Source: Patescibacteria group bacterium
Lineage (GTDB): Bacteria; Patescibacteriota; Minisyncoccia; UBA6257; 2-01-FULL-56-20
DNA length: 64,000 bases
Assembly (NCBI GenBank): GCA_024654525.1
Contig: JANLHI010000030.1
Location: 2,886-66,885 of the forward strand
Direction: 5' to 3'
Within the stretch, counting starts at the first letter, position 1. Each line of letters starts with the position of its first letter. A model generated the notes under the pieces. The model did not search any database. It was given only the letters and a program-made list of their open reading frames with translations, and had not been told where the DNA came from. The position numbers were made by a program, and so were the translations under genes. This document shows positions 1 to 64,000 of this stretch, piece after piece.

Positions 1-479
1 GTAAGTAGGGTGTAAAGAGCAATAAAGATCCATGGCACCCATCGCTCTATTTTAGTGAATGGCCAATAGATCTCTTTATTTTTACCCCTACCCAGCATTT
101 CCCATTCCGTATCGTACAGTGCCAAAGGCAAACGAGCCTCGATCGCGTGAATAACCTGAAACTTACCTCCATTTAAGCCATCATAGGATCGGATTATTCG
201 ATACCATAAATAACACATTGTGATTCCAGCGATGGAAGCTGATATCAGAATTGAGACTATGTCGCCCCCATTCGTCTTAGTAGCCACAAATCCAAGCAGA
301 GCTACGAGAGCTGTGTTTAGCCCCAAGAAGAATTCGTTGGCTTTTTGCCTGCGATCGCTGATTTTTTCCGCCGAGGCTATATAAATTTTATACTGCTCCA
401 GAAGATGCTCGATATACCGGTCGCCGTATTTATCGCTGGCCGATACGAAGAGTATCTTCTGGATATCCTCAGGTTTCAT
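1..479 (-). CDS. 2-TM protein immediately downstream of the TIR-like gene, running off the window start. The start is MKPEDIQK; the two TM helices are FLGLNTALVALLGFVA and IVSILISASIAGITMCYLW. Possible SLATT-like or ThsA-like effector partner.
   Basis: Manual translation of the minus strand. The ATG sits directly after the TIR gene stop (TAGATG junction), there are two hydrophobic helices, and the ORF continues past position 1. Confidence 0.35.
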   Translation of the reverse strand, partial: MKPEDIQKILFVSASDKYGDRYIEHLLEQYKIYIASAEKISDRRQKANEFFLGLNTALVALLGFVATKTNGGDIVSILISASIAGITMCYLWYRIIRSYDGLNGGKFQVIHAIEARLPLALYDTEWEMLGRGKNKEIYWPFTKIERWVPWIFIALYTLL

Positions 480-854
480 CTAAAGTGAGTTTATGAAGTT
501 TGTTATGTTAGGCCATGTCCAGTGGTAAATCCGCCTACCACTCAATTCTGAAGGAATACGTTTAACTCCCTCGTCATGAATGTAAACCGGGAAAACGGGG
601 ATGCTTTCTTCGTACGCACATTTTATTTCCCAAAGAGCCCCATCGGCATTAATAGTGTTATCGCTCACAAAAGCCACAACACCATCGCAACTCTTGATTC
701 GTTCGCGACACTGAGTTTTCCAAGACGACGACCAAGGCTCTTTCACTGACATGTCCACAAAATCGAACGGGGTATTTTCCTGTTTCGACTGATACGTCAA
801 ATTATCTCGAGCAAACTTATCTTCCATTGCGAAACTGACAAAAATTCTTTTCAT
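480..854 (-). CDS. TIR-like domain protein (DUF1863 / Thoeris ThsB-like)
   Basis: 124 aa. N-terminal KRIFVSFAMEDKF and the W...SxWK...I...DGVVAFVSxNTxxSxWxxWEI pattern are typical of bacterial TIR-like DUF1863 proteins. Confidence 0.5.
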   Translation of the reverse strand: MKRIFVSFAMEDKFARDNLTYQSKQENTPFDFVDMSVKEPWSSSWKTQCRERIKSCDGVVAFVSDNTINADGALWEIKCAYEESIPVFPVYIHDEGVKRIPSELSGRRIYHWTWPNITNFINSL

Positions 855-1228
855 TTTGTTTTATTTGATTTTATTAATTAGGCATACACGGATCACTCTT
901 CCTTCCCCGGAAGCAATCCGTGTATGCTTGCGAATACAAGCACTATTTCTTAGTGTCTCCGTATCCTGGCTTGGGAACACGTTCGACTACGTGCGTGTTG
1001 GGTTGCCGCCGGGCCTCTTCCACGGTTGTGAATTCGCCGGTTTTTGCATCCCGTCCACGAGTGGTCGTCTTTGATTCTTTACTCATTTATCTCGTATTAT
1101 TGGTGCTGATTGGGCGTCAGTATGATAGAGTGTAAGTGTAAGCTTTCCTCGTTTCACAACTAGCTTCTCGAAGAATCGACGCGGGGCCGGAGCGGGAAGG
1201 AAACCCCTCTCCGATTTAAACGCCCAGA

Positions 1229-1262
1229 AAAGCCGCTCAGTTACGGGCGGTTTTTTTTGACC
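1229..1262. terminator. Hairpin flanked by T-runs on both strands, downstream of lexA. Candidate bidirectional terminator.
   Basis: Sequence aaaagccgctcagttacgggcggtttttttt. Confidence 0.3.
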
Positions 1263-1319
1263 TTCAAATCTTTTCCCGGAAAGTTATCAACCGTGTTGTG
1301 TTTTCTAAGTTCCATGTTT

Positions 1320-1943
1320 TTAATAAAGATTTTTGGGAAGCGTTGCGACTACTACGCCTTGGACAACAAAATCCTCGGTTAAAATTATTGGCCTGTGTTC
1401 TTTGTCAGTGGAATTCGGTTTTAAGACAATGGATCCATTTTCACGATCATGATAAAGAAGCTTGATTGTCGCGTCGTTATTTATGAGAGCGACTATTCTT
1501 TCACCGTCTTCGGCAGTTGGTTGCTGTTTAATGAGAACCAAATCCCCGTCATTTATGCCGGATTTATTCATGGAGGTACCGACTGCGCGCAAAAGAAAAT
1601 AAGAATGGCCTGGCTTGGCGAAGCGGGTCGAGACATCAATTATGGCTTCGACATCCTGTTCGGCGAGCGAAGGCGATCCACAAGCCACCGATCCAACAAG
1701 CGGTACCTCCATAGTCCGATCTTCCATGGGTGATTCCATGTTTTGGGCGAGCTTAATAACGCCATTCGAATACGAAACCAGACCACGTTTCTTGAGGCGT
1801 TCCAGCATAAGCTGGACGGAGCGTGGCGAGGCATAACCAACAACCCTGCCTATTTCCCGGAGAGAAGGTGTTACGCCCGTGCTTAATACCTTGCCCCGAA
1901 GGAAAGCGTAGCCTTGAAGATCCTTTTTGTTTACTTGGTTCAT
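1320..1943 (-). CDS. lexA: LexA-type repressor (wHTH plus S24 peptidase). It may be the repressor of the adjacent phage-like module rather than the host SOS regulator.
   Basis: N-terminal LexA DNA-binding domain, an A-G cleavage region VACGSP, a GTSMN serine motif and a downstream Lys (IKLL). Confidence 0.85.
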   Translation of the reverse strand: MNQVNKKDLQGYAFLRGKVLSTGVTPSLREIGRVVGYASPRSVQLMLERLKKRGLVSYSNGVIKLAQNMESPMEDRTMEVPLVGSVACGSPSLAEQDVEAIIDVSTRFAKPGHSYFLLRAVGTSMNKSGINDGDLVLIKQQPTAEDGERIVALINNDATIKLLYHDRENGSIVLKPNSTDKEHRPIILTEDFVVQGVVVATLPKNLY

Positions 1944-1997
1944 CGGGATAAGTATACTGGATTGTCCACCTCTGTCAACCTATGCTAGGATATTGCC

Positions 1998-2636
1998 ATG
2001 GATACACCGCTTACCAGGCGGACAGTTGAAACCTACCTCCCCGTCTTACGGGCTATTTATGCATCCATTGAGGTTTCCGTTACAACCGCAAGTCGGCTGG
2101 AGAACAGGGACGACCTTTATTTCTTTTATCTGGGAAAAGAATTCGGAACCTCCAATATTTTACACACCACATATCTACTCAAACTTTGGCTGAAGGACTC
2201 TCGCGACTTCGAGATGAGGCCGATGATGTTCCACAAAAAGAATAGGAAAGCGAAGTGGGTCGACCTTATCAAATTGCTTGATGAAAAAATTACGGAATAT
2301 CACGACGGCGTCCCTATCATTGAGGTTGGTATCCATCGCAACGGGCGTGTCGTTCGAGAGTTTATGGGACAAAAACTTATTCATGACTTTGGAAGCGACG
2401 GGCTCAAAAGAAAAGTTGTATCTTATCTCGCTGGGCGCGGCAGTTTTACGAAAACTCCGGAAATCCAAAAGTATATCGGTTCGAAGAGTACCGAGTCCGC
2501 TGTGAAGGCAATTCGTTCTATCAACTCAACTCTTCGTTTGCGTCTCCAGTTTCCGAAGAAGCAAAAATTCATCGATAGTAAGCGGGGTTCCGGTTACGGC
2601 ATTAACCCGATTTACAACGTGGTTTTGTTGGATTAG
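1998..2636 (+). CDS. Hypothetical protein transcribed divergently from lexA
   Basis: 212-aa ORF with no recognisable motifs. It shares the divergent promoter region with lexA. Confidence 0.45.
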   Translation: MDTPLTRRTVETYLPVLRAIYASIEVSVTTASRLENRDDLYFFYLGKEFGTSNILHTTYLLKLWLKDSRDFEMRPMMFHKKNRKAKWVDLIKLLDEKITEYHDGVPIIEVGIHRNGRVVREFMGQKLIHDFGSDGLKRKVVSYLAGRGSFTKTPEIQKYIGSKSTESAVKAIRSINSTLRLRLQFPKKQKFIDSKRGSGYGINPIYNVVLLD

Positions 2637-2784
2637 ACGACCTCCCCGCATCCGGTGTGGATAACTATTTTTAGAACCTTGTTTTACAAGGTTTTTTTGT
2701 GTGGACAGTTCCAGATGTGTTCCATATAAGTCACGTTCCGAATAGGAGAAGATATAAAAGTCGAAAAAACAAAAAAATAAACCT

Positions 2785-4062
2785 ATGCCTGCACAAAAAC
2801 TTTCATGGAGGAACGAAGTGCGTCGGGTTTCGGATCTCGTGCCGAATCCGAAAAACCCTCGTTCCATCTCGCCGAAGCAGATGGAGGACTTGAAGCGCAG
2901 TCTCAAGAAATTCGGCCTGGTCGAATTGCCCGCGATAAACACTAACAACAGAATCTTGGCCGGACACCAACGCCTCCTCGCGCTCCAACTCCTCGGACGC
3001 GGTGACGAAAAGATTCCCGTTCGCGTGCCAACGCGCCCGCTCACAAAGAAGGAATACGATCAATATCTTCTGACCAGTAACCGCGTCCACGGTGAATGGG
3101 ATTATCAAATGCTCGCCGAGCAATTCGATGTCGAAATGCTCCTCGCCTCAGGCTTTGACGACGGGGATCTCTCGGTTATTTTCGACGATCTTCAAGTGGA
3201 AGACGACGAATTCGATCCGGAAAAAGAATTAAAGAAGATAAAGAAAACGGATGTGAAGCCGGGAAGTCTCTACCAACTGGGACCGCACCGTATTCTTTGT
3301 GGCGACAGCACCAATTCCGAAGTCGTCAAGAAACTCATGGGCGGCAAGAGTGCGGCGGTCATTCTCCAAGATCCCCCGTACAACATCGGTCTCAGCTATA
3401 ACAAAGGCATCGGCGGGAAAGGTAATTACGGCGGTGAAACGAACGACGCGAAGTCAGACGAAGAATATGAATCATTTCTCCGCAAAGCCCTTGCGAATGG
3501 CGTCGACGCCTGCGAGAAGGACGCACACGTGTTCACATACCACGATCCCCGCTACACCTGGCTTTTGCAAAAACTTTACAAAGAGCTGGGCATCGCGTAC
3601 AAGCGGACGTGTTTGTGGGTAAAAAATAATTCTACGCCCACACCTAACGTCGCCTTCAATCGCCAATATGAACCGGCGCTCTACGGCGTTATCGGGAAAC
3701 CGTATCTTTCGGAGCGATCATTCAATTTTTCCGAGATCTTAAACCGCGATGTTGGGATCGGTAATCGCACCATAGACGACATTTACGATTTGATAGACAT
3801 CTGGCTCGTAAAGCGGCTCGGCGGTTCGGAGTATGAGCATCCCACTGAAAAGCCGCCCATGCTGCACGAGCGGCCGCTGCGGCGTTGCACTAAGCCGGGA
3901 GATATCGTGCTTGATCTGTTCTCTGGTTCATCCAGTATTATGGTCGCTTGCCACGGGTTGAAGCGCATCGCGTATATGGTCGAACGCGAGCCGATTTTCG
4001 TTCAATTATCGCTAAACAGATATGCCAAACTTACGGGAGAAAAAGCAAAAAGGATCGCCTAA
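2785..4062 (+). CDS. ParB-like nuclease domain fused to an N6-adenine/N4-cytosine DNA methyltransferase (phage-type)
   Basis: N-terminal VPNPKNPR...ILAGHQRLLA matches a ParB N-terminal domain. The DPPY motif (ILQDPPYN) and C-terminal HPTEKP...DLFSGSSS (motif I) indicate a beta-class amino-MTase. Confidence 0.8.
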   Translation: MPAQKLSWRNEVRRVSDLVPNPKNPRSISPKQMEDLKRSLKKFGLVELPAINTNNRILAGHQRLLALQLLGRGDEKIPVRVPTRPLTKKEYDQYLLTSNRVHGEWDYQMLAEQFDVEMLLASGFDDGDLSVIFDDLQVEDDEFDPEKELKKIKKTDVKPGSLYQLGPHRILCGDSTNSEVVKKLMGGKSAAVILQDPPYNIGLSYNKGIGGKGNYGGETNDAKSDEEYESFLRKALANGVDACEKDAHVFTYHDPRYTWLLQKLYKELGIAYKRTCLWVKNNSTPTPNVAFNRQYEPALYGVIGKPYLSERSFNFSEILNRDVGIGNRTIDDIYDLIDIWLVKRLGGSEYEHPTEKPPMLHERPLRRCTKPGDIVLDLFSGSSSIMVACHGLKRIAYMVEREPIFVQLSLNRYAKLTGEKAKRIA

Positions 4063-4795
4063 GCCCGGCACGATCTGGCAGCTTGGCGATCATCGCTTGG
4101 CTTACGGCGACGCTCGCGACAAAGAGTTACTGAAGCGACTTATCGGCGTGGAGAAAATAAACCTTGTCTGTTGCGACGTTCCATACGGAGTGGATGTCGC
4201 AGCGTCAAAGCGCAACTTCCGCACGCTTTCTAAAGACAGAGATATTGCTAACGACCAATTGCAGTCGGACGACGAGTATCGGAAGTTTACAAGCGACTGG
4301 CTGCAGGCGGTATCGTCGTTTCTTGCCGCCAAAAACTCCGCCTACATATTTAATGCCGATAAGATGGTTTGGTCTTTGCGGGACGGCATGATTGATTCCG
4401 GTTTCAAGGTGGCCCAACTTCTTATTTGGATCAAATCTCAAGCAGTGGTAGGACGACTTGATTATTCTCCGCAGCACGAGCTTATCCTCTACGGCTGGCG
4501 CGGAACGCATAAATACCGCCGCTCAAAAGACAAAAGCGTCTTGTTCTATCCGCGGCCGTCGAAAAGCAAACTACATCCGACGACCAAACCCATTGGTCTT
4601 ATCCGGAGGCTTATTCTTAACTCCTCGGAAATCGGTGGTGCGGTCTACGACGGGTTTTTAGGCAGCGGTACTCTGCTTTTGGCTTGTGAGGAAACGCGCC
4701 GCAAATGCTTCGCAGTTGAGATTGATCCCGAGTATTGTCTCACGTCAATTTTCCAATGGGAGCGCCTGACCGGTAAAAAAGCAGAGCAGATATGA
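4022..4795 (+). CDS. DNA methyltransferase (N6A/N4C, beta-class)
   Basis: DVPY motif (CCDVPYGV) and HPTTKP...YDGFLGSGT motif I. It overlaps the upstream MTase by ~40 nt. Confidence 0.8.
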   Translation: MPNLREKKQKGSPKPGTIWQLGDHRLAYGDARDKELLKRLIGVEKINLVCCDVPYGVDVAASKRNFRTLSKDRDIANDQLQSDDEYRKFTSDWLQAVSSFLAAKNSAYIFNADKMVWSLRDGMIDSGFKVAQLLIWIKSQAVVGRLDYSPQHELILYGWRGTHKYRRSKDKSVLFYPRPSKSKLHPTTKPIGLIRRLILNSSEIGGAVYDGFLGSGTLLLACEETRRKCFAVEIDPEYCLTSIFQWERLTGKKAEQI

Positions 4796-5235
4796 AAAAG
4801 ACCGATCACATAAAAGAGCTGCTTATAGATCAGCTGCGCAGGACGCCAATCGTTGAGGCCGCTTGTCAGAAAGCGAACATTTCCCGCATGACGTTTTATC
4901 GTTGGAAAAATGAGGACAAAGAATTCGCAAAAAAGGTCGACGAGGCGCTTTCCGACGGGCAGCTTCTTGTGAACGATCTCGCCGAAAGCCAGCTTATTGG
5001 CGCGGTCAAAGATCGGAATTTTCAAGCGATTGCCTATTGGCTCAAACACCACCATCCGAGCTACAAAACGCGTATTGAAATCGAGGGAGCGCTCAACACC
5101 GTGCACGAACTTTCACCAGAACAAGAAAAACTTATGCGAAAAGCGTTTGAACTGGCAGGCATTAACATTGATGACTACGAAGAAGCACGAGATACGAGTC
5201 AAAAAAGTAACCAACTAAAACAAATCAATGAGTAA
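4792..5235 (+). CDS. Phage terminase small subunit-like HTH protein
   Basis: HTH ISRMTFYRWKNEDKEF, an ATGA overlap with the upstream gene, and a position directly upstream of TerL. Confidence 0.5.
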   Translation: MKKTDHIKELLIDQLRRTPIVEAACQKANISRMTFYRWKNEDKEFAKKVDEALSDGQLLVNDLAESQLIGAVKDRNFQAIAYWLKHHHPSYKTRIEIEGALNTVHELSPEQEKLMRKAFELAGINIDDYEEARDTSQKSNQLKQINE

Positions 5236-6712
5236 CAATTCTGACGACGATAAAAACGTTTTTGAAGCCATCGCAAAAGACCGCGTTCTTCGGCAGCAGC
5301 TTGGTCAGCGCAGCCATCACATGTTTTTCGTAATGTACTTTCCGCACTACATCAAATACCCCGTGGCGGAATTTCACAAAGATATTTTTCGCATCACCGA
5401 AGATCAGTCGACGAATCTTGCCTGCATCGTGGCGTTCAGGGGAAGCGGCAAGAGCACGCTAGTAACTTTTTCATATTCTCTCTGGTCGATCCTTGGCATC
5501 CAGCAAAAAAAGTTTGTCCTTATTATCTGTCAGACCCAAGCTCAGGCCAGACAGCACATGGCCAATCTCAAATTTGAGCTTGAGCAGAATACCCTCCTCA
5601 AAAGCGACATGGGACCGTTCCGCGAGGAAGCCGGCGACGGCCAGTGGGCCATATCGTCTCTTGTGTTCAAAAACACTGGAGCTCGGATAATGATCGCTTC
5701 AATAGATCAAAGTATTCGAGGTATTCGCCACCACGAATACCGCCCCGACCTTATCATTCTGGACGACATTGAGGACAGTAATTCCGTGAAAACCTTCGAG
5801 GGCCGCATCAAAATATCCGATTGGTTTTCCCGAGAGGTGGTGCCGCTCGGGGATATCGGAACTCGCATCATTCTCGTTGGCAACCTTCTTCACGAAGCCG
5901 CGCTTACGATAAGTCTCCGAAACAAAATTGACCGCAAAGAAATACGCGGCACCTACCGTTGGTTTCCGCTCATCGACGAAAGCGGAGCATGCCTGTGGCC
6001 AGGTAAATTTGATACGTCGGATAAAATTGAGGCTCTTCGTCAAAGCGTTGGCAACGAAATAGCCTGGCAGCAAGAGTATCTTCTCAATATTGTCTCTGAC
6101 AGCTCTCGTGTCATATTCCCGGAGTGGATTCGCTACTACGACGAGCTGCCCAGCGAAACATTGCGGAGTATCCACGTGGGCGTTGATCTGGCCATATCCC
6201 AGCGGGAAGGAGCCGATTTCACGGCAATGGTTGGCTTACGCCGCTATGGATACGGCAACACCATGCGTCTCTACGTGATTCCGAACCCGTTTAACAAGCG
6301 GGTGCCGTTTCCCGAAGTAGTGGCTACCATAAAAACTCTTGATCGAACGTTCAAAGCCAAAGGAGAGCATGCCAAATTCATTGTTGAGTCGAATGGTTTT
6401 CAAGAAATCTATGTGCACGCGGTAAGCGACAGCGGTTGCGACGTTAAGGGCGTAAAGCATACTGGGGACAAGCGTTCGCGACTGGCACTCACGAGCCAGC
6501 TTATTCAAAACGGTACGATTGTATTTCCGCGCCGTGGAGCGGAAGAACTTATCGCGCAACTCACGGGGTTTGGGGTAGAAAACCATGATGATTTGGCGGA
6601 TGGGTATAGCACCGCTGTACTCGATGTTATGAATGACATAGAAAACGACCGGGGTTGGGAGGCATGGATGCAGTGGGTGAAAAGCAATGGCGGAAGTTGT
6701 CAGATTAGGTAG
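5228..6712 (+). CDS. Phage terminase large subunit
   Basis: Walker A AFRGSGKST, Walker B LIILDDIED, and C-terminal RNaseH-like nuclease acidic motifs (VGVDLA, HDDLADG). Confidence 0.8.
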   Translation: MSNNSDDDKNVFEAIAKDRVLRQQLGQRSHHMFFVMYFPHYIKYPVAEFHKDIFRITEDQSTNLACIVAFRGSGKSTLVTFSYSLWSILGIQQKKFVLIICQTQAQARQHMANLKFELEQNTLLKSDMGPFREEAGDGQWAISSLVFKNTGARIMIASIDQSIRGIRHHEYRPDLIILDDIEDSNSVKTFEGRIKISDWFSREVVPLGDIGTRIILVGNLLHEAALTISLRNKIDRKEIRGTYRWFPLIDESGACLWPGKFDTSDKIEALRQSVGNEIAWQQEYLLNIVSDSSRVIFPEWIRYYDELPSETLRSIHVGVDLAISQREGADFTAMVGLRRYGYGNTMRLYVIPNPFNKRVPFPEVVATIKTLDRTFKAKGEHAKFIVESNGFQEIYVHAVSDSGCDVKGVKHTGDKRSRLALTSQLIQNGTIVFPRRGAEELIAQLTGFGVENHDDLADGYSTAVLDVMNDIENDRGWEAWMQWVKSNGGSCQIR

Positions 6713-6827
6713 GAATTACCGAGGGTATAGATGCTCCTTCTGCGTACTTGTTACCACCTTAATTGTCTTTCTTTTCATATTAGGATCCCACCACCCTAAA
6801 ATACAAAAATCTTTTTCAAAAGGGTGA

Positions 6828-7322
6828 TCATGCCGCCTTATTAAGCTTTTTCTTTCTAAGAAGAATATATGCAATGCCTAAAACTAAAGAGATGCCGAGA
6901 GGCGGAAGTGCGTACATTATAATACCGACAATGTTATATAAGATCGAGGCACTCGTATTTAGTGCATCAAATAACCACGGCACGATAAACTGATAGGAAA
7001 TATACATTAAAAACGCCCAAACCACTGCCTTGATAAAGTTATAAAGACCCCACAAACCCATCCCTTTTACCAAGATGTCATGCAATACCTTGTAGAAGCG
7101 AGCCATATACAGTAGGAATCCGAGCGTAAAAAACGTAAAAGCGCTATAGAAAGCTCGAACAAAGATGCTCGGCTGCTCAAACGGCTCGATCTGTTGCCAT
7201 TCAAAATGTATTCCCAAAACGAAGCGCCACAATAAAAACACTAACGCTAAAATGATATATGTCGATGCGGATCTAACAATATCATTTACATACTTCAATA
7301 TCGTTGCTTTATGCCACTTCAT
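6828..7322 (-). CDS. 4-TM membrane protein co-transcribed downstream of the ABC-ATPase
   Basis: 164 aa with four hydrophobic helices. Its start lies 5 nt after the ATPase stop. Confidence 0.45.
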   Translation of the reverse strand: MKWHKATILKYVNDIVRSASTYIILALVFLLWRFVLGIHFEWQQIEPFEQPSIFVRAFYSAFTFFTLGFLLYMARFYKVLHDILVKGMGLWGLYNFIKAVVWAFLMYISYQFIVPWLFDALNTSASILYNIVGIIMYALPPLGISLVLGIAYILLRKKKLNKAA

Positions 7323-7327
7323 TTTTA

Positions 7328-8791
7328 TTATTTACCGGCCTTTCTCTTGCCGTACTTTAATTCTCGAAGTGTACTTATAGATTTGACAAGATCTTCTGAC
7401 AAGAATTTACTATTCTTTGAATTTTCTGGATGATGGATAGAGTTACGAATGTATTTTGGCAGAGAAACGTTCTCTGTCTTGCTTAATTTATCATTGAACC
7501 ACTTTTCCGTTGTTGGAAGTCCGTTTAATTTACTTGGGTCAATATCTTCGAGATAGCCATACAGTTCGTTGTGGTAATCGTTTGTGGGTATACCGAATAC
7601 TTCGTAGTTCACTTCCGAATAGGAGCTATCCTTACCTTTGATTTGCTCAAGCTTTGTTTTCTTGTTGCCTTGTTTTACAACTCGGAAGCATCGGTCTATA
7701 TGGTCTTTGTCAATCATATAATTTGAGTGCGTTGCAAAAATGACAACGTTGTTCTCCTTATTCTTTGAGATCTTTATAAGTTCATTCCTCAAGTATTCCT
7801 GCGCTTGTGGGTGTAGGTGGGTTTCCGGCTCATCCAGCAGCAATAACGAATACGATAATTGATCAGTGGAGCTTTCTGCTGAAATTGTAAGAAGAAATGA
7901 TACGAATTGTCTGAATCCATCGCTTCTTTGGTTTGTTGTTTTAGAATCGTATTTTACTCCGACATCCTCAACCAAAAATGATAGCATCATGTTATTGATC
8001 TGAAATTTGATCTTGACCGGATGATTCTCCCACACCTTCTTGATGTGAGCAGTGACCTTATCTCCCAGCTTATCTTGGAGATCACTAACCTCGGCTGGAT
8101 CGGTCAACAGCTTACTTATGGCTGCTGGGATGTTTGCCTCATCAATACCTGCTAATCGAAAACAATTTAGCAGTGGGATTGATGTTTTCTCGGGTGCTGC
8201 AGAAAAAGCATTGAGATCAATTTGATCATTAATAAGGTATTCATTGGTTGATTTCCAAAAAGTGACGTGGTGTGAAATCTTCCAAAAGTAAGTCGGCAAG
8301 GTAGTTTCGAAATAAGTTTGAAGATTAAAATCATCTTGCGTTAGTTCCGGATTCTTCTTTATTGGTTTATCTCCCTCAAGAGTATAGTCGGGAAAAATGT
8401 GCGTCTTAAATTGGATACGATCAAAGTTTTTTCTTGCCGGTGTTGCTGTCGGCTCATAACCCACGCAAACATCTACCTCCTCAATCTGTATCTTTGAAAG
8501 CAGATCTTTTTCAAAGCCCTTTGCCTCAAGCTCCTTCTTCAGATTTTTCTCCTCGCTTACTTCTAGATTGTAGGTTAGTAAGACGCTGATCGGTTTTGAT
8601 TCGTTGAAATAATCTTTAGGAAACAAGACGTCGCCACTATCTACCAAAGAAACAGCTCTCAAAAAACTACTCTTTCCTGATTCATTGATACCAATGAGTG
8701 TGTAGGTTTTACCACCATGAATCTCTTCGACATTAAACGTTTCGTTTTCAATGCTCCTGAAGTTTTCGATTGTTATTTTTCTAATCTTCAT
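7328..8791 (-). CDS. SMC-head/ABC-type ATPase (AAA_15/21-like) with a C-terminal HEPN-like R-x4-H motif. PrrC/RloC-like anticodon-nuclease candidate.
   Basis: N-terminal ITIENFRSI...GINESGKSS (Walker A), LLLLDEPETHLHP (Walker B/D-loop) and ATHS (H-loop). The C-terminal tail contains KYIRNSIHHPEN. The gene is in a type I R-M locus. Confidence 0.55.
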   Translation of the reverse strand: MKIRKITIENFRSIENETFNVEEIHGGKTYTLIGINESGKSSFLRAVSLVDSGDVLFPKDYFNESKPISVLLTYNLEVSEEKNLKKELEAKGFEKDLLSKIQIEEVDVCVGYEPTATPARKNFDRIQFKTHIFPDYTLEGDKPIKKNPELTQDDFNLQTYFETTLPTYFWKISHHVTFWKSTNEYLINDQIDLNAFSAAPEKTSIPLLNCFRLAGIDEANIPAAISKLLTDPAEVSDLQDKLGDKVTAHIKKVWENHPVKIKFQINNMMLSFLVEDVGVKYDSKTTNQRSDGFRQFVSFLLTISAESSTDQLSYSLLLLDEPETHLHPQAQEYLRNELIKISKNKENNVVIFATHSNYMIDKDHIDRCFRVVKQGNKKTKLEQIKGKDSSYSEVNYEVFGIPTNDYHNELYGYLEDIDPSKLNGLPTTEKWFNDKLSKTENVSLPKYIRNSIHHPENSKNSKFLSEDLVKSISTLRELKYGKRKAGK

Positions 8792-8802
8792 ATATTTAGC
8801 GC

Positions 8803-11800
8803 TTATGCGTACACGTTTACCTTCGTGTCGACGTAGTTATCATACACATGAAAATATACCTTCTGCGTTCGATCTTCGCAGTCGGGATCGGTATATGTCG
8901 GCTCCGGTAGCTCGTCGTAAAGTATCTTTGCAATAGTGACTTTGACATCAGCGCGCGTTTCTTCTTTCTTCTTCCAGTCCAGCACAAGCTTCTCTTGTTT
9001 TAGTCGAGCCAATAGCTCTTTAGCTACCTTTTTGACCTGATCAATCTCGCTCGGGTTTAAATTCTCTTTACGGAGAATGTCGAATACCGCCAGCTCTTCT
9101 TCGGTAAGGTTCTCTGAAACAGCACGGCGATCTTCATCGCTCAATTCCTTTGCAAGCTCTACTAGCTGGTTAAAGAAGGCATCAAGATCATGCGATCCGG
9201 TATTGTATTCGTGTAGGAGCTTATTTAGGCGGTCTAGGAAGTGTTTGCGGAGCTTGTTCTTGCGTACCATCTCTTTGATCTTCTCTTCCAGCTCGGCGCT
9301 CAATGCCTCAGCTTCAATGTTCTGCGTATCAGAATCATCAAAAAACTTCCTCAGTACCTCGAAGTCAATCTTGCTCAAGTCCTTAAGTTTCGGCACATCT
9401 TTGATCACATACTCGCCAGCGCGGATAGAGCGATCAAGTAGGTTTTCAAGATCCTTTTTCACCTGCGACACGTTTGTATCTTCATCGATCACCTCGCGGA
9501 TACGCGATGCAATAACTTTGTATGCCGTCACTTCGTGATAATAATCTTCCGCCTTCGGTTCCGGCAAAACTGCTTTGTAGTATTTGTACGCGTCACCAGC
9601 AAGATCAAGATATCGCTGCTTTGTTTTTTCATTTTGGAGGATGCGGTTTGTGAATACATCCACAAGCCGGATCTTCTCGACATCTTTTGCTTCGAGAAGG
9701 TCGTTGATATCCAGCTCGAGTGTCTTTAGAAATTGCCTTGTCTTTGCGACGGTAGCAAAAAGTATTTCCACCAGCTCATTTTTGTCTTTGATAATCTCAT
9801 CATCTCCGTCTTTTGTAGATGCATAAACTGCGAGTGCTTTTTGTAGGTTACGGAATACCCCGATGTAGTCGACGATCAAGCCATTCGTTTTATTTGGATA
9901 GACACGGTTTGCGCGAGCGATGGTTTGCATCAGCGTGTGATTCTTGAGTGGCTTATCGAGATAAAGCGTTGAAAGGTTCGGTACATCAAAGCCGGTCATC
10001 CACATCGCGCACACAAACACGATCCGCAGATTGCTATCCGGATCCTTAAACTTGGTTTCAAGATCTTCGTTTAGAATACGAGCGCGCAGTGGGCGCATGT
10101 CAATCTCGAATTCTTCCATGTCGGCAATTTCATTTTGGCTTTGGCTTACCACAACCGCCATGTCGATGTTCTCATATTTCTGAACCTGTTCTCTCAACAT
10201 TTCTTTCTCGTGGTCATCCTTTGCTTTGGTAACGGCGATATTCATCTTTGCTAGATGGCGCTGCATCTCTGCCTTCACTTTCGCGTACATGCGAATGGCA
10301 GTTTTCTTGTCGATAGAAACAACCATCGCCTTACCGTCATATCCACGAGCAGTAAAGTGCGTGACGATATCCTCTGCAACTTTATTAAGGCGATCTTCAC
10401 GTGTGATCAGATGATAGAAAGTCGAAAATTCCTGCTCAAGCTTCTCTTCTTCGTCGGTCGAGAGTTCATAGAAGTCCATCACTTTCTCAAGATCCTTTTG
10501 GATCTCCGGATTCTCATTTTCAAGTTTGGGTACTCGGTTTTCGTAGTAAAGAGGCACCGTAGCACCATCTTCTACCGACTGGGCGAAGTTATAGGTCGAC
10601 ACGTAGTCACCGAAGGTTTCTCGGGTCTTTTCTTCGCCCTTAGCCATCAGTGGCGTGCCTGTAAAGCCAATAAATGCGGCTTTGGGCATCGCTATGCGCA
10701 TATTCTGCGCCAAGCGGTCATATTGGGTACGATGCGCCTCATCTACCATCACAATGATGTCGCTGCGCTCTGAAAGCACCGGCGGTTTCTCTTCGGGCTT
10801 CGTACCGAATTTATGGATCAAAGAAAAGATGTGACGATGATCTTCAGTTAAGAGCTGGCGGAGATTGAGAATCGAATCAGCATGTACTTCTTCTTTATAT
10901 ACCGCACCGCAGGCAGAGAATGTTTTGTATATCTGCCTGTCGAGTTCAGTTCTGTCAGTTACGACAATGAAAGTGAAGTTGCCAGTCATCTTTCGTAGCA
11001 CCTTTTGCGAAAGGAAGATCATGGAGTACGACTTGCCGGATCCTTGCGTATGCCAAAAGACACCAAGTCGTCCGTGATTTTTGTCGCGATTCTTGATCTG
11101 ATCAAACGCCTGATTTACTCCGAGTAGCTGGAAGTAACGAGATATAGCTTTTACTCTCTCGCGGAAGGAATCATCAAACAGTGTGAAGTTTTCAATAATA
11201 TCGAGAAGTCGTGAAGGTTCACAAGTTCCTTTAATAACTGTTTCCAAACTCACGCGCCCTTCCTCACTCTCGCTCTTTATCTTTTTCCATTCATTAAAAT
11301 GCTCGTATGCGGAAGTGAGTGTTCCTACTTTAGTTTCGATGCCGTTAGAGAGGATGATAAAACCATTGTGCCAAAAGAGCTGCGGAATAGTGTCTTTATA
11401 ATCACGGATGTTTTCTTGATAGGCATTTCGTAGATTCTTATGTGATGCCTTCAGTTCGATCAATACGAGCGGTAAGCCATTCACGAAACCGATCAGATCG
11501 GGACGGCGCTTGTGAAGCTCTCCGGTGATCCACATTTGGGATACCAGCAAGAAGTCATTATTCGCTGCGTTTTCAAAATCAAAGACGCGGATGTTGATAC
11601 TTTCAAACGCGCCCTGCTCGGTTCGGATCTCTGTTTTGATTCCGTCTTTTATAAGCTTGTAGATGTCATGGTTAGCATTGACCATGCTTGCAGTAGAACG
11701 ATCGCGCGTGAGTTCAGTAATAGCTTGAGCGATTGCTTCCTGTGGCGCATCCGGATTGAGCTTCTCAAGTGCCAGCTTTAAGCGATTAACCAAAACAACC

Positions 11801-11937
11801 TGCCCTTGATTCTCACGCCCCAAAAGAGCATCTCCTTCTTCGGAGTAGGCATTGATAAAATTCTTAACACCCCAAGGCTCCGCAAAAATCTTTACGGCTG
11901 TTTGCTCAATTAAATTGTTTTCAGAAAATTCATTCAT
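8803..11937 (-). CDS. hsdR: Type I restriction enzyme R subunit
   Basis: 1044 aa with a DEAH box (MVDEAHRTQ) and SF2 helicase motifs. It overlaps hsdS by 4 nt. Confidence 0.9.
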   Translation of the reverse strand: MNEFSENNLIEQTAVKIFAEPWGVKNFINAYSEEGDALLGRENQGQVVLVNRLKLALEKLNPDAPQEAIAQAITELTRDRSTASMVNANHDIYKLIKDGIKTEIRTEQGAFESINIRVFDFENAANNDFLLVSQMWITGELHKRRPDLIGFVNGLPLVLIELKASHKNLRNAYQENIRDYKDTIPQLFWHNGFIILSNGIETKVGTLTSAYEHFNEWKKIKSESEEGRVSLETVIKGTCEPSRLLDIIENFTLFDDSFRERVKAISRYFQLLGVNQAFDQIKNRDKNHGRLGVFWHTQGSGKSYSMIFLSQKVLRKMTGNFTFIVVTDRTELDRQIYKTFSACGAVYKEEVHADSILNLRQLLTEDHRHIFSLIHKFGTKPEEKPPVLSERSDIIVMVDEAHRTQYDRLAQNMRIAMPKAAFIGFTGTPLMAKGEEKTRETFGDYVSTYNFAQSVEDGATVPLYYENRVPKLENENPEIQKDLEKVMDFYELSTDEEEKLEQEFSTFYHLITREDRLNKVAEDIVTHFTARGYDGKAMVVSIDKKTAIRMYAKVKAEMQRHLAKMNIAVTKAKDDHEKEMLREQVQKYENIDMAVVVSQSQNEIADMEEFEIDMRPLRARILNEDLETKFKDPDSNLRIVFVCAMWMTGFDVPNLSTLYLDKPLKNHTLMQTIARANRVYPNKTNGLIVDYIGVFRNLQKALAVYASTKDGDDEIIKDKNELVEILFATVAKTRQFLKTLELDINDLLEAKDVEKIRLVDVFTNRILQNEKTKQRYLDLAGDAYKYYKAVLPEPKAEDYYHEVTAYKVIASRIREVIDEDTNVSQVKKDLENLLDRSIRAGEYVIKDVPKLKDLSKIDFEVLRKFFDDSDTQNIEAEALSAELEEKIKEMVRKNKLRKHFLDRLNKLLHEYNTGSHDLDAFFNQLVELAKELSDEDRRAVSENLTEEELAVFDILRKENLNPSEIDQVKKVAKELLARLKQEKLVLDWKKKEETRADVKVTIAKILYDELPEPTYTDPDCEDRTQKVYFHVYDNYVDTKVNVYA

Positions 11938-13247
11938 ATATTTATATTGCCGGTAACAAGCTTAGACAGTAAAGCGTCTTTGGAGTTTGATAATGAATCC
12001 ATTTGCTTATTTAAATTCAGCCCTAAATCTATAAGTGCGCTGACTAAATTCTCATATTCAGTTACTAATGAGATAGGAGGTAAAACCATTTTTAAATTCA
12101 GTGTCTGCACGGGACTTAAATTTTGTTGTGCCACACCATTTGAAAGCAATTCGAGTTTTTTCTTAAAAGATTCCGATCGAAAAAGTGAATATACAAAACT
12201 CTTATACACCGCATCTTTTGGAACGATCTTTCCTACGCGCTGGTTGAGCAGGAGATTTTCACCGTAAACAATGCAAACGCGTCCAACATTTCCGGTTAAT
12301 GACAGCAAAATATCACCATCGTTGAGTCGGCAATGATCCGGCATTTTTGGGGGAATTTCGGCAATGTAGTTAAAATCGGAAATAAATTTACCATCATGTA
12401 TATTTTTTATTGTTATGATTCTGTATAGCCCTGTTGTAACATAATCTTTCCCCTTAAAAGCATGGCCAGATTTAATATCCAAAATTGATTCTAAATTACA
12501 AATTTTCCATCCTTCTGGGATCTTCCCAAATTCGGTACCGCTATCAACCATTTTAATTTTCTCGTGATTGGGAAAGCGATAATTTACGAACCATTCAGTG
12601 TAAATAACCTGCATCATCAGCTCCAATATCTTGATCCGGCGAGTGTTATTTTCGATAAGATCATCATAAGGAGATAGATGATTAACGATACTCTCTTGAA
12701 CCTGAATCGGTGGAAGTGACAATTCGATATTCAAAAGATCCGACACTTTTACGCTTGGTTGAGCGGCGCCTCGATCCAATTCGGTTATCTTGTTTTTATT
12801 GAAAAATAGAAAATAATATAAAAACTCGTTTAAGCAACCCTTGCCGCATCTTATGCCTATTGTATTTTGAATTATCACACTCTTTTTCTTAGGTGCTAGA
12901 GCAACATTCCCAAAACCATTACCAACAAGTGTTACAAGAACATCCTTCTCTTTGAGGTATTTTCTTATAAAATCGTGAAATGTTTTTTCATCAATAAATC
13001 TTCTTGCGTTTGCTAAAGCCACGGATCTCGTACCAGTTATCAGGAAATTATCGATAACGGGAATTCCTTCATTATAAAAAGCTTGTGGATTTTTCCCTCT
13101 GTTATCAACAATGTAATCTACCAAAGCACTTAGCTTTGTATTATTCCAATTATTTTTTGCAGCAGTGATGGTCATATCAGAATAACTTTCCAAAATTCTT
13201 GCTAATTTTATTCTCAAGACCATGCGCTTCTTCTGTGAGCTTCTCAA
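11934..13247 (-). CDS. hsdS: Type I R-M specificity subunit. The real start is probably Met25 (MTITAAK, ~13175).
   Basis: Two target-recognition-domain repeats with conserved central and C-terminal coiled regions. It lies between hsdM and hsdR. Confidence 0.85.
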   Translation of the reverse strand: MRSSQKKRMVLRIKLARILESYSDMTITAAKNNWNNTKLSALVDYIVDNRGKNPQAFYNEGIPVIDNFLITGTRSVALANARRFIDEKTFHDFIRKYLKEKDVLVTLVGNGFGNVALAPKKKSVIIQNTIGIRCGKGCLNEFLYYFLFFNKNKITELDRGAAQPSVKVSDLLNIELSLPPIQVQESIVNHLSPYDDLIENNTRRIKILELMMQVIYTEWFVNYRFPNHEKIKMVDSGTEFGKIPEGWKICNLESILDIKSGHAFKGKDYVTTGLYRIITIKNIHDGKFISDFNYIAEIPPKMPDHCRLNDGDILLSLTGNVGRVCIVYGENLLLNQRVGKIVPKDAVYKSFVYSLFRSESFKKKLELLSNGVAQQNLSPVQTLNLKMVLPPISLVTEYENLVSALIDLGLNLNKQMDSLSNSKDALLSKLVTGNINI

Positions 13248-14703
13248 GCTCTGTATTTATCCCTCGTACAGTCGTTTCAAAATCGACGTCGCTTACGTTC
13301 TCATTATCTGCTGCGCCAACATATCGACCAGAATTTAAGGAATAACCAGCCGCGCGCACTTCTTCAAGGGCGGCTACCTTGCAAAGCCCCTTAATATCTG
13401 TGTATTTCTTTATACCTTCTCCGCGATAGCTACGCACGATATCGGCTATTTGCTGTATCTGTTCCTCCGTCCAGTCGCGATGCGCGCGATCAATTTGATG
13501 GTAGATATTTCGCGCATCAATGAAAAGAATTTTATCCTTGCGATCAGTTTTCTTTTTACCTTTGTCTAGGAACCACAAGGTAACTGGCAAGGTGACGTTG
13601 TAGAACATGTTTGATCCTACGGCGACCATTACATCAACCACGCCATCATCAATCATTTTTGCGCGAATATCCTTTTCGCTGTGTCCGGCATCGCTTGCAG
13701 AGTTAGCCATAACAAAACCAGCACGACCAGTATTTTTTAATGCACTCAAGAAAATCTGAATCCAAAGAAAGTTTCCATTATCAGTGCGAGGCAAGCCATG
13801 CGGAAAGCGAGGATCATCTTTAATGCGCTCCTTGTCGATACCATTCACGTTGAAAGGAGGATTCGCCATAGCGAAGTCAAACTTCCCAAGTGAACGATGT
13901 AGATCTTCGTAGTAGGTATTGCCTTGTTTGATATCACCGGATAGACCGTGAATCGCAAGGTTCATCTTTGCAATGCGAACCGTTTGGTCAGTTTTCTCTT
14001 GACCGTAGATAGATACTTCACGCGCCGCTTTTAACTTCTTTCCTTTCTCAAAATGACGCTTGATGAACTCAACAGATTGCACAAACATACCACCGGATCC
14101 GCAGGCAGGATCGTAAATATATCCCTTGAACGGCTCAAGAATTTCGACGATCAGCTTAACAATAGAAGTCGGTGTGAAGAACTCACCACCGCCTGATCCG
14201 TCTGCGATGGCGAACTTACCCAAGAAGTATTCATAAATAAGACCGAAGGCATCACCTTCAATCGTGTCCGGAATCTGATTGAAATTTTTGAGAAGTGAGA
14301 TGATAGCTGAATTTTCCAGCAAGTTGTAATTCTTCGGTAGGATACCAGCAAGCTCTTTGTTTTCTCCTTCAATAGTTTTCATCGCATCATTTACTGCCTT
14401 ACCCATGTTTGTACCTTCAGGAAGGGTTATGAGATGTGAGTAGTGAGCGCCTTCAGGAATATACAAAACGCCACGAGAGTGATAATCCTCGGGCGTGATA
14501 GGACGCTGGCGCTTGGATGTTGCTTTTGCACGCTCTGCCTCAAGATCCTTTTTAGCGGCGATAAATTTAACGTCGGCAAACTTCAAGAAGATAAGCCCCA
14601 AAACCGGTTCGGCAAACTCATTCAAGCGAAGCGCAGAATTAGCGCGGAGATGATCCGCCGCTTCCCACAATCTACTCTCGAGTTGTTTGGTATCTGATGA
14701 CAT
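13177..14703 (-). CDS. hsdM: Type I R-M N6-adenine methyltransferase subunit
   Basis: N-terminal HsdM_N domain (LWEAADHLR), an NPPF motif (ANPPFNV), and the SAM-binding motif GKFAIADGSGGGEFFTP. Confidence 0.9.
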   Translation of the reverse strand: MSSDTKQLESRLWEAADHLRANSALRLNEFAEPVLGLIFLKFADVKFIAAKKDLEAERAKATSKRQRPITPEDYHSRGVLYIPEGAHYSHLITLPEGTNMGKAVNDAMKTIEGENKELAGILPKNYNLLENSAIISLLKNFNQIPDTIEGDAFGLIYEYFLGKFAIADGSGGGEFFTPTSIVKLIVEILEPFKGYIYDPACGSGGMFVQSVEFIKRHFEKGKKLKAAREVSIYGQEKTDQTVRIAKMNLAIHGLSGDIKQGNTYYEDLHRSLGKFDFAMANPPFNVNGIDKERIKDDPRFPHGLPRTDNGNFLWIQIFLSALKNTGRAGFVMANSASDAGHSEKDIRAKMIDDGVVDVMVAVGSNMFYNVTLPVTLWFLDKGKKKTDRKDKILFIDARNIYHQIDRAHRDWTEEQIQQIADIVRSYRGEGIKKYTDIKGLCKVAALEEVRAAGYSLNSGRYVGAADNENVSDVDFETTVRGINTELEKLTEEAHGLENKISKNFGKLF

Positions 14704-14706
14704 AAG

Positions 14707-14952
14707 TTATTTTTGGCTTTGTTTAAGAAATTTTAATATGTCTTCTTTCTTATAGCGTCTATCCCGCCGACTTCCAAAACGCATTGCTTTTAATATGCCA
14801 CGGTTGTCCCACTTGCGGAGAGTATTAGGATGACAATTCAGAATCTCGCAGGCCTGTTGAAGCGTGAGAATATCGGGCATCTGTTTTATTTTAGGGCGCT
14901 GTTTTTTCATAAAAGCATAACTTAACACAAGTTTACACGACAATTTAAGCAT
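14707..14952 (-). CDS. Excisionase/MerR-type HTH DNA-binding protein. The start is probably the internal Met (MKKQRPK, ~14910).
   Basis: The segment LTLQQACEILNCHPNTLRKWDNRGIL is a Xis-family HTH. It is adjacent to the serine recombinase. Confidence 0.5.
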   Translation of the reverse strand: MLKLSCKLVLSYAFMKKQRPKIKQMPDILTLQQACEILNCHPNTLRKWDNRGILKAMRFGSRRDRRYKKEDILKFLKQSQK

Positions 14953-15042
14953 TGTAAAGAGCTTTTAAGGGGTTTTGGTTGCCTACGGGTTATCAACTAC
15001 CCCGTCTGGACTCCCTAGCGGGTTTGCGTCATCTCTTAGGGT

Positions 15043-16380
15043 ATGACCAACCAAACTACAGGGCCGGTGGGAGCTGTGGCCCAAACACAAATCCAGCTTC
15101 CCATAAAGGTCAAATACGTGCTCTATGCGAGGAAAAGCACGGAAAGCGAGGAACAGCAGATCCTTTCCATAGACAGCCAGATCAAGGAGATGCTCCAGAT
15201 GGCCGAACGTGACCATCTGGAGGTGGTAGAGATCAAGAAAGAGTCGCACTCGGCAAAGGAAGCGGGGCAACGTCCAGTGTTCAATGAGATCGTCGATGAA
15301 ATCAAAAGTGGCAAATTCAACGGAATACTTACATGGGCGGCAGACCGTATATCGAGAAACGCCGGAGACCTCGGAAGAATCGTGGACCTCATGGACAGCG
15401 GAAAGTTGATTGAGATACGCACCTACGGGCAGAAGTTCACCAACAGCCCGAACGAGAAGTTCCTCCTTATGATATTGGGCTCGCAGGCTAAGCTCGAGAA
15501 CGACAATAAGGTGGTGAATGTGAAGCGCGGGTTAAGGGCGCGATGCGAGATGGGGCTATGGCCATGCACGGCACCGACGGGATACCTGAACAGCACGATT
15601 AAGGAGAAAAGCTGCCATGTAGAAATTGATCCCCACAGGGCTCCCATGATTAAGAAGATGTTTGAGAAAGTGGCCTACGAGAACATGAGCGGGCGACGGC
15701 TTCACGCATGGCTCAAGGACGAGGCTAAGTTCCGGGTAAGGAGTGGCAAGCCGCTCACGATCAGCAATATATACATCACTCTGCGAAATACTTTCTACTA
15801 CGGCTCATTCGAATATCCGAGAGGCGGTGGGCAGTGGTATGCCGGGAAGCATATGCCCATCATCACCAAGGAACTCTTCGACAAGGTGCAGGAGAAAATG
15901 GCTAACTATGCGGTGCGCGGGGAAACAAAGGAATTCGCCTTCACGAAACTCATGACCTGCGGACTATGCGGATCTGGTATCACGGCCGATGAGAAATTCA
16001 AGAAACAACAAAATGGCAATGTACACAGGTACGTCTACTACGGTTGCTGCCGGTTCCAGGATAAGAACTGCAAATCGGGATATATGCGAGAAGAAGATCT
16101 GATCGAGCAGCTCGCAAAGCTGATGGATAAAATTGACCTCGATGAGATCGGCATGAAGGAGCGGATTAAAATTGAAATCGAACGGCACAAGAAATTCCAG
16201 TCGGGACTTTTGGGGATAAAGGAAAAGACGATCAAAGTCGGCGACATTGACGTGCGAAATTACGCGAAGTACGTGTTGCGAGACGGAACGATACTTGAGA
16301 AGCGAGAGTTGTTATCTTGCCTGCGTAGTAAGGTGACGATGGCGGAGAGAGAAGTGAAGATTGCTCAAGCTAAGACTTAA
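15043..16380 (+). CDS. Serine recombinase (resolvase N-terminal domain plus recombinase and zinc-ribbon domains)
   Basis: Catalytic region YARKSTESEEQQ...SIDSQ, ADRISRN, and a C-terminal CGLCGS...YYGCCRFQDKNC zinc ribbon. Confidence 0.8.
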   Translation: MTNQTTGPVGAVAQTQIQLPIKVKYVLYARKSTESEEQQILSIDSQIKEMLQMAERDHLEVVEIKKESHSAKEAGQRPVFNEIVDEIKSGKFNGILTWAADRISRNAGDLGRIVDLMDSGKLIEIRTYGQKFTNSPNEKFLLMILGSQAKLENDNKVVNVKRGLRARCEMGLWPCTAPTGYLNSTIKEKSCHVEIDPHRAPMIKKMFEKVAYENMSGRRLHAWLKDEAKFRVRSGKPLTISNIYITLRNTFYYGSFEYPRGGGQWYAGKHMPIITKELFDKVQEKMANYAVRGETKEFAFTKLMTCGLCGSGITADEKFKKQQNGNVHRYVYYGCCRFQDKNCKSGYMREEDLIEQLAKLMDKIDLDEIGMKERIKIEIERHKKFQSGLLGIKEKTIKVGDIDVRNYAKYVLRDGTILEKRELLSCLRSKVTMAEREVKIAQAKT

Positions 16381-16470
16381 AAAGGCTTTGCCTGCATTTA
16401 TCAAATCGACATCTTCGAGTTTTACATATTGGATCAGTGTGACTTACAATAACGAAAACAAGAAATACTC

Positions 16471-17175
16471 ATGTACATTAAAAATATCAACAAAAGGCAA
16501 TTTATTTGCTTCACTCAAAACGAGTTATCTTCGCTTTATAAAGCAGCAAAGTTAAAGCAACTTATGCAGGAAATGAGCGCGAGAGGTGTCACATTGAAAG
16601 ACTTGGCGGGCAATCACTCTAGGATGGAGGAAATCGCTAACATGGTTGGCGACCGAGGGGCGGCAGACCGAGACGAACACGAGATTTTCGCTGGTCTCTT
16701 TGTGTTCGCCCAATTTTATGGAAATGATAGTGAAATATGCTTCGAGCTGCAGGACTCATTCAGTCCACAAAGAGATAGGATTGTATCTCTGGCCGATCTG
16801 ATTAATCTAAGGAAAACAGACACTGAATCCGATTTTATGATTAAGGCAGAAGATGGATTTAGAGATTTTCAGTTGAAGCGTTATCGTGGCCCGCTTCAAA
16901 CGCAGGCGATCCTCGATTTCATTATTGGAGTGGTGCGACACTATGGAAATAATTTAGGCGACACGAATTTGCTTATACAGCTTCAGTCTCCGTCTTACAC
17001 CCACATGGACGCCGACTTTCACGATTTGCACAACCAGATAGCATCGATCGGTTTTCCTTTCTTGGGGCAAGTTCTAGTTTCTTACAACGACAACAATAAA
17101 AGCCAGGCAATTATTCAAGTACATCCCAAATTGACGAAAACAGAAATCCCGTTATTACTCCCAAGCCAACGATGA
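16471..17175 (+). CDS. Hypothetical protein, first gene of a two-gene cassette
   Basis: 234-aa ORF with an ATGA overlap to the downstream gene. No recognisable motif. Confidence 0.4.
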   Translation: MYIKNINKRQFICFTQNELSSLYKAAKLKQLMQEMSARGVTLKDLAGNHSRMEEIANMVGDRGAADRDEHEIFAGLFVFAQFYGNDSEICFELQDSFSPQRDRIVSLADLINLRKTDTESDFMIKAEDGFRDFQLKRYRGPLQTQAILDFIIGVVRHYGNNLGDTNLLIQLQSPSYTHMDADFHDLHNQIASIGFPFLGQVLVSYNDNNKSQAIIQVHPKLTKTEIPLLLPSQR

Positions 17176-17912
17176 CTTGTAAACTTTGCCTACAGGATAA
17201 ACAGCTCCTGAAAAAATCTCATATTATTCCGAACTTTATGTACGGCGACCTTTTCGACGGCGATCATAGTCTGTTCAAAGTTCGCCTTTCTGATTGGAGT
17301 AAGCAGAAGCTTCAGACAGGGGAATACGAGGCGAATATCCTTTGTGCTAATTGTGATAACAAGCTTATTGGTGGATTAGAAAATTATGCCTGCCAGGTAC
17401 TCTATGGAGGGAAAATTAATGGCGTAGAAATGCGCAATGAGATAAACCAAAATGGTGTCGAGTTCACTTATGCAAAAGGCATAGACTATAAAAAGTTTAA
17501 GCTATTCCTTTTATCATTAGTGTGGCGGTGCAGTATCTCGAAAAGAGTTTTTTACAAGCAAGTTGAACTGGGACAAAAGCACGAAGAAACGATAAGGGCG
17601 ATGATCTACGGTGGCGATCCAGGAAAACAAATGGATTATCCATGCTTTATTAGTTCCTATCGAAAACACAACGAATTGCCAGCGAAAGTAATAAGCCAGC
17701 CGACTAAATTTCGCCATGACGGTGGCGTTGCTTATTCGATTATCCTCGGAGGTATTGTCTATATGTATTACATTTCGAAGCACTCTGTCCCACAGGTAAT
17801 ATCCGAAACGGTCATCAATGAGCACGGCGAACTGAAAATTGTGCATATGCCACTTGACCAAGCAAAAAATCTTCTGAACCACTACACACAACATAGGGTT
17901 TTCCCCGTTTAG
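17172..17912 (+). CDS. HNH-like nuclease candidate
   Basis: N-terminal CKLC...SHIIP......NILCANCDNK resembles the Cx2C-HIxP...N...Cx2C(H/D) HNH core. Confidence 0.35.
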   Translation: MTCKLCLQDKQLLKKSHIIPNFMYGDLFDGDHSLFKVRLSDWSKQKLQTGEYEANILCANCDNKLIGGLENYACQVLYGGKINGVEMRNEINQNGVEFTYAKGIDYKKFKLFLLSLVWRCSISKRVFYKQVELGQKHEETIRAMIYGGDPGKQMDYPCFISSYRKHNELPAKVISQPTKFRHDGGVAYSIILGGIVYMYYISKHSVPQVISETVINEHGELKIVHMPLDQAKNLLNHYTQHRVFPV

Positions 17913-17997
17913 GCAAAAACCAGTCAATAGATTGATCGGTTATGGAAACACGGGAGACCGGGCTTTCCAAGCCCGCTCGGTCGGTCTCACATGCCTG

Positions 17998-18069
17998 TGC
18001 CCTCGAGAGGAATCGAACCTCTATCTTCACGTTAGGAGTGTGAAGCTCTATCCATTGAGCTACGAGGGC
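17998..18069 (-). tRNA. tRNA-Arg(CCT)
   Basis: Cloverleaf folded by hand: acceptor GCCCTCG/CGAGGGC, anticodon loop CTCCTAA, T-arm AGAGG-TTCGATT-CCTCT. Its 3' end faces the island. Confidence 0.75.
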
Positions 18070-18183
18070 ATATATAGCGTACTTATTCAATTTATCATTG
18101 CAGAAAGTTCTTTATGAAGCAAACCACCTTTCTTTAATGAATGTATTACAATATAGAAGAACGTATTTACTCTATCCGAATAT

Positions 18184-18402
18184 ATGCGACACCATCTTCA
18201 AAAATTTCACGATCGTATTTCCGAGAAGTATCCGCGGTTTAAGTTCGCAATAGGAATCTTTTTTATACTCTTTGGATTGCTTGCATTAGTCACGCCACTC
18301 ACGCCCGGATCATGGCTTGCGCTTGTGGGGCTTGAGCTTATTGGCATCCGCGTACTCACGGGGAAGTGGTGGGGAAAATTCTTTTCAAAATCTAAAAAAT
18401 AA
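18184..18402 (+). CDS. Small membrane protein
   Basis: 72 aa with two hydrophobic helices. Confidence 0.3.
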   Translation: MRHHLQKFHDRISEKYPRFKFAIGIFFILFGLLALVTPLTPGSWLALVGLELIGIRVLTGKWWGKFFSKSKK

Positions 18403-18413
18403 AACAGGGGAGT

Positions 18414-19103
18414 CTATGCGTTTGGTCTTTTGAGTACTAAATCCATTTCGGGGGAATCTGATTGCAGGTTCTCGATTACTTTTTTTGCAACGGGCATAAC
18501 TTCCATGTATTCGCGAAAATCTGCGGGATATTCCTCTTTATATATTTCCGTTTGCATACCACCGGGGAACACACCGTAGACTTGTATATTCGAGTTTTTC
18601 AGTTCTTTGCGAATTGATTCGGTCAAGCTCCTCACTGCAAATTTTGAAGACGAGTATGCGGCGATGCCCGGTTTTCCTTCAAGTCCGGCAGTAGAATTGA
18701 TATTGATAATTACGCCTTTCCCTTTTTCTTTCATATAAGAGAGAGCAACCTGACAGCCATACACATATCCAAAGAAATTAACCGCAAACAAGTGATGCAT
18801 TTTTTCAATATCAATATCTTCCACAAGGCTTGGTGCAATTTGAACACCGGCGTTGTTAATCCATATATCAATCGTGTGATATTTCTCAAAAACATATTTA
18901 GCGAATTCTCTCGTCTCATTTATAGAAGTAGCATTTGCCACAAAAGAATCACAGGATAATTTTTTCGCTGTATTTTGAAGTGCTGTTGCGTCATGACCGC
19001 TAATCACCACGTGAGCTCCGGAAGCAATACAAAGTTCCGCAAGTGCTTTGCCGAACCCTCGACTTCCGCCGGTTATAACAATGACTTTTTCTTTTAAATC
19101 CAT
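18414..19103 (-). CDS. Short-chain dehydrogenase/reductase (SDR) family oxidoreductase
   Basis: Motifs TGGSRGFG, NNAG and YSSSK. Confidence 0.8.
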   Translation of the reverse strand: MDLKEKVIVITGGSRGFGKALAELCIASGAHVVISGHDATALQNTAKKLSCDSFVANATSINETREFAKYVFEKYHTIDIWINNAGVQIAPSLVEDIDIEKMHHLFAVNFFGYVYGCQVALSYMKEKGKGVIININSTAGLEGKPGIAAYSSSKFAVRSLTESIRKELKNSNIQVYGVFPGGMQTEIYKEEYPADFREYMEVMPVAKKVIENLQSDSPEMDLVLKRPNA

Positions 19104-19435
19104 AATGTGAGATATAGTGTTTCCTGTGGTGATGATGTCTTGAAATTAGAACCGACTTCGGCTCGCCGAAGCTTCGTTCCGGCGTACTTTATCTCGTCGT
19201 AGCCGAGCTATAGCGAGACGAAGGTAGTATTCATTATACAAAAGAACCTTTTTTAAAACCAATCCTGACGAGGAAATCTGAACTGCACCCCGCCTCTTTT
19301 TTCTGGGGGAATGGTGATGCGTCGTTAGAATCCATTAGAAGAAGAACATAAGGATTTTTATGTTTTTCTTCCCAAATTTTTTGCTGATCAGAATGTGAAA
19401 TTATGTTTTGCATATCTGATGAAATCGTTTCTTTT

Positions 19436-20143
19436 CTATTTTTGCTCAGCTATTTTATCCAAAAAATTAAATAGGAGATTATTCATTTCAGCGTAATTAT
19501 GGCTTCGTAATTGTTCAGCGGTTTCAATATACGGCAAACCTTTATGACCCTCTAATTCGTGCGTATTATTTTCTATCATTCCTTCAATCGCTTCTGGCGT
19601 AAATTCAAAATGACATTGGAAGCCATATATTTTTGGAGCATAACGAATTATTTGTCGCGGGCATCCTTCGCTAGTGGCTAAAATTTTTGATTCTGGAGTA
19701 AGCCCCGGCATATCCCCATGCCAATGACCAACCAAAAATTTTTCAGGAAATTTTCCAATTATCGGGTCTTGCTTTCCGTCTTCTGTAAGCGTTATCGGAA
19801 AAACACCAATTTCTCGGTTTGGGCTATGTCCGAATTTTCCGCCAAGAGCTTCACCAATAAGTTGTGCGCCAAGACAAACACCAAGCAAAATTTTATTTTG
19901 GTTGATAGCTTTTTTAATAAACTCAATTTCCTTTTTTGCGTCATAATGTGGGCACTCTTCTAAAGTCGTTGCGGGAGATTGTGGCCCACCCATAACCACT
20001 AAAAAATCAAAATTACATTTTTCGGGGAAAGTGCCTCCAAGATATTGTCTGGTGTAAGTTATGTCGAGCCCTTTTTTCTTTGCCCATATTTCTGTGGCCG
20101 CAGGAGATTCAAAACTTTCATGCATTATAATATGTATTTTCAT
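19436..20143 (-). CDS. Class I glutamine amidotransferase-like protein
   Basis: GVCLGAQL nucleophile elbow, with H and E near the C-terminus. Confidence 0.7.
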   Translation of the reverse strand: MKIHIIMHESFESPAATEIWAKKKGLDITYTRQYLGGTFPEKCNFDFLVVMGGPQSPATTLEECPHYDAKKEIEFIKKAINQNKILLGVCLGAQLIGEALGGKFGHSPNREIGVFPITLTEDGKQDPIIGKFPEKFLVGHWHGDMPGLTPESKILATSEGCPRQIIRYAPKIYGFQCHFEFTPEAIEGMIENNTHELEGHKGLPYIETAEQLRSHNYAEMNNLLFNFLDKIAEQK

Positions 20144-20379
20144 ATATTCATAAATTATTTCAGAAGTTCCTCCATTGGAACGCCTAACGACTTGGCGATT
20201 TTTATGGACCGATTTATTAGTTTTAAAATGTCTTCTCTCACCTTAACATTAATCAAACGAACATCTTTGGTTTTCTCATAAAGTTTATCCAAATAAGAGC
20301 TAATTTCGGGTTGCATTGTATTTAAAGATCTGGGGCGGTTATGTCTCTCAAGTGGGTGCTTAATCGTACGATTAACTAC

Positions 20380-20626
20380 AAAAAATAATTCTTTAACATC
20401 TTCTTAATAGTTCTAAATCCCCAGCCGCTCTTAAGATATTCTTCTCGTGATTTGGCATCCCTCATATTCAAAACGCTTCATAGAATATCAGTTCGTAGGG
20501 GCGAAACGGTTTTGTCGCCTGACTTTTGCCGCTGTTGTGTTCGGCAACTCGTTTCTCAAGGTCGGCTGTATATCCAATATATAAACTTTGGTTTTTCTTA
20601 CTCTGCAAAATGTAAACGTAATACAT
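20380..20626 (-). pseudogene. GIY-YIG nuclease family gene disrupted by a frameshift and stop
   Basis: The N-terminal part MYYVYILQSKKNQSLYIGYTADLEKRVAEHNSGK...YEAF ends at TGA at 20468. The C-terminal part (REEYLKSGWGFRTIKKML) continues in the +1 frame from 20465. Together they match the intact copy at 31980. Confidence 0.55.
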
Positions 20627-20711
20627 TTTTTGTGTTATGGCGGGACGTAATAATTTCTTCGAAATTAAACGTCCCAGCAACGTAAAATTTGCCGTGCAAA
20701 TTTGTACGTTG

Positions 20712-20798
20712 CGGAGGGGGTGAGATTCGAACTCACGATACCCTTTCGAGTATACCGCATTTCGAGTGCGGCGCCTTCGGCCACTCAGCCACCCCTCC
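20712..20798 (-). tRNA. tRNA-Ser(CGA)
   Basis: Acceptor GGAGGGG/CCCCTCC, anticodon loop CTCGAAA, a long variable arm, and T-arm GTGAG-TTCGAAT-CTCAC. Confidence 0.75.
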
Positions 20799-21026
20799 AT
20801 TGTCTCGCCAAAACTTTAGTGCAGGCGGACTCACTCGCTATTCTATGCACAAATGACAAGAAAATAAAGTCACGCGGTATTATTTTAAGGTTATAGTCAT
20901 TGTAGTTGTTGCACAGTTTGATACAATTTTATGTAGTGGCAACGTATAAACTTACTTAAGAGACGAAGAATTCCTTGTTTAAATTTTATTTTTCAAGTTA
21001 TTGCGTGAGATAAACTTTTTATATTT

Positions 21027-22727
21027 ATGAAGAAAAAACCATTGAGTCAGGATGTTGTCCGGGAAGATGCAGTGAAATTTGATGATACTGCAATCAGAGA
21101 GCTTCTTCTCAAGGAGAGTTATGTGAGTGAAGAAGATGCACAGAAGGCTGATGATTTTGCGAAAGAGCATCACACGGCTTTTATTGATTATCTTCTCCAA
21201 GAGCGTCTCATTACCAAAGATCTTATAGGACAAGCAATTGCGGAGTCACTCAAGATTCCTTATGCCGACTTAAATTCAACCCCGTCAACTTCCGAGCAGG
21301 TACAAAAGATTCCCGAAGACATTGCCAAGAAATATCGAGTGGTCATTTTTACCGAAGAGGATAAAAAGGTAATGGTTGCTACCGACAATCCACAGGATGA
21401 AAATCTTTTGCCGGAGATTGAAAAGCTTTTTCCGGGAAAGAAGATTGATATTGCTTACTCGATCGCTGATGACATTGATGCAAGTTTTGTGCATTATCAA
21501 AAACCACTGGAGACACGATTTTCCAAAATTATCGAGAAAAAAGGAAGAATTGCACCGGAACTTTTGGAAGAAATATTTGATGACGCGCTTGTATATCATG
21601 CATCCGATATTCATTTTGAACCTCGGCAAAATAACGTATTAGTAAGGTTCCGTGTCGATGGTGTGTTGCATGAAGCGGGGAAAATTCCGAGGGAGTATTA
21701 TGAAAATATTTTAAATCGCATCAAAGTACAAAGTGGGTTGCGTATTGATGAGCATGTTACCGCACAGGATGGTTCTCTTCGTTATGAGAAGGGAAGTGCG
21801 GTGGTTGATATGAGAACTTCCATTGTTCCCACCGTTGAGGGAGAGAAGGTGGTATTACGTGTGCTTTCGGCATATGTGCAGGGATTTTCTCTCGGAGATA
21901 TCGGTTTGTCGCCCGCGCACCAGGAACTTCTTCGAGAGGCGGCGGACAAGCCATTTGGCATGATCCTTGTAGTGGGTCCAACCGGTTCCGGAAAGACAAC
22001 CACGTTGTATTCACTTTTGAAAATTGTAAATAATCCGGATGTGAATATCACTACCATTGAAGACCCTGTGGAATATAAAGTGGTGGGAGTGAATCAAATT
22101 CAAGTGAACAATCAAACGAAGCTCACGTTTGCAAAAGGATTGCGTTCCATTGTTCGTCAAGATCCGGATATCATTCTCGTTGGTGAAATACGCGATCAAG
22201 AAACTGCGGAGATTGCGGTGAATGCCGCACTTACCGGCCACCTGTTGTATTCCACGTTTCACGCGAATGATGCCGCAACCGCACTTCCTCGACTTTTGGA
22301 TATGGGTACAGAGCCGTTTTTACTTGCTTCCACATTACAGGTTATTGTTGCGCAACGACTTGTGCGGAAAATTTGCGAACATTGTAAACATAGCGTTACA
22401 AAATCTTCGAGTGATTTTAATACTCCACAGCTTAAGACAAGCCATGCATATTTTGGAGGGAAGTCGGCAACTTTTTACGAGGGGAAAAAGTGTGAAGCGT
22501 GCGGGTATACGGGATATCTTGGGCGCACGGCAATTTTCGAATTCATAAAAATCACCCCGGAGATGCAAGATCTCATTCTTCATTCTCCTTCAACAAAGGA
22601 AATTTGGAAGCTGGCTCGCAAAGAGGGATCAAACACACTTTTTGAAGATGGAATTGAGAAGGTGAAAGTGGGGATAACGACACTTGAAGAGCTTCTTCGA
22701 GTTGCAGAGCCTCCGGATAAGACATAG
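21027..22727 (+). CDS. pilB: Type IV pilus assembly ATPase (GspE/PilB family)
   Basis: Walker A GPTGSGKTT, a T2SSE core, and a C-terminal tetracysteine motif. Confidence 0.85.
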   Translation: MKKKPLSQDVVREDAVKFDDTAIRELLLKESYVSEEDAQKADDFAKEHHTAFIDYLLQERLITKDLIGQAIAESLKIPYADLNSTPSTSEQVQKIPEDIAKKYRVVIFTEEDKKVMVATDNPQDENLLPEIEKLFPGKKIDIAYSIADDIDASFVHYQKPLETRFSKIIEKKGRIAPELLEEIFDDALVYHASDIHFEPRQNNVLVRFRVDGVLHEAGKIPREYYENILNRIKVQSGLRIDEHVTAQDGSLRYEKGSAVVDMRTSIVPTVEGEKVVLRVLSAYVQGFSLGDIGLSPAHQELLREAADKPFGMILVVGPTGSGKTTTLYSLLKIVNNPDVNITTIEDPVEYKVVGVNQIQVNNQTKLTFAKGLRSIVRQDPDIILVGEIRDQETAEIAVNAALTGHLLYSTFHANDAATALPRLLDMGTEPFLLASTLQVIVAQRLVRKICEHCKHSVTKSSSDFNTPQLKTSHAYFGGKSATFYEGKKCEACGYTGYLGRTAIFEFIKITPEMQDLILHSPSTKEIWKLARKEGSNTLFEDGIEKVKVGITTLEELLRVAEPPDKT

Positions 22728-22862
22728 TCAGAAGCAGTAACATTCACTGTAGATGTTTTACAAAATATGTTCGACACGAAACCGCATCTTACGCATTTAT
22801 CATTCATTATCGATGTGTGCAACTAAGTTTTGGAGAGAAAAATTAATATATAATACCGCGCA

Positions 22863-24293
22863 ATGACTTTTGGTCTTTCAAAAGAAAGGGATTATTTTAT
22901 AGAAAATTTAAGCATGCTGATTGCAAGCGGTATGCCGATTACTTCGGCACTTGATGCCATGGCACTCGAAATGCGTTCACGCCGCATGAAGAGTATCGTT
23001 GCAGATATAAAAGCGGATATTGAATCGGGGTCTCCGTTATGGAAGGCGCTTGTGACTACTAATCTTTTTCCCGATCATGCGGTTTCGTTGATTCAACTTG
23101 GCGAAGAATCGGGGAAGCTTATGGAAAATTTGAAAGTAGTCGCGGTTGAGCAAGAAAAAGATCGCGTGTTCAAGTCGAAGCTTCGTTCCGCCATGATGTA
23201 CCCGGTGTTTGTACTTTCCCTTACGGTAATTATCGGTGTTGGTATCGCGTGGTTCATTCTTCCGAAGCTTGCAACTGTATTTTCTCAGCTTAAGATTAAA
23301 TTACCGCTTATCACGAAGATTCTAATTGAATCGGGAATATTTCTTGGCAATTATGGGCAGTATGTGGTGCCTGCGGGTATCGTAGTAATGGGATTGTTTT
23401 TCTTTTTCCTCTTTTCATTTCGCAAGACAAAATTTATAGGTCAGTTTGTTTTATTTTCTTCTCCCGGTATCAAGGGTCTTATTAAAGAAGTAGAAGTGGC
23501 TCGGTTTGGGTATCTTCTTGGGACTCTTTTGGAAGCAGGACTTCCCATTACCCATGTGTTTAATTCGCTTGCGAATGCCACTGAAGTTGCGCCATATCGC
23601 AAACTTTATTTTCATTTGCGTGATTCGATAAAAGACGGAAATTCTCTTCAGAAAAGTTTTGGTACATTCAGACATGCAAATCGTTTGATTCCTGCTCCCA
23701 TACAACAATTGATTTTTGTCGGAGAACAATCGGGTTCGTTATCAACGACTTCATTAAAAATTGGCGCTACTTTTGAAACAAAAGCGGATACCAGTACAAA
23801 AAATCTTGCCGTTATTTTAGAGCCGATTCTTCTCGTTATTGTATGGCTTGGTGTGGTTGCGGTGGCACTTGCGGTTATCTTGCCTATCTACAATCTTATA
23901 GGAGGTTTCAATGCGGGAGGACAACAAACACCACAAACAGAAGAGCCATCTGTTTCTGTCGTAGTGGAGGATCCCACGGTAGATCTGGAACTCAAAGTGC
24001 AGGAAGTCTTACCAAGTGCAGAGACCATAGATCAAGGATTGGAAATCCAAGAAGTCGTGCCCGGTGAAGAAGTAGTGAAGGAAAATGAGAATACACTTCG
24101 TATTCTTCCTACGGGCTTTGATTATCTCAATGTGCGCGATGCATCGTCGGTGGGAGGAAATATTATAACTCATGTTGCACCGGGGGATGTATATGTATAT
24201 ACGGAAGAAAGTGAAGGGTGGTACCGAATCGTTTTATCAGACGGTGAATCTGGTTGGGTATCGGGGAAATATATAGAAACAATTGGCAATTAA
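22863..24293 (+). CDS. pilC: Type IV pilus platform protein (GspF/PilC family) with a C-terminal SH3b-like domain
   Basis: A GspF-type polytopic domain, then an E/V/P-rich linker, then GWYRIVLSDGESGWVSGKYIE (bacterial SH3). Confidence 0.7.
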   Translation: MTFGLSKERDYFIENLSMLIASGMPITSALDAMALEMRSRRMKSIVADIKADIESGSPLWKALVTTNLFPDHAVSLIQLGEESGKLMENLKVVAVEQEKDRVFKSKLRSAMMYPVFVLSLTVIIGVGIAWFILPKLATVFSQLKIKLPLITKILIESGIFLGNYGQYVVPAGIVVMGLFFFFLFSFRKTKFIGQFVLFSSPGIKGLIKEVEVARFGYLLGTLLEAGLPITHVFNSLANATEVAPYRKLYFHLRDSIKDGNSLQKSFGTFRHANRLIPAPIQQLIFVGEQSGSLSTTSLKIGATFETKADTSTKNLAVILEPILLVIVWLGVVAVALAVILPIYNLIGGFNAGGQQTPQTEEPSVSVVVEDPTVDLELKVQEVLPSAETIDQGLEIQEVVPGEEVVKENENTLRILPTGFDYLNVRDASSVGGNIITHVAPGDVYVYTEESEGWYRIVLSDGESGWVSGKYIETIGN

Positions 24294-24322
24294 TACTGGA
24301 TATTTGAAAGAAATTTATAGAA

Positions 24323-24796
24323 ATGAAAAAGAAAAATTCCAGTGTCAAATGTCAAATTTCAAATATGAGAGCGGGATTTACACTCCTTGAAATGCTCCTT
24401 TCTCTTTCGGCAATCACGCTTATCGCGGGAATCGGCGTTCCGGTGTATCAGTCATTTCAAAACAGGAATAATTTAGATATCGCGGCGACTACTGTGGTGC
24501 AAAACATGCGTCGCGCGCAAGTTCTTTCACACGCGGTTGATGGTGATACAAGTTGGGGGGTAAAGGCGCAATCGGGGAGCATTGTAATGTTCAAGGGAGC
24601 GAGTTATGTCGCGCGCGATGCTGATTTTGACGAGGTATTCGAAGTACCGACAAATATGACCGTATCCGGAATAGGGGAATATGTTTTTACAAAATTTACG
24701 GGATTGCCCGCAAGTGTGGGTACCACGACGCTTATGTCGGTGAATAATGAAACGAGAACAATTACCATTAATGCAAAAGGCACCATTGAATACTGA
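24323..24796 (+). CDS. Type IV pilin-like protein (prepilin)
   Basis: Leader followed by G|FTLLEML, an N-terminal methylation motif, and a hydrophobic helix. Confidence 0.7.
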   Translation: MKKKNSSVKCQISNMRAGFTLLEMLLSLSAITLIAGIGVPVYQSFQNRNNLDIAATTVVQNMRRAQVLSHAVDGDTSWGVKAQSGSIVMFKGASYVARDADFDEVFEVPTNMTVSGIGEYVFTKFTGLPASVGTTTLMSVNNETRTITINAKGTIEY

Positions 24797-24798
24797 AT

Positions 24799-25788
24799 AT
24801 GGAATGTGGAATATTGAATATGGATAACGAAAAAATAAAATCATACAAAGATCTTAACACCTGGAAAAATGGGCATGAATTGGTTTTGCAGATATATAAA
24901 ATAACAAAAAAATTTCCAAAAGAGGAGCAATTCGGACTTGTATCACAAATTTGCAGAGCCGCTGTATCTATAACATCAAATATCGCAGAAGGTTTTAGTA
25001 GGAGACTTCCCAAAGATAAAGCACATTTTTATTCAATGGCGAAAGGATCTCTTACAGAAGTAGACAATCAAATCCTTATTGCAAAAGATGTAGGATACAT
25101 TAATGATAGCGATTTTAATAAAATAGGTAGTCAGATAGAGATTGTTGGAAGATTGCTAACGGGGCTTTTAAAGGTAACTCAACATTCAAAATTCAACATT
25201 CAAAATTCATCGCAACAGGGCTTTTCGTTGGTAGAAGTAATACTTGCCAGCGCTGTTTTTGTGTTGCTGGTTACCGCGTTTGTCGGCGCATATCTTTATG
25301 GGCAAGAATCCACTGCACTTGCGGGAAGCCGCGCTCGCGCCACGTTCCTTGTCGAAGAGGGATTAGAGGCGGTGCGTAATATCCGTGATTCTTCATTCGA
25401 AAATCTTATTGATGGCACTTATGGACTGGCTACTACGAGTAATCAGTGGAATCTGTCTGGTTCCAGTGATACGGTCGGTGTGTTTACGAGGCAGATTACC
25501 GTTGCTACGGTAGATGAGAACAGGAAAACGGTTTCTTGTTCGGTTTCATGGCAACAAAATCCACAACGAAATGGTTCAGTATCTCTCACCTCGAGACTTA
25601 CAAATTGGCAAAAGAGTGCTTCGACTCCCGTTTCTTGTAATGAACACACCATACAAGAGGGATATAGTGCGGGAACATGTAGGGCAAATTCCCAGCAATG
25701 TGCAAATAATGGCGAGACGTATCTTTCCACTGGTGATGTGTATTGTACCGATGGCGCTTCTGTCGATACTTGTTGTGCATTGCCTTAA
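24799..25788 (+). CDS. Four-helix-bundle protein (23S rRNA IVS-type, ~118 aa) fused in frame to a type IV prepilin
   Basis: The N-terminus MDNEKIKSYKDLNTWKNGHELVLQIYKITKKFPKEEQFGL...NIAEGF is a 4HB signature. G|FSLVEVIL is a prepilin motif. A 14-nt tandem duplication lies at the junction. Confidence 0.55.
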   Translation: MECGILNMDNEKIKSYKDLNTWKNGHELVLQIYKITKKFPKEEQFGLVSQICRAAVSITSNIAEGFSRRLPKDKAHFYSMAKGSLTEVDNQILIAKDVGYINDSDFNKIGSQIEIVGRLLTGLLKVTQHSKFNIQNSSQQGFSLVEVILASAVFVLLVTAFVGAYLYGQESTALAGSRARATFLVEEGLEAVRNIRDSSFENLIDGTYGLATTSNQWNLSGSSDTVGVFTRQITVATVDENRKTVSCSVSWQQNPQRNGSVSLTSRLTNWQKSASTPVSCNEHTIQEGYSAGTCRANSQQCANNGETYLSTGDVYCTDGASVDTCCALP

Positions 25789-25800
25789 TTTCGAAATTTT

Positions 25801-26325
25801 ATGTATCTGATTCCAATCCAAAATTCCCGGAAAGGATTTACTCTGATAGAGCTTTTGCTTTACGTTGCCGTTGCGTCCGTATTACTTTCCGCTATCTCCA
25901 CCTTCTTTTTTATTTTGCTTGAATCAAGAGTAAAGAATCAAACAATCGCCGAAGTGGAACAGCAGGGGATGCGCGTGATGCAAATGATTACACGAGCATC
26001 TCGGAATGCCGAGGCGATTACTTCACCCTCTCAAGGAGCTAGTGCTGCTTCTCTCATATTGGATGTGATAACTGTAGCGGATGACCCTACTGTTTTCGAT
26101 CTTTCCGGAGGAGTTCTTCGCATTAAAGAGGGGTCCGGTTCAGTAATTCCACTTACCAATTCGCGCGTTACCGCTTCTTCACTTTCTTTTTTCAATCTTT
26201 CTCGTGCGAGTACTCCGGGCGCTATTAGTATTCAATTCACACTTACCCACGCAAATCCTGCGGGGAGAAATGAGTATAATTTTAGTGAAACATTCTATGG
26301 AAGTGCATCGCTTCGGCAACCATAA
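25801..26325 (+). CDS. Type IV pilin-like protein
   Basis: Leader MYLIPIQNSRK followed by G|FTLIELL. Confidence 0.65.
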   Translation: MYLIPIQNSRKGFTLIELLLYVAVASVLLSAISTFFFILLESRVKNQTIAEVEQQGMRVMQMITRASRNAEAITSPSQGASAASLILDVITVADDPTVFDLSGGVLRIKEGSGSVIPLTNSRVTASSLSFFNLSRASTPGAISIQFTLTHANPAGRNEYNFSETFYGSASLRQP

Positions 26326-26380
26326 GATAAAATTTTGAATTCCAAACTTATTATTCAATTATCTCAATCTACTCATAGCC

Positions 26381-26803
26381 ATGTTTCAATCTACTTACTA
26401 CAAAGTTTTTATTAGGCATCGTCAGGGTTATATTACCCTTATAAGTGTTTTGGTGGTTGGCGCTGTTGGAATCGCAATTACCATTTCACTTATTTTACTC
26501 GGATTGAGTTCTTCACGCACAAGCTTTGCAGTGGAACAGTCTAATCAAGCCAAGGCGCTTGTAAATGCGTGCGTTGAAGAAGGAATGCAGCAGATTCGAG
26601 ATGCCACATCATTTACGGGCAGTGGGAGTTTGACTCTCGGTCAGGGGGTATGCAGTTATACGGTGACGAGTCAAGGAGGGCAGAATCGTACTATCGTTGC
26701 GTCGAGTACGGTGGGTACCATTATCCGCAAGACAAAAGTAATCATTGATAAAATTAACCCCACTATTCAGGTTGTCTCGTGGCAGGAAGTAAGTGATTTC
26801 TAG
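26381..26803 (+). CDS. Minor pilin/pseudopilin-like protein
   Basis: Hydrophobic N-terminus GYITLISVLVVGAV with no Glu at position +5. Confidence 0.4.
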   Translation: MFQSTYYKVFIRHRQGYITLISVLVVGAVGIAITISLILLGLSSSRTSFAVEQSNQAKALVNACVEEGMQQIRDATSFTGSGSLTLGQGVCSYTVTSQGGQNRTIVASSTVGTIIRKTKVIIDKINPTIQVVSWQEVSDF

Positions 26804-26867
26804 TAAAGAACTTGATAGCGAGGGCGTTTGATGATTAATATGCAAAAAATAACAAAGTTGTGGTAAA

Positions 26868-27389
26868 ATGGGGAGTATGAAGAAATTCTTTTTTAAAAGT
26901 TATATGTCGCGTTCTGAAAGTGAAAGATTTCGAGCAGGTTTCACTCTTCTCGAAATCCTTTTGGTAGTCGCCGCTATCGCGATTCTTGCGGGTATTGTGA
27001 TTGTTGCAATCAACCCCAATAAACAGTTGGGAGACACAAGAAATGCCCAGCGTCGTGCAGATGTAAACACTATTCTTAACGCCGCGTATCAATATACGAT
27101 TGATAATAACGGAACATTGCCTTCTAGTATTGCAAGTTCAACGTGTTCCTCGGTTACCACGAATGAAATTTGTAAAACCGGAGTTGCGACATCAACATGC
27201 AGTGGAAGTTTTATTGCACTTACCGAACTTACCGCAAGCGAACAATATTTAACCTCGCTTCCCATTGATCCACAAGCGACAAGCAGTGCAAATGGCACCG
27301 GCTATCGTATTACAAAAAGCGGCAACGGTCGCGTTACCGTGTGTGCGCCGCTCGCTGAACAAAGTGCGACAATTAGTGTAACAAGGTAA
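26868..27389 (+). CDS. Type IV pilin (major pilin-like)
   Basis: Leader followed by G|FTLLEILL. The C-terminal region is Cys-rich. Confidence 0.7.
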   Translation: MGSMKKFFFKSYMSRSESERFRAGFTLLEILLVVAAIAILAGIVIVAINPNKQLGDTRNAQRRADVNTILNAAYQYTIDNNGTLPSSIASSTCSSVTTNEICKTGVATSTCSGSFIALTELTASEQYLTSLPIDPQATSSANGTGYRITKSGNGRVTVCAPLAEQSATISVTR

Positions 27390-27441
27390 GAAGTGTTATT
27401 TCATACGCAACGAAAACATCCTCGCTTGTTATCAGCATAGA

Positions 27442-29274
27442 ATGAGCATTAAAGCAAAACTGTTATATATCGCCGTTTTTTCTTTTTTGGCGATTGTTGT
27501 TCTTGGTGTTCTTCTCTTTTTTTCTTATCAGCAGTTTAACGAAGCGATTGGGAGGAGTAGTATCGCGAATCAAATAGCCACGGGCGTCTATGAAAGAAGG
27601 CTTATTTTGGATGAATATTTACTTGATTACGGAGACGTTCATAGGGACGAATGGCTTACCAAGAACAATGATTTGGCACGTCTTTTGCAATCCCTTTCTC
27701 CGAAGTTTTCCGAAGTGCGATACAAAGAAGTCATTAACAATTTACTCATAAAATTTGCGATTAACAGGAAAGTATTCCTTGAGCTGTCCGAAGTTCGTGG
27801 TGCGGAGAATATTAAGGAAGAAAAGTTGACTTCTCAACTTTTATTTAACACTCAAGAGATAATTTCAGACACAAAGAAATTCGCCGCACTTAGCGTGGAG
27901 GAAGCAAGGCATAGTGAGGAGACCGCAGTGTTACTTTTGGGAAGTTTTAGTGTGGTATTGGTGCTTATAATCTTTGGAATCATCTTTGTTTTTTGGTTTA
28001 GCATTGTGCGTCCGATTATTAAATTTCGTGAGGGGACGGAAATTATATCTTCGGGAAATTTCAAACATAGGGTTGTTGTGAGTAGTCATGATGAAATAGG
28101 CCAGCTTGCAAAATCCTTTAATGACATGGCGGGGCGGTTGCAGGGATCGTACGCGGGTTTAGAAGAGAAAGTGCATGCAAGAACCGAGGCATTGGCTCAA
28201 GCGCAGTCGTTAGCGCATATCGGGAGTTGGGAGTGGGAAATCGGAAGTAATAATATGATATGGTCTGATGAGCTTTATCGTGTTTTTGGGGTGACGCGTC
28301 AAGAAGTTCCACAGTCATATTATGCATATTTACAGCAAGTGTTCCCGGATGATTTGGAAAAAGTGGAAGTAGCCATACAAAATACTCTCGAGACTCATGA
28401 GCCGTTTGAATTTGATCATAGGATTAAACTTCCGGATGGAACCTCCCGATGGGTTCGTGGAAGAGGAGCTGTGATTATGGACGCAAAAGGCGTGCCGGTA
28501 AAAATGGAAGGCACGGCTCAGGATATTACAAAAGAAAAGGAGATTGATCGCCAAAAAAACGAATTTATATCCATTGTTTCTCATCAGCTTCGTACCCCTT
28601 TGGGGAGTATGCGGTGGAATTTGGAGTTGTTGCAATCAGAGACTCACACATTATCGGAAGAGGCGCAGGGGAGAGTGAATGAGATGTATAAGAGTGATCT
28701 TCGCTTGATTCGCCTTGTAGGAGACCTTTTGAACGTGGCACGTATAGAGGGCGGTAGAACGAAAGATGAACCGGAACTTTCTGAAATTTTTGGTATTGTC
28801 GAGAGTGCGATCAAAGAAATGGAACCGGAAGCGAATAAAAAATCGGTAGCACTTGCATTTTCTTCCGTGGAAACAGCCATACCTAAGATTATGATTGATC
28901 CGAAACGATTTCGAGAGGTTATTCAGAATCTTCTTTCTAATGCGGTGCGATATACATTGCCGAAGGGACGAGTGTCTGTTAGAGTTGATTATTCCGATAA
29001 TTTGATTAAAATCTCGGTTGCCGACACGGGGATAGGAATTCCGAAGGGAGAACAGTCAAGACTTTTTGTTAAGTTTGCTCGTGCGGAGAATGCGGTGAAA
29101 ATTGATACCGAAGGTACTGGACTTGGACTTTTTATTGTAAAATCGTATGTAGAAGATTGGGGTGGAAAAGTATGGTTTGAAAGTATTGAGGGGAAAGGAA
29201 CAACCTTCTATGTATCGTTGCCTATAAAACCAAATGTGGTGAATATTACAAAAGAAACCGAAGACCATGACTAA
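27442..29274 (+). CDS. Sensor histidine kinase (TM-HAMP-PAS-HisKA-HATPase)
   Basis: HAMP region ...IGQLAKSFNDMAGRL, PAS with WEWEI, H-box SIVSHQLRTPL, and G-boxes DTGIGIP and GTGLGL. Confidence 0.8.
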   Translation: MSIKAKLLYIAVFSFLAIVVLGVLLFFSYQQFNEAIGRSSIANQIATGVYERRLILDEYLLDYGDVHRDEWLTKNNDLARLLQSLSPKFSEVRYKEVINNLLIKFAINRKVFLELSEVRGAENIKEEKLTSQLLFNTQEIISDTKKFAALSVEEARHSEETAVLLLGSFSVVLVLIIFGIIFVFWFSIVRPIIKFREGTEIISSGNFKHRVVVSSHDEIGQLAKSFNDMAGRLQGSYAGLEEKVHARTEALAQAQSLAHIGSWEWEIGSNNMIWSDELYRVFGVTRQEVPQSYYAYLQQVFPDDLEKVEVAIQNTLETHEPFEFDHRIKLPDGTSRWVRGRGAVIMDAKGVPVKMEGTAQDITKEKEIDRQKNEFISIVSHQLRTPLGSMRWNLELLQSETHTLSEEAQGRVNEMYKSDLRLIRLVGDLLNVARIEGGRTKDEPELSEIFGIVESAIKEMEPEANKKSVALAFSSVETAIPKIMIDPKRFREVIQNLLSNAVRYTLPKGRVSVRVDYSDNLIKISVADTGIGIPKGEQSRLFVKFARAENAVKIDTEGTGLGLFIVKSYVEDWGGKVWFESIEGKGTTFYVSLPIKPNVVNITKETEDHD

Positions 29275-29641
29275 AAAATTTATCATTGTAGCGGAAGACG
29301 ATAAGGCGTATATAGGCGTTTATAAGAGTAAACTTACCAGTGAGGGTTATGAGGTGGTGGTTGTCGATCAGGGTGATCTTGTGATACCCGAGCTTCATAA
29401 ACGCAAGCCCGATCTATTGATTTTGGATCTGATGTTACCGCAGAAAACAGGATTTGAGATTTTAGGAGAGCTAAGAGCTAATAGTAAACTTAAGGGTATT
29501 AAAGTGGTGGTTGCATCAAATTTGAGTCAAGACGTAGATAAGGAAAGAGTGAAAAAACTCGGAGCGCTTGATTATTTTATTAAGTCGGAAATTTCTATTT
29601 TTGAGCTGGTGGATAAGATAAAAAAAGCACTTGAGTGTTAG
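29267..29641 (+). CDS. Single-domain response regulator (CheY-like receiver)
   Basis: Receiver-domain motifs EDD, DLLILDLMLP and a KVVVAS region. It overlaps the end of the HK gene. Confidence 0.8.
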   Translation: MTKKFIIVAEDDKAYIGVYKSKLTSEGYEVVVVDQGDLVIPELHKRKPDLLILDLMLPQKTGFEILGELRANSKLKGIKVVVASNLSQDVDKERVKKLGALDYFIKSEISIFELVDKIKKALEC

Positions 29642-30164
29642 TTACTATATTAATAAGATATTAACTGATACTATATTAAGAATGAAAATAAATAAAATTA
29701 TTGTACTAGTAGTAGGAATTGTAGTGGTGACGGTTGTCGCGAGTATGGCATTGTCACCGCTACAGAATATGCGAGAGAATGATGCGTATGTTTCACCTTC
29801 AACATTTCCAGTTGCAACGTCTTCAGTCGTCGAATCAATAGCGGTACCCTTGGATACGATATCGGATGTAAGTATGCATACTTCACAAGAGTTTTTTGTT
29901 GTCTATGATGCAAATGGATTTTTGCCAAAAACTATTACCGTGAAGAAGGGTGATACGGTTGTGTTTCAGAATAGAACCGGCACGCGTGTCTCAGTTGCCT
30001 CCGACGACCATCCTACTCACTTGCGTTATCCTGATTTTGATCAGTATAGAACTGACCAAAAAGGACTAGACGTGTTTCGATTTGTTTTTACGAAAGTGGG
30101 AACATGGGGATATCATGATCATCTGAATGCAAACATGGTTGGTATGGTTATTGTTACAGAATAG
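29631..30164 (+). CDS. Secreted cupredoxin-like protein. The start is uncertain and may be the internal Met (MKINK).
   Basis: Signal/TM segment, then GDTVVFQN...HDH...M, a spacing compatible with a cupredoxin fold. Confidence 0.3.
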   Translation: MSVSYYINKILTDTILRMKINKIIVLVVGIVVVTVVASMALSPLQNMRENDAYVSPSTFPVATSSVVESIAVPLDTISDVSMHTSQEFFVVYDANGFLPKTITVKKGDTVVFQNRTGTRVSVASDDHPTHLRYPDFDQYRTDQKGLDVFRFVFTKVGTWGYHDHLNANMVGMVIVTE

Positions 30165-30167
30165 AGT

Positions 30168-30536
30168 ATGACATCGATTCTTCTCCGTGTTGCACTCTCA
30201 TTCTCTTTTCTCTACCCTGCCTATGGGTTTTGGAAAAACCCCGTTGATTGGATAGGGTATATCCCTTCCTTTATGAGAAATTTTGGATTATCCGAGGAGG
30301 TGCTTTTGATTGTTTTTGCTTTTTTTCATGTTGTACTTGCACTTTGGCTTCTATCGGGTTGGCATACTATGTACGCGGCGAGTGTTGCCGTTGTTTTTCT
30401 CGTGAGCGTGGTGGTATTCAATCTTAATCAGTTTAATATTCTTTTTCGTGACATTTCACTCGCACTCACTGCACTCGCATTGGTATTTCATAGGGAGAAT
30501 TTTTCCTATTCGCATAATAGGAATGAGGAGATATAA
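30168..30536 (+). CDS. Small membrane protein (DoxX-like)
   Basis: Three to four hydrophobic helices. Confidence 0.3.
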   Translation: MTSILLRVALSFSFLYPAYGFWKNPVDWIGYIPSFMRNFGLSEEVLLIVFAFFHVVLALWLLSGWHTMYAASVAVVFLVSVVVFNLNQFNILFRDISLALTALALVFHRENFSYSHNRNEEI

Positions 30537-30544
30537 TAACAACA

Positions 30545-30913
30545 ATGAATTCACAACAATTTCTTAAAAATGGAGGATTCTTTTTAATATTATTTGCGTT
30601 GCTTGGATTTTTTGGAGTACTTGGTCCTTCATCCGACGCGAGTGTTTTTGGTTCGGCATGGTGGTTTGATATCACGGAAAATTGGGGGCATCTTATTGTG
30701 GGAATTTTAGCGCTTGTGTTCGCATATTTTGGAGATGCAAAAATACAACAACCTGCGGTAATCGTGGTGGGGGTTATCAGTATATTGCTTGGGTTCTACA
30801 GTATATTTACTCCGAGTCTTCTTGGTGCGAACTTCCAAAACCCTCCCGATAGCATTTTCCATCTCATAGTGGGTATTTGGGCACTTATTTCCACGCGAGG
30901 AGGAGGGGAATAA
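30545..30913 (+). CDS. Small membrane protein
   Basis: Four hydrophobic helices. Confidence 0.3.
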   Translation: MNSQQFLKNGGFFLILFALLGFFGVLGPSSDASVFGSAWWFDITENWGHLIVGILALVFAYFGDAKIQQPAVIVVGVISILLGFYSIFTPSLLGANFQNPPDSIFHLIVGIWALISTRGGGE

Positions 30914-30969
30914 CCCGTTGCTTCTCAGTATATGATTTGATAGAGTGGTAGCGCATGAGTCGTTTTTTT

Positions 30970-31045
30970 GCCACCTTAGCTCAGCTGGTAGAGCAACACT
31001 TTTGTAAAGTGAAGGTCCCCGGTTCGAATCCGGGAGGTGGCTCCA
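30970..31045 (+). tRNA. tRNA-Thr(TGT) with encoded CCA
   Basis: Acceptor GCCACCT/AGGTGGC, anticodon loop TTTGTAA, T-arm CCCGG-TTCGAAT-CCGGG. Confidence 0.7.
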
Positions 31046-31205
31046 GTTTTGTAGAAAAAGATACGGAAGACCCAAAGCATGGGATTTCTTCCCTTGAACT
31101 CCTCCTCCCCCGCGCCACCCGAACAAATAGGGAAAAATCAAGGTATGGAGTTTTGACTGCACGTGTGAGTAATAGTAAGCTTAAGCGTGCGATTGATAAT
31201 ATGTT

Positions 31206-31471
31206 GCCGATGTAGCTCAGCTGGCAGAGCAACTCCATGGTAGACGAATCCTGCCCATCCCGACGGTAACGTCCGGATGAATCCTGAATTACGGTTAAAG
31301 GCCCGCACGGGGTTCAGACCGTAGCGCTTCTTGCGCTCGAACGACTGACAAGGGTTTCCTCGTGTTATCGAGGAGAAAGATACAGTCTAATCCTTCCGCA
31401 TATGTGTATATCGAAAAGGGAAGGTAGTAATGAAGGAGTAGGTCGCCGGTTCAAATCCGGCCATCGGCTCA
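31206..31471 (+). tRNA. tRNA interrupted by a group I intron in the anticodon loop. The most consistent reading is tRNA-Thr(GGT).
   Basis: The 5' exon GCCGATGTAGCTCAGCTGGCAGAGCAACTCCATGGT and the 3' exon AAGGAGTAGGTCGCCGGTTCAAATCCGGCCATCGGCT form a perfect cloverleaf once ~191 nt are removed. Confidence 0.65.
31242..31432 (+). ncRNA. Group I intron (~191 nt, no ORF)
   Basis: It contains sequences resembling the P, R and S core elements: aattacggttaaagg, gggttcagaccgtagc and aaagatacagtct. It ends in G before exon 2. Confidence 0.55.
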
Positions 31472-31554
31472 GGTGTGTGAAATAGAGATGTTTTTGCGTA
31501 TCTCTTGAAATTAGGAAATAAATGGAGTATCCTTTATTTGTTTAAACAAATTCA

Positions 31555-31731
31555 ATGGCGGGAAAAAAATCAAAACATTCGGAGAATCTCATAGGGCTTC
31601 GCTGTACTACGTGCAAGCGGAGGAATTACTATACCAGCAAAAACAAGAAGAAAGTTGAAAGAAAGATTGATCTTAAAAAGTTTTGCGAGTGGTGCAGAAA
31701 GCACACTGGTCATAAAGAGGTTAAAAAATAG
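31555..31731 (+). CDS. rpmG: 50S ribosomal protein L33
   Basis: 58-aa ORF below the ORF-track cutoff: [58 protein letters not shown], with a Cys4 zinc ribbon. Confidence 0.75.
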
Positions 31732-31833
31732 CGAGAGAGATGGTTTTTACCCGTATCAGGCGGGTTATTGAGAGTATTTTATATTGGTTGTAGTATACCT
31801 ATGGCGCATGATGTTATCTGCGTTGTTTTAAGT

Positions 31834-31904
31834 GGGGGCATCGTTCAGTGGTAGGACAGCGGTCTCCAAAACCGCCAACCTGGGTTCGATTCCTAGTGCC
31901 CCCG
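31834..31904 (+). tRNA. tRNA-Trp(CCA)
   Basis: Acceptor GGGGGCA/TGCCCCC, anticodon loop CTCCAAA, T-arm CTGGG-TTCGATT-CCTAG. Confidence 0.8.
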
Positions 31905-31963
31905 CCTTCGCCCGCCATAGCTTTAGCGACGGCGGGATTCGCTAAGCTATGTCGGGCTTCGGC
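31899..31963 (+). repeat. 65-nt direct repeat, copy 1. It starts in the last 6 nt of tRNA-Trp.
   Basis: Sequence cccccgccttcgcccgccatagctttagcgAcggcgggattcgctaagctatgtcgggcttcggc. It is identical to copy 2 except for one position and contains internal inverted repeats. Confidence 0.8.
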
Positions 31964-31979
31964 GGGCAAGCCCGCTATA

Positions 31980-32234
31980 ATGAGGTATTATATTTTCATG
32001 CATTTCGTATATATTCTGAAATGTGCCGACACTTTCAATTATGTGGGTTGCACTAACAACATCGAAGACAGATTAGAGCGTCACAGTAAAGGACAAGTTG
32101 AGGCAACTAAGAGTAGGCTTCCAATTGAATTGGTTTCCTACGTTGCTTTCGAAAATAAATACAAAGCTTACGAATTTGAAAAATATCTCAAGTCCGGTTC
32201 GGGTCGAGCATTTATCAAAAAACACCTTGCGTGA
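31980..32234 (+). CDS. GIY-YIG nuclease family small protein (84 aa)
   Basis: MRYYIFMHFVYILKC...YVGCTNNIEDRLERHSKG and the C-terminal EKYLKSGSGRAFIKKHL. The ORF-track start at 31848 lies inside the tRNA, so Met45 was taken as the start. Confidence 0.7.
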   Translation: MRYYIFMHFVYILKCADTFNYVGCTNNIEDRLERHSKGQVEATKSRLPIELVSYVAFENKYKAYEFEKYLKSGSGRAFIKKHLA

Positions 32235-32296
32235 GATTCCCTTTATTTCGCCGAAGCTCAAAAAGCAAAGGCGAAGTTGAACCGTTAGGTTTACTA

Positions 32297-32361
32297 CCCC
32301 CGCCTTCGCCCGCCATAGCTTTAGCGGCGGCGGGATTCGCTAAGCTATGTCGGGCTTCGGC
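32297..32361 (+). repeat. 65-nt direct repeat, copy 2
   Basis: Same sequence as 31899-31963 with a single A/G difference. Confidence 0.8.
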
Positions 32362-32404
32362 ATGGTAATACCCGCCGTAATTTTAGCGGTGGTGGGAGTC
32401 GAAA

Positions 32405-32821
32405 GTGTATAATCTGCAATATCATATGTCCTGGGACGAATTCGACAAAGAAATGCGCGCGCTTGCGCAAAAGATTGAATATATACCCGACATAATTGTG
32501 GGTGTGGTGCGGGGCGGGCTTGTGCCTGCGCGGCTTCTTTCGACGCTTCTTAAAGTGCCGAAGATGAGATGTGTTACATTGGAAAGAGCGGGGGAGAGAA
32601 AAATTTTAGACGAGTTACAGGGGGATTTTACCGGAAAAAAAGTGCTGGTGGTAGAGGATATGATAGAAACGGGCAAAGGTCTGGTCGCCGCAAGGAAATA
32701 CCTGGAATCCAAAGGGGCATCCGTCAAAACCGCGTGCTTGTATACCATGCCGATTTCAGAAACAACCCCCGATTATTTTTTGAGAGAAGTAAGTGAAGTA
32801 ATTAAATTTCCTTGGGATTGA
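32405..32821 (+). CDS. Phosphoribosyltransferase (type I PRT, purine salvage-like)
   Basis: PRPP-binding motif VLVVEDMIETGKGL. Confidence 0.6.
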   Translation: MYNLQYHMSWDEFDKEMRALAQKIEYIPDIIVGVVRGGLVPARLLSTLLKVPKMRCVTLERAGERKILDELQGDFTGKKVLVVEDMIETGKGLVAARKYLESKGASVKTACLYTMPISETTPDYFLREVSEVIKFPWD

Positions 32822-33453
32822 CGTATTATTCAATGAATTTTTGGGATACATTTTATACACAGCCTTTGGATAAAATTCCTTGGCAGAATACACAGGCGGA
32901 CTGGTTTAAGAATTTGATTGATAGCGGTGAAGTGCGAGGGGACTCGGCATTGGATTTAGGGTGTGGTACCGGTAAAAAATCTGTGTATTTAGCGCACCAC
33001 GAGTTTAAAAGAGTCATTGGTATAGATATCGCCGAGAAGGCGGTGGAATTTGCACGACAGAATGCGGTTCAGGAAAATGTTTCGAATAACTGCACGTTTT
33101 TTGCCGAAGATGCCATTGAGTGGATGTTGTCAAATAAAGAATCATGTGACCTTGTTTTGGACTGGGCATATTTGCATTGCATTGACCCTGAACGTCGAAA
33201 TGTATATGTAGAAGGAATAGAGAATGTGAGCCATGTTGGTTCGTTCTATCTTATCCGGGCTTTCATTTCTCACACGAGTAGCCGTTACTTTGAGGAAGAA
33301 ATGAACGGTGTGGTACATAAGATATACTTTCTTGACGAGGCGAGTATTGTGGCATTGCTTCCGAATTTCGAGATTGTAAAGAGAAATACCAGTATCCCGC
33401 GTACAAAACCGGAATTCTATTTTACCGAGTTGTTGATGAAAAAAATGAAATAA
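32812..33453 (+). CDS. Class I SAM-dependent methyltransferase
   Basis: Motif I ALDLGCGTGKKS and an acidic loop GIDIAE. Confidence 0.6.
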   Translation: MGLTYYSMNFWDTFYTQPLDKIPWQNTQADWFKNLIDSGEVRGDSALDLGCGTGKKSVYLAHHEFKRVIGIDIAEKAVEFARQNAVQENVSNNCTFFAEDAIEWMLSNKESCDLVLDWAYLHCIDPERRNVYVEGIENVSHVGSFYLIRAFISHTSSRYFEEEMNGVVHKIYFLDEASIVALLPNFEIVKRNTSIPRTKPEFYFTELLMKKMK

Positions 33454-33459
33454 AAAATA

Positions 33460-33924
33460 ATGCGCACCATACATCGAGATATTGTTGGGGCGCTCATCTT
33501 TTCACGTGACGGAAAGTTATTACAAGCGCTCAAAAATCCCAAGGGTGGAGGAGTGTACTCCATGGATTGTTGGCATATTCCGGGCGGTGGTGTTGAAGAA
33601 GGTGAGAGTAGAGAGGCGGCGGTGGCGCGAGAAGTTTTCGAAGAAACGGGCATTGATGTTTCTCATTATGCAATTGAGTTTGTGAGCGATACGGGGGAAG
33701 GAGAGAGCGAAAAAACGCTGAAATCCACCGGCGAGCGCGTGCTTTGTAAGATGAAATTTTATGACTACAAGGTTGTGATAGACGACAAAGATGCTTCTCA
33801 AATTGAAGTACGGCTTTGCGACGAGTTCGTAACATATCAATGGTCGGAGGTATCAGCACTAAAGAATCTTAAACTCACTCCGCCGTCAGTCGAACTTTTT
33901 AAGAAACTCGGGTATATTGAATAG
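33460..33924 (+). CDS. Nudix hydrolase
   Basis: Nudix box GGGVEEGESREAAVAREVFEETGI. Confidence 0.75.
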   Translation: MRTIHRDIVGALIFSRDGKLLQALKNPKGGGVYSMDCWHIPGGGVEEGESREAAVAREVFEETGIDVSHYAIEFVSDTGEGESEKTLKSTGERVLCKMKFYDYKVVIDDKDASQIEVRLCDEFVTYQWSEVSALKNLKLTPPSVELFKKLGYIE

Positions 33925-34503
33925 ATGGATTCACTCGCTCCGCGCCCCGGACTTCCCGCACATGCAAAGCGGGTGTTTAAGGGCGAGATTTTTGAAGTGT
34001 GGCAATGGGAGCAAAAAATGTTTGATGGAACCACAAATACATTTGAAAGAATCTGGCGGTATTCCACGGTGGAGATTTTTGCGACAGTGGGGGATAAAAT
34101 CATTCTTGAAGATCAGGACCAGCCGGATAGGAAGGGGAGTGTTACCGTTCCAAGCGGGAGAATGGATCAAGGCGAGGATGACCCTCTTGTGGAAGCGAAA
34201 CGGGAGTTGTTGGAAGAAACCGGATATACTTCTGACGATTGGACTCTTTTTATGACCCTTGGCAGGGATAGTAAGGTGATTCACGAAATTCACCACTTTA
34301 TCGCGCGGAATTGTATAAAAACCTCGGAACAACAGCTTGATTCGGGAGAAAAAATTGCCACGCGCCTTATTTCATTCGACGAGTTTCTCGAATTGGTTGA
34401 CGAGCCTCGCTTCTGGATGTCCGCCGAGTTCAAGAATTATATGCTTCGCGCAAGGTTCGACCCGGAGAAAAAAGAAGAGTTTAGGAAAGCGCTGTTTCCG
34501 TAA
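33925..34503 (+). CDS. Nudix hydrolase (ADP-ribose pyrophosphatase-like)
   Basis: Nudix box SGRMDQGEDDPLVEAKRELLEETGY. Confidence 0.75.
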   Translation: MDSLAPRPGLPAHAKRVFKGEIFEVWQWEQKMFDGTTNTFERIWRYSTVEIFATVGDKIILEDQDQPDRKGSVTVPSGRMDQGEDDPLVEAKRELLEETGYTSDDWTLFMTLGRDSKVIHEIHHFIARNCIKTSEQQLDSGEKIATRLISFDEFLELVDEPRFWMSAEFKNYMLRARFDPEKKEEFRKALFP

Positions 34504-34517
34504 GGGATTGTAAGCGG

Positions 34518-35051
34518 ATGCATCTACTCAATATGACAAATTCTAAAGGAATGCACGAATTAGGAAAGGTGATAATTGCCTGTGAGACCTATATCACTAA
34601 TGGGGGAAAGGTGTTGATGCATAAGCGCGCCGAAAACAAGAAAAATTTCCCGGGATTCTGGATTGGTCCCGGCGGGCATGTTGATGAGGAAGAGGATGTG
34701 CTTGGCGCCGCAATTCGTGAAGTGAAGGAGGAGGTGGGTATTGCGCTTGACCCCCATAATATAAAGTTGAAAGTCATTGCATTTCACCATCACATTGATA
34801 GAAATGAAGTTTGGGTTGAATATGTGTTTCGAGCAACTATACCCAAAGAGATAGCGCCGAAGGATTCAGAGGAGGGCGTGTCCCAATGGATCGCCATTGC
34901 GGAAGTGTTGCGCATGGATAATATTTTTCCTCCGGCAAAATATCATCTCGACCACATCTTGAATGATAAACCCGGGATTTTGTACAATTCCAGCCAATGG
35001 AAAGGCGCGCAATTGTATAAAATATGCAGTGAGCGGATAGGAAATATATGA
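34518..35051 (+). CDS. Nudix hydrolase
   Basis: Nudix box GPGGHVDEEEDVLGAAIREVKEEVGI. Confidence 0.75.
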   Translation: MHLLNMTNSKGMHELGKVIIACETYITNGGKVLMHKRAENKKNFPGFWIGPGGHVDEEEDVLGAAIREVKEEVGIALDPHNIKLKVIAFHHHIDRNEVWVEYVFRATIPKEIAPKDSEEGVSQWIAIAEVLRMDNIFPPAKYHLDHILNDKPGILYNSSQWKGAQLYKICSERIGNI

Positions 35052-35494
35052 ACCAAAAAGATACCTATTTCGTTGCGGTAAAAGTATTCCTTGAGCGTGA
35101 GGAAAAACTTTTGATTTTGAAAGATAAATTCGGCCCCGCAGTTGCGGGGTGGGACCTTCCCGGCGGGAGAATTAAGACGGATGAATTTGAAACGCCGCTC
35201 GAAGACATCGTGCGCCGGAAAATACGAGAAGAATTGGGTGAGGGGGTTATATACGATATTGGGAAACCGACGGTGTTCATGCGCCACGAGCGGGTGGAGG
35301 CAACTCCGGAAAAGCCAACGGTGCGGATATTCGCAATCGGGTATCCGGCAGTCTGGAAGAGTGGTGAGGCGCGCCTTTCGCCCGCGCACACCGAGATGCA
35401 ATGGGTGGATATGAAAACCTTTAAGCCGGAAGAGTATTTCTCCGGCGGGTGGCTGAAGGGGGTGAGGGAATATATTACGTTGAGGAAGGGTTAG
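35048..35494 (+). CDS. Nudix hydrolase
   Basis: Nudix box LPGGRIKTDEFETPLEDIVRRKIREELGE. Confidence 0.7.
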   Translation: MNQKDTYFVAVKVFLEREEKLLILKDKFGPAVAGWDLPGGRIKTDEFETPLEDIVRRKIREELGEGVIYDIGKPTVFMRHERVEATPEKPTVRIFAIGYPAVWKSGEARLSPAHTEMQWVDMKTFKPEEYFSGGWLKGVREYITLRKG

Positions 35495-35501
35495 ATAGGG
35501 G

Positions 35502-35529
35502 TTGACGGGTTTTTTGTAGGTGCTATACT
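35502..35529 (+). promoter_or_regulatory. Sigma70-like promoter TTGACG-16-TATACT upstream of the rplJ leader
   Basis: Near-consensus -35 and -10 hexamers, ~110 nt upstream of the rplJ start. The leader is likely an L10/L12 autoregulatory leader. Confidence 0.4.
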
Positions 35530-35636
35530 TGTCATATCCAAAGACAGTAGGCGGCTCGGAGAAAAAGAGCATAAGACCTGCCGAGGAAAATCCCTTGTAA
35601 AACCGTCTTTGTGACGCGTTTTCTTTTTTCATTACC

Positions 35637-36158
35637 ATGAAAACAAAAGCACAAAAAACAACCGAACTCGAAAAAGGACGTAAGCTTTTTGAAGAAAGCG
35701 AGGCGCTTATTTTTGCTGATTTCTCACATGTTTCCACCGAAAATTTAAAGAAATTGCGCAAAGTGGTGCGCGAAGCGGGATCGGAGCTTTTGGTAATTAA
35801 AAAGCGACTTTTAAATGTGCTTTTTAAAGAGAAGGGAGTTACCTATGACGCAAAACAGTTTAGCGGTTCGGTGGGCACGATTTTTTCGAAAAAAAACATA
35901 GAGGGAGTCAGCGGTCCCATATATAATTTTTTTTCCGGGCTTGAGGTGCCGGAAGGTGGTATAAAAGGTATGTGGGCAAAACACATTTTGGGAGCGTATG
36001 ACGCAAAGGGGAGGGCGGCAATTGATGCCGAGCAGATAATTTTTATCGGCAGGCTTCCTTCTCGAGAGATTCTTTTGGCGCAGCTTTTAGGGACGCTTGC
36101 TGCGCCGCTTCGTTCATTTATGTACTTGCTCCAGCAAAAATCCGCGAAGCAAGAATAA
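35637..36158 (+). CDS. rplJ: 50S ribosomal protein L10
   Basis: 173 aa with the L10 N-terminal signature KAQKTTELEKGRKLFEESEALIFADF. Confidence 0.85.
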   Translation: MKTKAQKTTELEKGRKLFEESEALIFADFSHVSTENLKKLRKVVREAGSELLVIKKRLLNVLFKEKGVTYDAKQFSGSVGTIFSKKNIEGVSGPIYNFFSGLEVPEGGIKGMWAKHILGAYDAKGRAAIDAEQIIFIGRLPSREILLAQLLGTLAAPLRSFMYLLQQKSAKQE

Positions 36159-36270
36159 TGGAAAGGTCGTCAATATACACGATGTCAATATGCGAATTGT
36201 ACTAATAATGCAAATGGGGATTCTCATTCGCATCACTGGTACCTGTTAGTATATTTGCATCAATACTTTC

Positions 36271-36636
36271 ATGGAAAAGTTTAACGATTTAATCACAAAA
36301 ATTGAAGCTCTCTCTGTAGTAGAGCTTGCAGAATTAGTAAAAGCACTTGAAGAGAAATTTGGCATTTCTGCGGCTGCGCCGGTTGCGGCAGGAGGTGGTG
36401 CAGGGGCTGTTGCTGAGGAAGAAAAAACAAGTTTTAATGTGATCCTTAAAGAGTCAGGAGCGACAAAGATCAATGTTATTAAAGTTATTCGCGAGGTAAC
36501 CAGCTTGGGGCTTAAGGAGGCAAAGGACTTGGTTGATGGCGCGCCGAAGACGGTGAAGGAAGGATTGAAGAAGGAAGAAGCGGAAGAAGTAAAGAAGAAG
36601 CTTGAAGCGGCAGGAGCGAAGGCAGTGATAGAATAA
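36271..36636 (+). CDS. rplL: 50S ribosomal protein L7/L12
   Basis: N-terminal dimerisation helix, an A/G/E-rich hinge, and the C-terminal domain [27 protein letters not shown]. Confidence 0.9.
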
Positions 36637-36672
36637 TAAGTAGCATGCAGAACGTAGTAGGGGAGTACAAGA

Positions 36673-36705
36673 AGGCGATCTCGCTTGAGCGGGACGCCTT
36701 TTTGC
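36673..36705 (+). terminator. Rho-independent terminator after rplL
   Basis: Hairpin aggcg...cgcct followed by ttttt. Confidence 0.4.
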
Positions 36706-36801
36706 TTTACTATTTTCAATTGTAGGCATATTTAGTTTTTCACCGCTCATACGCGGGATCCCACGCCGCCGATGGTAGATGGTCGTCCATCTTTGTCGAA
36801 T

Positions 36802-36876
36802 GCACTCTTAGCTCAGTGGTAGAGCGTCCCGTTCACATCGGGAAGGTCGCAGGTTCGATCCCTGCAGAGTGCACCA
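36802..36876 (+). tRNA. tRNA-Val(CAC) with encoded CCA
   Basis: Acceptor GCACTCT/AGAGTGC, anticodon loop TTCACAT, T-arm GCAGG-TTCGATC-CCTGC. Confidence 0.8.
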
Positions 36877-37253
36877 AGCAGAAAAACATCGGCTCGAACC
36901 ATATTTTAATTTTTTGGGAAGAAATTTTTTATGGAGACAAATAATCAGCCTACAAAAAGAGCATACGCGATTTACCACGTCGGTCTGAAAGTTCTCGTTA
37001 AAAAAGGAGACGAATTTTGTTTTTGACGGACGCCGTTGGCAAACATTTTGATTTGCCAGGTGGGAGTGCAAAATTTTTTCGACCCAAATTCGCTTTTCTC
37101 TGCTTGGTGGTGAATCAAGCGAAAGTGCGATAAAATAGGATTAAGCCAATAAACAAATTAATTCAATAAATCCGAAAAGCGAACTTCGCATACTCGGATA
37201 CGTTAGGCGACATTGTGTCCTGTCTAACCTTTTACTAAAATAATTGACACACT

Positions 37254-37892
37254 ATGGAAAACATTACATTGCCACCGGAGCTATCGTCTTCCGTTAGCTC
37301 AGAAAGCAAAGACTTTGCCGTTAAAGCCGGTCGTACTCAACCGTTAAAAAAATCAATTTCTTCAATTCTTTTTGGAACTGTCTGGACCGCATTTACAAGT
37401 ATATTTGTATTTGTCTTTTTGGGCCCGATATTTCAAGGCAAGGAAGTCCATTTTGAATCAAATGGAGTGCCTACTGTTGCTGGTCCTGACAATCTAGGTC
37501 CTATTGTAATACCCGCAATAATTATTGGAATTTTTGTATTAGTTGGAATTGGCATATTGTCTTGGGGGCTTTACTCATTATTCAAAAAAGGAGGCTATTT
37601 TGTCGGCACTCCAACAAGATTGGTGCATTTCCAAAATGGGAATATCAGATCTATTGATTGGGAGCAATTTTCCGGAGATATTGAAGTTAATGGAAATGCC
37701 CAAAAAGGCAACGTTTCACTCCAAATGAGAACTGGCAGAATGGCAAGTAGAAAAAATGGTCCAGACAGATATGTCCCCGATGTTATTTATATTTCGGAAA
37801 TTCCAAATGTATTTGAGGTGGAACAAATTTGTAGAAAAAGAATTAAAGAAAATGATCCTACGCCAACGACAACAGGACACAACATCGCCTAA
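37254..37892 (+). CDS. Membrane protein, hypothetical
   Basis: Two TM helices. Confidence 0.35.
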   Translation: MENITLPPELSSSVSSESKDFAVKAGRTQPLKKSISSILFGTVWTAFTSIFVFVFLGPIFQGKEVHFESNGVPTVAGPDNLGPIVIPAIIIGIFVLVGIGILSWGLYSLFKKGGYFVGTPTRLVHFQNGNIRSIDWEQFSGDIEVNGNAQKGNVSLQMRTGRMASRKNGPDRYVPDVIYISEIPNVFEVEQICRKRIKENDPTPTTTGHNIA

Positions 37893-38037
37893 TACGCAGT
37901 ATGCGACTACGTTTTGCTCCGTACCTCCGCAAGCCTCCACCCATATTTGCCAGTGGCAAGCTCCCGCTGGTCGCAAGTTTTACCACGGGCAAACATCGCA
38001 TATTCCGGAACGTTGTACGAAATAATAAAAATCCCAC

Positions 38038-38400
38038 ATGCCATCAGCGCTTGAGATAGCAAAACGATACTTTGACCTTTCGAATGAAAGTAATTTTGAA
38101 GGAATTCAGGATTTATTTACTGAATCAACGACATATAGTTCAGCCACAACGGGAGTCTACCTCGGTCGTACCGACATCATGGAAATGCAGCGTAAATTCC
38201 ACGCGCAGTTTGAATCCGTACAGTGGAAGGTAAACTCAGTCGAGGAAATAAAGCCGGGTATTGTCCTGTTCGATTTCGAATTCAATGGAAAAAAACGTAG
38301 TGGACAGACTGTTAAAACTGTTGGCGTGGAGTACGTCATTGTGTACAAGGGTAAAATTCAACACATTGAAATTAGAAACAGCGACGGCAGGCCGAGGTAG
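38038..38400 (+). CDS. SnoaL/NTF2-like small protein
   Basis: 120 aa. Its alpha+beta pattern and length fit an NTF2-like fold. The assignment is weak. Confidence 0.3.
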   Translation: MPSALEIAKRYFDLSNESNFEGIQDLFTESTTYSSATTGVYLGRTDIMEMQRKFHAQFESVQWKVNSVEEIKPGIVLFDFEFNGKKRSGQTVKTVGVEYVIVYKGKIQHIEIRNSDGRPR

Positions 38401-38606
38401 ACTCCGTCCAATGACTGGAGGCGGGATTTTATTACTTCGCACAACACCGGATATCCGAAATTTATCTTCGCAAACCCTTGAGTATGCGGTTCAGGAATTT
38501 TTCACATTTATAATTTAAGGTAAGAAAATTTTTTCTCCCAAATTTTTGTTCCGCTATCGTTGCACAAAAACTTCAAAACAAAAGCTTATCAAAAATACTG
38601 CACAAA

Positions 38607-39389
38607 CTATAATTTTATATCGAGAAGAATCCCAAGGTGATCCGAAAGTTTTTCTCCATGACCAAACACATACCGCCACGTTGCCGTGGCGGTGGGGGGG
38701 ATTCCGCGTCCCAATATATAATCTACTTTAAAATTACTGATAATCGGTGAAAAGAGTATAGGAAAACGATAATGATTTCCGCGCACTGAAGGAACAGTCC
38801 CCGGGGTAAGATCCGTGCTTTTTGTCGCTTTAAGAAAACTTCGCAAGAGAGAGCTTTCGGGAGGAACATTTAAATCCCCGACAATAAATGCGGGGATGTG
38901 GCGAGGTACTTTTCGCACCGCGGTGGACATTTCATAGAGCTGGATTCTTTGAATCCGTGCAATACGATGAATAGGGTGGTAGTCACCGGCATAATTGCAG
39001 GTGAGGTGTGTATGAAAAATGCGAAATGGACGAGGGGTATCAAACGAAATTTCCATCCATCCCTTTTCAACAAGCTTATCGGCAAGTGTAATGCTTGACC
39101 ATCGTCCCACATCGGAAAACTCGTTGAATGTCGCGTTGCTCATTGGAAATTTTGAAAATATGCATAATCCCGCACCTGTGCCGAATATGCCGTTTCTTGG
39201 AATATATCGATGGCGCCACTGTTGCAGTGCAGTACTGAATATACGTTTGTGCCATGGTAAAAATATTTCCTGAAGACATACAATGTCGGGATTAAGAGAC
39301 TGGATATGATGCACGATAAGACGCATTCGTTCGGAAGCGCGAGGTGCTACCAACGGAACGCCGAAGCAATTCAAAGTGAGAAGAGTCAT
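38607..39389 (-). CDS. Endonuclease/exonuclease/phosphatase (EEP) family protein
   Basis: DIVCLQE near the N-terminus, a GDLN motif, and a C-terminal SDH. Confidence 0.7.
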   Translation of the reverse strand: MTLLTLNCFGVPLVAPRASERMRLIVHHIQSLNPDIVCLQEIFLPWHKRIFSTALQQWRHRYIPRNGIFGTGAGLCIFSKFPMSNATFNEFSDVGRWSSITLADKLVEKGWMEISFDTPRPFRIFHTHLTCNYAGDYHPIHRIARIQRIQLYEMSTAVRKVPRHIPAFIVGDLNVPPESSLLRSFLKATKSTDLTPGTVPSVRGNHYRFPILFSPIISNFKVDYILGRGIPPTATATWRYVFGHGEKLSDHLGILLDIKL

Positions 39390-39556
39390 GATATGACTAA
39401 TGATTCATCGCTGATAACCTAAACCAATGCAATTATTACTATGGATATATCATAACAAATTGCCATGTGTCATGGGCTTGCATGTGGGGCTTGCGTTGCA
39501 TCTATAATGAGGGGTACCATAAGACAAAAGGTCTTAAATAAACTAGAATTTTTACT

Positions 39557-40711
39557 ATGAACAGTTCGGCAAGAATAGTGTTGGGGTTGGTTATTATTGT
39601 AGCGGTGGTGGCGGGAGTATTCGCGTTTCTTCAGGCGCCTCAGACTGCACATGGTCCCACGGAATCACCTGCGGGAAATGTATCGCCGATTACCATTGGA
39701 TTTATTGCTCCGCTTACGGGGGATGGAGCAGCTTTGGGACAAAATGAGAAAGTGGCAGTGGAGCTTGCAGTCAGTGAAGTGAACATGGCGGGAGGTATTG
39801 GAGGTAGGCCACTCAATGTGATTTATGAGGATGGGCAATGTACGGGGAAAGTCGCGTCAAATGCGGCGAATAAGCTGATAAATGTGGATAACGTACCGGT
39901 GATATTGGGTGGGCTTTGTTCGGGTGAGACAATGTCGTTTGCTGCAGCAGCGGAACAGGCAAAACGCGTAGTGTTGTCTCCTTGTTCATCGGCGCCCGCT
40001 ATTACAGATGCGGGGGATTATATTTTTCGGGATTATCCATCAGATCTTTTCCAAGGGGCGTTTGGGGCAAAGTATGTGTACGAACAACTTGGGAAACGGA
40101 AAGCTGCAATTGTATATGTGAAGAGCGATTATGGTGTTGGGCTTGATAAAGTGTTTCGGGAAGAGTTCACAAATCTTGGAGGTACGATTGTTGCGGATGA
40201 GGGATATGATCAAGCGGCGCGCGATCTTCGTACGCAACTCACAAAAGTGAAAGCGTCGAATCCCGATATTGTATATTTTGTGGGATATACCGAAGGATCC
40301 ACCGTGGGTTTAAAGCAGGCTGCAGATCTTAATCTTGGGGTATCGATGTTTGGTGCGGACGGATGGGGTGATCCAAAATTATGGACAGATGTAGGTGTAG
40401 CGGGAGAAGGGGCAATGTATACGACGGTGTCTGCGCCTCTTTCCGATGATTTCAAAGCAAAGATGAAGGAAAAAACAGGAAGCGAAGAAGTGCTTACTTG
40501 CAGTCCCGGTGCATATGATGGTATTAAGATTCTTGCGCAGGTGATGTCAAAAGTAGGAACTGATCCGACAGCGATTAAGGATGAACTCTATAAAGTGGAG
40601 TATATAGGAGGAGTGTCTGCGGCGCGCGTGGCGTTTGATGAGAATGGCGATCCTGCAGAGGCAAGTTTTGCGGTTAAAGTGGTAAAAGATGGTAAAGCAG
40701 TGATTCGATAA
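39557..40711 (+). CDS. ABC transporter substrate-binding protein (branched-chain amino acid, LivJ/K-like)
   Basis: Signal peptide plus a periplasmic-binding type I fold. The gene precedes livHMGF. Confidence 0.75.
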   Translation: MNSSARIVLGLVIIVAVVAGVFAFLQAPQTAHGPTESPAGNVSPITIGFIAPLTGDGAALGQNEKVAVELAVSEVNMAGGIGGRPLNVIYEDGQCTGKVASNAANKLINVDNVPVILGGLCSGETMSFAAAAEQAKRVVLSPCSSAPAITDAGDYIFRDYPSDLFQGAFGAKYVYEQLGKRKAAIVYVKSDYGVGLDKVFREEFTNLGGTIVADEGYDQAARDLRTQLTKVKASNPDIVYFVGYTEGSTVGLKQAADLNLGVSMFGADGWGDPKLWTDVGVAGEGAMYTTVSAPLSDDFKAKMKEKTGSEEVLTCSPGAYDGIKILAQVMSKVGTDPTAIKDELYKVEYIGGVSAARVAFDENGDPAEASFAVKVVKDGKAVIR

Positions 40712-40806
40712 TTTTTAGCTTCTTGCATAGAGCGAGCAAAAACTCCGAGTATGGAGTTTTTGCTTTTTCTAGGCAGAAGTCGCTACAATACTCTCGAGTG
40801 TGAGAA

Positions 40807-41694
40807 ATGTATATTTGCAATCATTTTATGGAAATCTTTGCACAACTTGTAGCCAACAGCGTTATCGCAGGGGCGACATATACCATCCTCACGTTGGGTT
40901 TTAACCTTATCTACGGCGCGACGAGATTTACGAATATGGCGTATGGCGTAGTAGCTGCTACGGGAGGCTACGCCTTCTTTTTTCTTACGCGTACCGTAGG
41001 ATTGCCAATGATTCCCAGTATCATTGCGGGTGCTTTGTTTTCGGGTGTAGTGGGGGTACTTACTGATCGATTGATATTTTCTCCTTTACGGAAGAAGAAT
41101 GTGAGACCTTCGGTACATGTAATTGCTTCGCTTGGCGCGTTTGTGGCTATTCAAGCTCTTCTCTCGATTTTTTTTGGTGCGGAATTTTGGACATTGCTTC
41201 CTTCGGGTACGGTCCGTGTATTTGATGTAGCGGGAGCTTCCGTAACTGAAGTGCAATGGTGGATTATGGGCATTGCCGCGGCAGTGAGCGGATTATTGTT
41301 TGTAGTTCTCCGTTTTACACTTTTCGGAAAAGTAGTACGAGCACTCTCTGATGATGAAGAAGTAGGGAAAATGCTTGGTATTAATACCGACCGAACAATC
41401 GGCATAGTTTTTTTTATTGGTTCCATGATTGCGGGACTTGGAGGAATTCTTGTGGGGTTTGATACGGGTATTCAGCCGACAATGGGACTTTTCATTCTTA
41501 TTGAAGCGGCAGTCCCTTCTATTATTGGAGGTATCGGTAATCTTGCAGGTGGTGTGATTGCGGCATTTCTGTTTGGGTTTGTTGAGAATTTCGGTATTTG
41601 GTTTATTGCAAGTCAATGGAAAGCCGCGATTGCATTTGGATTGCTTACGCTGTTCCTTATTTTTAAACCGGAGGGGATAATGGGAAAAAAATGA
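40807..41694 (+). CDS. livH: Branched-chain amino acid ABC permease
   Basis: Polytopic protein of LivH type, in an operon. Confidence 0.8.
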   Translation: MYICNHFMEIFAQLVANSVIAGATYTILTLGFNLIYGATRFTNMAYGVVAATGGYAFFFLTRTVGLPMIPSIIAGALFSGVVGVLTDRLIFSPLRKKNVRPSVHVIASLGAFVAIQALLSIFFGAEFWTLLPSGTVRVFDVAGASVTEVQWWIMGIAAAVSGLLFVVLRFTLFGKVVRALSDDEEVGKMLGINTDRTIGIVFFIGSMIAGLGGILVGFDTGIQPTMGLFILIEAAVPSIIGGIGNLAGGVIAAFLFGFVENFGIWFIASQWKAAIAFGLLTLFLIFKPEGIMGKK

Positions 41695-42557
41695 ATTATA
41701 TTCTTCATCTCGGTACTTTTTTTGGGATTTACGCAATACTGGGGATCAGTTTAAATCTACTTGTTGGAGGTACGGGACTTATTTGGATTGCGCATGCGGC
41801 GATTTTTGGTCTTGGCGCGTATGTGCTTGCACTTCTTATGACAAAGGTTGCTTTGAACTTTTTCCTCGCGGCGTTTTTAGGAATGTGTATCGCGGGAATA
41901 GTGGGGTGTATCGCGGCGTGGGTGTTTGCTCGGCTTAGCGGAGACTATTACATGCTTGCAAGTGTGGCGTTTAACTACATCATAGTGAGTGTGTTTATAA
42001 ACTGGGAGAGTCTCACGAACGGTCCTCTTGGAATTTCAGGTATTTCAAGACCTTCTCTTTTTGGAATTTCTTTTGCGGGTAATGAATCCTTTTTTGCATT
42101 AACGTTTCTTTTTCTTGGGCTTGTATATGTTTCTGCGCGGTTGATTATGCATTCATCGTTTGGAAGGGTTATAAAAGCAATTCGCGAAGATGAAGAAGCA
42201 ATACGTGTATTCGGATATCACACTCTCTTGTATAAGATTATGATTTCCGGGATCGCCGCAGCGATGGCGGCGCTTGCCGGAGCTCTTTTTGCTTCATATA
42301 TTGCATTTATAGACCCTTCTAATTTCCATGTTATGGAATCGATATTTATTTTAGGAATAGTGGTTGTGGGTGGGTTTGCGAGTATCCGCGGCTCATTGCT
42401 GGGAGCTTTAATACTTGTGCTTTTGCCGGAAGTTCTTCGCTTTGCAGGGTTTCCACAAGATATTTCCGCACACATGCAACAACTTGTGTATGGAATAGTG
42501 TTGATATTGTTTATGCTCTATCGTCCGCAAGGGTTAATAGGGGAATATAAGTTTTAA
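41691..42557 (+). CDS. livM: Branched-chain amino acid ABC permease
   Basis: Polytopic protein of LivM type, with a 4-nt overlap to livH. Confidence 0.8.
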   Translation: MNYILHLGTFFGIYAILGISLNLLVGGTGLIWIAHAAIFGLGAYVLALLMTKVALNFFLAAFLGMCIAGIVGCIAAWVFARLSGDYYMLASVAFNYIIVSVFINWESLTNGPLGISGISRPSLFGISFAGNESFFALTFLFLGLVYVSARLIMHSSFGRVIKAIREDEEAIRVFGYHTLLYKIMISGIAAAMAALAGALFASYIAFIDPSNFHVMESIFILGIVVVGGFASIRGSLLGALILVLLPEVLRFAGFPQDISAHMQQLVYGIVLILFMLYRPQGLIGEYKF

Positions 42558-42560
42558 TAA

Positions 42561-43319
42561 TTGATGACCATGACACACAATAAAGATATGACAATACTTG
42601 AGATTAAAAATTTGCAAAAGCACTTCGGGGGTGTGTATGCGGTAGATGGACTTTCCTTGAAAATTGAGAAGGGGAGGATTACTGCACTTGTGGGCCCGAA
42701 CGGATCGGGGAAAAGTACGCTTATCAATGTACTTACGGGATTACTTCCCATTGACGGTGGTGTGGTTGCGGTGCGCGGTGCAGAGCTTCAATATATTGTG
42801 TCACAGAAAATTCCCGACTATGGTATTACGAGGACGTTCCAAAATGTACGGCTTTTTGAGCAGATGCCGGTGCTCGACAATATTCTTCTTATACTTACCG
42901 AACGGAATGTATTTGGGGCGTTGTTTGAGCGGCACGGGGAATCTCACCTCAAAAAAGCAGAGGAGGTATTGAGGCTTGTGGGGCTATGGGAAAAACGGAG
43001 TGAACTTGCGATAAATCTTTCCTATGGACAGCGCAAACTTCTTGAAATAGGGAGGGCGTATGCAATGAATTCAGATATTTATCTTTTTGATGAACCATTT
43101 TCGGGGCTCTTTCCTGCGATGGTAAAAACCGTAGAAGAGGTATTCCATGCTTTGAAAGCTTCGGGGAAAACAATCATTCTTGTAGAGCACGACATGGGAT
43201 TAATTCGCCGACTTACGGATTATGTGTTTGTATTGGATTCAGGAAAACTGCTTGCGGAAGGAATTCCTGACGAAGTGCTTGGGAGAAAAGAAGTAGTAGA
43301 GGCATATTTAGGAGAATAA
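42561..43319 (+). CDS. livG: ABC transporter ATP-binding protein
   Basis: Walker A GPNGSGKST, the ABC signature LSYGQRK, and Walker B IYLFDEP. Confidence 0.85.
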   Translation: MMTMTHNKDMTILEIKNLQKHFGGVYAVDGLSLKIEKGRITALVGPNGSGKSTLINVLTGLLPIDGGVVAVRGAELQYIVSQKIPDYGITRTFQNVRLFEQMPVLDNILLILTERNVFGALFERHGESHLKKAEEVLRLVGLWEKRSELAINLSYGQRKLLEIGRAYAMNSDIYLFDEPFSGLFPAMVKTVEEVFHALKASGKTIILVEHDMGLIRRLTDYVFVLDSGKLLAEGIPDEVLGRKEVVEAYLGE

Positions 43320-43377
43320 CGCGCTATAAAATATGAATCATGCGTAATTCTTAATTCGTTATTCATAATCCAAACAC

Positions 43378-44097
43378 ATGAAAGATATTTTACTTGAAGT
43401 TGAAGATATCCATGTTCACTATGGTGGCGTGAAAGCGCTTGATGGTGCGAGTATTATGATTGACGAGGGAGAGGTGATAGCGCTTATGGGGCCGAACGGG
43501 GCGGGAAAGTCCACTATCCTCAAGGCGATATTCGGACTTGCGCCGATTGAGAAGGGAGAAGTGCGTTGGCACGGCGCACCAATCAGGCCGGTGCCACATG
43601 AGATTGTGGCTCGCGGAATTTCTTTCGTGCCACAAGGAAGACGGGTATTTTCCGGATTAAGCGTTGAAGAAAACTTGGAAGTGGGAGGATTTCTTGTGAG
43701 GGATAAAAAAGAGCGTGCAAGGCGCATTGCGGAAGTAATGGATTTTTTTCCTGTGTTGAAGCATAAACGAAAACATGGCGCAGGGATGCTCTCCGGCGGC
43801 GAACAACAAATGCTCGCGATTGCTCGCGGGATGATTACCGACCCAAAAGTACTTTTGCTTGATGAGCCTTCTCTCGGACTTGCCCCGAAAATCGTAAAAG
43901 AAGTATTCGCAAAGATTAAAGAAATCAGCGAGCGGCACAAAACGGCAATTGTGATTGTGGAACATAATCTCGTTTCACTTCTTTCAATTGCGAGTCGCGC
44001 GTATGTGCTCGATAAAGGAAAAGTGGTGGCGGAAGGTGACTCAAAGAAAATAGTGGAAAGCGGGATACTAGAAAGGGTTTTTTTGGGTGGGGTTTGA
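43378..44097 (+). CDS. livF: ABC transporter ATP-binding protein
   Basis: Walker A GPNGAGKST, the signature LSGGEQQ, and LLLDEPS. Confidence 0.85.
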   Translation: MKDILLEVEDIHVHYGGVKALDGASIMIDEGEVIALMGPNGAGKSTILKAIFGLAPIEKGEVRWHGAPIRPVPHEIVARGISFVPQGRRVFSGLSVEENLEVGGFLVRDKKERARRIAEVMDFFPVLKHKRKHGAGMLSGGEQQMLAIARGMITDPKVLLLDEPSLGLAPKIVKEVFAKIKEISERHKTAIVIVEHNLVSLLSIASRAYVLDKGKVVAEGDSKKIVESGILERVFLGGV

Positions 44098-44317
44098 GTA
44101 TTTTTATATGCTTGTGGATAGCTTAAATATTTTCCTTTAAGAAGCCTTTAAAAATAAGGCTTCTTTTTGTTTTGTGGTGCTATTTTCGGTATTTTGACAA
44201 TATAGAGAAGTGGCATAGAATTGAATGAAAGTGGGGGAAAGTGGATAATCTTGTGGATAACTGCCCATTTTAAGACCTTTCTGGGGATAACATTTGTTTC
44301 TCAATACTTATTTTTCA

Positions 44318-44749
44318 ATGCTTCTTGGCGAATATAACCACACGTTAGATGTAAAAGGTCGAGTGGCAATACCCTCTAAATTCAAGGACGCGCTTGGAAC
44401 GGGAGCCATTATCACGCGTGGGTTAGATAATTGTTTGTTTTTGTTTGCGGCGAAAGAATGGGATGTGCTGGCGCAGAAGCTTGTGGCGCTTCCATTGGCG
44501 CAGGCGAACTCGCGTGCATTTGTTCGTTTGATGCTTGCCGGTGCGATGGATGCCTCATTTGATGGTCAGGGAAGAATTTTGATTCCCGATTATCTTCGAA
44601 AATATGCTGACCTTTCGAAGGATGTTACGTTCGCGGGGTTGTACAGCAGAGCGGAAATTTGGGACAGCGCTCGTTGGGTGGAATATAAACGCAAAACCGA
44701 AGGTGCATCGGAAGAAATTGCGGAAAAGTTGGGAGAGTTGGGCATTTGA
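44318..44749 (+). CDS. mraZ: Transcriptional regulator MraZ
   Basis: MLLGEYNHTLDVKGRVAIP, with two MraZ repeats. The start is Met9 of the tracked ORF. Confidence 0.8.
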   Translation: MLLGEYNHTLDVKGRVAIPSKFKDALGTGAIITRGLDNCLFLFAAKEWDVLAQKLVALPLAQANSRAFVRLMLAGAMDASFDGQGRILIPDYLRKYADLSKDVTFAGLYSRAEIWDSARWVEYKRKTEGASEEIAEKLGELGI

Positions 44750-44810
44750 AATGTAAAACTCAAAAATCTAATCAAATTTTATTTTGATATTTACATTTTG
44801 AACTTTCTCC

Positions 44811-45698
44811 ATGCATATTCCTGTTCTTTTAGAAGAAATTGTACAAATTCTTAAATGTGAGCCCGGAGACTTTTTCATCGATGGCACGATAAACGGAGGG
44901 GGGCATGCGGATGTCGTTCTTCAGAAAATCGGGGTACAGGGGAAGTTACTGGGAATTGACTGGGACGAACAGGTGCTTGCAAAGGGGAGGGCACGGATAG
45001 GATCGAACGGTAATGTAATTCTTGTGCACGGGAATTATGCGGATATTCCCAAAATTCTCGAGGATAACAGATTGCCAAAGGCGGACGCATTGCTTCTTGA
45101 TCTCGGGTTTTCTTCCGAACAAATGAATACATCGGGGAAAGGATTCAGTTTTTCGAGTGATGAACCTCTTGTGATGACGTATGACGCTGACAGTGAATCG
45201 GTAGCGGATATCTTACGGCGAATAGACGAGAAAGAGCTTGTCCGTGTAATTCGGGATTACGGAGAAGAGAGATATGCGCCGGAGATTGCACATGCGATTG
45301 TGCGTCATGAGAAAAAGTCGCCGATCACTTCTTCTTCCGAGCTTGCAGAAATTATACGTGGTGCGGTGTCTCCCGGATATGAAAGAGGGAGAATACATCC
45401 CGCAACGAGGACATTCCAGGCACTCCGTATTTATGCAAATAAAGAACTTGAGAATCTTCAATGTGTGATTCGAGAATTGCCGAATATAGTGCGTGTAGGC
45501 GGGCGTGCGGTAATTATTTCCTTCCATTCGCTTGAAGACAGGATAGTGAAGAATATGTTTCGGGACATGGCGAAAGAGGGGAAATTCTCGATTCTCACAA
45601 AAAAAGCGTTGGTTGCTTCTCATAAAGAGATTTCACGGAATCCTCGAAGCCGATCGGCAAAAATGAGAGCAGTGGAAATATGCGTAAATGACGAATAA
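44811..45698 (+). CDS. rsmH: 16S rRNA (cytosine1402-N4)-methyltransferase
   Basis: MHIPVLLEE...DGTINGGGHA and DLGFSS motifs. Confidence 0.85.
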   Translation: MHIPVLLEEIVQILKCEPGDFFIDGTINGGGHADVVLQKIGVQGKLLGIDWDEQVLAKGRARIGSNGNVILVHGNYADIPKILEDNRLPKADALLLDLGFSSEQMNTSGKGFSFSSDEPLVMTYDADSESVADILRRIDEKELVRVIRDYGEERYAPEIAHAIVRHEKKSPITSSSELAEIIRGAVSPGYERGRIHPATRTFQALRIYANKELENLQCVIRELPNIVRVGGRAVIISFHSLEDRIVKNMFRDMAKEGKFSILTKKALVASHKEISRNPRSRSAKMRAVEICVNDE

Positions 45699-45775
45699 GA
45701 AATTACGAATTATGGATAAGCTCATATTTAAATTCTTTTATTCCTAATTCCTAATTTTTAATTCAAAACCATACT

Positions 45776-46093
45776 ATGACTTTTATAAAACCAAACAACA
45801 AAAAAAATATATTAAATGTGATGCTGGTATGTATGGTGTGTGTATTAGTGGTGAGCGCAATAGGATTGGTTTTCGTATATAATAGATTTGCAGATATTGA
45901 TCGTGATCTCCGCGCTTCAAAAGAAGAATTCCAAAAACTTGAAGCAAAGAATGCAAAATTAAGAAGTGATCTCCTTTCTCTTTTTGACAGTGCGCGACTC
46001 GCGACGTTTGCAAGTGCATATTCTTTGGTGCGGGAAAAGAATCCCGCGTATATAGAAACTGATACGCAATGGCAATTCGCTTCTGGTTGGTAA
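45776..46093 (+). CDS. ftsL: Cell division protein FtsL-like
   Basis: Single TM helix followed by a coiled coil. It lies between rsmH and ftsI. Confidence 0.5.
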   Translation: MTFIKPNNKKNILNVMLVCMVCVLVVSAIGLVFVYNRFADIDRDLRASKEEFQKLEAKNAKLRSDLLSLFDSARLATFASAYSLVREKNPAYIETDTQWQFASGW

Positions 46094-47715
46094 TTATCGG
46101 AGTATTTATTGGCTACCTCGGCCTTTTGGGAAGGTTGTATGATCTTCAGCTTGTACGCGGAGGCCAATTTCTTGCGCGAGCGCAATCTCAATATCGCGCT
46201 GCATTGTCGCTCGATGCTCCGCGCGGGCTCATTTACTTTACCGATAAGGATGGTGCACATGTTCCGGTCGCATTAAATGAAGACTATCCTTTAATATTTG
46301 CGGTTCCGAAGGTAATTGAGGATGCGGACGAAGCGGCGCATATGCTTGCAAGAGTGGTTAATATTCCCGTTGATGAACTTTTTAAGAAATTTTCTAATAA
46401 AGATAGCTTATATGTATTGCTTGATAAACGTGCCGATGCGGAAATGGTCAATGCGATTCAGGCACTTAATCTTGCCGGTGTATATGTCGATTTTGCGCCG
46501 GGACGACTGTATCCGAATGGTGCAATGGCGGCGCACGTGCTGGGCTTTGTAAGTCCCGATGATGACGGGCGTGAAGCGCATGGAAGATATGGAGTTGAAA
46601 AGCAATATGACGATGTTTTGCGGGGCATTGCGGGTGTTGTAGATGGAAAAAATTTTTCTGAACCGGAAGCGGGAAACAATATAATACTCACGATTGACCC
46701 GACTCTTCAGCTTGAAGCGGAAAGAGTTTTGAAAGACATTATTGCTGAATATCGTGCGCCCGGTGGGAGTGTTATAGTGGGAGATCCCAATACCGGAAAA
46801 ATTCTTGCAATGGGAAGTTATCCTTCGTTTAACCCCAGTACCTACGGATCTTCTCCGCTTTCGAATTTTCCGAATCCTTTACTTGAGATGATATACGAGC
46901 CGGGATCGGTGCTTAAAGTGGTTACTATGGCGGGTGCGATAGATGCGGGAAAAATTACTCCCGATACGATATATTTCGATCATGGGAAGATTTCCATGAA
47001 CGGATATACTATCAAGAATTTTGATTATGATGTGCGCGGTGGACATGGAGAAGTCTCTATGACGTATGTTATAGAGCATTCGCTCAATACTGGTGCGGTG
47101 TTCGCGCAACAACAGCTTGGGAATGCTTCCTTCCTTTCGTATCTCCAGCGATTTGGACTTGGGGACAAGACGGGAATTACGCTTCCCGGAGAGGTAAGGG
47201 GAAGTTTAAGACCTTTGGAGCAGAGAAGTGTCCGGGATATTGCATTTGCCACTGCGTCGTACGGGCAGGGAATCGCGGTGACTCCGATTGAACTTATTCA
47301 GGCGGTTGGTGCGATTGCAAACGGAGGGAAGTTGATGAAGCCGTTTATTGATGCGAATAAAAGTCCGGAAATTGTACGTCGTGTAGTGAGTGAGGATGCC
47401 GCAAAACAAGTAACACAAATGATGATTTCGGGTATTGATAGGGCGGGAGTTGCGAAGATAAGCGGATATTCTCTTGCAGGAAAAACGGGAACAGCTTTTG
47501 TTCCTGATTTTAAGAATGGAGGTTATACAGAGAACGTAGTCAATACCTATGTGGGATTTGGTCCCGCAAGTAACCCTCGATTTATAATTTTATTGAAATT
47601 GAACCAGCCTCCGGATGCGCCTCTTGCCGGATATTCGGTGGTTCCGGCATTTCGGAATCTTGCTCAATTTATTCTTAATTATTATAATATCCCGCCGGAC
47701 AGGATTTCCGAATAA
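46069..47715 (+). CDS. ftsI: Peptidoglycan D,D-transpeptidase (FtsI/PBP family)
   Basis: PBP dimerisation domain plus a transpeptidase domain with SVLK (SxxK) and KTGT motifs. Confidence 0.8.
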   Translation: MAIRFWLVIIGVFIGYLGLLGRLYDLQLVRGGQFLARAQSQYRAALSLDAPRGLIYFTDKDGAHVPVALNEDYPLIFAVPKVIEDADEAAHMLARVVNIPVDELFKKFSNKDSLYVLLDKRADAEMVNAIQALNLAGVYVDFAPGRLYPNGAMAAHVLGFVSPDDDGREAHGRYGVEKQYDDVLRGIAGVVDGKNFSEPEAGNNIILTIDPTLQLEAERVLKDIIAEYRAPGGSVIVGDPNTGKILAMGSYPSFNPSTYGSSPLSNFPNPLLEMIYEPGSVLKVVTMAGAIDAGKITPDTIYFDHGKISMNGYTIKNFDYDVRGGHGEVSMTYVIEHSLNTGAVFAQQQLGNASFLSYLQRFGLGDKTGITLPGEVRGSLRPLEQRSVRDIAFATASYGQGIAVTPIELIQAVGAIANGGKLMKPFIDANKSPEIVRRVVSEDAAKQVTQMMISGIDRAGVAKISGYSLAGKTGTAFVPDFKNGGYTENVVNTYVGFGPASNPRFIILLKLNQPPDAPLAGYSVVPAFRNLAQFILNYYNIPPDRISE

Positions 47716-47746
47716 AGGATATGACTACAGTAGTAATTGATTATCA

Positions 47747-49057
47747 ATGAGAATTTATTTGCGAAATATTTTACGCGGGAGTTTGGCGCTACTTGCACGT
47801 CTTACGATATGGCGTTTTAGTCCGGGTGTGGTGGGAGTTACGGGAAGTGTAGGGAAAACATCTGCTAAAATCGCAATCGCTGCCGTGCTTAGAAGTGGAA
47901 GGCGTGTGCGTGCGGCGCGAGGAAACCTTAATAATGATTTTGGACTCCCCCTTACTATTCTTGGAGATTGGTCTGAGCGTGATGCGGTATTGGTGAGCAG
48001 AGAGGGTTCGAGGGGGCATTTGTTTCGCAAATCGTGGTTTTGGTGCAGGGTATTGTGCGGGAGTGTAGTAAGGCTTATTTTCTATCCAAAAAAGTCTTAT
48101 CCGGAAATTTTGGTTTTGGAATATGGTGCTGATAAGCCGGGAGATATTAAATATCTCCTTTCTATTGCGCGTCCGAGTGTGGCGGTAATCACCGCGGTGG
48201 GAACTATTCCGGTACATGTGGAATTTTATTCCGGGCAGGAAGAAGTCGCTCGTGAAAAGGCGCGGCTTATTGAAGCGCTTCCCGCGGCGGGATTTGCCGT
48301 TTTAAACCATGATGACAATACGGTTATGCGTCTTCAGGAGAGAACGCGCGCGCATGTTACAACCTTCGGTTTTGAAAAAGGATCGGAAGTCATTTTGACT
48401 CGCTTTGAACATCGCATTATAGACGGTCGTCCCGTAGGAGTATCGTTCAAGATTGAGCATATTAAGAGCTTTGTACCTGTACGAATAGACGGGGTATTTG
48501 GTAGGGCGCATGCGTATGCGGCCGGTGCGGCAACGGCGGTTGGTTTGATTTTCGGAATGAACCTTGTTGCCATCTCGGAATCTTTGCAGCACTATGTTTC
48601 TGCGCCGGGAAGAATGGATTTGAAAAAATCGGTTCGCGACTCGTATCTTCTTAATGATTCTTATAACGCAAGTCCGCTTTCCATGCGTGCGGCGCTTGCA
48701 ACGTTACGCGATCTTCCGGGTAAGCGGAAAATTGCGATTCTTGGTGATATGCTTGAGGTAGGAAAATATGCGATTGATGCGCATAGAGAGGTGGGACGAT
48801 TCGCTGAAAAGTGCGCCGATATTCTTATTACCGTGGGTCCGAGAGGAAAATTTATTGCCGAAGCGGCAATGCGTGCGGGGATGCATCGTGATAAGGTGAT
48901 GAGCTTTGATGAAGCGGAGGAGGTTATTCCTATGATCGACGAAGAGCTTCGCACGGGGGATTTGGTTTTAGTGAAGGGGTCGCATGCAATGCTTCTTGAC
49001 CAGATTGCTAAGGCGATTGATGTTGAAAATGACATTCCCACCGCTATTCCTGCGTGA
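47747..49057 (+). CDS. murF: Mur ligase, probably UDP-MurNAc-tripeptide--D-Ala-D-Ala ligase
   Basis: GVTGSVGKTS P-loop and Mur ligase middle and C-terminal domains. Confidence 0.7.
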   Translation: MRIYLRNILRGSLALLARLTIWRFSPGVVGVTGSVGKTSAKIAIAAVLRSGRRVRAARGNLNNDFGLPLTILGDWSERDAVLVSREGSRGHLFRKSWFWCRVLCGSVVRLIFYPKKSYPEILVLEYGADKPGDIKYLLSIARPSVAVITAVGTIPVHVEFYSGQEEVAREKARLIEALPAAGFAVLNHDDNTVMRLQERTRAHVTTFGFEKGSEVILTRFEHRIIDGRPVGVSFKIEHIKSFVPVRIDGVFGRAHAYAAGAATAVGLIFGMNLVAISESLQHYVSAPGRMDLKKSVRDSYLLNDSYNASPLSMRAALATLRDLPGKRKIAILGDMLEVGKYAIDAHREVGRFAEKCADILITVGPRGKFIAEAAMRAGMHRDKVMSFDEAEEVIPMIDEELRTGDLVLVKGSHAMLLDQIAKAIDVENDIPTAIPA

Positions 49058-49164
49058 TAATGGTTGCGCTAATATAGGGCGAAAAATGTCGATTTTAAGA
49101 TGTATTTGTCGGTCTCTCGTTTGTTTCGTGTCGAAATTACGCTATTATTACTTTTGTTTGAATA

Positions 49165-49237
49165 GGCCCCATCGTCTAGTGGCCTAGGACACTGCGTTCT
49201 CAGCGCAGGAACAGGGGTTCGATTCCCCTTGGGGCTA
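49165..49237 (+). tRNA. tRNA-Glu(CTC)
   Basis: D-arm GTCTAGTGGCCTAGGAC, anticodon loop TTCTCAG, T-arm AGGGG-TTCGATT-CCCCT. Confidence 0.75.
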
Positions 49238-49242
49238 CACAT

Positions 49243-50475
49243 ATGTTGAAATATCTCATAGCTTTTGGAGGTGTCGTTGCGGTTATCATCCTTGTAATAA
49301 ATACTCAGGTTCCGTTTTCGAGTGTTGTGAATGAACCTAGTGTAGTGGTGGCGACAAGCACTGTTGTTCTCACACCTGAAACGACAAGTACTGAAAAAGT
49401 TATTGTGATTCCCGCACCTCACCTTTCTTCATCGACATTAAAAAAAGACAATGTTGTTTCTCCTGTAGTTTTACCACCACAGGAACCTCCGATATCTTCT
49501 GTAGTGTCTCCGGTCGTTGCGGTACCCGTAATTTCTTCTCCTCCTATTACGACTGCAACAAGTTCATTTGAAATTATTGCAACGTCTTCCATTCCGGCAA
49601 TACTGGAAGATGAGGAGAGGGAATTATCCGCAAAAACGATTGTAGGGTTGCTTTGCGTATATACATTTACCAATTCTTCCCTCGCGCAACTCTATGGAGA
49701 AGGGAATGAGGTGATATATGCAAAAGGAAGTGGCGTTATAGTAAATCCGGAAGGATATGTTATCACGGCGCGACATGTAGTGGATCCTGCGTGGTATTTA
49801 TGGGCATATGGGGCGGATTCTGCGGAGGAAACGGAGTTGTACCAAAGCATGAAGTTTTCTCATTGTGAAGTGGGTACACCGACTGTGAGCGAATTGCCTA
49901 CGGTAGACGATATTCGTGTATTCAATCCTCAACTAGAACTTCCCCATCCGTTTCCGTATCTTGCGGAGTTGTATTTTGTCCCGCCGCGCGGGGAAATGAG
50001 TGATCGTGAATATAAAAATATAGACTTCGCGATTTTAAAAATAAACAAACCGCGCAAGGATTGCGAAGTATTTAATCTCTGCACACTTCCCGAGAAATTT
50101 CCATACAGCCCTGTTCTTTATAAAAAGCTTCCTCCGCTTCAATCCGAAGTGTTGAATTTCGGTTACCCGGTGGAATTGATAAACAGCTCCGGTGGCGCAT
50201 TTACTAACTTTTTTCTGAAAGGAGCAGTGGGGATTCTTGATGGAATAGTGGAAGGGGATAAAGCGTTTATTAGTACGCCGATTTATATTCGATGGCGTGC
50301 GGATGATGTGTTGCCGGGACGGTCTGGGTCCCCGATATTTCTTGATGGATATGTGATAGGAATCGAATATGCGGGACTTACCGCGAATGTTACCGAAAAT
50401 TTTGGAGTGAGTGTGATAGGTATACAGCGTGTGTTGGAATTGAGCGGTCTTGGAAATTTACTTTCAACGGAGTAG
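49243..50475 (+). CDS. Secreted or membrane-anchored trypsin-like serine protease (S1 family)
   Basis: TM helix, a V/P/S/T-rich linker, His ITARHVV, and Ser GRSGSPIF (GDSGGP-like). Confidence 0.6.
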   Translation: MLKYLIAFGGVVAVIILVINTQVPFSSVVNEPSVVVATSTVVLTPETTSTEKVIVIPAPHLSSSTLKKDNVVSPVVLPPQEPPISSVVSPVVAVPVISSPPITTATSSFEIIATSSIPAILEDEERELSAKTIVGLLCVYTFTNSSLAQLYGEGNEVIYAKGSGVIVNPEGYVITARHVVDPAWYLWAYGADSAEETELYQSMKFSHCEVGTPTVSELPTVDDIRVFNPQLELPHPFPYLAELYFVPPRGEMSDREYKNIDFAILKINKPRKDCEVFNLCTLPEKFPYSPVLYKKLPPLQSEVLNFGYPVELINSSGGAFTNFFLKGAVGILDGIVEGDKAFISTPIYIRWRADDVLPGRSGSPIFLDGYVIGIEYAGLTANVTENFGVSVIGIQRVLELSGLGNLLSTE

Positions 50476-50499
50476 GACTCGGTATGCTAAAATCCTTGT

Positions 50500-51258
50500 A
50501 TGGAGGCGAAAAAACTTATTGTCGGCAATTGGAAAATGAATCCCGCTACTTTGAAGGAGGCGGAGGAACTTGCGAGAAGGACTGATGCGGATTCTAAGAG
50601 GTTGAAAAACGTCGAAGTGGTGGTTGCACCTCCATTTCCTTTTTTGACGGATGTTCGTCGTATGGCAAAAAATATAAAGCTTGCGGCGCAGGATGTTTCA
50701 TGGGAGGAGCAGGGGGCGTTTACGGGAGAAGTTTCTCCCACAATGCTTTTAAATCTGAACGTGGAATACGTCATTGTGGGACATTCGGAACGCCGTGCTA
50801 TGGGAGAAGGCGACGAGGTAATAAATAAAAAATGCAGTGCCGCGCGTAGGCACGGACTCAATGTGATTCTTTGCGTAGGAGAATCCATTGATATTCGGAG
50901 AAAGGGATTTGGTGCGGCAAAAAAATTTGTAGAGAAGCAAATCCTTGAAGGATTAAAGGGAATTGAAAAAGGGAAAGACGGAAACGAAGGAGAGGTTGTT
51001 ATTGCGTATGAGCCACTTTGGGCAGTGGGAACCGGAACCGCAGATTCTCCTGATGATGCGGTAATAATGATTTGTTTCATAAAATCAATTCTCGATTCAA
51101 TACTCCGCACTTCCCATTCCCGTGTTTTATATGGTGGTTCTGTTACTCCCGAAAATGCGCGGGGGTTTTTAGAAAATGGAGAAATCGATGGTGCGCTTAT
51201 AGGCCGCATAAGCCTGAAATTCGAAGCATTTGGCAAGATTTTGAAGATTTTGGGGTAG
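50500..51258 (+). CDS. tpiA: Triosephosphate isomerase
   Basis: Motifs VGNWKMN, VGHSERR and AYEPLWAVGTG. Confidence 0.9.
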   Translation: MEAKKLIVGNWKMNPATLKEAEELARRTDADSKRLKNVEVVVAPPFPFLTDVRRMAKNIKLAAQDVSWEEQGAFTGEVSPTMLLNLNVEYVIVGHSERRAMGEGDEVINKKCSAARRHGLNVILCVGESIDIRRKGFGAAKKFVEKQILEGLKGIEKGKDGNEGEVVIAYEPLWAVGTGTADSPDDAVIMICFIKSILDSILRTSHSRVLYGGSVTPENARGFLENGEIDGALIGRISLKFEAFGKILKILG

Positions 51259-51326
51259 TGTGGTAGTATGCTTCCAATTAAAGGTCAATGTGTTCGTAAA
51301 TTAATCGTTACTCATTATTACTTAAT

Positions 51327-52094
51327 ATGCACGATACAAAGTTGAAGAGTTATTTTTGGTTTTTACTTGATGTGTTATTGCTTGTGTTTATCGTATGCGC
51401 GTTGTTTTACGCAATTCCGGCAATACGGAAGTTTGGAAAGTCGTTTTCACCTGCGCGGACAATAGTGGTTTCCGCAGAGGGTAAAACAATCGCAGTACCC
51501 GACATTGCGGAGCTCTCTTTCTCGGTAGTGTCGCAGGGGAAAAATCCCAGCGATCTTTCGGAAAGTAATAGTCAGAAGATGAACGCGGTTGCGGAGTTTG
51601 TGAAAGGAGAGGGGATTGCGGATGAGGATATAAAGACTACCGCGTATTCGCTTTCGCCAAGTTATCGGCATGATTATTCCACGCAAAGGAATTTCATTAC
51701 CGGGTACTCGTTGACACAGACGCTTACTATTAAGGTTCGCGAATTGGACAAGGTTGCGAACATTATCGCAGGACTTACTCCGCTTGGCGTGAACCAGATC
51801 GGAGGTGTAAATTTTACGGTTGAAGATCCCGAAAGATATCTGAGTGATGCGCGAAAAAATGCGTTCGAAAAAGTTCAAATAAAAGCTCGTGAGATTGCCG
51901 AAGATGCCGGAGTATTGCTTGGAGATGTTGTGAATGCTTCGGAATATCAGAATTACCCTCCTGTCCCGTATTTAATGTCTGCAAGCGCCGAAGCTCTTGG
52001 GCGCGGAGGATCGAGTGCTCCGACGGTACCGACGATTGAACCGGGGACAACCGAAGTAACGTTGAACGTTTCGGTTACGTACGAAATTCGCTAA
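51327..52094 (+). CDS. SIMPL domain protein (DUF541, YggE-like)
   Basis: Signal anchor and SIMPL motifs (...GYSLTQTLTIKV...GVNQIGGVNF). Confidence 0.7.
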   Translation: MHDTKLKSYFWFLLDVLLLVFIVCALFYAIPAIRKFGKSFSPARTIVVSAEGKTIAVPDIAELSFSVVSQGKNPSDLSESNSQKMNAVAEFVKGEGIADEDIKTTAYSLSPSYRHDYSTQRNFITGYSLTQTLTIKVRELDKVANIIAGLTPLGVNQIGGVNFTVEDPERYLSDARKNAFEKVQIKAREIAEDAGVLLGDVVNASEYQNYPPVPYLMSASAEALGRGGSSAPTVPTIEPGTTEVTLNVSVTYEIR

Positions 52095-52104
52095 ACAGGT
52101 ACGA

Positions 52105-52761
52105 ATGATACGAAAGGATTTTGTAATCGTAACAAGTATTGGTGTCGCGATTGGTATATTGGCGCAACCCATACTTACTAATGTAGTACCCGTAATAACT
52201 CCCGCTCTGCGAGCGGGAGTTATTATTGGATGCACGGTATTTTCGCCATTTGCGCTTTTTGTTGCTTATTTTTTGGGGTTGCGTGTCCCCGCGCTTTACC
52301 AATTTGCAAAATTTGGCGCGGTCGGAACGCTTAATACGCTTATCAGTTTTGGGCTCTTGAATCTGCAATCACTCGTTTTCCATGTTACGTCGGGAATGCT
52401 GATACCGGTGTTTGCAACCGTGGCATTTGTCGGAGCGACAACGAATAGTTTTTTTTGGAATAAATTTTGGACATTTGGATCTCGGGAAAATGCGCATACG
52501 GGAGAAGCATTTAAATTTTATCTTGTTTCGTTTATTGGGTGGGGTGTCAATGTGAGTACGGTTTCTTTTGTGGTGAATGTTATTCCCCATTCAGGCATTT
52601 CCCCTGAAATATGGTTGAATGTCGGAGGTCTTTGCGGCGTTGCCGCATCGTTCCTTCTGAATTTCTTAGGGTACAAATTTTGGGTATTTAAGAATCACTC
52701 ATCAGTACCTGTTACCCTTAAGAAAAAAACACCGGAGGTGGCACAAATCCTAGGCGAGTGA
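52105..52761 (+). CDS. GtrA-like membrane protein
   Basis: FAKFGAVGTLNTLISFGLLN is GtrA-family, with four TM helices. Confidence 0.5.
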   Translation: MIRKDFVIVTSIGVAIGILAQPILTNVVPVITPALRAGVIIGCTVFSPFALFVAYFLGLRVPALYQFAKFGAVGTLNTLISFGLLNLQSLVFHVTSGMLIPVFATVAFVGATTNSFFWNKFWTFGSRENAHTGEAFKFYLVSFIGWGVNVSTVSFVVNVIPHSGISPEIWLNVGGLCGVAASFLLNFLGYKFWVFKNHSSVPVTLKKKTPEVAQILGE

Positions 52762-52839
52762 ATGGTTTATCGAGGGAGTTGACCCTGGTAGTGAAACTGG
52801 GAATAAAAACTCTTAGGTGCTTGTAGTGTTATTGTCGAC

Positions 52840-52972
52840 TTGACTTTCTATACTTATTTCTGCTATAATGCTAGCGAATGAGTGTGAGTATGCCTTAACG
52901 ACGATATCGATTAAGGTATGCGCTATCCAACTGTTTGACCCCGCCCCTCGCAAGAGGGGCGGGGTTTTTTAT
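52840..52972 (+). ncRNA. Candidate small RNA: a consensus promoter followed by a ~97-nt transcript and a strong intrinsic terminator
   Basis: The promoter is TTGACT-18-TATAAT (52840-52869). The terminator is ccccgcccctc-gcaa-gaggggcgggg followed by tttttt (52939-52970). The only ORF here starts inside the -10 box. Confidence 0.35.
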
Positions 52973-53034
52973 TATCATTGCGGATTATCCCCTGGCAGAA
53001 GAAGGTTTTTAATTAGTAGTCTCTTTGCTATGAT

Positions 53035-53178
53035 ATGTAGGGAACGGCTGGAGAGCTTGTGGCCATCTCAAGGGTCGCAAGCGAGCACTCATTCAATATC
53101 AAACAGAATTGGAGGTCACCACTTGCGACCCTTTAGGTGGCTTTTCCCGAAAGGGTGCCCACCGGCCGTTCCAGAGTT
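53035..53178 (+). ncRNA. GC-rich structured element upstream of murB (unknown ncRNA or leader)
   Basis: Long-range pair gggaacggctgg/ccggccgttcc, a perfect 10-bp stem gggtcgcaag/cttgcgaccc, and a GAAA-loop hairpin cccgaaaggg. The GC content is far above the local background. Confidence 0.3.
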
Positions 53179-54111
53179 ATGATCCGATTTCAAGAAAATG
53201 TTTCTCTTGCCGGGTGTGTGGCATACAAGATCGGCGGCCATGCCCGGTATTTTTTTAATGCGAATACAGTCGAAGGTCTTTTTGGCGCGCTTAAATTTGC
53301 AAAGGAGAAAAAAATAAAAATATTTATACTGGGAGAAGGGACTAATCTTTTAGTTGGAGACAAGGGGTTTAAAGGGCTTGTGATTCATCCGGATTTTAAG
53401 GACATCGCTTCACGTGGGGCGTTTGTCGAAGTTGGCGCGGGAATATCCATGAAGGAATTAGTTTCTTTTGCGATAACGCGCGGATTGTCTGGTCTCGAAT
53501 GGGCGGGAGGACTTCCCGGATCTGTCGGAGGTGCGATTCGGGGGAATGCGGGCGCATTCGGAGGGGAGATAAAGGATTCCGTTATTGCGGTAAAAAGTGT
53601 GGATACCGTTGCTATCAAGGAAAAATTTTATTCCAATAGTATGTGCAAATTTGGGTATAGGTCGAGTATTTTTAAATTAAAAAAAGAAAAAGATATTGTG
53701 ATAAGTGTGATATTTAAACTTAAAAAAGGGAATATGAAAGTGATTCGGAAGGCAACTATGGAAAGAATAATACATCGGAAGAAGAAGCATCCTTTAGAAT
53801 TTCCGAATGTAGGGAGTATTTTTAAAAATGTCGATGTAAAAAAAGTTTCAAAGGCGTTGCGTGTTCAGTTTGCGCATGTGATTAAGAAGGATCCATTTCC
53901 CGTAATTCCCGCGGCGTGTCTTATTTCCGAGGCGGGAATGAAGGGTGTTCGTGTTGGTGATGCGGAGATTTCCACAAAACATCCGAACTTTATAATAAAT
54001 AAAAAAAAGGCAACCGCTGATGACGTAAAAAAGCTTATTGCCTGCGTAACGCGTGCAGTAGATAAGAAATTTAATGTGGTGCTGGAAGCCGAAGTTCAGA
54101 TACTGGATTAG
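53179..54111 (+). CDS. murB: UDP-N-acetylenolpyruvoylglucosamine reductase
   Basis: FAD-binding region GGHARYF...ILGEGTNLL and a MurB C-terminal domain. The start is the internal Met (MIRFQEN). Confidence 0.8.
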   Translation: MIRFQENVSLAGCVAYKIGGHARYFFNANTVEGLFGALKFAKEKKIKIFILGEGTNLLVGDKGFKGLVIHPDFKDIASRGAFVEVGAGISMKELVSFAITRGLSGLEWAGGLPGSVGGAIRGNAGAFGGEIKDSVIAVKSVDTVAIKEKFYSNSMCKFGYRSSIFKLKKEKDIVISVIFKLKKGNMKVIRKATMERIIHRKKKHPLEFPNVGSIFKNVDVKKVSKALRVQFAHVIKKDPFPVIPAACLISEAGMKGVRVGDAEISTKHPNFIINKKKATADDVKKLIACVTRAVDKKFNVVLEAEVQILD

Positions 54112-54181
54112 AGCAATAAGGACTGGGTGGATGCATAAGAGACCTTTTTCTCTACTGGAAAAGGAGTGATATACTGTAAGT

Positions 54182-54529
54182 ATGAATCTTAATTTTAAAG
54201 CAGTCGGGTTTGAATGGACTCCCGCATTGGAGACGTTTGTCCAAAAAAAGTTGTCGACATTGGAAAAGTTTGTGAAACGGTTCGATACGGAGGGGGGAGT
54301 TGAGTTGCGTGTAGAGATATCAAAGACCACACATCATCATAAAAAAGGGGAGATATTTCGTGCTGTCGCAAATCTTCACTTGCCAAAACAATTGCTTCGC
54401 GCGGAAGAGAGTGCGGAGGATTTGAGGGTTGCAATTGATCGTTTGCACCATATTATGGAGCTTGAAATTACGAAATATAAAACACGATTTATTGAAAGAC
54501 CGAGAAAGACTGTACCTCGTAAAAAATAG
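54182..54529 (+). CDS. hpf: Ribosome hibernation promoting factor (RaiA/HPF family)
   Basis: MNLNFKAVGFEWTPALETFVQKKL matches the S30AE signature. Confidence 0.8.
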   Translation: MNLNFKAVGFEWTPALETFVQKKLSTLEKFVKRFDTEGGVELRVEISKTTHHHKKGEIFRAVANLHLPKQLLRAEESAEDLRVAIDRLHHIMELEITKYKTRFIERPRKTVPRKK

Positions 54530-54576
54530 AATTTTACCATTTGCATTTTCTTTACCCCTCATTCGTTGCCTGAAAC

Positions 54577-57270
54577 TTGTCTTCGGGGTATAGTTCTCAC
54601 GCAGTAATTACCCTCTCTATGCTTGGATTTGTTAAAAATATCTTCCATGGGAAGAAGGTTGATGTGCTTCGCAAACGTGCGGAGGAAATTGGCGCGCTTG
54701 AGCCGGAAATACAACAACTTTCGGATGAAGCGATTCGAGAAGAGAGCGCTAAATTAAAGGAATCCGTAAAAAATGGAATTTCGCTTGACGATATATTACC
54801 TCGTGCTTTTGCATTAGTGCGCGAAGCCGCGCGCCGAACATTGGGACAACGTCCCTACGATGTGCAGCTTATAGGAGGAATCGTGCTTCATGAGGGTGGT
54901 ATTGCCGAGATGATGACCGGTGAAGGAAAAACACTTGCGGGAGTAGCGCCTGCATATTTAAATACGCTTGCAGGAAATGGTGTGCATGTCGTGACGGTGA
55001 ACGAGTATTTGGCGAGACGTGATGCGGTATGGATGGGGCAGATTTATCGTGCATTGGGTCTTTCGGTGGCGTGTCTTGTGCCGAATACCGCATATCTTTA
55101 CGATCCCGATTACAAGGCTCCGGAGGAATCTGTAAAATCAGGGAGTGAAGAGACGAAAATCGGAGAATCGGCATTACTGGATAAGGAGCGTGATATTACG
55201 GGGAGTTTTCTGGTACAACAGGAATTTCTCCGTCCTATTTCCCGCAGAGAAGCGTATCTTGCGGATATCACGTATGGCACGAATCACGAATTCGGATTTG
55301 ACTATTTACGAGATAATCTTGCGCATGGATTATTCGATCAGGTGCAGTCTGCGCGTGGAGGATATAATTTTGCGATTATTGACGAAGTGGATAGTATTTT
55401 GATAGATGAGGCGCGAACGCCTCTTATTATCGCTGCGCCGGATTCGGAATCGAGTGAATTTTATAAAACATTTGCGCGTATAGTACGTGACTTACAGCCC
55501 GAAACTCATTATACAGTTGATGAAAAATTTAAAGCGGTAAGCATTACTAATGATGGTATAGAGAAGGTGGAATCGCTTGTGGGTATACAGGATTTATATG
55601 CACCTCAAAATCTTCGTTTAGTGCATTATCTTGAGGAAAGCTTGAAGGCAAAGGCATTGTTTCATCGCGATAAAGAATATGTGGTAAAAAACGGGGAAAT
55701 TATTCTTGTGGACGAATTTACGGGGCGTCTTTTGCAAGGGAGGCGTTACAGTGCGGGGCTCCATCAGGCAATCGAGGCGAAAGAGGGAGTCACGGTACAG
55801 CAGGAGTCAAAGACATATGCGCGTGTTTCGATTCAAAACTATTTCCGGCTTTACCGCAAACTTGCGGGTATGACTGGGACGGCACAGACTTCCGCGGAAG
55901 AATTTCATAAGGTGTACGGTATGGAAGTGATAAGTATCCCTCCGAATAAGCCGTGTACTCGAAAAGATGCGGGAGATTTGATTTATAAAACCGCGTTGGC
56001 AAAATGGGAAGCGGTTGCGCGAGATGTAAAATCAGCGCATGAAAAAGGACAACCGGTGTTGGTGGGAACTACCTCTATCTCGAAAAATGAATTACTCTCG
56101 GCGTTATTACATAAGCATCACGTACCGCATGAAGTATTGAATGCAAAAAACAACGAGCGGGAAGGTGCGATTATTGCGCAGGCGGGACGGTGGGGCGCGG
56201 TGACGGTGGCAACAAACATGGCGGGGCGCGGTGTGGATATTATTCTTGGGGGTAATCCGTTTAGCGCCGATGATGCAAAGAAAGTGTGTGAGGCGGGTGG
56301 GCTTGGAGTTATCGGAACCGAACGGCACGAAGCGCGCCGTATAGATAATCAGCTTCGTGGACGTGCGGGGCGTCAAGGAGACCCGGGTTTTTCGCAGTTC
56401 TATCTTTCACTCGAAGATGATCTTATGCGCATATTTGGTGGAAGCATGATTAAGGGAATTATGGATAAGTTTGATCTTCCTGATGACCAGCCGATTGAGG
56501 CGGGGATTGTGTCAAAAGCGGTTGCGCAAGCGCAGTCGAAAGTGGAAGGCGCCACGTTTGATATGCGAAAGCACTTATTGGAATACGATGATGTGTTAAA
56601 CAAACAACGAACGGCGGTGTATCGGCGTCGACAGGAAATTCTAGAAAGCATGAATAAAGGTGAATTGAGTCGGTTGGTGTTTGAGGCAGCTGAGGGACAT
56701 ACTAAAATGATTGTTCCGCAAGGATTTGCGGAAGAGGCCGAGTTTTCTGATGAGGTGAAGGAAATGTTAAAAAAAGGATTCGAGGAAGCGGGAATTATTG
56801 CGACGAACGATGAATTACGTATTACGAATTACGCTGGGATTAAGGATATTATCTCGAAACGTAGTATTGAAGCATCGGCAGACCCGCAAACTTTTTCACG
56901 TGCATTGAGTATTTTGGATATGCTTTGGATGAGTCATCTTGAAGATCTTGATGCGCTTTCAGAATCTGTTGGTCTTCGTGCATATGGTCAGCGCGATCCG
57001 CTTGTGGAATATCGGCAAGAGGCGCATCGGCTTTTCACTAACTTTTGGGTAAACTTCAATGCGTGGATATTTTTAAATATTTTTAAATTGGCGAATCCAG
57101 TGGACGGTACCCGAAAGGTAGTCGATAATGAGGCAGTGCAGAGCCAACTTTCTAGAATCGGGCTATCTCCCGGATCTTTCGCGAATGTAGGACGCAACGA
57201 TCCATGTCCGTGCGGGGCGAAACATGCTGACGGACGACCGATGAAATATAAGCATTGTCATGGGGCGTAG
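54577..57270 (+). CDS. secA: Preprotein translocase ATPase SecA
   Basis: DEAD-like motor motifs and a C-terminal zinc finger CPCGAKHADGRPMKYKHCHG. Confidence 0.9.
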   Translation: MSSGYSSHAVITLSMLGFVKNIFHGKKVDVLRKRAEEIGALEPEIQQLSDEAIREESAKLKESVKNGISLDDILPRAFALVREAARRTLGQRPYDVQLIGGIVLHEGGIAEMMTGEGKTLAGVAPAYLNTLAGNGVHVVTVNEYLARRDAVWMGQIYRALGLSVACLVPNTAYLYDPDYKAPEESVKSGSEETKIGESALLDKERDITGSFLVQQEFLRPISRREAYLADITYGTNHEFGFDYLRDNLAHGLFDQVQSARGGYNFAIIDEVDSILIDEARTPLIIAAPDSESSEFYKTFARIVRDLQPETHYTVDEKFKAVSITNDGIEKVESLVGIQDLYAPQNLRLVHYLEESLKAKALFHRDKEYVVKNGEIILVDEFTGRLLQGRRYSAGLHQAIEAKEGVTVQQESKTYARVSIQNYFRLYRKLAGMTGTAQTSAEEFHKVYGMEVISIPPNKPCTRKDAGDLIYKTALAKWEAVARDVKSAHEKGQPVLVGTTSISKNELLSALLHKHHVPHEVLNAKNNEREGAIIAQAGRWGAVTVATNMAGRGVDIILGGNPFSADDAKKVCEAGGLGVIGTERHEARRIDNQLRGRAGRQGDPGFSQFYLSLEDDLMRIFGGSMIKGIMDKFDLPDDQPIEAGIVSKAVAQAQSKVEGATFDMRKHLLEYDDVLNKQRTAVYRRRQEILESMNKGELSRLVFEAAEGHTKMIVPQGFAEEAEFSDEVKEMLKKGFEEAGIIATNDELRITNYAGIKDIISKRSIEASADPQTFSRALSILDMLWMSHLEDLDALSESVGLRAYGQRDPLVEYRQEAHRLFTNFWVNFNAWIFLNIFKLANPVDGTRKVVDNEAVQSQLSRIGLSPGSFANVGRNDPCPCGAKHADGRPMKYKHCHGA

Positions 57271-57276
57271 GAATTA

Positions 57277-57762
57277 TTGAGGTTTAACCTCAATAATTCA
57301 ATTACATTAAATCCAATGCCAAAGGAACGTTTTAAGTTAATTCCTTCCGTATATCTTCTCCTTGTAAAGGATGGCAAAATTCTATTGTCGCGCAGATTTC
57401 AAACGGGATTTGAAGATGGAAAGTATGGCTTGCCTAGCGGGCACGCCGAAGAGAAAGAAACAATGCGGGAAGCTATGGTGCGTGAGATTCAAGAAGAGAT
57501 TGGGGCGCAAGTCGCAATTGAAGACCTTGAGTTTGCGCACATGATGCATCGGTCCTGCGGTGATCATGAGCGTATTGATTTTTTCTTTGTGGTGAAAAAA
57601 TGGAACGAGGAACCGAAAAATATGGAACCCGAGAAATGCGATGATTTAAGTTGGTTTTTGTTGGATAATCTTCCGGATAGTACGATTCCATATATTCGAC
57701 AGGCGATTGAGAGTTTTGTAAACAAAATTCCTTATTCTGAATTTGGGTGGGAGGAAAGATAA
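57277..57762 (+). CDS. Nudix hydrolase
   Basis: Nudix box LPSGHAEEKETMREAMVREIQEEIGA. Confidence 0.7.
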   Translation: MRFNLNNSITLNPMPKERFKLIPSVYLLLVKDGKILLSRRFQTGFEDGKYGLPSGHAEEKETMREAMVREIQEEIGAQVAIEDLEFAHMMHRSCGDHERIDFFFVVKKWNEEPKNMEPEKCDDLSWFLLDNLPDSTIPYIRQAIESFVNKIPYSEFGWEER

Positions 57763-58006
57763 TTTTATGCTTAAACCGGGAGTATATCGGCACTACAAAG
57801 GGAAACAATACAAAGTATTGGGTGTTGCGCTTCATACGGAAACTCGAGAGAAAATGGTGTTGTATAAGGCGCTCTATGATTGTCCCGATTTAAAAGAAGA
57901 ATTTGGCGATGATCCGCTGTTTGTGCGTCCTTATAATATGTTTGTGGAAGAAGTAGAGGTAGACGGCATAAAGAAACCCCGCTTTGAATGGGTGCGGGAA
58001 ATATAG
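57743..58006 (+). CDS. DUF1653-like small protein
   Basis: YRHYKGKQYKVLGVALHTETREKMVLYKALY. Confidence 0.5.
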   Translation: MGGRKDNFMLKPGVYRHYKGKQYKVLGVALHTETREKMVLYKALYDCPDLKEEFGDDPLFVRPYNMFVEEVEVDGIKKPRFEWVREI

Positions 58007-58637
58007 AGTGATGTCTAACAAGCAAAAAATTCTCTGGTTCTTGGTGGGGGTGGTGTTTACCGCCATTTTCTTTGTCCTTATATTTTTCCCCGAGTACAAC
58101 CAGTACGCGGTAAAGATCATTAATGATTATCCGGCGCTTGCGCCGCTTGTAATCATCACGTTTCGTTTTCTGGGAATCGTGCTTGCGCCGCTCCCGGGCG
58201 CGCCGGTAGCGTTCGCGAGCATCGCATTTCTACCGTGGCACACGGCGTGGTTCTATAACCTCATTGGCGTCGAGCTTGGCTCGGTGTGTGCGTTTTTCAT
58301 CGCGCGGAGATGGCGGGAACCGATTGCCGCAAAGTTCGCGCCGATTCAGAATCTCCATGCGTGGCAGGAAAAAATTTCGGAGAAGCGCCAATTTTGGGGG
58401 TTCGTCGCGCTTCGATTCATGTCTGCGGTCGTGGTGGATTTCTTAAGCTACGCTGCGGGGCTTTCCAAGATATCATTCCGCAACTTTCTCCTTGCGAGCG
58501 TGATTGTGGACGCACTCGCGAGTGTACCTTTCTTTTATCTTGGGAACATCGCGTTCGCATATGGTGTATATGCAATGGCTGGATTTGTCGTGCTCTTCGG
58601 CATTTTTTTCCTTGTTGTCAAATTTCGGAGACAATAA
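57984..58637 (+). CDS. DedA/TVP38-like membrane protein
   Basis: Polytopic protein with the LGIVLAPLPGAPVAF motif region. Confidence 0.45.
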   Translation: MNGCGKYRVMSNKQKILWFLVGVVFTAIFFVLIFFPEYNQYAVKIINDYPALAPLVIITFRFLGIVLAPLPGAPVAFASIAFLPWHTAWFYNLIGVELGSVCAFFIARRWREPIAAKFAPIQNLHAWQEKISEKRQFWGFVALRFMSAVVVDFLSYAAGLSKISFRNFLLASVIVDALASVPFFYLGNIAFAYGVYAMAGFVVLFGIFFLVVKFRRQ

Positions 58638-58644
58638 AAAATAC

Positions 58645-59229
58645 ATGCGCATCTATTTTATACGACACGGTGAAACCACGGGAGATGTGGAAAATCGCTA
58701 TGGCGGAAATTATGATGACCATTTGACCGAAAAGGGAAGACGACAAGCGGAAAAGCTTGCGGAAAAATTTGCAGGAGAAGGAATCGCGGTGATTTATTCA
58801 AGTCCTTTTTTTCGCGCAAAAGAAACCGCGGAAATTCTTGCGAAAAAACTGAATTGCTCCATCGTGGTGGTACCCGAGCTTCGAGAACGGAGTCAGTATG
58901 GCGTTCTTACGGGCATGGTCAAGAGTGATGCATGCGAGAGGTATCCAAGTCTAGTTGAGAAGGTAAAAGATAGGTTGAATATCATCGAAGGAGCTGAATC
59001 CTATGAAGATTTTAGTGTAAGGATCCAATCTTCCGTGCGTGAAATAATCTTCGATCAAGGACGCAGTGGTATTGCGATAGTGTGGCACGGCGGACCGATG
59101 AGAGTTCTTTTCCGCGAGGTTGTGGCGCGTCAGGAAATTGGGAAAATTGCCGATTGTGCATTTTTGGAGTGTGAAATAAAAAAAGAGAAGTGGATTATAC
59201 TTCGTCGCGAAGGTATTTCTTATTCATGA
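58645..59229 (+). CDS. Histidine phosphatase (phosphoglycerate mutase family)
   Basis: MRIYFIRHGET RHG motif. The start is the internal Met of the tracked ORF. Confidence 0.65.
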   Translation: MRIYFIRHGETTGDVENRYGGNYDDHLTEKGRRQAEKLAEKFAGEGIAVIYSSPFFRAKETAEILAKKLNCSIVVVPELRERSQYGVLTGMVKSDACERYPSLVEKVKDRLNIIEGAESYEDFSVRIQSSVREIIFDQGRSGIAIVWHGGPMRVLFREVVARQEIGKIADCAFLECEIKKEKWIILRREGISYS

Positions 59230-59504
59230 AAATTCCAAACGTAAAAGTTCTTCAGGAATTGCGCATTATTCCCGGTGTAGGGAAGGAAATAGCCGAGGAT
59301 TTTTGGAATATAGGGATTCGGTCAGTGAAAGATTTGAAGAATAAGAATCCCGAAAAGCTCTATGAAAAGCTTTGCGCTTACGAAGGACGACATATAGACC
59401 GTTGTATGTTGTACGTGTTTCGGTGTGCGGTGTATTATGCATCGCATACGTGGCACAATCCGAAACGGCTACAGTGGTGGCATTGGAAGGATAAAAAACG
59501 ATGA
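59226..59504 (+). CDS. Helix-hairpin-helix DNA-binding protein (pathogenicity-locus/Cdd1-like)
   Basis: LQELRIIPGVGKEIAEDFWNIGIRSVKDL HhH region. Confidence 0.45.
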   Translation: MKIPNVKVLQELRIIPGVGKEIAEDFWNIGIRSVKDLKNKNPEKLYEKLCAYEGRHIDRCMLYVFRCAVYYASHTWHNPKRLQWWHWKDKKR

Positions 59505-59520
59505 AAATTTAATTCTTTAT

Positions 59521-59787
59521 ATGGCAATAATCAAGAAAAAAATATGGCCAAAGTACTTTGATGCGGTTGCATCCGGAAAAAAGAGATTCGAGTTGCGTCT
59601 CAATGATTTTGAAGTGCGTGAGGGAGATGTGCTTATTCTTGAAGAATGGGACCCGAAAATAAAAGAATATACAGGAAAGAAAATAGAGAAGAAAGTATCC
59701 TATGTGCTGAAGTTTAAAACGGATGCATTGTTTTGGCCGGAGAGAGAGGTTGAGGAAAAAGGGTTGCAAGTTATTTCTTTTGAATAG
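59521..59787 (+). CDS. ASCH/DUF3850-like small protein
   Basis: IKKKIWPKYFDAVASGKKRFELRLNDFEVREGDVLILEEW. Confidence 0.45.
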   Translation: MAIIKKKIWPKYFDAVASGKKRFELRLNDFEVREGDVLILEEWDPKIKEYTGKKIEKKVSYVLKFKTDALFWPEREVEEKGLQVISFE

Positions 59788-59884
59788 AAGACTTTACCCG
59801 TTACACAATTCCATGGAATTGTGTAACGTGAAAGAATAATTGTATTGTGAGAGAATAGTGTGTGGTATAGGATAAATAAGAAAA

Positions 59885-60367
59885 ATGAAGAAAATCTTTA
59901 CACTTTGCGTTGTATTTCAGTCGTCCCGCGTGCTTTTGGGAATGAAAAAGCGTGGGTTTGGCGAAGGGCGTTGGAATGGATTTGGTGGCAAAATAAAAGA
60001 TGGAGAAACAATTGAAGAAGCAATGCGGCGCGAGATGCATGAAGAGGCGGGAGTGAAAATAGATTCTGCGGAGCATGTGGGTATTCTTGATTTTGAATTC
60101 TCCGAACAAGATGGGTCGGCTTCTCTCGGGGAAATTCTCACAGTCCATATTTTTCGAGTGGACAGCTTTACTGGCGAGCCGCGGGAGAGCGATGAGATGA
60201 AGCCTCAATGGTTTGACATTGCAGATGTTCCCTACGAAATAATGTGGCCTGATGATAAGTATTGGATGCCACTTCTCTTTGATGGGAAGAAGTTTCATGG
60301 GAAATTTGTGTTTGGCAAGGGAGATGTTGTGCGCGAGTATTCGATTGATGAAGTTCAAAAAATATGA
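59885..60367 (+). CDS. Nudix hydrolase (MutT-like)
   Basis: Nudix box FGGKIKDGETIEEAMRREMHEEAGV. Confidence 0.7.
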   Translation: MKKIFTLCVVFQSSRVLLGMKKRGFGEGRWNGFGGKIKDGETIEEAMRREMHEEAGVKIDSAEHVGILDFEFSEQDGSASLGEILTVHIFRVDSFTGEPRESDEMKPQWFDIADVPYEIMWPDDKYWMPLLFDGKKFHGKFVFGKGDVVREYSIDEVQKI

Positions 60368-60828
60368 GTATTCCAAAATTTATTCCAAAACCGGGACAGA
60401 TTGATTATACACATAGTAAGCGTGCCCCCGTCATTAATTGTCTTGTGGAGTTTGACGGGAGAATTTTATTGGTAAAAAGGAGCAAGGATTTATATTTTTA
60501 CCCGGGAATATGGAATGGCATTGGGGGATTTCTTGATGATGAAAAAAGTCCCGCCGAAAAAGCGAAAGAGGAGATTGAGGAAGAATTAAACATTTCTCCG
60601 GATAAAATTTTAAAAATAAATATAGGAGAAATATTCGAAATGACCGATGCTCGGTATGAAAAGACATGGATCATCCACCCTGTACATGCGGTAGTGGCGA
60701 CAGACAAAGTTCGGCTTGATTGGGAGGCGGAAGAATATCGTTGGATATTGCCGGAAGATATCTCAAAGTATGACAATGCTATGTCGGGATTGTCGGGAAT
60801 ACTGGATCAGTTTTTCAATATCCGTTGA
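60364..60828 (+). CDS. Nudix hydrolase
   Basis: Nudix-like box GIGGFLDDEKSPAEKAKEEIEEEL. Overlaps the upstream gene by 4 nt. Confidence 0.6.
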   Translation: MSIPKFIPKPGQIDYTHSKRAPVINCLVEFDGRILLVKRSKDLYFYPGIWNGIGGFLDDEKSPAEKAKEEIEEELNISPDKILKINIGEIFEMTDARYEKTWIIHPVHAVVATDKVRLDWEAEEYRWILPEDISKYDNAMSGLSGILDQFFNIR

Positions 60829-60878
60829 TTTTCAGGGGGATTCATCGAATTTCTTTTGAGTTCTGTGTGTAACTTTGA

Positions 60879-61580
60879 TTGCAAGGTGTGTTTCCCCCTG
60901 TTAGAATGGAAGGTATGATGGAAATTAAAAAAATGGGAGTGTTTTTTGCGGGAGTTGCATATGTCGCAACGGCAATTATTGTGGCGGCACAGGTGGATGT
61001 TAGGGTAACGACGACTACGGCGCAAGGAGAGGTCAATGCTCTTCGCGTTCAAGGAATGAATGCAAGGTTGGAAGACGCAAAAAAAGACAGAGAAGAAAAG
61101 ATAAGGGTGCAACGCGCAGAGTTTCAGGTAAGATTAAAGAAAATACAAGACGAAAAAAAGAAACAAGTTGCGGATACCTTGTTTGAGCGCTTGGAAACCC
61201 TTAATGAGAAGTGGACGACACATTTTTCCGATATGCTTGATAAATATGATTTGGTATTGAAAAAAGTCGGAGATCGTCGGGATACCGCGCTTGGAAAATC
61301 ATTAGATGTAGCATCGGTAACTTCGGCGATTCGAACGGCGAATGAAGCTATTCTTTCGGCGCGGAAAGCACTTGATGAGCAGGCAGAGAAAACATATTCG
61401 GTTGATATAACCACCGATGCAAAGCTTCGGGAAGCGTTTCAAAGTGCGCACGAAAGTCTTAAAAAAGATCTTATGGGTTTACGAGATACAAAAATAAGAG
61501 AGGCGCGGGAGGCGACTCATAACACAATACAGACACTTCGTAATATTCCAAAGCCGAGGAGTGATTCATCGTCGCAATAA
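60879..61580 (+). CDS. Membrane-anchored coiled-coil protein, hypothetical
   Basis: N-terminal TM helix followed by long charged helices. Confidence 0.35.
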   Translation: MQGVFPPVRMEGMMEIKKMGVFFAGVAYVATAIIVAAQVDVRVTTTTAQGEVNALRVQGMNARLEDAKKDREEKIRVQRAEFQVRLKKIQDEKKKQVADTLFERLETLNEKWTTHFSDMLDKYDLVLKKVGDRRDTALGKSLDVASVTSAIRTANEAILSARKALDEQAEKTYSVDITTDAKLREAFQSAHESLKKDLMGLRDTKIREAREATHNTIQTLRNIPKPRSDSSSQ

Positions 61581-61595
61581 TTATAGTTAATCTAT

Positions 61596-61895
61596 ATGCA
61601 AGAAAATAAAACAGCGTGGATTATTGCAGTGGTAGCTATCGTGGTTGCTGGGGGTATTGCATGGTGGTATGTCTCTGGTATGAATCCACAGACTATGGAG
61701 AAAAATCCGGTATCGGCGACACAGCCCGTACCCGAGAGTAGCAATGCCGAAGGAGGCGTGGTAGTAGAGACTCCTGCTTCAGTTAGCGAAGATTTGGATT
61801 CTCTTCAGAATGAGCTTGATGCGGTTAACTTCGGAGATGCGGATTTCCAAAGAGATATTAATACGCTTGATTCTGATATTCAGAACGGTTTCTAA
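61596..61895 (+). CDS. Small membrane-anchored protein, hypothetical
   Basis: 99 aa with a single TM helix. Confidence 0.3.
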   Translation: MQENKTAWIIAVVAIVVAGGIAWWYVSGMNPQTMEKNPVSATQPVPESSNAEGGVVVETPASVSEDLDSLQNELDAVNFGDADFQRDINTLDSDIQNGF

Positions 61896-61981
61896 TTTCT
61901 TGTTTTAGAAGGTGAGAAAATACAGCCCCGCATTTTCACAAAAATGCGGGGCTGTATAAGTATGTGCGTTATCATTAGTGG

Positions 61982-63061
61982 ATGATGCGTATTATAGGAC
62001 ATCTTGATATGGATGCATTCTTTGCTTCAGTGGAAGAAAGGGATAATCCGCGCTTTACGGAGAGGCCCCTTGTGGTGGGATCGGATCCTAAAGGAGGAAA
62101 GGGACGTGGCGTGGTTTCGACTGCAAATTATAAGGCACGGGAATATGGTATTCACTCGGCAATGCCTATTTCCCGAGCGTGGCAACTTTCAGAAAATGCC
62201 AAAGCCGATGGGAACCCGGCAGTGGTTTTTTGTGAAACCGATGGGAAAAAATATGGAGAAGTGTCGTGTCGAGTAATGATGATTGTGAAGCGGTTTGTGG
62301 ATAGTGTGGAGCAGGCGAGTGTAGATGAGGCGTATTTCGATCTTTCTTTCACGGGGTCGTATGAAAATGCCCAGTACATTGCGCAACAAATAAAATTGGC
62401 AGTTTTACAGGAGGAAAGACTTACTGCGACAGTGGGAATCGGTCCCAACCGCCTTGTCGCAAAAATAGCGACAGAAATGAAAAAACCCAATGGACTTTCG
62501 GTTATTATGGAGGAAGATGCAGAACATGCGCTTGAATCGTTACCCATTCGCGTAATTCCCGGCATAGGTCCAAAAACAGAGTCTCTTTTTGCGCGAAAAG
62601 GAATTCGATTAGTTCGTGATGCTAAAAATCTTTCGCTTGAGGATATTTGCGCGTTATGTGGTGTGTGGGGTGAAAGACTTTATATGTATATGCGAGGCAA
62701 AGACGATGCTCCGGTTGGAGAGAAGGAAAATATTAAATCTTTGGGAGAACAGGAAACATTTGAAATCGATATGCATGATTGTGCATTCATACTGATGCGT
62801 CTTCAGTTACTCGCGCGCGCGGTCTTCGAGCGTTTCTCTTTTTCGGGATTCAGCGGGTTTAAACGTATAGTACTCACTGTGCGTTTTGGAGATTTTACAA
62901 CCGTTACCCGTTCTCATACGCTTGAGTACGTTGCATCCTCCGTTGATATACTTATATTCGAATCGATAAAAATGATTGCGCCTTTTTTTGATGCGCGCGA
63001 GAATCCCATGCGTAAATCGTTAAGGCTTGTGGGAATACGCATAGAAAAGTTATCATTATAA
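61982..63061 (+). CDS. dinB: DNA polymerase IV (Y-family)
   Basis: IGHLDMDAFFASVE...SVDEAYFD motifs and a Y-family little-finger domain. Confidence 0.85.
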   Translation: MMRIIGHLDMDAFFASVEERDNPRFTERPLVVGSDPKGGKGRGVVSTANYKAREYGIHSAMPISRAWQLSENAKADGNPAVVFCETDGKKYGEVSCRVMMIVKRFVDSVEQASVDEAYFDLSFTGSYENAQYIAQQIKLAVLQEERLTATVGIGPNRLVAKIATEMKKPNGLSVIMEEDAEHALESLPIRVIPGIGPKTESLFARKGIRLVRDAKNLSLEDICALCGVWGERLYMYMRGKDDAPVGEKENIKSLGEQETFEIDMHDCAFILMRLQLLARAVFERFSFSGFSGFKRIVLTVRFGDFTTVTRSHTLEYVASSVDILIFESIKMIAPFFDARENPMRKSLRLVGIRIEKLSL

Positions 63062-63069
63062 AAATCACT

Positions 63070-63597
63070 ATGGCATTTCGCGCATATTCCGAAAAATATC
63101 TTGCCGAATTTGTATATGGAGCAACGGATGGCACCGTAACCACCTTTGCGGTTGTTTCCGGGGTAGTGGGGGCACAACTTTCTCCCGCGATTGTATTTAT
63201 CCTCGGTATATCAAATGTACTTGCAGACGGGTTCTCTATGGCTTCTTCGAACTATCTGGCAGAAAAATCGGATCAGCAACTTGCTCGTGTTCCCACGGAA
63301 GGAGAAAAAGCTCCGCTTAAAACCGCTGCAATAACGTTTGTTTCGTTTATTGCGGTTGGTATGGTGCCTTTATTACCCTTCATTGCCGCTACTACATTAA
63401 AACTCTCTCCGGAGACTCAATTTTTGTATTCCGTCATCTTTACGGCGTGTGCGTTTATTACGATTGGCGCAATTCGCGGAGTAGTAACTAGAAAAAATAA
63501 ATTTCTTACCGCATTTGAAACACTTTTCATTGGTGCGATCGCAGCAGGAGTGGCATATGTAGTCGGATATTTTCTTCGTGGACTTACTGTAGTTTGA
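63070..63597 (+). CDS. VIT1/CCC1 family membrane protein
   Basis: YGATDGTVTTFAVVSG plus four TM helices. Confidence 0.6.
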   Translation: MAFRAYSEKYLAEFVYGATDGTVTTFAVVSGVVGAQLSPAIVFILGISNVLADGFSMASSNYLAEKSDQQLARVPTEGEKAPLKTAAITFVSFIAVGMVPLLPFIAATTLKLSPETQFLYSVIFTACAFITIGAIRGVVTRKNKFLTAFETLFIGAIAAGVAYVVGYFLRGLTVV

Positions 63598-64000
63598 TTT
63601 TTTTAACAAATTTTATTTATTTTATAAATAATTAAATTATTCTCTATTTTTTTATCAGCTGTGCATAACTTTCTCTGTACATGTAGGCACAAGGTTCTAC
63701 AATTTTAGTATGGTTGTAGAATTAAAAATTATTTCTGAAATTTTTCAGGCGGAATGATTTTATAAAAATTCAGTCGCCGCCGTTTAAAAGGTCGGTGTTT
63801 GTATGCGGTAAAATTTTTTTCACAATGGCAAAAAAGAAAAAAGCAAAGAAGACTACGAAAAAGAAGACTACAAAGAAAGCAGGAAAGAAAAAGCGAGTCT
63901 AGTATTTGCTCAAAAATCCCCGCTTTATATCTGTCGTTTGATGGATATGAATGCGGGGTTTTTGTTTGCAGAGGTGTGCGTGAATGTTGGCAAAGTGATA

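Follow-up and report, generated by a model that had tools for sequence, protein, structure and literature searches.

The type IV pilus operon carried on the + strand of the 64-kb stretch of DNA from an ultrasmall bacterium (Patescibacteria) analyzed here (hereafter, the window; G+C content of 43.6%) contains an ORF of 329 aa, 24799-25788, in which a four-helix-bundle (4HB) domain of the PF05635 family is followed, in one frame, by a prepilin (Table 1). How did such a chimeric frame arise, and is the pilin still made from it? The explanation that we hold, with moderate confidence, to be the best one is that a 4HB cassette of the type known from rRNA intervening sequences (IVSs) became lodged in the leader of the prepilin, and that the pilin would be produced as a fused precursor and freed by prepilin peptidase.

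Table 1. Features of the pilus operon around the fused ORF, in window coordinates. A single number is the start of the ORF.
Feature	Position	Strand	Basis
PilB-like ORF	21027	+	ORF list; identity by eye and from Pfam labels of syntenic loci
PilC-like ORF	22863	+	ORF list; identity by eye and from Pfam labels of syntenic loci
Upstream minor pilin gene, 157 aa	24323..24796	+	ORF list; syntenic with L002, L006
Remnant of the ancestral pilin start/leader	24747..24827	+	Translation; cassette-free orthologues begin at the same place
Left (5') heptamer array, GAATATG GAATGTG GAATATT GAATATG	24794..24824	+	TRF, inverted repeat I1
4HB module (PF05635 / TIGR02436, 23S rRNA IVS protein family)	24820..25179	+	Pfam, PDB 2GSC, AF2 model
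Right (3') heptamer array, TCAACAT TCAAAAT x2	25179..25209	+	TRF, inverted repeat I1, frame check
Last leader codons, SQQG	25210..25221	+	N_methyl motif; alignment of 40 homologues
Mature PilV-like minor pilin, 188 aa, intact	25222..25788	+	Homologues, AF2 model
PilX-like ORF	26381	+	ORF list; without Pfam match

The fused ORF and its heptamer arrays

Prepilin N-termini of the G/F type (the slash denotes the cleavage site) were recognized in four ORFs of the window, all on the + strand and starting at 24323, 24799, 25801 and 26868. Scores for N_methyl exceeded the Pfam cut-off only in ORFs 24799 and 25801, and were slightly under it in ORFs 24323 (19.7 bits vs. a cut-off of 21.2) and 26868. 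The pilin gene upstream of the fused ORF ends with a TGA (24794-24796) that abuts the cassette. A genetic code in which UGA is read as glycine was rejected, as homologues of this upstream pilin terminate at the same position with TAA.

Within the fused ORF, PF05635 (23S_rRNA_IVP) was detected at residues 17-122 with an E-value of 1.4e-37 and 128.6 bits (cut-off, 33.8), covering profile positions 1-106 of 106, and N_methyl (PF07963) at residues 137-160 with 22.0 bits (cut-off, 21.2). The full-length PF05635 match agrees with the first-pass annotation of the locus, which had described the 4HB part as typical of standalone proteins. This module also matched PDB 2GSC (XCC0516) with an E-value of 1.3e-25. 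Apart from the two families above, Pfam returned for this ORF only a weak bAvd-like match (PF22296) to the 4HB part, 29 bits and under the cut-off of 40. An Avd protein of a DGR was rejected on the basis of this low score, the pilin neighbours, and the lack of a reverse transcriptase or a template/variable repeat nearby. Similarly, an intein or a self-splicing intron was rejected, as Pfam detected no Hint or homing-endonuclease domain and Rfam, which reported tRNAs only over the window, no intron RNA at the gathering threshold. No second 4HB gene was found in the window by tblastn, and none of the 15 ORFs scanned within it matched prepilin peptidase (Peptidase_A24).

The candidate start codons of the 4HB part, 24799 and 24820, both lie in the left array. 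In the AF2 model, whose numbering begins at the ATG at 24820, four helices were predicted at residues 7-30, 37-62, 67-90 and 96-125, followed by a coil linker (residues 126-136) and by a pilin part composed of a long alpha-1 helix and a beta domain. Analyzed in 10-residue blocks, the pLDDT of the pilin part was mostly 86-96, with dips to 61-79; it reached only 43-79 in the 4HB part, where the alignment is shallow, which accounts for the low values.

The PilV-like pilin is complete through to its Cys-rich C-terminal domain and its stop codon. In the alignment of 40 homologues, G-F-S-L-V-E was nearly invariant, and the predicted -1 residue for prepilin peptidase is Gly141 (25219-25221). About 840 homologues were retrieved, mostly standalone proteins of around 200 aa; the mean identity of the window pilin to homologues was 0.64, which is mid-range and no more diverged than that of the standalone ones, and it retained the conserved cysteines and the nearly invariant residues. 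With its divergence like that of standalone homologues and its coding region intact, the pilin does not look silenced, contrary to what had initially been proposed. After codon 60, the only canonical in-frame starts before Gly141 are an ATG at codon 80 and a TTG at codon 119 (25153), both inside the 4HB domain, and there is none between this domain and Gly141. In line with these start codons and the Pfam results, the earlier description of a 4HB ORF in frame with a prepilin devoid of its own start was correct. Fused proteins of this kind are currently annotated just as 'four helix bundle protein' (P0001), which hides the pilin gene.

The left array begins directly after the upstream-pilin stop and overlaps the 4HB start codons; TRF detected it at 24795-24824 with a period of 7 (GAATATG, 4.3 copies), and a lag-7 script counted 5.0 units. 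The right array was read by TRF with a period of 14 (2.2 copies, 100% matches), its score of 62 being the highest in the window, or alternatively as heptamers (TCAAAAT, 4.4 copies). A perfect 14-bp tandem had previously been noticed at the junction, and TRF places this tract at 25179-25209. It encodes the linker QHSKFNIQNS and is free of stop codons in all three frames. Together, the two arrays constitute an inverted repeat (I1) with 31-nt arms that are 81% complementary and separated by 354 nt; mismatches are confined to three variable positions per unit, while the GAAT/ATTC cores pair throughout. This inverted pair brackets the 4HB ORF, and the 14-bp duplication represents two of the four units of its 3' arm.

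When joined by a GAAA tetraloop, the arms folded into a duplex of -17.6 kcal/mol (z -3.7), and 0 of 200 shuffles folded as well; this significance applies to the arms alone, as the fold of the whole 446-nt region was non-significant (z -1.2). A gain or loss of one or two heptamers shifted the frame and truncated the ORF at 142-195 aa, while three units kept it, so that the frame does depend on the repeat number, as had been suggested.

Elsewhere in the window, an ORF-less hairpin of the GAAT type was found at 45691-45771 between two co-directional genes (dG -15.1, z -3.5), which still begins with ATGGATAAG, resembling the 4HB start ATGGATAAC. A further period-7 run at 56812-56834 is inside a large ORF and was dismissed as a coincidence.

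The cassette family and its relation to rRNA intervening sequences

A scan with the 4HB part, using one genome per species, yielded 80 loci with 84 4HB genes of 55-65% identity, nearly all from Patescibacteria MAGs. Inverted heptamer arrays flank approximately 79 of these 84 genes, usually with GAATNNN or GTATNNN units upstream and the complement downstream. With its 5.0 and 4.4 units, the window is typical of these loci, whose median is about 4 units per arm. The cassettes are packed tightly in operons, with a median of approximately 31 nt from the end of the co-directional upstream ORF to the 4HB start and of approximately 20 nt from the 4HB stop to the start of the co-directional downstream ORF, and the arrays are present whatever gene follows. 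Usually, the 4HB ORF ends 3-13 codons beyond the domain, inside the right arm; read-through occurs in the window because its right arm is stop-free, whereas the common GAATTAT-type arms contain TAA or TGA.

The best complementarity score between the two flanks of the same gene averaged 15.1; pairing flanks across loci gave 8.3, and shuffling them 6.8 (p about 1e-28). When loci were compared within the same flavour, values for own flanks were still higher than those for other loci, both for GAAT (18.3 vs. 11.3, p 1e-8) and for GTAT (17.4 vs. 11.5, p 2e-6). The persistence of the excess within a flavour implies co-variation between the variable positions of the left and right arms of a given locus.

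This co-variation, the stability of the arm duplex, the same-flavour hairpin at 45691-45771 and the precedent of RNase III cleavage in the Coxiella IVS stem (see below) would all be in keeping with an RNA-level intervening sequence, whose arms pair in the transcript and are cut by RNase III, separating the 4HB message from the pilin messages and tuning pilin stoichiometry, with the in-frame state being incidental. Nevertheless, such cuts within the arms would deprive the pilin coding region of any start codon, only around half of the variable positions in the window's own arms are complementary, and concerted evolution of the two arms would yield an identical co-variation signal. For these reasons, we regard an explanation at the RNA level as decidedly improbable.

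Several comparisons between loci bear on the mobility of the cassettes. The cassette of L014 shared 87-90% nucleotide identity with those of L010 and L011, limited to the approximately 390 nt that comprise the ORF and its arms, while no similarity was detected between their flanks by either blastn or tblastx; among cassettes at this level of identity, the arrays varied in unit composition. L097 and L098 are 90% identical over the orthologous pilin and downstream DNA. Precisely between the stop codon of the upstream gene and the Gly(-1) codon, a 4HB cassette is present in L098, compared to 7 nt in L097. Presence and absence of a cassette was also observed at the junction of PilC and the first pilin (L087 vs. 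L089), the cassette again being placed precisely between these two codons, and ORF-less heptamer-array hairpins are located at the same pilin site in L002, L089 and L101/L103. To judge from these sequence comparisons, the 4HB ORF and its heptamer arms look mobile and would move as one unit.

The same PF05635 family is encoded by ORF-bearing IVSs in 23S rRNA genes, such as that of Coxiella burnetii (S23p) and also those of Leptospira. In the Coxiella IVS, as in the window cassette, the ORF occupies a loop closed by a stem of terminal inverted repeats, tandem heptamers are found in the 5' arm just before the ORF start, and the overall size is comparable (428 nt vs. approximately 415 nt). More specifically, the Coxiella IVS has a 28-bp terminal stem and 2-3 tandem GACAGAT heptamers directly 5' of the S23p ATG, in a strain-dependent number, with RNase III cutting at the first heptamer repeat; moreover, elements of this kind have long been suspected to be selfish or mobile (PMC4990558). 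Members of the family are known from insertions in the 16S and 23S rRNA of CPR bacteria (PMC11270868) and are also scattered within cas operons (PMC3936711). Of the proteins matched, strongly or weakly, by the window's 4HB module, XCC0516 (PDB 2GSC) and bAvd are pentameric four-helix bundles (PMC4990558, PMC10053308).

However, the 84 related loci are all outside rRNA genes, and 11 conserved rRNA motifs were absent from 120 loci, which restricts the tie to true rRNA IVSs to the protein family and the layout. Unlike an rRNA IVS, which resides in an rRNA helix, the window cassette is situated between protein-coding genes, in a prepilin leader, and in contrast to the Coxiella IVS it is translationally fused to a host gene. 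On the basis of protein identity only, its 4HB ORF, which is outside rRNA, appears to be under purifying selection; the ORF of the Coxiella IVS, by contrast, is in decay.

The ORF-less hairpin at 45691-45771 also resembles the Correia/NEMIS elements of Neisseria, which are small, bounded by inverted repeats and located between co-directional genes, and whose hairpins can be RNase III targets. In contrast to the fixed terminal repeat of those elements, the arms described here are arrays of 7-nt units that vary by locus, and the full-length cassette carries a 4HB gene.

Probable insertion into the prepilin leader and recurrence of the fusion

At most orthologous loci, the ATG of the PilV-like pilin is inside the 3' end of the upstream pilin gene, in the +1 frame, and opens a leader that reads MKREPLQSMRKAWLTTNQKG/FSLVEV. 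The equivalent ATG of the window (24747) is still present and reads MKREQLPLMQKAPLNTEYGMWNIEYG before a stop in the left arm. If approximately 415-418 nt (24794/24797-25211) were deleted, the leader would again be an ordinary one, ...PLNT(E)QQG/FSLVEV, which indicates that the cassette is inside the leader-coding region. According to the explanation that we favour, a cassette of approximately 415 nt (roughly 24797-25211), consisting of the 4HB ORF and the two inverted arrays, would have inserted between the upstream-pilin stop and the Gly(-1) codon of the PilV-like minor pilin, severing the latter from its ancestral ATG.

Independent cassettes were found at the same pilin site in other lineages, so that 4HB genes do exist upstream of other pilins (e.g., L098, L099, L114 and L119), a point that the first-pass annotation had proposed to look into. 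The 4HB protein of L099 is 58% identical to that of the window and its arrays have the same flavour (GAATATG/GAATGTG). There, a TGA terminates the 4HB ORF, and an overlapping ATG (ttATGa) serves as the start of the pilin, whose leader, MKKGLPYSIFHIPHSPRG, is encoded by the right arm. The cassettes of L098, L114 and L119, as well as those of L006 and L089 at the first pilin, belong to another 4HB subfamily, 40-45% identical, with flavours ACTACAA/AGCTTGT, and the pilin starts at a conserved out-of-frame ATG in the 4HB 3' end (cATGAACTC).

The fusion itself was found in other genomes. P0002, which comes from another sample (SRR3989338), is 79% identical to the window fusion over 250 aa (around 85% for the 4HB domain, around 75% for the pilin), and the junctions, TQYSKFNIQNSQQG/FSLVEII in P0002 and TQHSKFNIQNSSQQG/FSLVEVI in the window, contain an equal number of heptamer-coded residues. 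Two more in-frame 4HB-prepilin fusions, from L017 (Paceibacterota; ...DIQNSKFKIQNSNSG/FTLLEL) and L071 (Wolfebacteria; ...LPNSKFQIPNSTKG/FTVIEL), belong to other classes, and have pilins that are non-orthologous to that of the window and arrays of ATTCAAA or ATTCCAA. In addition, 1.84 billion cluster representatives were searched exhaustively by HMMER, using the junction as the query, which recovered at least eight further fusion clusters (P0145, P0169, P0210, P0243, P0253, P0255, P0262 and P0279). Pfam confirmed PF05635 in all eight; N_methyl was above the cut-off only in P0145, P0210, P0243 and P0253, the prepilin N-termini of the other four being recognized by eye. Their linkers, such as NSKFQIPNS and NSKSYILNS, look heptamer-coded. 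We also observed 4HB domains fused to other proteins with an N-terminal membrane segment, P0150 and P0176 (LamG domains).

These results bear directly on the possibility that a recent slipped-strand duplication of the 14-mer, or an assembly error, fused two genes and silenced the pilin. The perfect identity of the two 14-mers would be expected from such an event. On the other hand, the same junction was encountered in an independent sample at 79% protein identity, the tract belongs, as one arm of typical length, to an inverted array seen throughout the family, the pilin ORF is intact with its cysteines and G-F-S-L-V-E conserved, and fusions recur in other lineages. A recent slip is therefore hardly credible, and the first-pass proposal to that effect is contradicted by the P0002 junction and by the family-wide arrays of around 4 units on both sides. 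As the same fusion is present in other genomes, it is not a fresh slippage accident; the fusion is old, as judged by the conservation of its junction in P0002. It had also been reasoned that homologous natural fusions in other genomes lacking the repeat, together with uniform read support, would refute the initial proposal. Natural 4HB-pilin fusions do occur elsewhere (L017, L071 and the at least eight clusters), yet the repeat, being a component of the cassette, accompanies them.

Another proposal was that the tract serves as a phase-variation switch, in which gain or loss of units in the 3' arm toggles the pilin between ON (in frame) and OFF. The locus shares with simple-sequence contingency loci, such as the 7-bp repeats at the Haemophilus hmw promoters, a tandem 7-nt tract, here between the start codon and the body of a gene for a surface structure, and a frame that depends on the unit number. 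Furthermore, the truncation caused by a change of one or two units, but not three, would provide the toggle, unit composition changes among cassettes that are 87-90% identical, and the heptamer copy number of the Coxiella IVS differs between strains (PMC4990558). In contrast to contingency loci, however, the tract of the window is short, with approximately 4 imperfect units, their number is equal in P0002 despite a protein divergence of 21%, and no polymorphism was seen: array length was constant, without heptamer copy-number differences, among near-identical contigs (L001-L004 and L101/L103). Moreover, the arrays accompany 4HB genes irrespective of the type of gene downstream, which means that they did not arise as a switch for pilins. 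A phase-variation role thus lacks support, and we consider it rather unlikely.

The PF05635 protein family and the rRNA IVS architecture are already known. Regarding inverted heptamer arms outside rRNA, 4HB-pilin fusions and a link to the cyanobacterial STRR (short tandemly repeated repetitive) heptamers, nothing was found in the literature searched, in which the operon-embedded mobile form and the recurrent in-frame prepilin fusion appear undescribed; the search was incomplete and a prior description is possible.

Proposed translation of the fused pilin and implications for the family

The stop-free flavour of the right arm (TCAAAAT/TCAACAT), in combination with a unit number that keeps the frame, lets the 4HB ORF read into the pilin. 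In the fused-precursor explanation, a 4HB-linker-prepilin protein would be translated, the 4HB domain and the linker would remain in the cytoplasm, serving as an oversized leader, and prepilin peptidase would cut between Gly141 and Phe142, giving rise to a normal mature pilin and a free 4HB protein.

The class III signal peptide of the window pilin, in which positions -1, +1 and +5 are Gly, Phe and Glu, respectively, is a feature in common with type IV prepilins that have long leaders (T4b pilins and the major pilins of Streptococcus sanguinis). Unlike an ordinary type IV prepilin, the window pilin lacks its own start and a short hydrophilic leader. Its 'leader' is 141 aa long (134 aa from the ATG at 24820) and contains a folded domain of foreign origin, whereas the long prepilin leaders of which we know have tens of residues and are unstructured. 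Indeed, we know of no prepilin with a leader of approximately 140 aa that contains a folded, probably pentamer-forming domain. Nonetheless, the leaders of prepilins are of variable length, remain cytoplasmic and are removed on the cytoplasmic face by a cut after Gly or Ala (PMC10191384), which makes a 4HB-linker 'leader' topologically compatible. A leader that is removed anyway would be a permissive landing site, which would explain why fusions with prepilins recur.

Among the cassettes adjacent to pilins, those in frame are followed by no canonical pilin start past the 4HB domain, with the exception of a TTG in L071, while pilins downstream of out-of-frame cassettes have their own ATG. This start-codon pattern, the intact pilin and the conserved and recurrent fusion speak for continued expression of the pilin, which in its fused form would depend on translation from the 4HB start. 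As a separate observation, which counts against a fused precursor, the in-frame share of pilin-adjacent cassettes, about three of eight independent cases, is at chance level.

Alternatively, one ORF could give separate products, with the pilin being initiated internally and the fusion existing only at the level of the reading frame. The starts proposed are the TTG at 25153 (22-aa leader), a non-canonical ATT at 25198 (8-aa leader) or reinitiation, and most of the 4HB protein would carry a pilin tail of no use, if any 4HB protein were produced. The TTG at codon 119 is in frame and aligns with a conserved Met located around 20 residues before the cleavage site in P0243, P0253, P0255 and P0279, and L071 has an in-frame TTG 13 codons before the Gly. 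The four aligned fusions belong to another 4HB subfamily. By contrast, canonical start codons (ATG, GTG, TTG) are absent from L017 up to 45 codons from the cleavage site, and no Shine-Dalgarno sequence is found at a usable spacing before 25153. As an in-frame ATT is guaranteed by the geometry of the repeat, its presence is uninformative. Altogether, internal initiation at the TTG is an alternative to be taken seriously, although it seems unlikely to us, and the fused precursor is the form of expression that we favour.

On a broader and tentative reading, which we see as possible but doubtful, PF05635 heptamer cassettes would make up a large undescribed family of mobile elements in Patescibacteria operons, with the ORF-bearing rRNA IVSs as a special case and cleavable class III signal peptides as preferred safe harbours. 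The arrays, ATG-rich at the left and either stop-rich or fully open at the right, would act as frame-neutral adaptors; the element protein, made as a prepilin 'leader', would have its expression tied to pilus biogenesis; and the 4HB protein, which is roughly pentameric, may recognize the flavour of the heptamers, given approximately 4-5 units per arm.

The origin, mobility and function of rRNA-IVS ORFs have been questions since the early 1990s, and the window locus and its relatives offer direct comparative evidence for the 4HB ORF and the heptamer arms moving together. They also point to an unusual compromise between host and element, in which insertion into the leader of a cleavable signal peptide would lead to conserved chimeric precursors. 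Annotation as 'four helix bundle protein' conceals the pilin genes contained in such fusions. Finally, type IV pili of Patescibacteria are proposed mediators of episymbiosis and, consequently, whatever rewires pilin expression in these bacteria matters.

Further heptamer arrays and hairpins, and a possible integrated element

Heptamer hairpins were also found at two other sites in the window (see the table for all coordinates). The longer one, located between two co-directional genes and devoid of an ORF, is formed by GAAT-type arrays (GACGAATAAGAAATTACGAATTATGGATAAG ... ATTCTTTTATTCCTAATTCCTAATTTTTAATTC) and has a predicted fold with a dG of -15.1 and a z of -3.5. Given that it retains ATGGATAAG, resembling the start of the four-helix-bundle (4HB) ORF, this hairpin looks like what remains of a 4HB cassette after a deletion. 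The other, which is shorter and weaker, is made up of ATTCNNN units (atatgaatcatgcgtaattcttaattcgttattcataat) and sits in the intergenic space separating two ABC-ATPase genes; its fold was not significant (z -0.7).

An additional array pair and an additional hairpin were observed at two related loci from other genomes. Approximately 1.4 kb 3' of its cassette, L014 carries a second inverted pair of arrays, of the same GTAT flavour as those of the cassette itself. In L011 a small hairpin is nested within the right arm.

Elsewhere in the window, about 1.6 kb separates the gene for a large serine recombinase from a tRNA gene, and the next two ORFs after the recombinase gene give no Pfam match; this region may represent an integrated element.

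Coordinates of the features described in this part
Sequence	Coordinates	Strand	Feature
Window	15043-16380	+	Large serine recombinase (Resolvase, Recombinase and zinc-ribbon domains)
Window	17998-18069	-	tRNA gene
Window	24299-24367		Heptamer array (TGTCAAA x3), first-pilin leader
Window	25788-25840		Leader, pilin-like gene
Window	26340-26410		Leader, pilin-like gene
Window	43330-43372		Hairpin, ATTCNNN units
Window	45691-45771		Hairpin, GAAT-type arrays
L006	816-840		3' end of 4HB gene
L011	about 2295-2330		Nested hairpin
L014	2869-3032		Second array pair

Repeats and cassettes as apparent sources of pilin leaders

In the first pilin gene, the leader (MKKKNSSVKCQISNMRAG) is coded by the TGTCAAA array, which has a partial inverted partner 5' of the ATG; the fold of this region was not significant. 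The GTCAAAT flavour of this array is also present in the leader at the related locus L005. The two pilin-like genes that come next also have leaders that look repeat-derived: the leader MYLIPIQNSRKG is coded by an ATTCCAA-like tract 3' of the palindrome AATTTCGAAATT, and the start of the PilX-like ORF falls within a 22-nt tandem that includes CTACTTACTACAAA, which resembles the ACTACAA flavour of the arms in L006 and L098.

These two loci, together with L089, L114 and L119, carry a second 4HB subfamily with a conserved C-terminus, ...MLNK(L/M)T(H/N)ELN*, whose coding sequence holds an out-of-frame ATG (cATGAACTC). The downstream pilin uses this ATG as its start codon, and thus the host gene takes its start as well as its leader from the cassette.

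Fusion partners of the 4HB domain

Two non-pilin proteins with an N-terminal hydrophobic segment, P0176 (811 aa, with three LamG/concanavalin-like domains after the fusion) and P0150 (170 aa), are also fused in frame to a 4HB domain, which suggests that any protein whose N-terminus is a signal for cleavage or anchoring can tolerate such a fusion. The 4HB-pilin fusion of the window itself (NCBI MCR4328494.1, a 322-aa product) is publicly labelled only as 'four helix bundle protein', so its pilin half is missed by annotation-based surveys of Patescibacteria pili.

Follow-up and report, generated by a model that had tools for sequence, protein, structure and literature searches.

A further member of the divergent group I intron family of Patescibacterial tRNA-Thr(GGU) genes

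When the two halves of a tRNA gene lie 191 nt apart and standard gene finders see neither the gene nor an intron, the question arises of whether the gene is intact and of what kind the intervening sequence is. The locus considered here lies in a stretch of 64,000 nt from a Patescibacteria group bacterium (GCA_024654525.1, contig JANLHI010000030.1, positions 2,886-66,885 of the forward strand), which was analyzed as a whole and is referred to as the window; coordinates given below are window positions, and all parts of the split gene lie on the plus strand. With introns allowed, ARAGORN called a tRNA-Thr(ggt) that is interrupted at tRNA position 37 by an intron of 191 nt. The 5' exon (31206-31241) comprises tRNA positions 1-36 and ends with the anticodon G34 G35 U36, the intron (31242-31432) starts with A and ends with G, and the 3' exon (31433-31469) comprises positions 37-73, with U as the discriminator base; CCA is not encoded at the 3' end, the next bases being CAG. 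After in silico splicing, ARAGORN folded the exons into a standard 7/4/5/5 cloverleaf with the anticodon loop AUGGUAA, in keeping with the perfect tRNA that a preliminary description of the locus had drawn from them. Neither default ARAGORN nor the Rfam tRNA model reported the split gene at 31206-31469; locally, they reported only a tRNA-Thr(UGU) (30970-31045) and a tRNA-Trp (31834-31906), and default ARAGORN found no second tRNA-Thr(GGU) within the 64-kb window. According to the ORF list, no ORF is contained in the intron, which therefore does not home actively. The 5' halves of the two adjoining tRNA-Thr genes, (UGU) at 30968-31006 and (GGU) at 31204-31242, are 77% identical over 39 nt, a degree of likeness that is consistent with an old tandem duplication.

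As the first base of the intron and the first base of the 3' exon are both A, the boundary is ambiguous by 1 nt when judged by the sequence alone; we place the junction at 36/37 because the rule of a U at position -1 and a terminal G settles this ambiguity. The same junction is fixed by orthologous loci. The ribosomal protein L33 gene (rpmG, identified via Pfam) lies 86 nt downstream of the split tRNA, and the nearest L33 homologs (93-81% identity) are from Candidatus Liptonbacteria/Paceibacterota (Patescibacteria). Via these homologs, we retrieved 15 related loci, 11 of which show the same order as the window, tRNA-Thr(UGU) - tRNA-Thr(GGU) - rpmG - tRNA-Trp (counting L002, in which tRNA-Thr(UGU) is cut off at the contig end). 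Judging by the 93% identity between its L33 and a protein of Candidatus Liptonbacteria and by the syntenic tRNA cluster, the host is a Liptonbacteria-like (Paceibacteria, Patescibacteria) bacterium. In all eleven syntenic loci tRNA-Thr(GGU) is uninterrupted, and the anticodon arm AACTCCATGGTAAGGAGTAGGTC of L011-L015, with L011 an intronless ortholog, is identical to that of the spliced window product. The intronless Liptonbacteria orthologs, one of them with an identical anticodon arm, thus fix the junction at 36/37. Given the matching gene order and arm, the split gene is the tRNA-Thr(GGU) ortholog, the 191 nt are an insertion, and the readings as His(GUG) or Pro(GGG), which the preliminary description had allowed for a shifted 5' splice site, are wrong. 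The comparison with related genomes that it had proposed hence came out in favor of its own preferred reading, with uninterrupted tRNA-Thr(GGU) genes at syntenic Liptonbacteria loci. The intron is absent from these close relatives and present in another Liptonbacteria genome (L050); this patchy presence indicates sporadic loss or gain.

Downstream of the split gene, the cluster may hold a further insertion. A 70-nt direct repeat (31894-31963 and 32292-32361; 96% identical, 398 nt apart) begins within the final 13 nt of tRNA-Trp, and its two copies enclose a small ORF with a GIY-YIG domain (31983-32234, plus strand; Pfam PF01541, E 1e-13). In related loci, a small GIY-YIG gene likewise occupies varying places in the cluster, following tRNA-Trp in L003 and lying between tRNA-Thr(GGU) and rpmG in L007. 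The ORF and its repeats have the appearance of a small mobile cassette with a target duplication, distinct from the intron.

The intron is one of a large family. Species-representative genomes were scanned for the pattern GAACGACTG-N17-47-AAGATACAGTC, which yielded at least 120 matching loci. Among the 120 matches listed, 118 carry the same intron family and only two, L016 and L041, are chance matches. In 114 of the 120, the split tRNA can be read as ...UGGU/intron...G/AA... with a 5-bp anticodon stem; four of the remaining six were recognized as family members by covariance model, being truncated at the end of the locus or showing one stem mismatch. All 114 listed loci with both splice sites mapped are tRNA-Thr(GGU) genes with an insertion at 36/37, U at -1 and a terminal G, as found in the window, and their introns measure 158-266 nt (median 194). 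Before splicing, ARAGORN often labels members Arg(gcg) 34/35, His(gtg) or Pro(ggg). The Arg(GCG) reading was rejected, as every member can be read as UGGU/...G/AA and the spliced products were called tRNA-Thr(ggt) by ARAGORN in 112 of the 114 listed loci. The 114 mapped members likewise exclude His(GUG) and Pro(GGG) and uphold splicing after U36 and before A37. Patescibacteria make up the overwhelming majority of the listed hosts (Saccharibacteria, Paceibacteria, Moranii-, Yanofsky-, Kaiser-, Wolfe-, Nomura-, Doudna- and Peregrinibacteria, among others), and 35 of the 114 listed loci share with the window a downstream rpmG of the same orientation. The closest relative of the window intron among the matches listed is about 70% identical.

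Ten of the listed members are in records not labelled Patescibacteria (L071, L024, L054, L059, L061, L075, L085, L087, L107 and L112). L071 lies on a 300-kb contig of the cultured Bacteroidota isolate Niastella populi CCTCC AB 208238 (NZ_LWBP01000002.1, 5222-5426, minus strand); the others include a Pedobacter MAG (1.4-kb contig, possibly mis-binned), a Bdellovibrionales MAG and several 'Gammaproteobacteria' MAGs with contigs of up to 638 kb. If those records are genuine, the family is not restricted to one phylum and a cultivable host exists.

The secondary structure was written from the window sequence, with the P3 and P7 pseudoknot in separate brackets, and counted over an alignment (A1) of 114 distinct introns with 12-nt exon flanks. 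Over 56 pairs, 92.5% of the cells are paired, compared with 31-43% when the partners were slid by 1-3 columns; the covariation score is 0.46 versus 0.07-0.10 in the slid controls, 39 of the 56 pairs show compensatory changes on both sides, and none of 500 shuffles reached any observed value. Moreover, RNAalifold independently recovered P4, P5, P6, P7 and P8 from a separate 48-sequence core alignment (A2), and an unconstrained minimum free energy fold of the window intron contained the inner part of P2 (G21-C32 to G24-C29), P4/P5, P6, P7, P8 and P9 (z = -3.3).

In P1 (31239-31255), the anticodon G34 G35 U36 (31239-31241) pairs with an internal guide, G12 C13 C14 (31253-31255), so that a U36.G12 wobble lies at the 5' splice site; the G34-C14, G35-C13 and U36.G12 pairs are invariant (114/114), which provides the pairing of the exon end with an internal guide that the preliminary description had looked for. 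On the intron side, the pairs A1-U11 and G2-C10, which both covary (GU/AU/GC/UA), close a short L1; the window intron is of this short-L1 sub-type. P2 (31256-31279) has 10 bp with one C.C mismatch and a GNRA tetraloop (GUAA, 31266-31269), and all ten pairs show compensatory changes. P3 is formed by CCU (31283-31285) and GGG (31352-31354) in a pseudoknot with P7; it has only 3 bp, yet is 99.7% paired, with CG/UA double changes at all three pairs. An extended P3 (AAUCCU/AGGGUU), which can be drawn in the window, was rejected, as those 3' bases belong to P8 throughout the family. The region 31286-31322 comprises J3/4 (GAAUU), P4 (ACGGUU/GACCGU), J4/5 (AAA), the P5 hairpin and J5/4, i.e. the P and Q elements. 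P4 is invariant across the 114 sequences and lies outside the search pattern, four of the five P5 pairs covary, and both helices were predicted independently by RNAalifold. The P6 hairpin (AGCGC UUCUU GCGCU, 31323-31337), also found by RNAalifold, shows compensatory changes in four of its five pairs.

The R element (31338-31351) consists of J6/7 (CGA), the 5' strand of P7 (A-(C bulge)-GACUG) and J7/3 (ACAA) and pairs with 31383-31388; it reads CGAACGACUGACA or, as J6/7 plus the P7 5' strand, CGAACGACTGACA at 31338-31350. The S element (31377-31388) consists of J8/7 (AAGAUA) and the P7 3' strand (CAGUCU) and matches canonical AAGAUAUAGUC, with in-register matches on canonical introns. P7 is invariant across the 114 sequences as well, the invariance of P7 and J8/7 being partly forced by the search pattern. 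Between the R and S elements, the P8 hairpin (UUUCCUCG ... CGAGGAGA, 31355-31376) covaries at all seven aligned pairs and was recovered by RNAalifold. After P7', A149 U150 (31390-31391) pair with A189 U190 (31430-31431), directly before the terminal G, to form a 2-bp P9.0 (region 31390-31431; 98.7% paired, 43 sequences with double changes per pair) that encloses P9 (31392-31424; six of six pairs covary). The intron ends with the terminal guanosine (omega-G) at 31432, as the preliminary description had stated, a G being found here in 114 of 114 members. P7.1/P7.2, peripheral elements of subgroup IA, are absent from the intron fold, and no convincing P10 can be drawn at the window locus: by inspection, at most 3-4 imperfect pairs form (AAGGA with UCCU 5' of the guide), and the anticodon stem requires these 3' exon bases as well. 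The intron thus combines a U.G wobble in P1, an omega-G, a core fold with a P3/P7 pseudoknot and a P9.0, the hallmarks of group I introns.

This structure changes one assignment of the preliminary description, which had taken GTTCAGACCGTAGC (31312-31325) for the R element. That segment is really J5/4, P4' and the start of P6, i.e. element Q, and pairs with the segment described as P-like. The proposed R/S pairing AGACCGU-ACAGUCU was rejected, as ACCGUA/UACGGU is the invariant P4 and GACUG/CAGUC is P7. The P-like and S elements had been placed correctly, the former pairing with Q as P4 and the latter with the true R.

A group I assignment would be expected to be mirrored in the Rfam model RF00028 (Intron_gpI), a search that the preliminary description had suggested. 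At the gathering score, RF00028 gave no match on the window, and at E<=10 on 31150-31520 Rfam cmscan returned no group I match but only weak tRNA half-matches. The model was also silent on 20 other loci carrying homologs of the window intron, and no match to the group II intron model was found in the same searches. The preliminary description had counted the lack of a covariance-model hit, combined with an impossible P1, against a group I intron, and by the first half of this measure the case would have looked weak. However, at viral loci retrieved with a canonical R...S pattern, RF00028 detected 25 introns with 57-109 bits, and its silence on the window is therefore not a fault of the tool. 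A match to RF00028 is a detection criterion, not a biological definition of a group I intron, and the missing match reflects the sequence divergence of the intron. This conclusion agrees with recent work on Patescibacterial tRNA introns (Nakagawa et al. 2026, mSystems; PMC13011429), according to which RF00028 cannot detect the introns of tRNA-Thr, while the gpI_bact_tRNA.cm model of tFind (Williams 2020) can.

Some of the retrieved loci showed peculiarities of their own. The viral contig L149 (IMGVR_UViG_3300037466_002091) carries 11 RF00028 introns within about 4 kb (1965-5866) on one strand, an unusually dense array, and L156 and L138 carry seven and six, respectively. In L026 (OY970216.1, 2771-6122), a 23S rRNA match spans 3352 nt, compared with 2925 positions of the model, probably due to an insertion of about 400 nt in the 23S rRNA gene that no Rfam intron model flagged.

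A link to canonical introns emerged from R1, a covariance model that describes the core of the family with 108 positions and 27 pairs. In the window, R1 matched only 31278-31391, with 107 bits by construction, as the window intron was in the training set, and any other match in the 64 kb had at most 7.4 bits; members outside the training set scored 97-107 bits. On 54 kb of viral DNA with RF00028 introns, R1 gave matches of 18.5, 15.2, 14.6, 11.7, 11.6, 10.9, 10.3 and 10.1 bits. Ten of its 15 top viral matches lie inside RF00028 matches on the same strand, and in seven minus-strand matches on L149 and L138 the 3' end of R1 falls at a constant distance of 17-18 nt from the RF00028 3' end. These cross-matches are weak (E 0.001-0.3) and their calibration is rough; the evidence lies in the co-location and the fixed register. 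The alignments set CGAACGACUG...AAGAUACAGUCUA of the family against canonical UCAACGACUA...AAGAUAUAGUCUA, with the true R in register with the UCAACGACUA R elements of RF00028-positive introns, and the R element AACGACU of the window family resembles that of the viral introns best matched by R1. Along these lines, the architecture captured by RF00028 is common to the window family, whose window copy and 20 other members nevertheless stay under every threshold of the model. In addition, P7, A-(C bulge)-G-A-C-U-G/C-A-G-U-C-U, with J8/7 AAGAUA, has the layout of the canonical (bulge)GACUA/UAGUC. In Tetrahymena and Azoarcus, guanosine is bound by a P7 G-C pair that follows a pair and a bulge. By likeness to these introns, we take G102-C146, next to the bulged C, to be the guanosine-binding site. 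Taken with the intronless orthologs, the at least 118 homologs and the covariation, the in-register matches to canonical introns bear out the proposal of a group I intron of about 191 nt in the anticodon loop.

Based on these results, we consider it very probable that 31242-31432 is a compact group I intron that lacks a homing-endonuclease gene, resides between U36 and A37 of tRNA-Thr(GGU) and is removed in the following way. P1 would arise in the precursor by pairing of the anticodon GGU with the invariant GCC guide at nt 12-14 of the intron; in this helix, the U36.G wobble would mark the 5' splice site, and the P4-P6 and P3-P8-P7 domains would fold around the P3/P7 pseudoknot. A free guanosine, held at the P7 G-C pair beside the bulged C, would then attack after U36. 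Subsequently, the terminal G191, positioned by the 2-bp P9.0, would take the place of the free guanosine, and the freed 3'-OH of U36 would attack after G191, joining the exons as mature tRNA-Thr(GGU). The anticodon stem would hold the exons together during joining. The exon/intron boundaries, the homology to a large intron family and, by covariation, the secondary structure are shown; that catalysis takes place, whether it needs no protein and which P7 pair binds the guanosine, we infer.

Several members differ from the window copy at the 5' end. In a long-L1 sub-type, whose introns start with GGGUC-GCA... (e.g. L047, L022, L019, L030 and L110), C5-N6-N7 of L1 can pair with the three bases at the intron end, the terminal G among them. 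This pairing (A1 columns 17 and 19-20 with 393-395) is 92% paired, with 40 double-change cells, compared with 9-41% in slid controls. The penultimate two bases also take part in P9.0 with J7/9, so that a three-way covariation links L1, J7/9 and the 3' end (GC/GC/GCG, GU/GU/ACG, AC/AC/GUG, AU/AU/AUG and UC/UC/GAG). The alternative pairing, which is absent from the window copy, may sequester the 3' end before the first step. A bolder reading, which we regard as rather unlikely, is that the subgroup is far wider than the three published cases and reaches outside Patescibacteria, as in the Niastella populi contig, and that the L1/omega-G pairing of the long-L1 sub-type competes with P9.0 and could serve as a switch that sets the order of the two splicing steps, or could render the maturation of tRNA-Thr dependent on conditions.

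Three other explanations of the window insert have to be weighed. One of them accepts the group I architecture and denies autonomous catalysis, the intron either requiring help from a host protein, for instance an aminoacyl-tRNA synthetase or some other chaperone, or being a slowly decaying, inefficiently spliced relic. It could invoke a core that is divergent (3-bp P3, altered P4/J4-5, minimal P1) to a degree that RF00028 no longer recognizes it, the mere 3 bp in both P3 and the exon part of P1, and the closest relatives, which lost or never had the intron. However, all core joining regions, P4 and P7 are the same in 114 species-level genomes, and compensatory changes maintain every helix, which speaks for strong selection to preserve a functional ribozyme fold. 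tRNA introns of equally small size, e.g. that of Azoarcus, self-splice. So do related Patescibacterial Asn and Asp introns in vitro, although these were the only ones for which splicing was tested and no Thr intron was among them (Nakagawa et al. 2026). We therefore consider a non-autonomous intron improbable.

Far less probable still are the two explanations that dispense with a group I intron. That default tRNA finders and Rfam see neither a tRNA nor an intron is what one would expect if a remnant of a mobile element or a MITE had inactivated the tRNA gene and left a pseudogene. Against this stand intact exons with a perfect tRNA fold, an insert that occupies exactly one phosphodiester in at least 114 species with a conserved, covarying structure and that has neither terminal repeats nor an ORF, and the lack of a second tRNA-Thr(GGU) in the 64-kb window; we give a pseudogene next to no chance. 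A protein-spliced BHB intron of the archaeal/eukaryal type would share the location in the anticodon loop, but BHB introns of tRNAs usually lie at 37/38, not at 36/37. No BHB motif can be drawn, the intron ends are engaged in P1 and P9.0, and the L33 neighbor marks the host as bacterial. For a group II intron, 191 nt are far too short and the corresponding model gave no match; neither type agrees with a P1-P9 fold with omega-G and U.G, and the likelihood of either appears negligible. The reading as a compact, presumably self-splicing group I intron is thus retained.

The gene is missed by standard annotation, i.e. default ARAGORN plus the tRNA and group I intron models of Rfam. As a result, genomes of this kind would be counted as devoid of tRNA-Thr(GGU), an error that could lend false weight to the view that Patescibacteria lack decoding capacity. 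The blind spot of RF00028 covers a whole, abundant intron family, for which our alignment and core model could seed a dedicated model. The window intron is also one more example of genome-reduced Patescibacteria keeping ribozyme introns in essential tRNA genes, and leaves the published picture unchanged.

Indeed, the window intron is a further member of a published family and not new in kind. Nakagawa et al. (2026; PMC13011429) list 36/37 introns of tRNA-Thr(GGU) in three complete Patescibacteria genomes (their Table 1), use the term "divergent group I introns", citing Castelle et al. 2018 (Nat Rev Microbiol), place the Thr introns on a long branch with IA-type Patescibacterial tRNA introns, find no Patescibacterial tRNA intron that classifies as IC, and note that ARAGORN miscalls two of the three published genomes as Arg(GCG) 34/35. 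The view of the preliminary description that a tRNA-Thr host would be unusual is thereby outdated, such introns being published and common in Patescibacteria. By description, the published Thr(GGU) introns agree with our family in host tRNA, anticodon, site, phylum, length (about 180-210 nt), silence of RF00028 and ARAGORN miscall. The complete Wolfebacteria genome CP011209.1 (L068), which is part of A1, shows the Arg(GCG) 34/35 miscall and aligns with the window over all core elements; the window intron has all 57 invariant columns of A1, CP011209.1 included. What sets the window copy apart from other Thr(GGU) members is its different sequence, its Liptonbacteria-like genome and its short-L1 sub-type. 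Our additions to the published work are incremental: a family that extends far beyond three genomes, a covariation-backed structure including P3 and P9.0, and some records not labelled Patescibacteria.

Other Patescibacterial tRNA introns, which RF00028 detects, are likewise compact, reside in the anticodon loop, mostly lack a homing-endonuclease gene and have a P1-P9 layout. They resemble the Thr family in J3/4-P4-J4/5 (cuaaUUCGGGGaaa versus gaauUACGGUUaaa) and in J8/7-P7' (GAUAAGAUAGUCC versus GAAAGAUACAGUCU). They differ in site and tRNA and have a canonical (G/U)AGAGACUA R element. In the Thr family, this element reads AACGACUG, P7 is closed by a G-C pair, P3 measures 3 bp and P4 is different. 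More distant counterparts are the introns of Azoarcus tRNA-Ile(CAU) and Agrobacterium tRNA-Arg(CCU), which Reinhold-Hurek and Shub are said to have reported in 1992 and which reportedly lie at 36/37 and belong to subgroup IC3. These introns are from other phyla and tRNAs and have an IC3 core that RF00028 detects, but, like the window intron, they follow the third base of the anticodon, have a P1 whose exon part is very short and made by the anticodon, measure about 200 nt, contain no ORF and have a GNRA L2.

Follow-up and report, generated by a model that had tools for sequence, protein, structure and literature searches.

The sequence immediately downstream of the tRNA-Trp gene is probably a member of a large family of selfish cassettes of about 0.35-0.4 kb, which lie immediately 3' of tRNA or tmRNA genes and encode a minimal Slx1-like nuclease; this member is old at its site. 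The evidence comprises the anatomy of the locus, the linkage to tRNAs, the correspondence of a leader hairpin (hairpin 2) to the tRNA end, the duplicated tRNA ends, the orthology of the cassette in relatives, and the intact set of catalytic motifs. In the window, i.e. the whole stretch of 64 kb that was analyzed, the order is tRNA-Trp, leader A, nuclease gene, spacer, pseudo-tRNA-Trp end, leader B, and the next gene. The following features were located:

31834 to 31904, plus strand: tRNA-Trp(CCA), Rfam tRNA 61.2 bits; the end according to ARAGORN is 31906 (31834-31906).
31899 to 31963, plus strand: direct repeat copy 1, consisting of the last 6 nt of tRNA-Trp, CC, and the first 57 nt of leader A.
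31910 to 31957, plus strand: hairpin 1 of leader A, GCCCG.CATAGCTT.AGCGA ... TCGCT.AAGCTATG.CGGGC, from folding.
31962 to 31975, plus strand: hairpin 2 of leader A, GCGGGC-AA-GCCCGC, the 3' arm of which repeats the last bases of tRNA-Trp (CCCGC).
31976 to 31981, plus strand: -10-like hexamer TATAAT, 16 nt upstream of the ATG.
31998 to 32234, plus strand: GIY-YIG nuclease gene, 78 aa plus stop codon, Pfam PF01541; the alternative upstream ATG at 31980 would yield 84 aa.
32235 to 32296, plus strand: 3' spacer of the cassette, with a leader-like hairpin TTCGCC-GAAGC..GC-AAAG-GCGAA at 32247-32275, from folding.
32292 to 32304, plus strand: pseudo-tRNA-Trp 3' end, TACTACCCCCGCC, identical to the tRNA-Trp 3' end of the relatives L103 and L104.
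32297 to 32361, plus strand: direct repeat copy 2, consisting of the pseudo-tRNA end and the first 57 nt of leader B.
32359 to 32396, plus strand: rest of leader B, with a variant hairpin 2, GGCATGGTAATACCCGCC, at 32359-32376 and a degenerate hairpin-1-like module, CCCGCCGTAATTTTAGCGGTGGTGGG, at 32371-32396.
32408 to 32413, plus strand: another TATAAT, located 12 nt before the ATG of the phosphoribosyltransferase gene (32426) and marking where the element ends on the right.

The order tRNA-Thr (30970-31045), rpmG (31555-31731), and tRNA-Trp had been recognized correctly in the original prediction. The genes secE and nusG, which had been reported as missing from this neighborhood, are indeed absent; relatives lack them too, and the cassette is not the cause. 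An additional, intron-containing tRNA-Thr(GGT) is present in the same neighborhood at 31206-31470. The phosphoribosyltransferase gene that follows leader B matches PF00156, and its start at ATG 32426 was taken from the database entry P0121.

The two 65-nt copies that had been described as bracketing the nuclease gene were recovered 398 nt apart, with 64 of 65 positions identical. A repeat finder and a pattern search allowing three mismatches were applied to the 64-kb window, with 100 shuffles as a control; exactly two copies were retrieved, compared to none in the 100 shuffles. Blastn-short and other searches revealed neither a weaker third full copy nor copies of parts of the repeat in the window. 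The repeat has a G+C content of 66%, versus 43.6% for the window, and the match extends weakly leftward to 31894/32292 (TAGTG versus TACTA). As claimed, copy 1 opens inside tRNA-Trp, with its last six nucleotides (five acceptor bases and the discriminator) followed by CC. The discriminator G occupies 31904, and the CC that follows it in the genome (31905-31906) is already part of the repeat and the leader. Within the 65-mer, the tRNA accounts for no more than the first 8-13 nt, and the remaining 57 nt are a copy of the conserved hairpin leader. The duplicated tRNA end in the window comprises 8 nt identical to its own tRNA-Trp, or 13 nt identical to the ancestral type; over the 13 positions of the pseudo-end, 11 match the window's own tRNA-Trp. 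The tRNA-targeting integration with att duplication that had been proposed is thus partly borne out: the cassette is situated exactly at the tRNA 3' end and a copy of that end is found on its far side, but the repeat is mostly leader and not a bare att site. Because the 57 nt are a leader copy, the repeat represents a unit of "tRNA end plus leader" that occurs twice, as would be expected from recombination of a cassette into a site where a leader was already present, or from stacking onto such a site.

The internal inverted repeats that had been noted in the 65-mer are real, and an 18-bp imperfect hairpin, hairpin 1, folds at 31910-31957. Leader A also contains, at 31905-31936, the family-wide module CCTTCG-CCCGCC-ATAGCTTTAGCGAC-GGCGGG. 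Its interleaved CCCGCC/GGCGGG pairing is supported by covariation across homologous leaders, with the stem variants CCCGAC/GTCGGG, CCCTCC/GGAGGG, CTTGCC/GGCAGG, and ACCGCC/GGCGGT. The two possible pairings of the leader are mutually exclusive, and covariation was seen for each. An H-type pseudoknot was considered and rejected; there is no loop between adjacent strands of the interleaved repeats, and these therefore represent alternative pairings. Concerning the strand of the folded nucleic acid, the counts of G.T versus A.C in the stems (15 versus 16) are uninformative, and the mismatches in hairpin 2 point to opposite strands in different loci. The remainder of leader B is comparable to GGCGTGGTAAGACCCGCC in loci L097 and L081. 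In the window, no T-run follows hairpin 1 or hairpin 2 and the scan called no Rho-independent terminator there; in many Bacteroidota copies, hairpin 1 is accompanied by a T-run. The promoter scan of the window did not call a full sigma-70 match at the hexamer next to hairpin 2. Comparison with Rfam 15 of the window (at the gathering threshold and at E<=5) and of 20 related loci yielded only tRNA and tmRNA as families overlapping or adjoining the leader.

The gene between the repeats had been predicted to encode a GIY-YIG nuclease of 84 aa. The family assignment was correct, but the protein is probably 78 aa long, because its homologues as well as the 100% identical database entry P0001 begin at ATG 31998. 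N-terminal extensions that read through a leader, e.g. in the ORF 31848-32234, are spurious and are explained by the leaders. The match to PF01541 scored 51.5 bits, compared to a curated cut-off of 22.6 (E 1.3e-13), which places the protein in the superfamily. Its catalytic set (Tyr of GIY, Tyr/Gly of YIG, Arg, and the metal-binding Glu) is complete. There are 3035 homologues, the best 120 of which have 65-77% identity, and Y5, Y15, G17, R25, H29, E61, and the C-terminal motif EKYLKSGSGRAF were invariant in 28 sequences. For the AlphaFold model (pLDDT 94.8), the top Foldseek matches were 1zg2, 7cq3, 1ywl, and 6seh, i.e. two UPF0213 proteins (1zg2, 1ywl) and two Slx1 structures (7cq3, 6seh; Slx1 TM 0.66-0.69), and the best sequence match was also 1zg2 (phmmer, E 1.8e-8). 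Like the stand-alone clade of Slx1-like/UPF0213 proteins, the protein consists of the catalytic domain alone, with no auxiliary domain. Free-standing GIY-YIG homing endonucleases of phages are 200-250 aa long and have separate DNA-binding domains; no such domain is present in the 78-aa protein. No NCBIfam model covers the subfamily, and phage records contained three weak matches below 40% identity, so that phages are no reservoir of the family. A second GIY-YIG gene lies behind tRNA-Ser(CGA) in the 64-kb window. The decayed and frameshifted copies include the one at 20379-20625 of the window.

The linkage to tRNA ends was quantified in 80 loci of CPR bacteria and Bacteroidota whose proteins have 59-75% identity; the 69 loci with at least 600 nt of upstream sequence were evaluable. 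In 60 of the 69, a tRNA or tmRNA on the same strand ends 51-351 nt before the ATG of the GIY-YIG gene, and the upstream RNAs are of the types Ser, Trp, Met, Glu, Asp, Val, and tmRNA. The remaining nine have the leader behind a tRNA-like end, so that the leader is present in 69 of 69. The CCTTCG leader is missing from 46 of 51 other tRNAs of the same loci. Of 58 loci, 51 have a hairpin 2 whose 3' arm is the same 5-mer that terminates the upstream tRNA; 2000 permutations gave at most 43. The Ser-type hairpin 2 was never seen at non-Ser tRNAs, and at 16 tRNA-Met loci of Bacteroidota the 3' arm matches the tRNA despite the C.A mismatch that results. Order and orientation of hairpin 2 and gene are fixed across loci, and the family was found in most CPR lineages sampled. 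Pairing of the 5' arm of hairpin 2 with the CCA end of the mature tRNA, as in a primer-binding site, was also considered; this candidate was rejected, as GG is preceded by C instead of T and a reverse transcriptase is absent. No published description of a tRNA-linked cassette family was found in a full-text literature search that covered few of the subscription journals, so that an earlier description may exist.

It had been stated that occurrence of the 65-mer at many unrelated loci without a GIY-YIG gene would make it a generic REP-like element. Matches to the 24-nt module were collected from metagenomes and a GIY-YIG gene was sought within 450 nt. Modules without the nuclease are indeed frequent: the first 24-36 nt of the repeat occur without it in 43 of 72 evaluable matches. 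However, nearly all of these are found directly behind the 3' end of a tRNA or tmRNA. About half of the 43 are followed by a T-run and are terminator-like. Because the module is found behind tRNAs also without the nuclease, it is specific for tRNA ends, and neither a generic REP nor exclusive to GIY-YIG genes. Units lacking the gene that are flanked by tRNA-end copies were observed in L092, L114, L161, and L002/L009/L011, and those in L114 and L161 are tandem units. At the other tRNA flanks of the 64-kb window the module was not detected.

Several observations are signs of mobility. As in the window, a copy of the tRNA 3' end lies behind the GIY-YIG gene in L068 (24 nt long and succeeded by the original terminator), in L031 (14 nt), and, in degenerate form, in L104 (about 16 nt). 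In the window, L068, and L031, the tRNA 3' end is directly repeated so that it flanks the cassette on either side, as is typical for integrase islands. In most loci such a copy behind the gene went undetected (BLAST found it in 3 of 63, and a few more were seen by eye). Tandem leaders occur in L025, L034, L052, and L066. One MAG encodes 97% identical proteins at different tRNA-Ser genes (L039 and L060), and DNA similarity is restricted to the ORF; leader and gene thus do not always move as one unit. L037 and L040 encode proteins with 90% identity next to different tRNAs, tRNA-Trp and tRNA-Ser, respectively, and hairpin 2 is altered to match. In addition, loci from CPR and Bacteroidota share the exact 24-nt leader start.

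The insertion at tRNA-Trp itself is not recent, because relatives contain an orthologous cassette at the same tRNA-Trp, with 71% identity of the GIY-YIG proteins versus 75-82% for neighboring genes. The 3' spacer and the pseudo-end are homologous to those behind the orthologous gene in L104. L104 has an intact cassette; in L103, tRNA-Trp is directly followed by a terminator, and a decayed copy lies further on, with a repeat copy of about 88% identity at L103 669-733 behind the same pseudo-end. Empty sites, which had been suggested as a check, were sought by an all-against-all comparison for contigs with the same upstream flank and differing GIY-YIG status, and this did not reveal an otherwise identical pair of filled and empty contigs. 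Given the orthologous cassettes, the 64/65 identity reflects recent gene conversion or renewed recombination and not the original insertion; recent gene conversion between the two junctions best accounts for their being nearly identical. The cassette has been inherited vertically at tRNA-Trp for a long time, which would also fit a useful host gene.

The putative selfish cassette comprises a G+C-rich leader that begins right after the discriminator base (CC-TTCG...) and the gene for a stand-alone Slx1/UPF0213-type GIY-YIG nuclease of 78 aa. Some copies also have a short 3' spacer, at the far end of which the tRNA 3' end is repeated. The leader is composed of the covarying hairpin 1 and of hairpin 2, the 3' arm of which repeats the last 5-7 nt of the upstream tRNA. 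The nuclease, which is predicted to be structure-directed like Slx1, may nick or cut DNA at or near the palindromes or the tRNA end, and this predicted cleavage may drive the copying of the cassette. The 65-nt repeats are the two junctions of tRNA end and leader, and could have been formed by Campbell-type recombination or by break repair copied from a filled allele. Transcription of the gene could continue from the tRNA promoter or start at the TATAAT beside hairpin 2. Points that count against the selfish cassette include the failure to find a pair of filled and empty contigs, the scarcity of tRNA-end copies behind the gene, the long vertical inheritance, and the restriction of DNA similarity to the ORF between L039 and L060; moreover, the 78-aa protein has no obvious means of sequence recognition, and hairpin 1 alone is common behind tRNAs without a nuclease. 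A model in which the leader alone is a target-site duplication was dropped, because the nuclease gene would fall outside the element in every locus. A more far-reaching reading, which we regard as quite unlikely, is a new class of minimal mobile element in which the nuclease is directed to tRNA/tmRNA 3' ends by the element-borne hairpin 2, with arms that are complementary and identical to the 5-7 nt at the end of the target. In such an arrangement, which would resemble the guide sequences of IS200/IS605, altering hairpin 2 would suffice to switch the target from tRNA-Ser to Trp, Met, Glu, or tmRNA.

Alternatively, the nuclease could be a conserved small host enzyme that is co-transcribed with the tRNA, with the leader acting as a regulatory or processing RNA with alternative folds and the repeat being a local tandem duplication of the leader. 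This would agree with the vertical inheritance at tRNA-Trp in a Liptonbacteria-like clade, the very strong conservation of the protein, the occurrence in most of the CPR lineages, the switch-like covariation of both leader pairings, and the TATAAT hexamer after each leader. Moreover, in the survey of Dunin-Horkawicz et al. 2006 (PMC1564403) the bacterial stand-alone Slx1-like proteins are regarded as vertically inherited repair proteins and a TrmH fusion hints at RNA metabolism; linkage to tRNA/tmRNA flanks or a leader is not mentioned. However, a host gene would not be expected to be bounded by copies of tRNA 3' ends, one of them 24 nt long, to occur with near-identical proteins and the exact leader start in both CPR and Bacteroidota, to have paralogous copies at different tRNAs of one genome, to leave decayed or frameshifted copies (L103 and the copy at 20379 in the window), or to be patchily distributed over tRNA types. 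We consider a host gene rather unlikely.

Also the palindromic module could be an independent element of tRNA flanks, terminator- or MITE-like, that spreads by its own or host means and that the GIY-YIG gene merely adjoins, in which case the window contains two modules. The many 24-nt module matches without a nuclease, about half of them with a T-run, and the gene-less tandem units in L114 and L161 argue for it. Seen from the side of the gene, however, the leader is present in every evaluable locus, hairpin 2 and gene have a fixed order and orientation, and other tRNA flanks of the window lack the module, making this explanation decidedly unlikely. Descent of the locus from a classical integrase-mediated island in the tRNA-Trp 3' end, of which it would be a remnant with the 65-mers as attL and attR, is very improbable. 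The overlap of a direct repeat with the tRNA 3' end is a hallmark of such islands, but no integrase is encoded between or near the repeats, the 398-nt interval holds only the 78-aa gene, and the same mini-architecture occurs without an integrase in dozens of lineages. An assembly artefact is extremely unlikely; the source is a MAG and short repeats are prone to mis-assembly, but independent assemblies of relatives share the junction of pseudo-end and leader (L103, L113, L115, L164) and the spacer (L104, L105), and the two copies are distinguished by their flanks and by one internal base.

Among the closest known systems, Slx1-like/UPF0213 proteins (COG2827; 1zg2 BH0048, 1ywl EF2693) and eukaryotic Slx1 share the single minimal GIY-YIG domain with the window protein, including the conserved catalytic Tyr, Tyr, Arg, His, and Glu, but the window subfamily has its own invariant C-terminal motif and is linked with a conserved leader and with the 3' flanks of tRNA/tmRNA genes. 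I-TevI and the T4 Seg proteins, including SegB in a tRNA gene cluster, are likewise encoded by GIY-YIG genes between conserved genes and bear signs of selfish spread. In contrast to phage homing endonucleases, the window protein has only 78 aa, and its cassette carries a structured leader and a copy of the target. SegB is also encoded among tRNA genes and is reported to promote the preferred inheritance of the T4 tRNA gene region (PMC2330249). Integrase-mediated tRNA/tmRNA islands are likewise located exactly at the 3' end, and the putative selfish cassette shares with them the duplication of 8-24 nt and the formation of tandem arrays at one tRNA; it differs in that it lacks a recombinase gene, is 0.4 kb instead of kilobases long, and has a duplicated segment that runs into an element-borne hairpin. 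With REP/RAYT, IS200/IS605 (subterminal hairpins, guide sequences), and MITEs, it has in common G+C-rich imperfect palindromes with an enzyme gene, solo copies that outnumber those with the gene, and an internal target-complementary sequence. Yet the enzyme is of the GIY-YIG and not of the HUH type, and the cassette is confined to tRNA 3' ends and not dispersed, with two copies in the 64 kb, both at the tRNA-Trp locus. In CPR, non-intron insertion sequences within rRNA genes likewise encode GIY-YIG proteins (J Bacteriol 2024, PMC11270868). These share with the cassette the host group, the nuclease superfamily, and a position in or next to a stable-RNA gene, but those insertions were reported without a tRNA link or leader.

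If the selfish-cassette reading is true, thousands of small genes annotated as "GIY-YIG nuclease family protein" in CPR and Bacteroidota would encode the enzymes of an unrecognized class of elements of about 0.4 kb. Such elements would rank with the smallest mobile elements that encode a protein, and they would be specialized in tRNA/tmRNA 3' ends. The leaders account for recurrent mis-annotated N-termini and for the G+C-rich hairpins of one conserved class that are seen behind tRNA genes, and the target-copying hairpin offers a concrete way into the question of how a nuclease without a DNA-binding domain finds its site. The results also bear on the role of bacterial stand-alone Slx1-like proteins, which have so far been assumed to be vertically inherited repair enzymes.

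The original prediction had described a GIY-YIG mini-cassette between two 65-nt direct repeats at the 3' end of tRNA-Trp, and the repeats were confirmed. The 65-mer occurs exactly twice in the window, at 31899-31963 and 32297-32361, with a spacing of 398 nt and 64 of 65 positions identical, and such a pair was absent from 100 shuffles (0 matches). No further copies or fragments were found in the 64-kb window. The 3' limit of tRNA-Trp(CCA) is the discriminator base at 31904, and, therefore, the first copy indeed opens with the last six bases of the tRNA. The G+C content of the repeat is 66%, versus 43.6% for the window, and the strong internal inverted repeats noticed previously form a long imperfect hairpin. 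The 65-mer is "tRNA end plus leader start" in duplicate. The proposed tRNA-targeting integration with att duplication was partly right: the tRNA-end copies are present, but the repeated unit also comprises the start of a leader.

Features of the tRNA-Trp locus (window positions)
Directly 3' of the tRNA-Trp discriminator: start of leader A (G+C-rich leader of the GIY-YIG gene), CC-TTCG
31910-31957: hairpin 1 of leader A, inner part CCCGCC-ATAGCTTTAGCGAC-GGCGGG
31962-31975: hairpin 2 of leader A, GCGGGC-AA-GCCCGC
31976-31981: TATAAT, between hairpin 2 and the GIY-YIG gene
31998-32234: GIY-YIG gene
After the GIY-YIG stop codon: 3' spacer of 62 nt, with a hairpin in the style of the leaders at 32247-32275
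32292-32304: pseudo-tRNA end TACTACCCCCGCC, closing the 3' spacer
Directly 3' of the pseudo-end: leader B (located before the phosphoribosyltransferase (PRTase) gene), first 57 nt the same as in leader A; then a hairpin 2 variant (GGCATGGTAATACCCGCC), a degenerate stretch resembling hairpin 1 and, last, another TATAAT
32408-32413: second TATAAT, 12 nt before the PRTase ATG

Each leader is followed by a TATAAT at 12-16 nt from the start codon of the gene behind it (GIY-YIG for leader A, PRTase for leader B), and a promoter element may be carried by the leader module or adjoin it. Upstream, the anticodon loop of a tRNA-Thr(GGT) at 31206-31470 (+) is interrupted after position 36 by 191 nt, an insertion or intron. 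This tRNA was detected only with the intron option of ARAGORN and missed by default ARAGORN and Rfam, and it had no group I intron match at E<=5.

The 13-mer of the pseudo-end is exactly the tRNA-Trp 3' end of two related genomes (L103 and L104), whereas the window's own tRNA-Trp deviates from it at two positions and carries compensating changes in the acceptor and T stems. Therefore, the pseudo-end is an old copy of an ancestral tRNA 3' end. The relatives were found via the flanking PRTase (76-77% identical) and are annotated as Candidatus Liptonbacteria. In L104 and L105, the order is rpmG, tRNA-Trp, leader, GIY-YIG gene, a spacer homologous to that of the window and a degenerate pseudo-end, followed by unrelated sequence and no second leader. 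The identities to the window are 71% for GIY-YIG, 82% for rpmG, 76% for PRTase and 75% for NUDIX. This orthologous cassette shows that the common ancestor already carried it at tRNA-Trp. L103 has no intact GIY-YIG gene at its tRNA-Trp locus. A terminator hairpin directly follows the tRNA and, about 150 nt further (from 636), the last bases of a GIY-YIG ORF (gcgtga), a partial spacer, the pseudo-end and a leader with about 88% identity to the repeat of the window are found. L103 also contains, at 489-640 between tRNA-Trp and this decayed cassette, an inverted partial copy of the tRNA-Trp T-arm and acceptor (tagtagtagggaatcgaac) in addition to the terminator. Behind the leader, at 760-1180, about 400 nt are G+C-rich, seem to be structured and include another leader-like module. 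Between L104 and the window, the identity of leader A is only about 75%, with compensated stem changes, and therefore the 64/65 identity of the window's junctions cannot date from the original insertion. The sequence comparison rather suggests that the two junctions underwent gene conversion or recombination recently, the near-identical tract extending from 31899 to 31963, inside GGCTTCGGC.

The ORF between the copies encodes a GIY-YIG domain protein (PF01541, E 1.3e-13), as predicted, but homologue alignment and a 100% identical database entry (from a 151,854-bp contig of a Patescibacteria MAG) place its start at ATG 31998, yielding 78 instead of 84 amino acids. The active site is intact: Y5, Y15, G17, R25, H29 and E61 do not vary among 28 diverse family members, and neither does the subfamily-specific C-terminal motif EKYLKSGSGRAF. 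No NCBIfam model covers the protein, and it lacks a DNA-binding domain. Its AlphaFold model is confident (pLDDT 94.8), and the best matches are UPF0213 proteins and Slx1 (nuclease domain), an endonuclease that cleaves branched DNA in a structure-specific manner. Sequence and predicted fold assign it to the stand-alone Slx1-like clade of the GIY-YIG superfamily. A 128-aa ORF at 31848-32234 (+) opens inside tRNA-Trp, crosses the leader and joins the GIY-YIG frame. Database homologues are often 90-141 aa long (P0045, P0054, P0058, P0116, P0120), probably due to the same kind of spurious N-terminal extension through the leader. ORF P0179 of another lineage (229 aa) matches both Pfam Pribosyltran and GIY-YIG and corresponds to the gene pair of the window, as a fusion or because the ORF was called across both genes.

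Thousands of homologues exist, and the best 120 are 65-77% identical and annotated from many lineages of the CPR, the bacterial group of the host, and from Bacteroidota. We sampled 80 family loci from species-representative genomes, 69 of which had at least 600 nt upstream. In 60 of these 69, a same-strand tRNA or tmRNA gene ends 51-351 nt before the ATG; it is a tRNA-Ser isoacceptor in about 50 cases, and otherwise Trp, Met (Bacteroidota), Glu, Asp, tmRNA or a borderline Val-like call. The nine loci without a called tRNA also have the leader behind a tRNA-like end (for example ..CACCGCC, a missed tRNA-Met or a tmRNA end). The same 415 kb contain 47 other tRNAs, and, by a rough estimate from this density rather than a computed control, a same-strand tRNA would be that close by chance in only a few percent of the loci. 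For other tRNAs in the family loci, the ..CTCCGC end is succeeded by A or T, and the leader is missing from 46 of 51. The window contains a second GIY-YIG gene at 20379-20625 (-), 85 nt behind tRNA-Ser(CGA) at 20711-20798 (-). It is more classical and UPF0213-like (MYYVYILQS..), is 40% identical to the 31998-32234 protein and is frameshifted at a T-run, where a single additional T would give back an 83-aa ORF. This gene has a leader of a different, AT-richer type with two hairpins. The region 20650-20710 (-) is another conserved tRNA-Ser 3' flank, ctccgc|aacgt..acgttgctgggacgtt, also found in Levyibacteria-like loci; it is not followed by a GIY-YIG gene in L028 and L030.

All family leaders open with CC-TTCG or a close variant directly after the discriminator, and no Rfam family covers them. 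The six-pair stem of hairpin 1 covaries (CCCGCC/GGCGGG, CCCGAC/GTCGGG, CCCTCC/GGAGGG, CTTGCC/GGCAGG, ACCGCC/GGCGGT). Some leaders, including those of the window, have hairpin 2 behind hairpin 1, and in compact leaders it lies within the hairpin-1 loop. In the latter, a second, mutually exclusive pairing of 5' (A/T)CGC(T/C)G with the start of the hairpin-2 5' arm also covaries, which accounts for the "bulged" T or A there and indicates that the leader is able to take alternative folds. In 51 of 58 loci, the 3' arm of hairpin 2 is identical to the final five bases of the upstream tRNA, compared with a maximum of 43 and a mean of 34.9 in 2000 permutations. The arms are ..TCCGC for Ser, ..CCCGC for Trp, ..CCCAC for Met, ..TCCAC for tmRNA and ..GCTGC for Glu, and the Ser type was not found at any non-Ser locus among the 58. 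At 16 Bacteroidota tRNA-Met loci, the 3' arm GCCCAC matches the tRNA while the 5' arm is still GCGGGC, resulting in a C.A mismatch; three loci have the compensated 5' arm GTGGGC. The tolerated mismatch shows that the match to the tRNA outranks pairing. For 90% identical proteins at tRNA-Trp (L037) and tRNA-Ser (L040), the leaders are homologous and hairpin 2 is altered to fit.

Several observations hint at mobility. Duplicated tRNA ends are found on the far side of several cassettes. In L068, the upstream tRNA-like 3' end recurs as a 24-nt copy located 34 nt behind the stop codon and followed by the apparent original terminator; the copies comprise 14 nt in L031 and a degenerate ~16 nt in L104, and similar pseudo-ends were seen by eye in L050, L083, L051 and L067. 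In one MAG, two tRNA-Ser genes each have a cassette copy (L039, L060), and the two proteins are 97% identical. Gene-less units bounded by tRNA-end copies are common, and so are tandem leaders (L092, L114, L161, L025, L034, L052, L066). L025 (2841-3000) contains three 38-nt tandem leader sub-units, and L066 (2740-3000) several repeats of two module types. Variable-length gene-less inserts bounded by tRNA 3'-end copies (aatcccacctcctccgc) are located behind tRNA-Ser(GCT) in L002 (about 2860-3000), L009 and L011, contigs that also encode the identical 80-aa GIY-YIG protein P0064. In L012 and L015, two tmRNA 3'-end variants have exchanged places. These Bacteroidota loci (about 2250-2400) share the same tmRNA, a 70-nt hairpin insert and a duplicated tmRNA 3' end, and the T-stem variants cccag/ctggg and ctctg/cagag are swapped between real end and duplicate.

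Metagenome contigs were searched with the first 24 nt of the leader (CCTTCGCCCGCCATAGCTTTAGYG), which yielded 82 matches in 80 listed loci of CPR-like and Bacteroidota contexts. Nearly all lie directly behind a tRNA, tmRNA or tRNA 3'-end fragment: ARAGORN called a full tRNA or tmRNA at 41, at most others, only a T-loop/acceptor-end fragment is present or the contig is truncated upstream, and a handful have no visible tRNA-like sequence. A GIY-YIG gene is present within 450 nt at 29 matches and absent despite enough sequence at 43, about half of which have a tRNA-terminator-like T-run after hairpin 1. The module is thus often gene-less, as a generic dispersed element would be, yet it is specific to tRNA ends; it crosses phyla and occurs with and without the gene. 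This distribution fits an enzyme-encoding element beside solo derivatives; the same occurrence, with and without the gene across phyla, also fits a module with an independent life of its own.

For an enzyme-encoding element, we infer that the nuclease would act on palindromic DNA or the tRNA-end junction, recognized by structure and not by sequence, and that the nick or break would be repaired from a filled copy. Alternatively, an excised or copied unit might recombine at "tRNA end plus leader". Expression could result from tRNA read-through or the adjacent TATAAT, and quasi-palindrome correction would restore hairpin 2 after its reset to a new tRNA end. The main competing explanation is that the gene is useful to the host and its leader regulatory. 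We consider this unlikely, and it is the long vertical inheritance of the cassette at the window's tRNA-Trp that keeps it in consideration.

The most similar in working are free-standing homing-endonuclease genes, of which the cassette lacks a defining feature, the DNA-binding domain, and tRNA-targeting integrative elements, of which it likewise lacks a defining feature, the recombinase; the likeness to REP/RAYT and IS200/IS605 systems is by analogy only. In the accessible literature, coverage of which is incomplete, we found neither the tRNA linkage nor the leader nor a hairpin matching its target described. The closest papers were a 2006 survey of the GIY-YIG superfamily (PMC1564403), the T4 SegB work (PMC2330249) and a 2024 survey of CPR rRNA insertions that mentions sparse GIY-YIG ORFs (PMC11270868). 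Provisionally, the tRNA-3'-end cassettes thus appear to be a family undescribed so far. It is widespread, and the feature in the window is one old, two-leader member of it.
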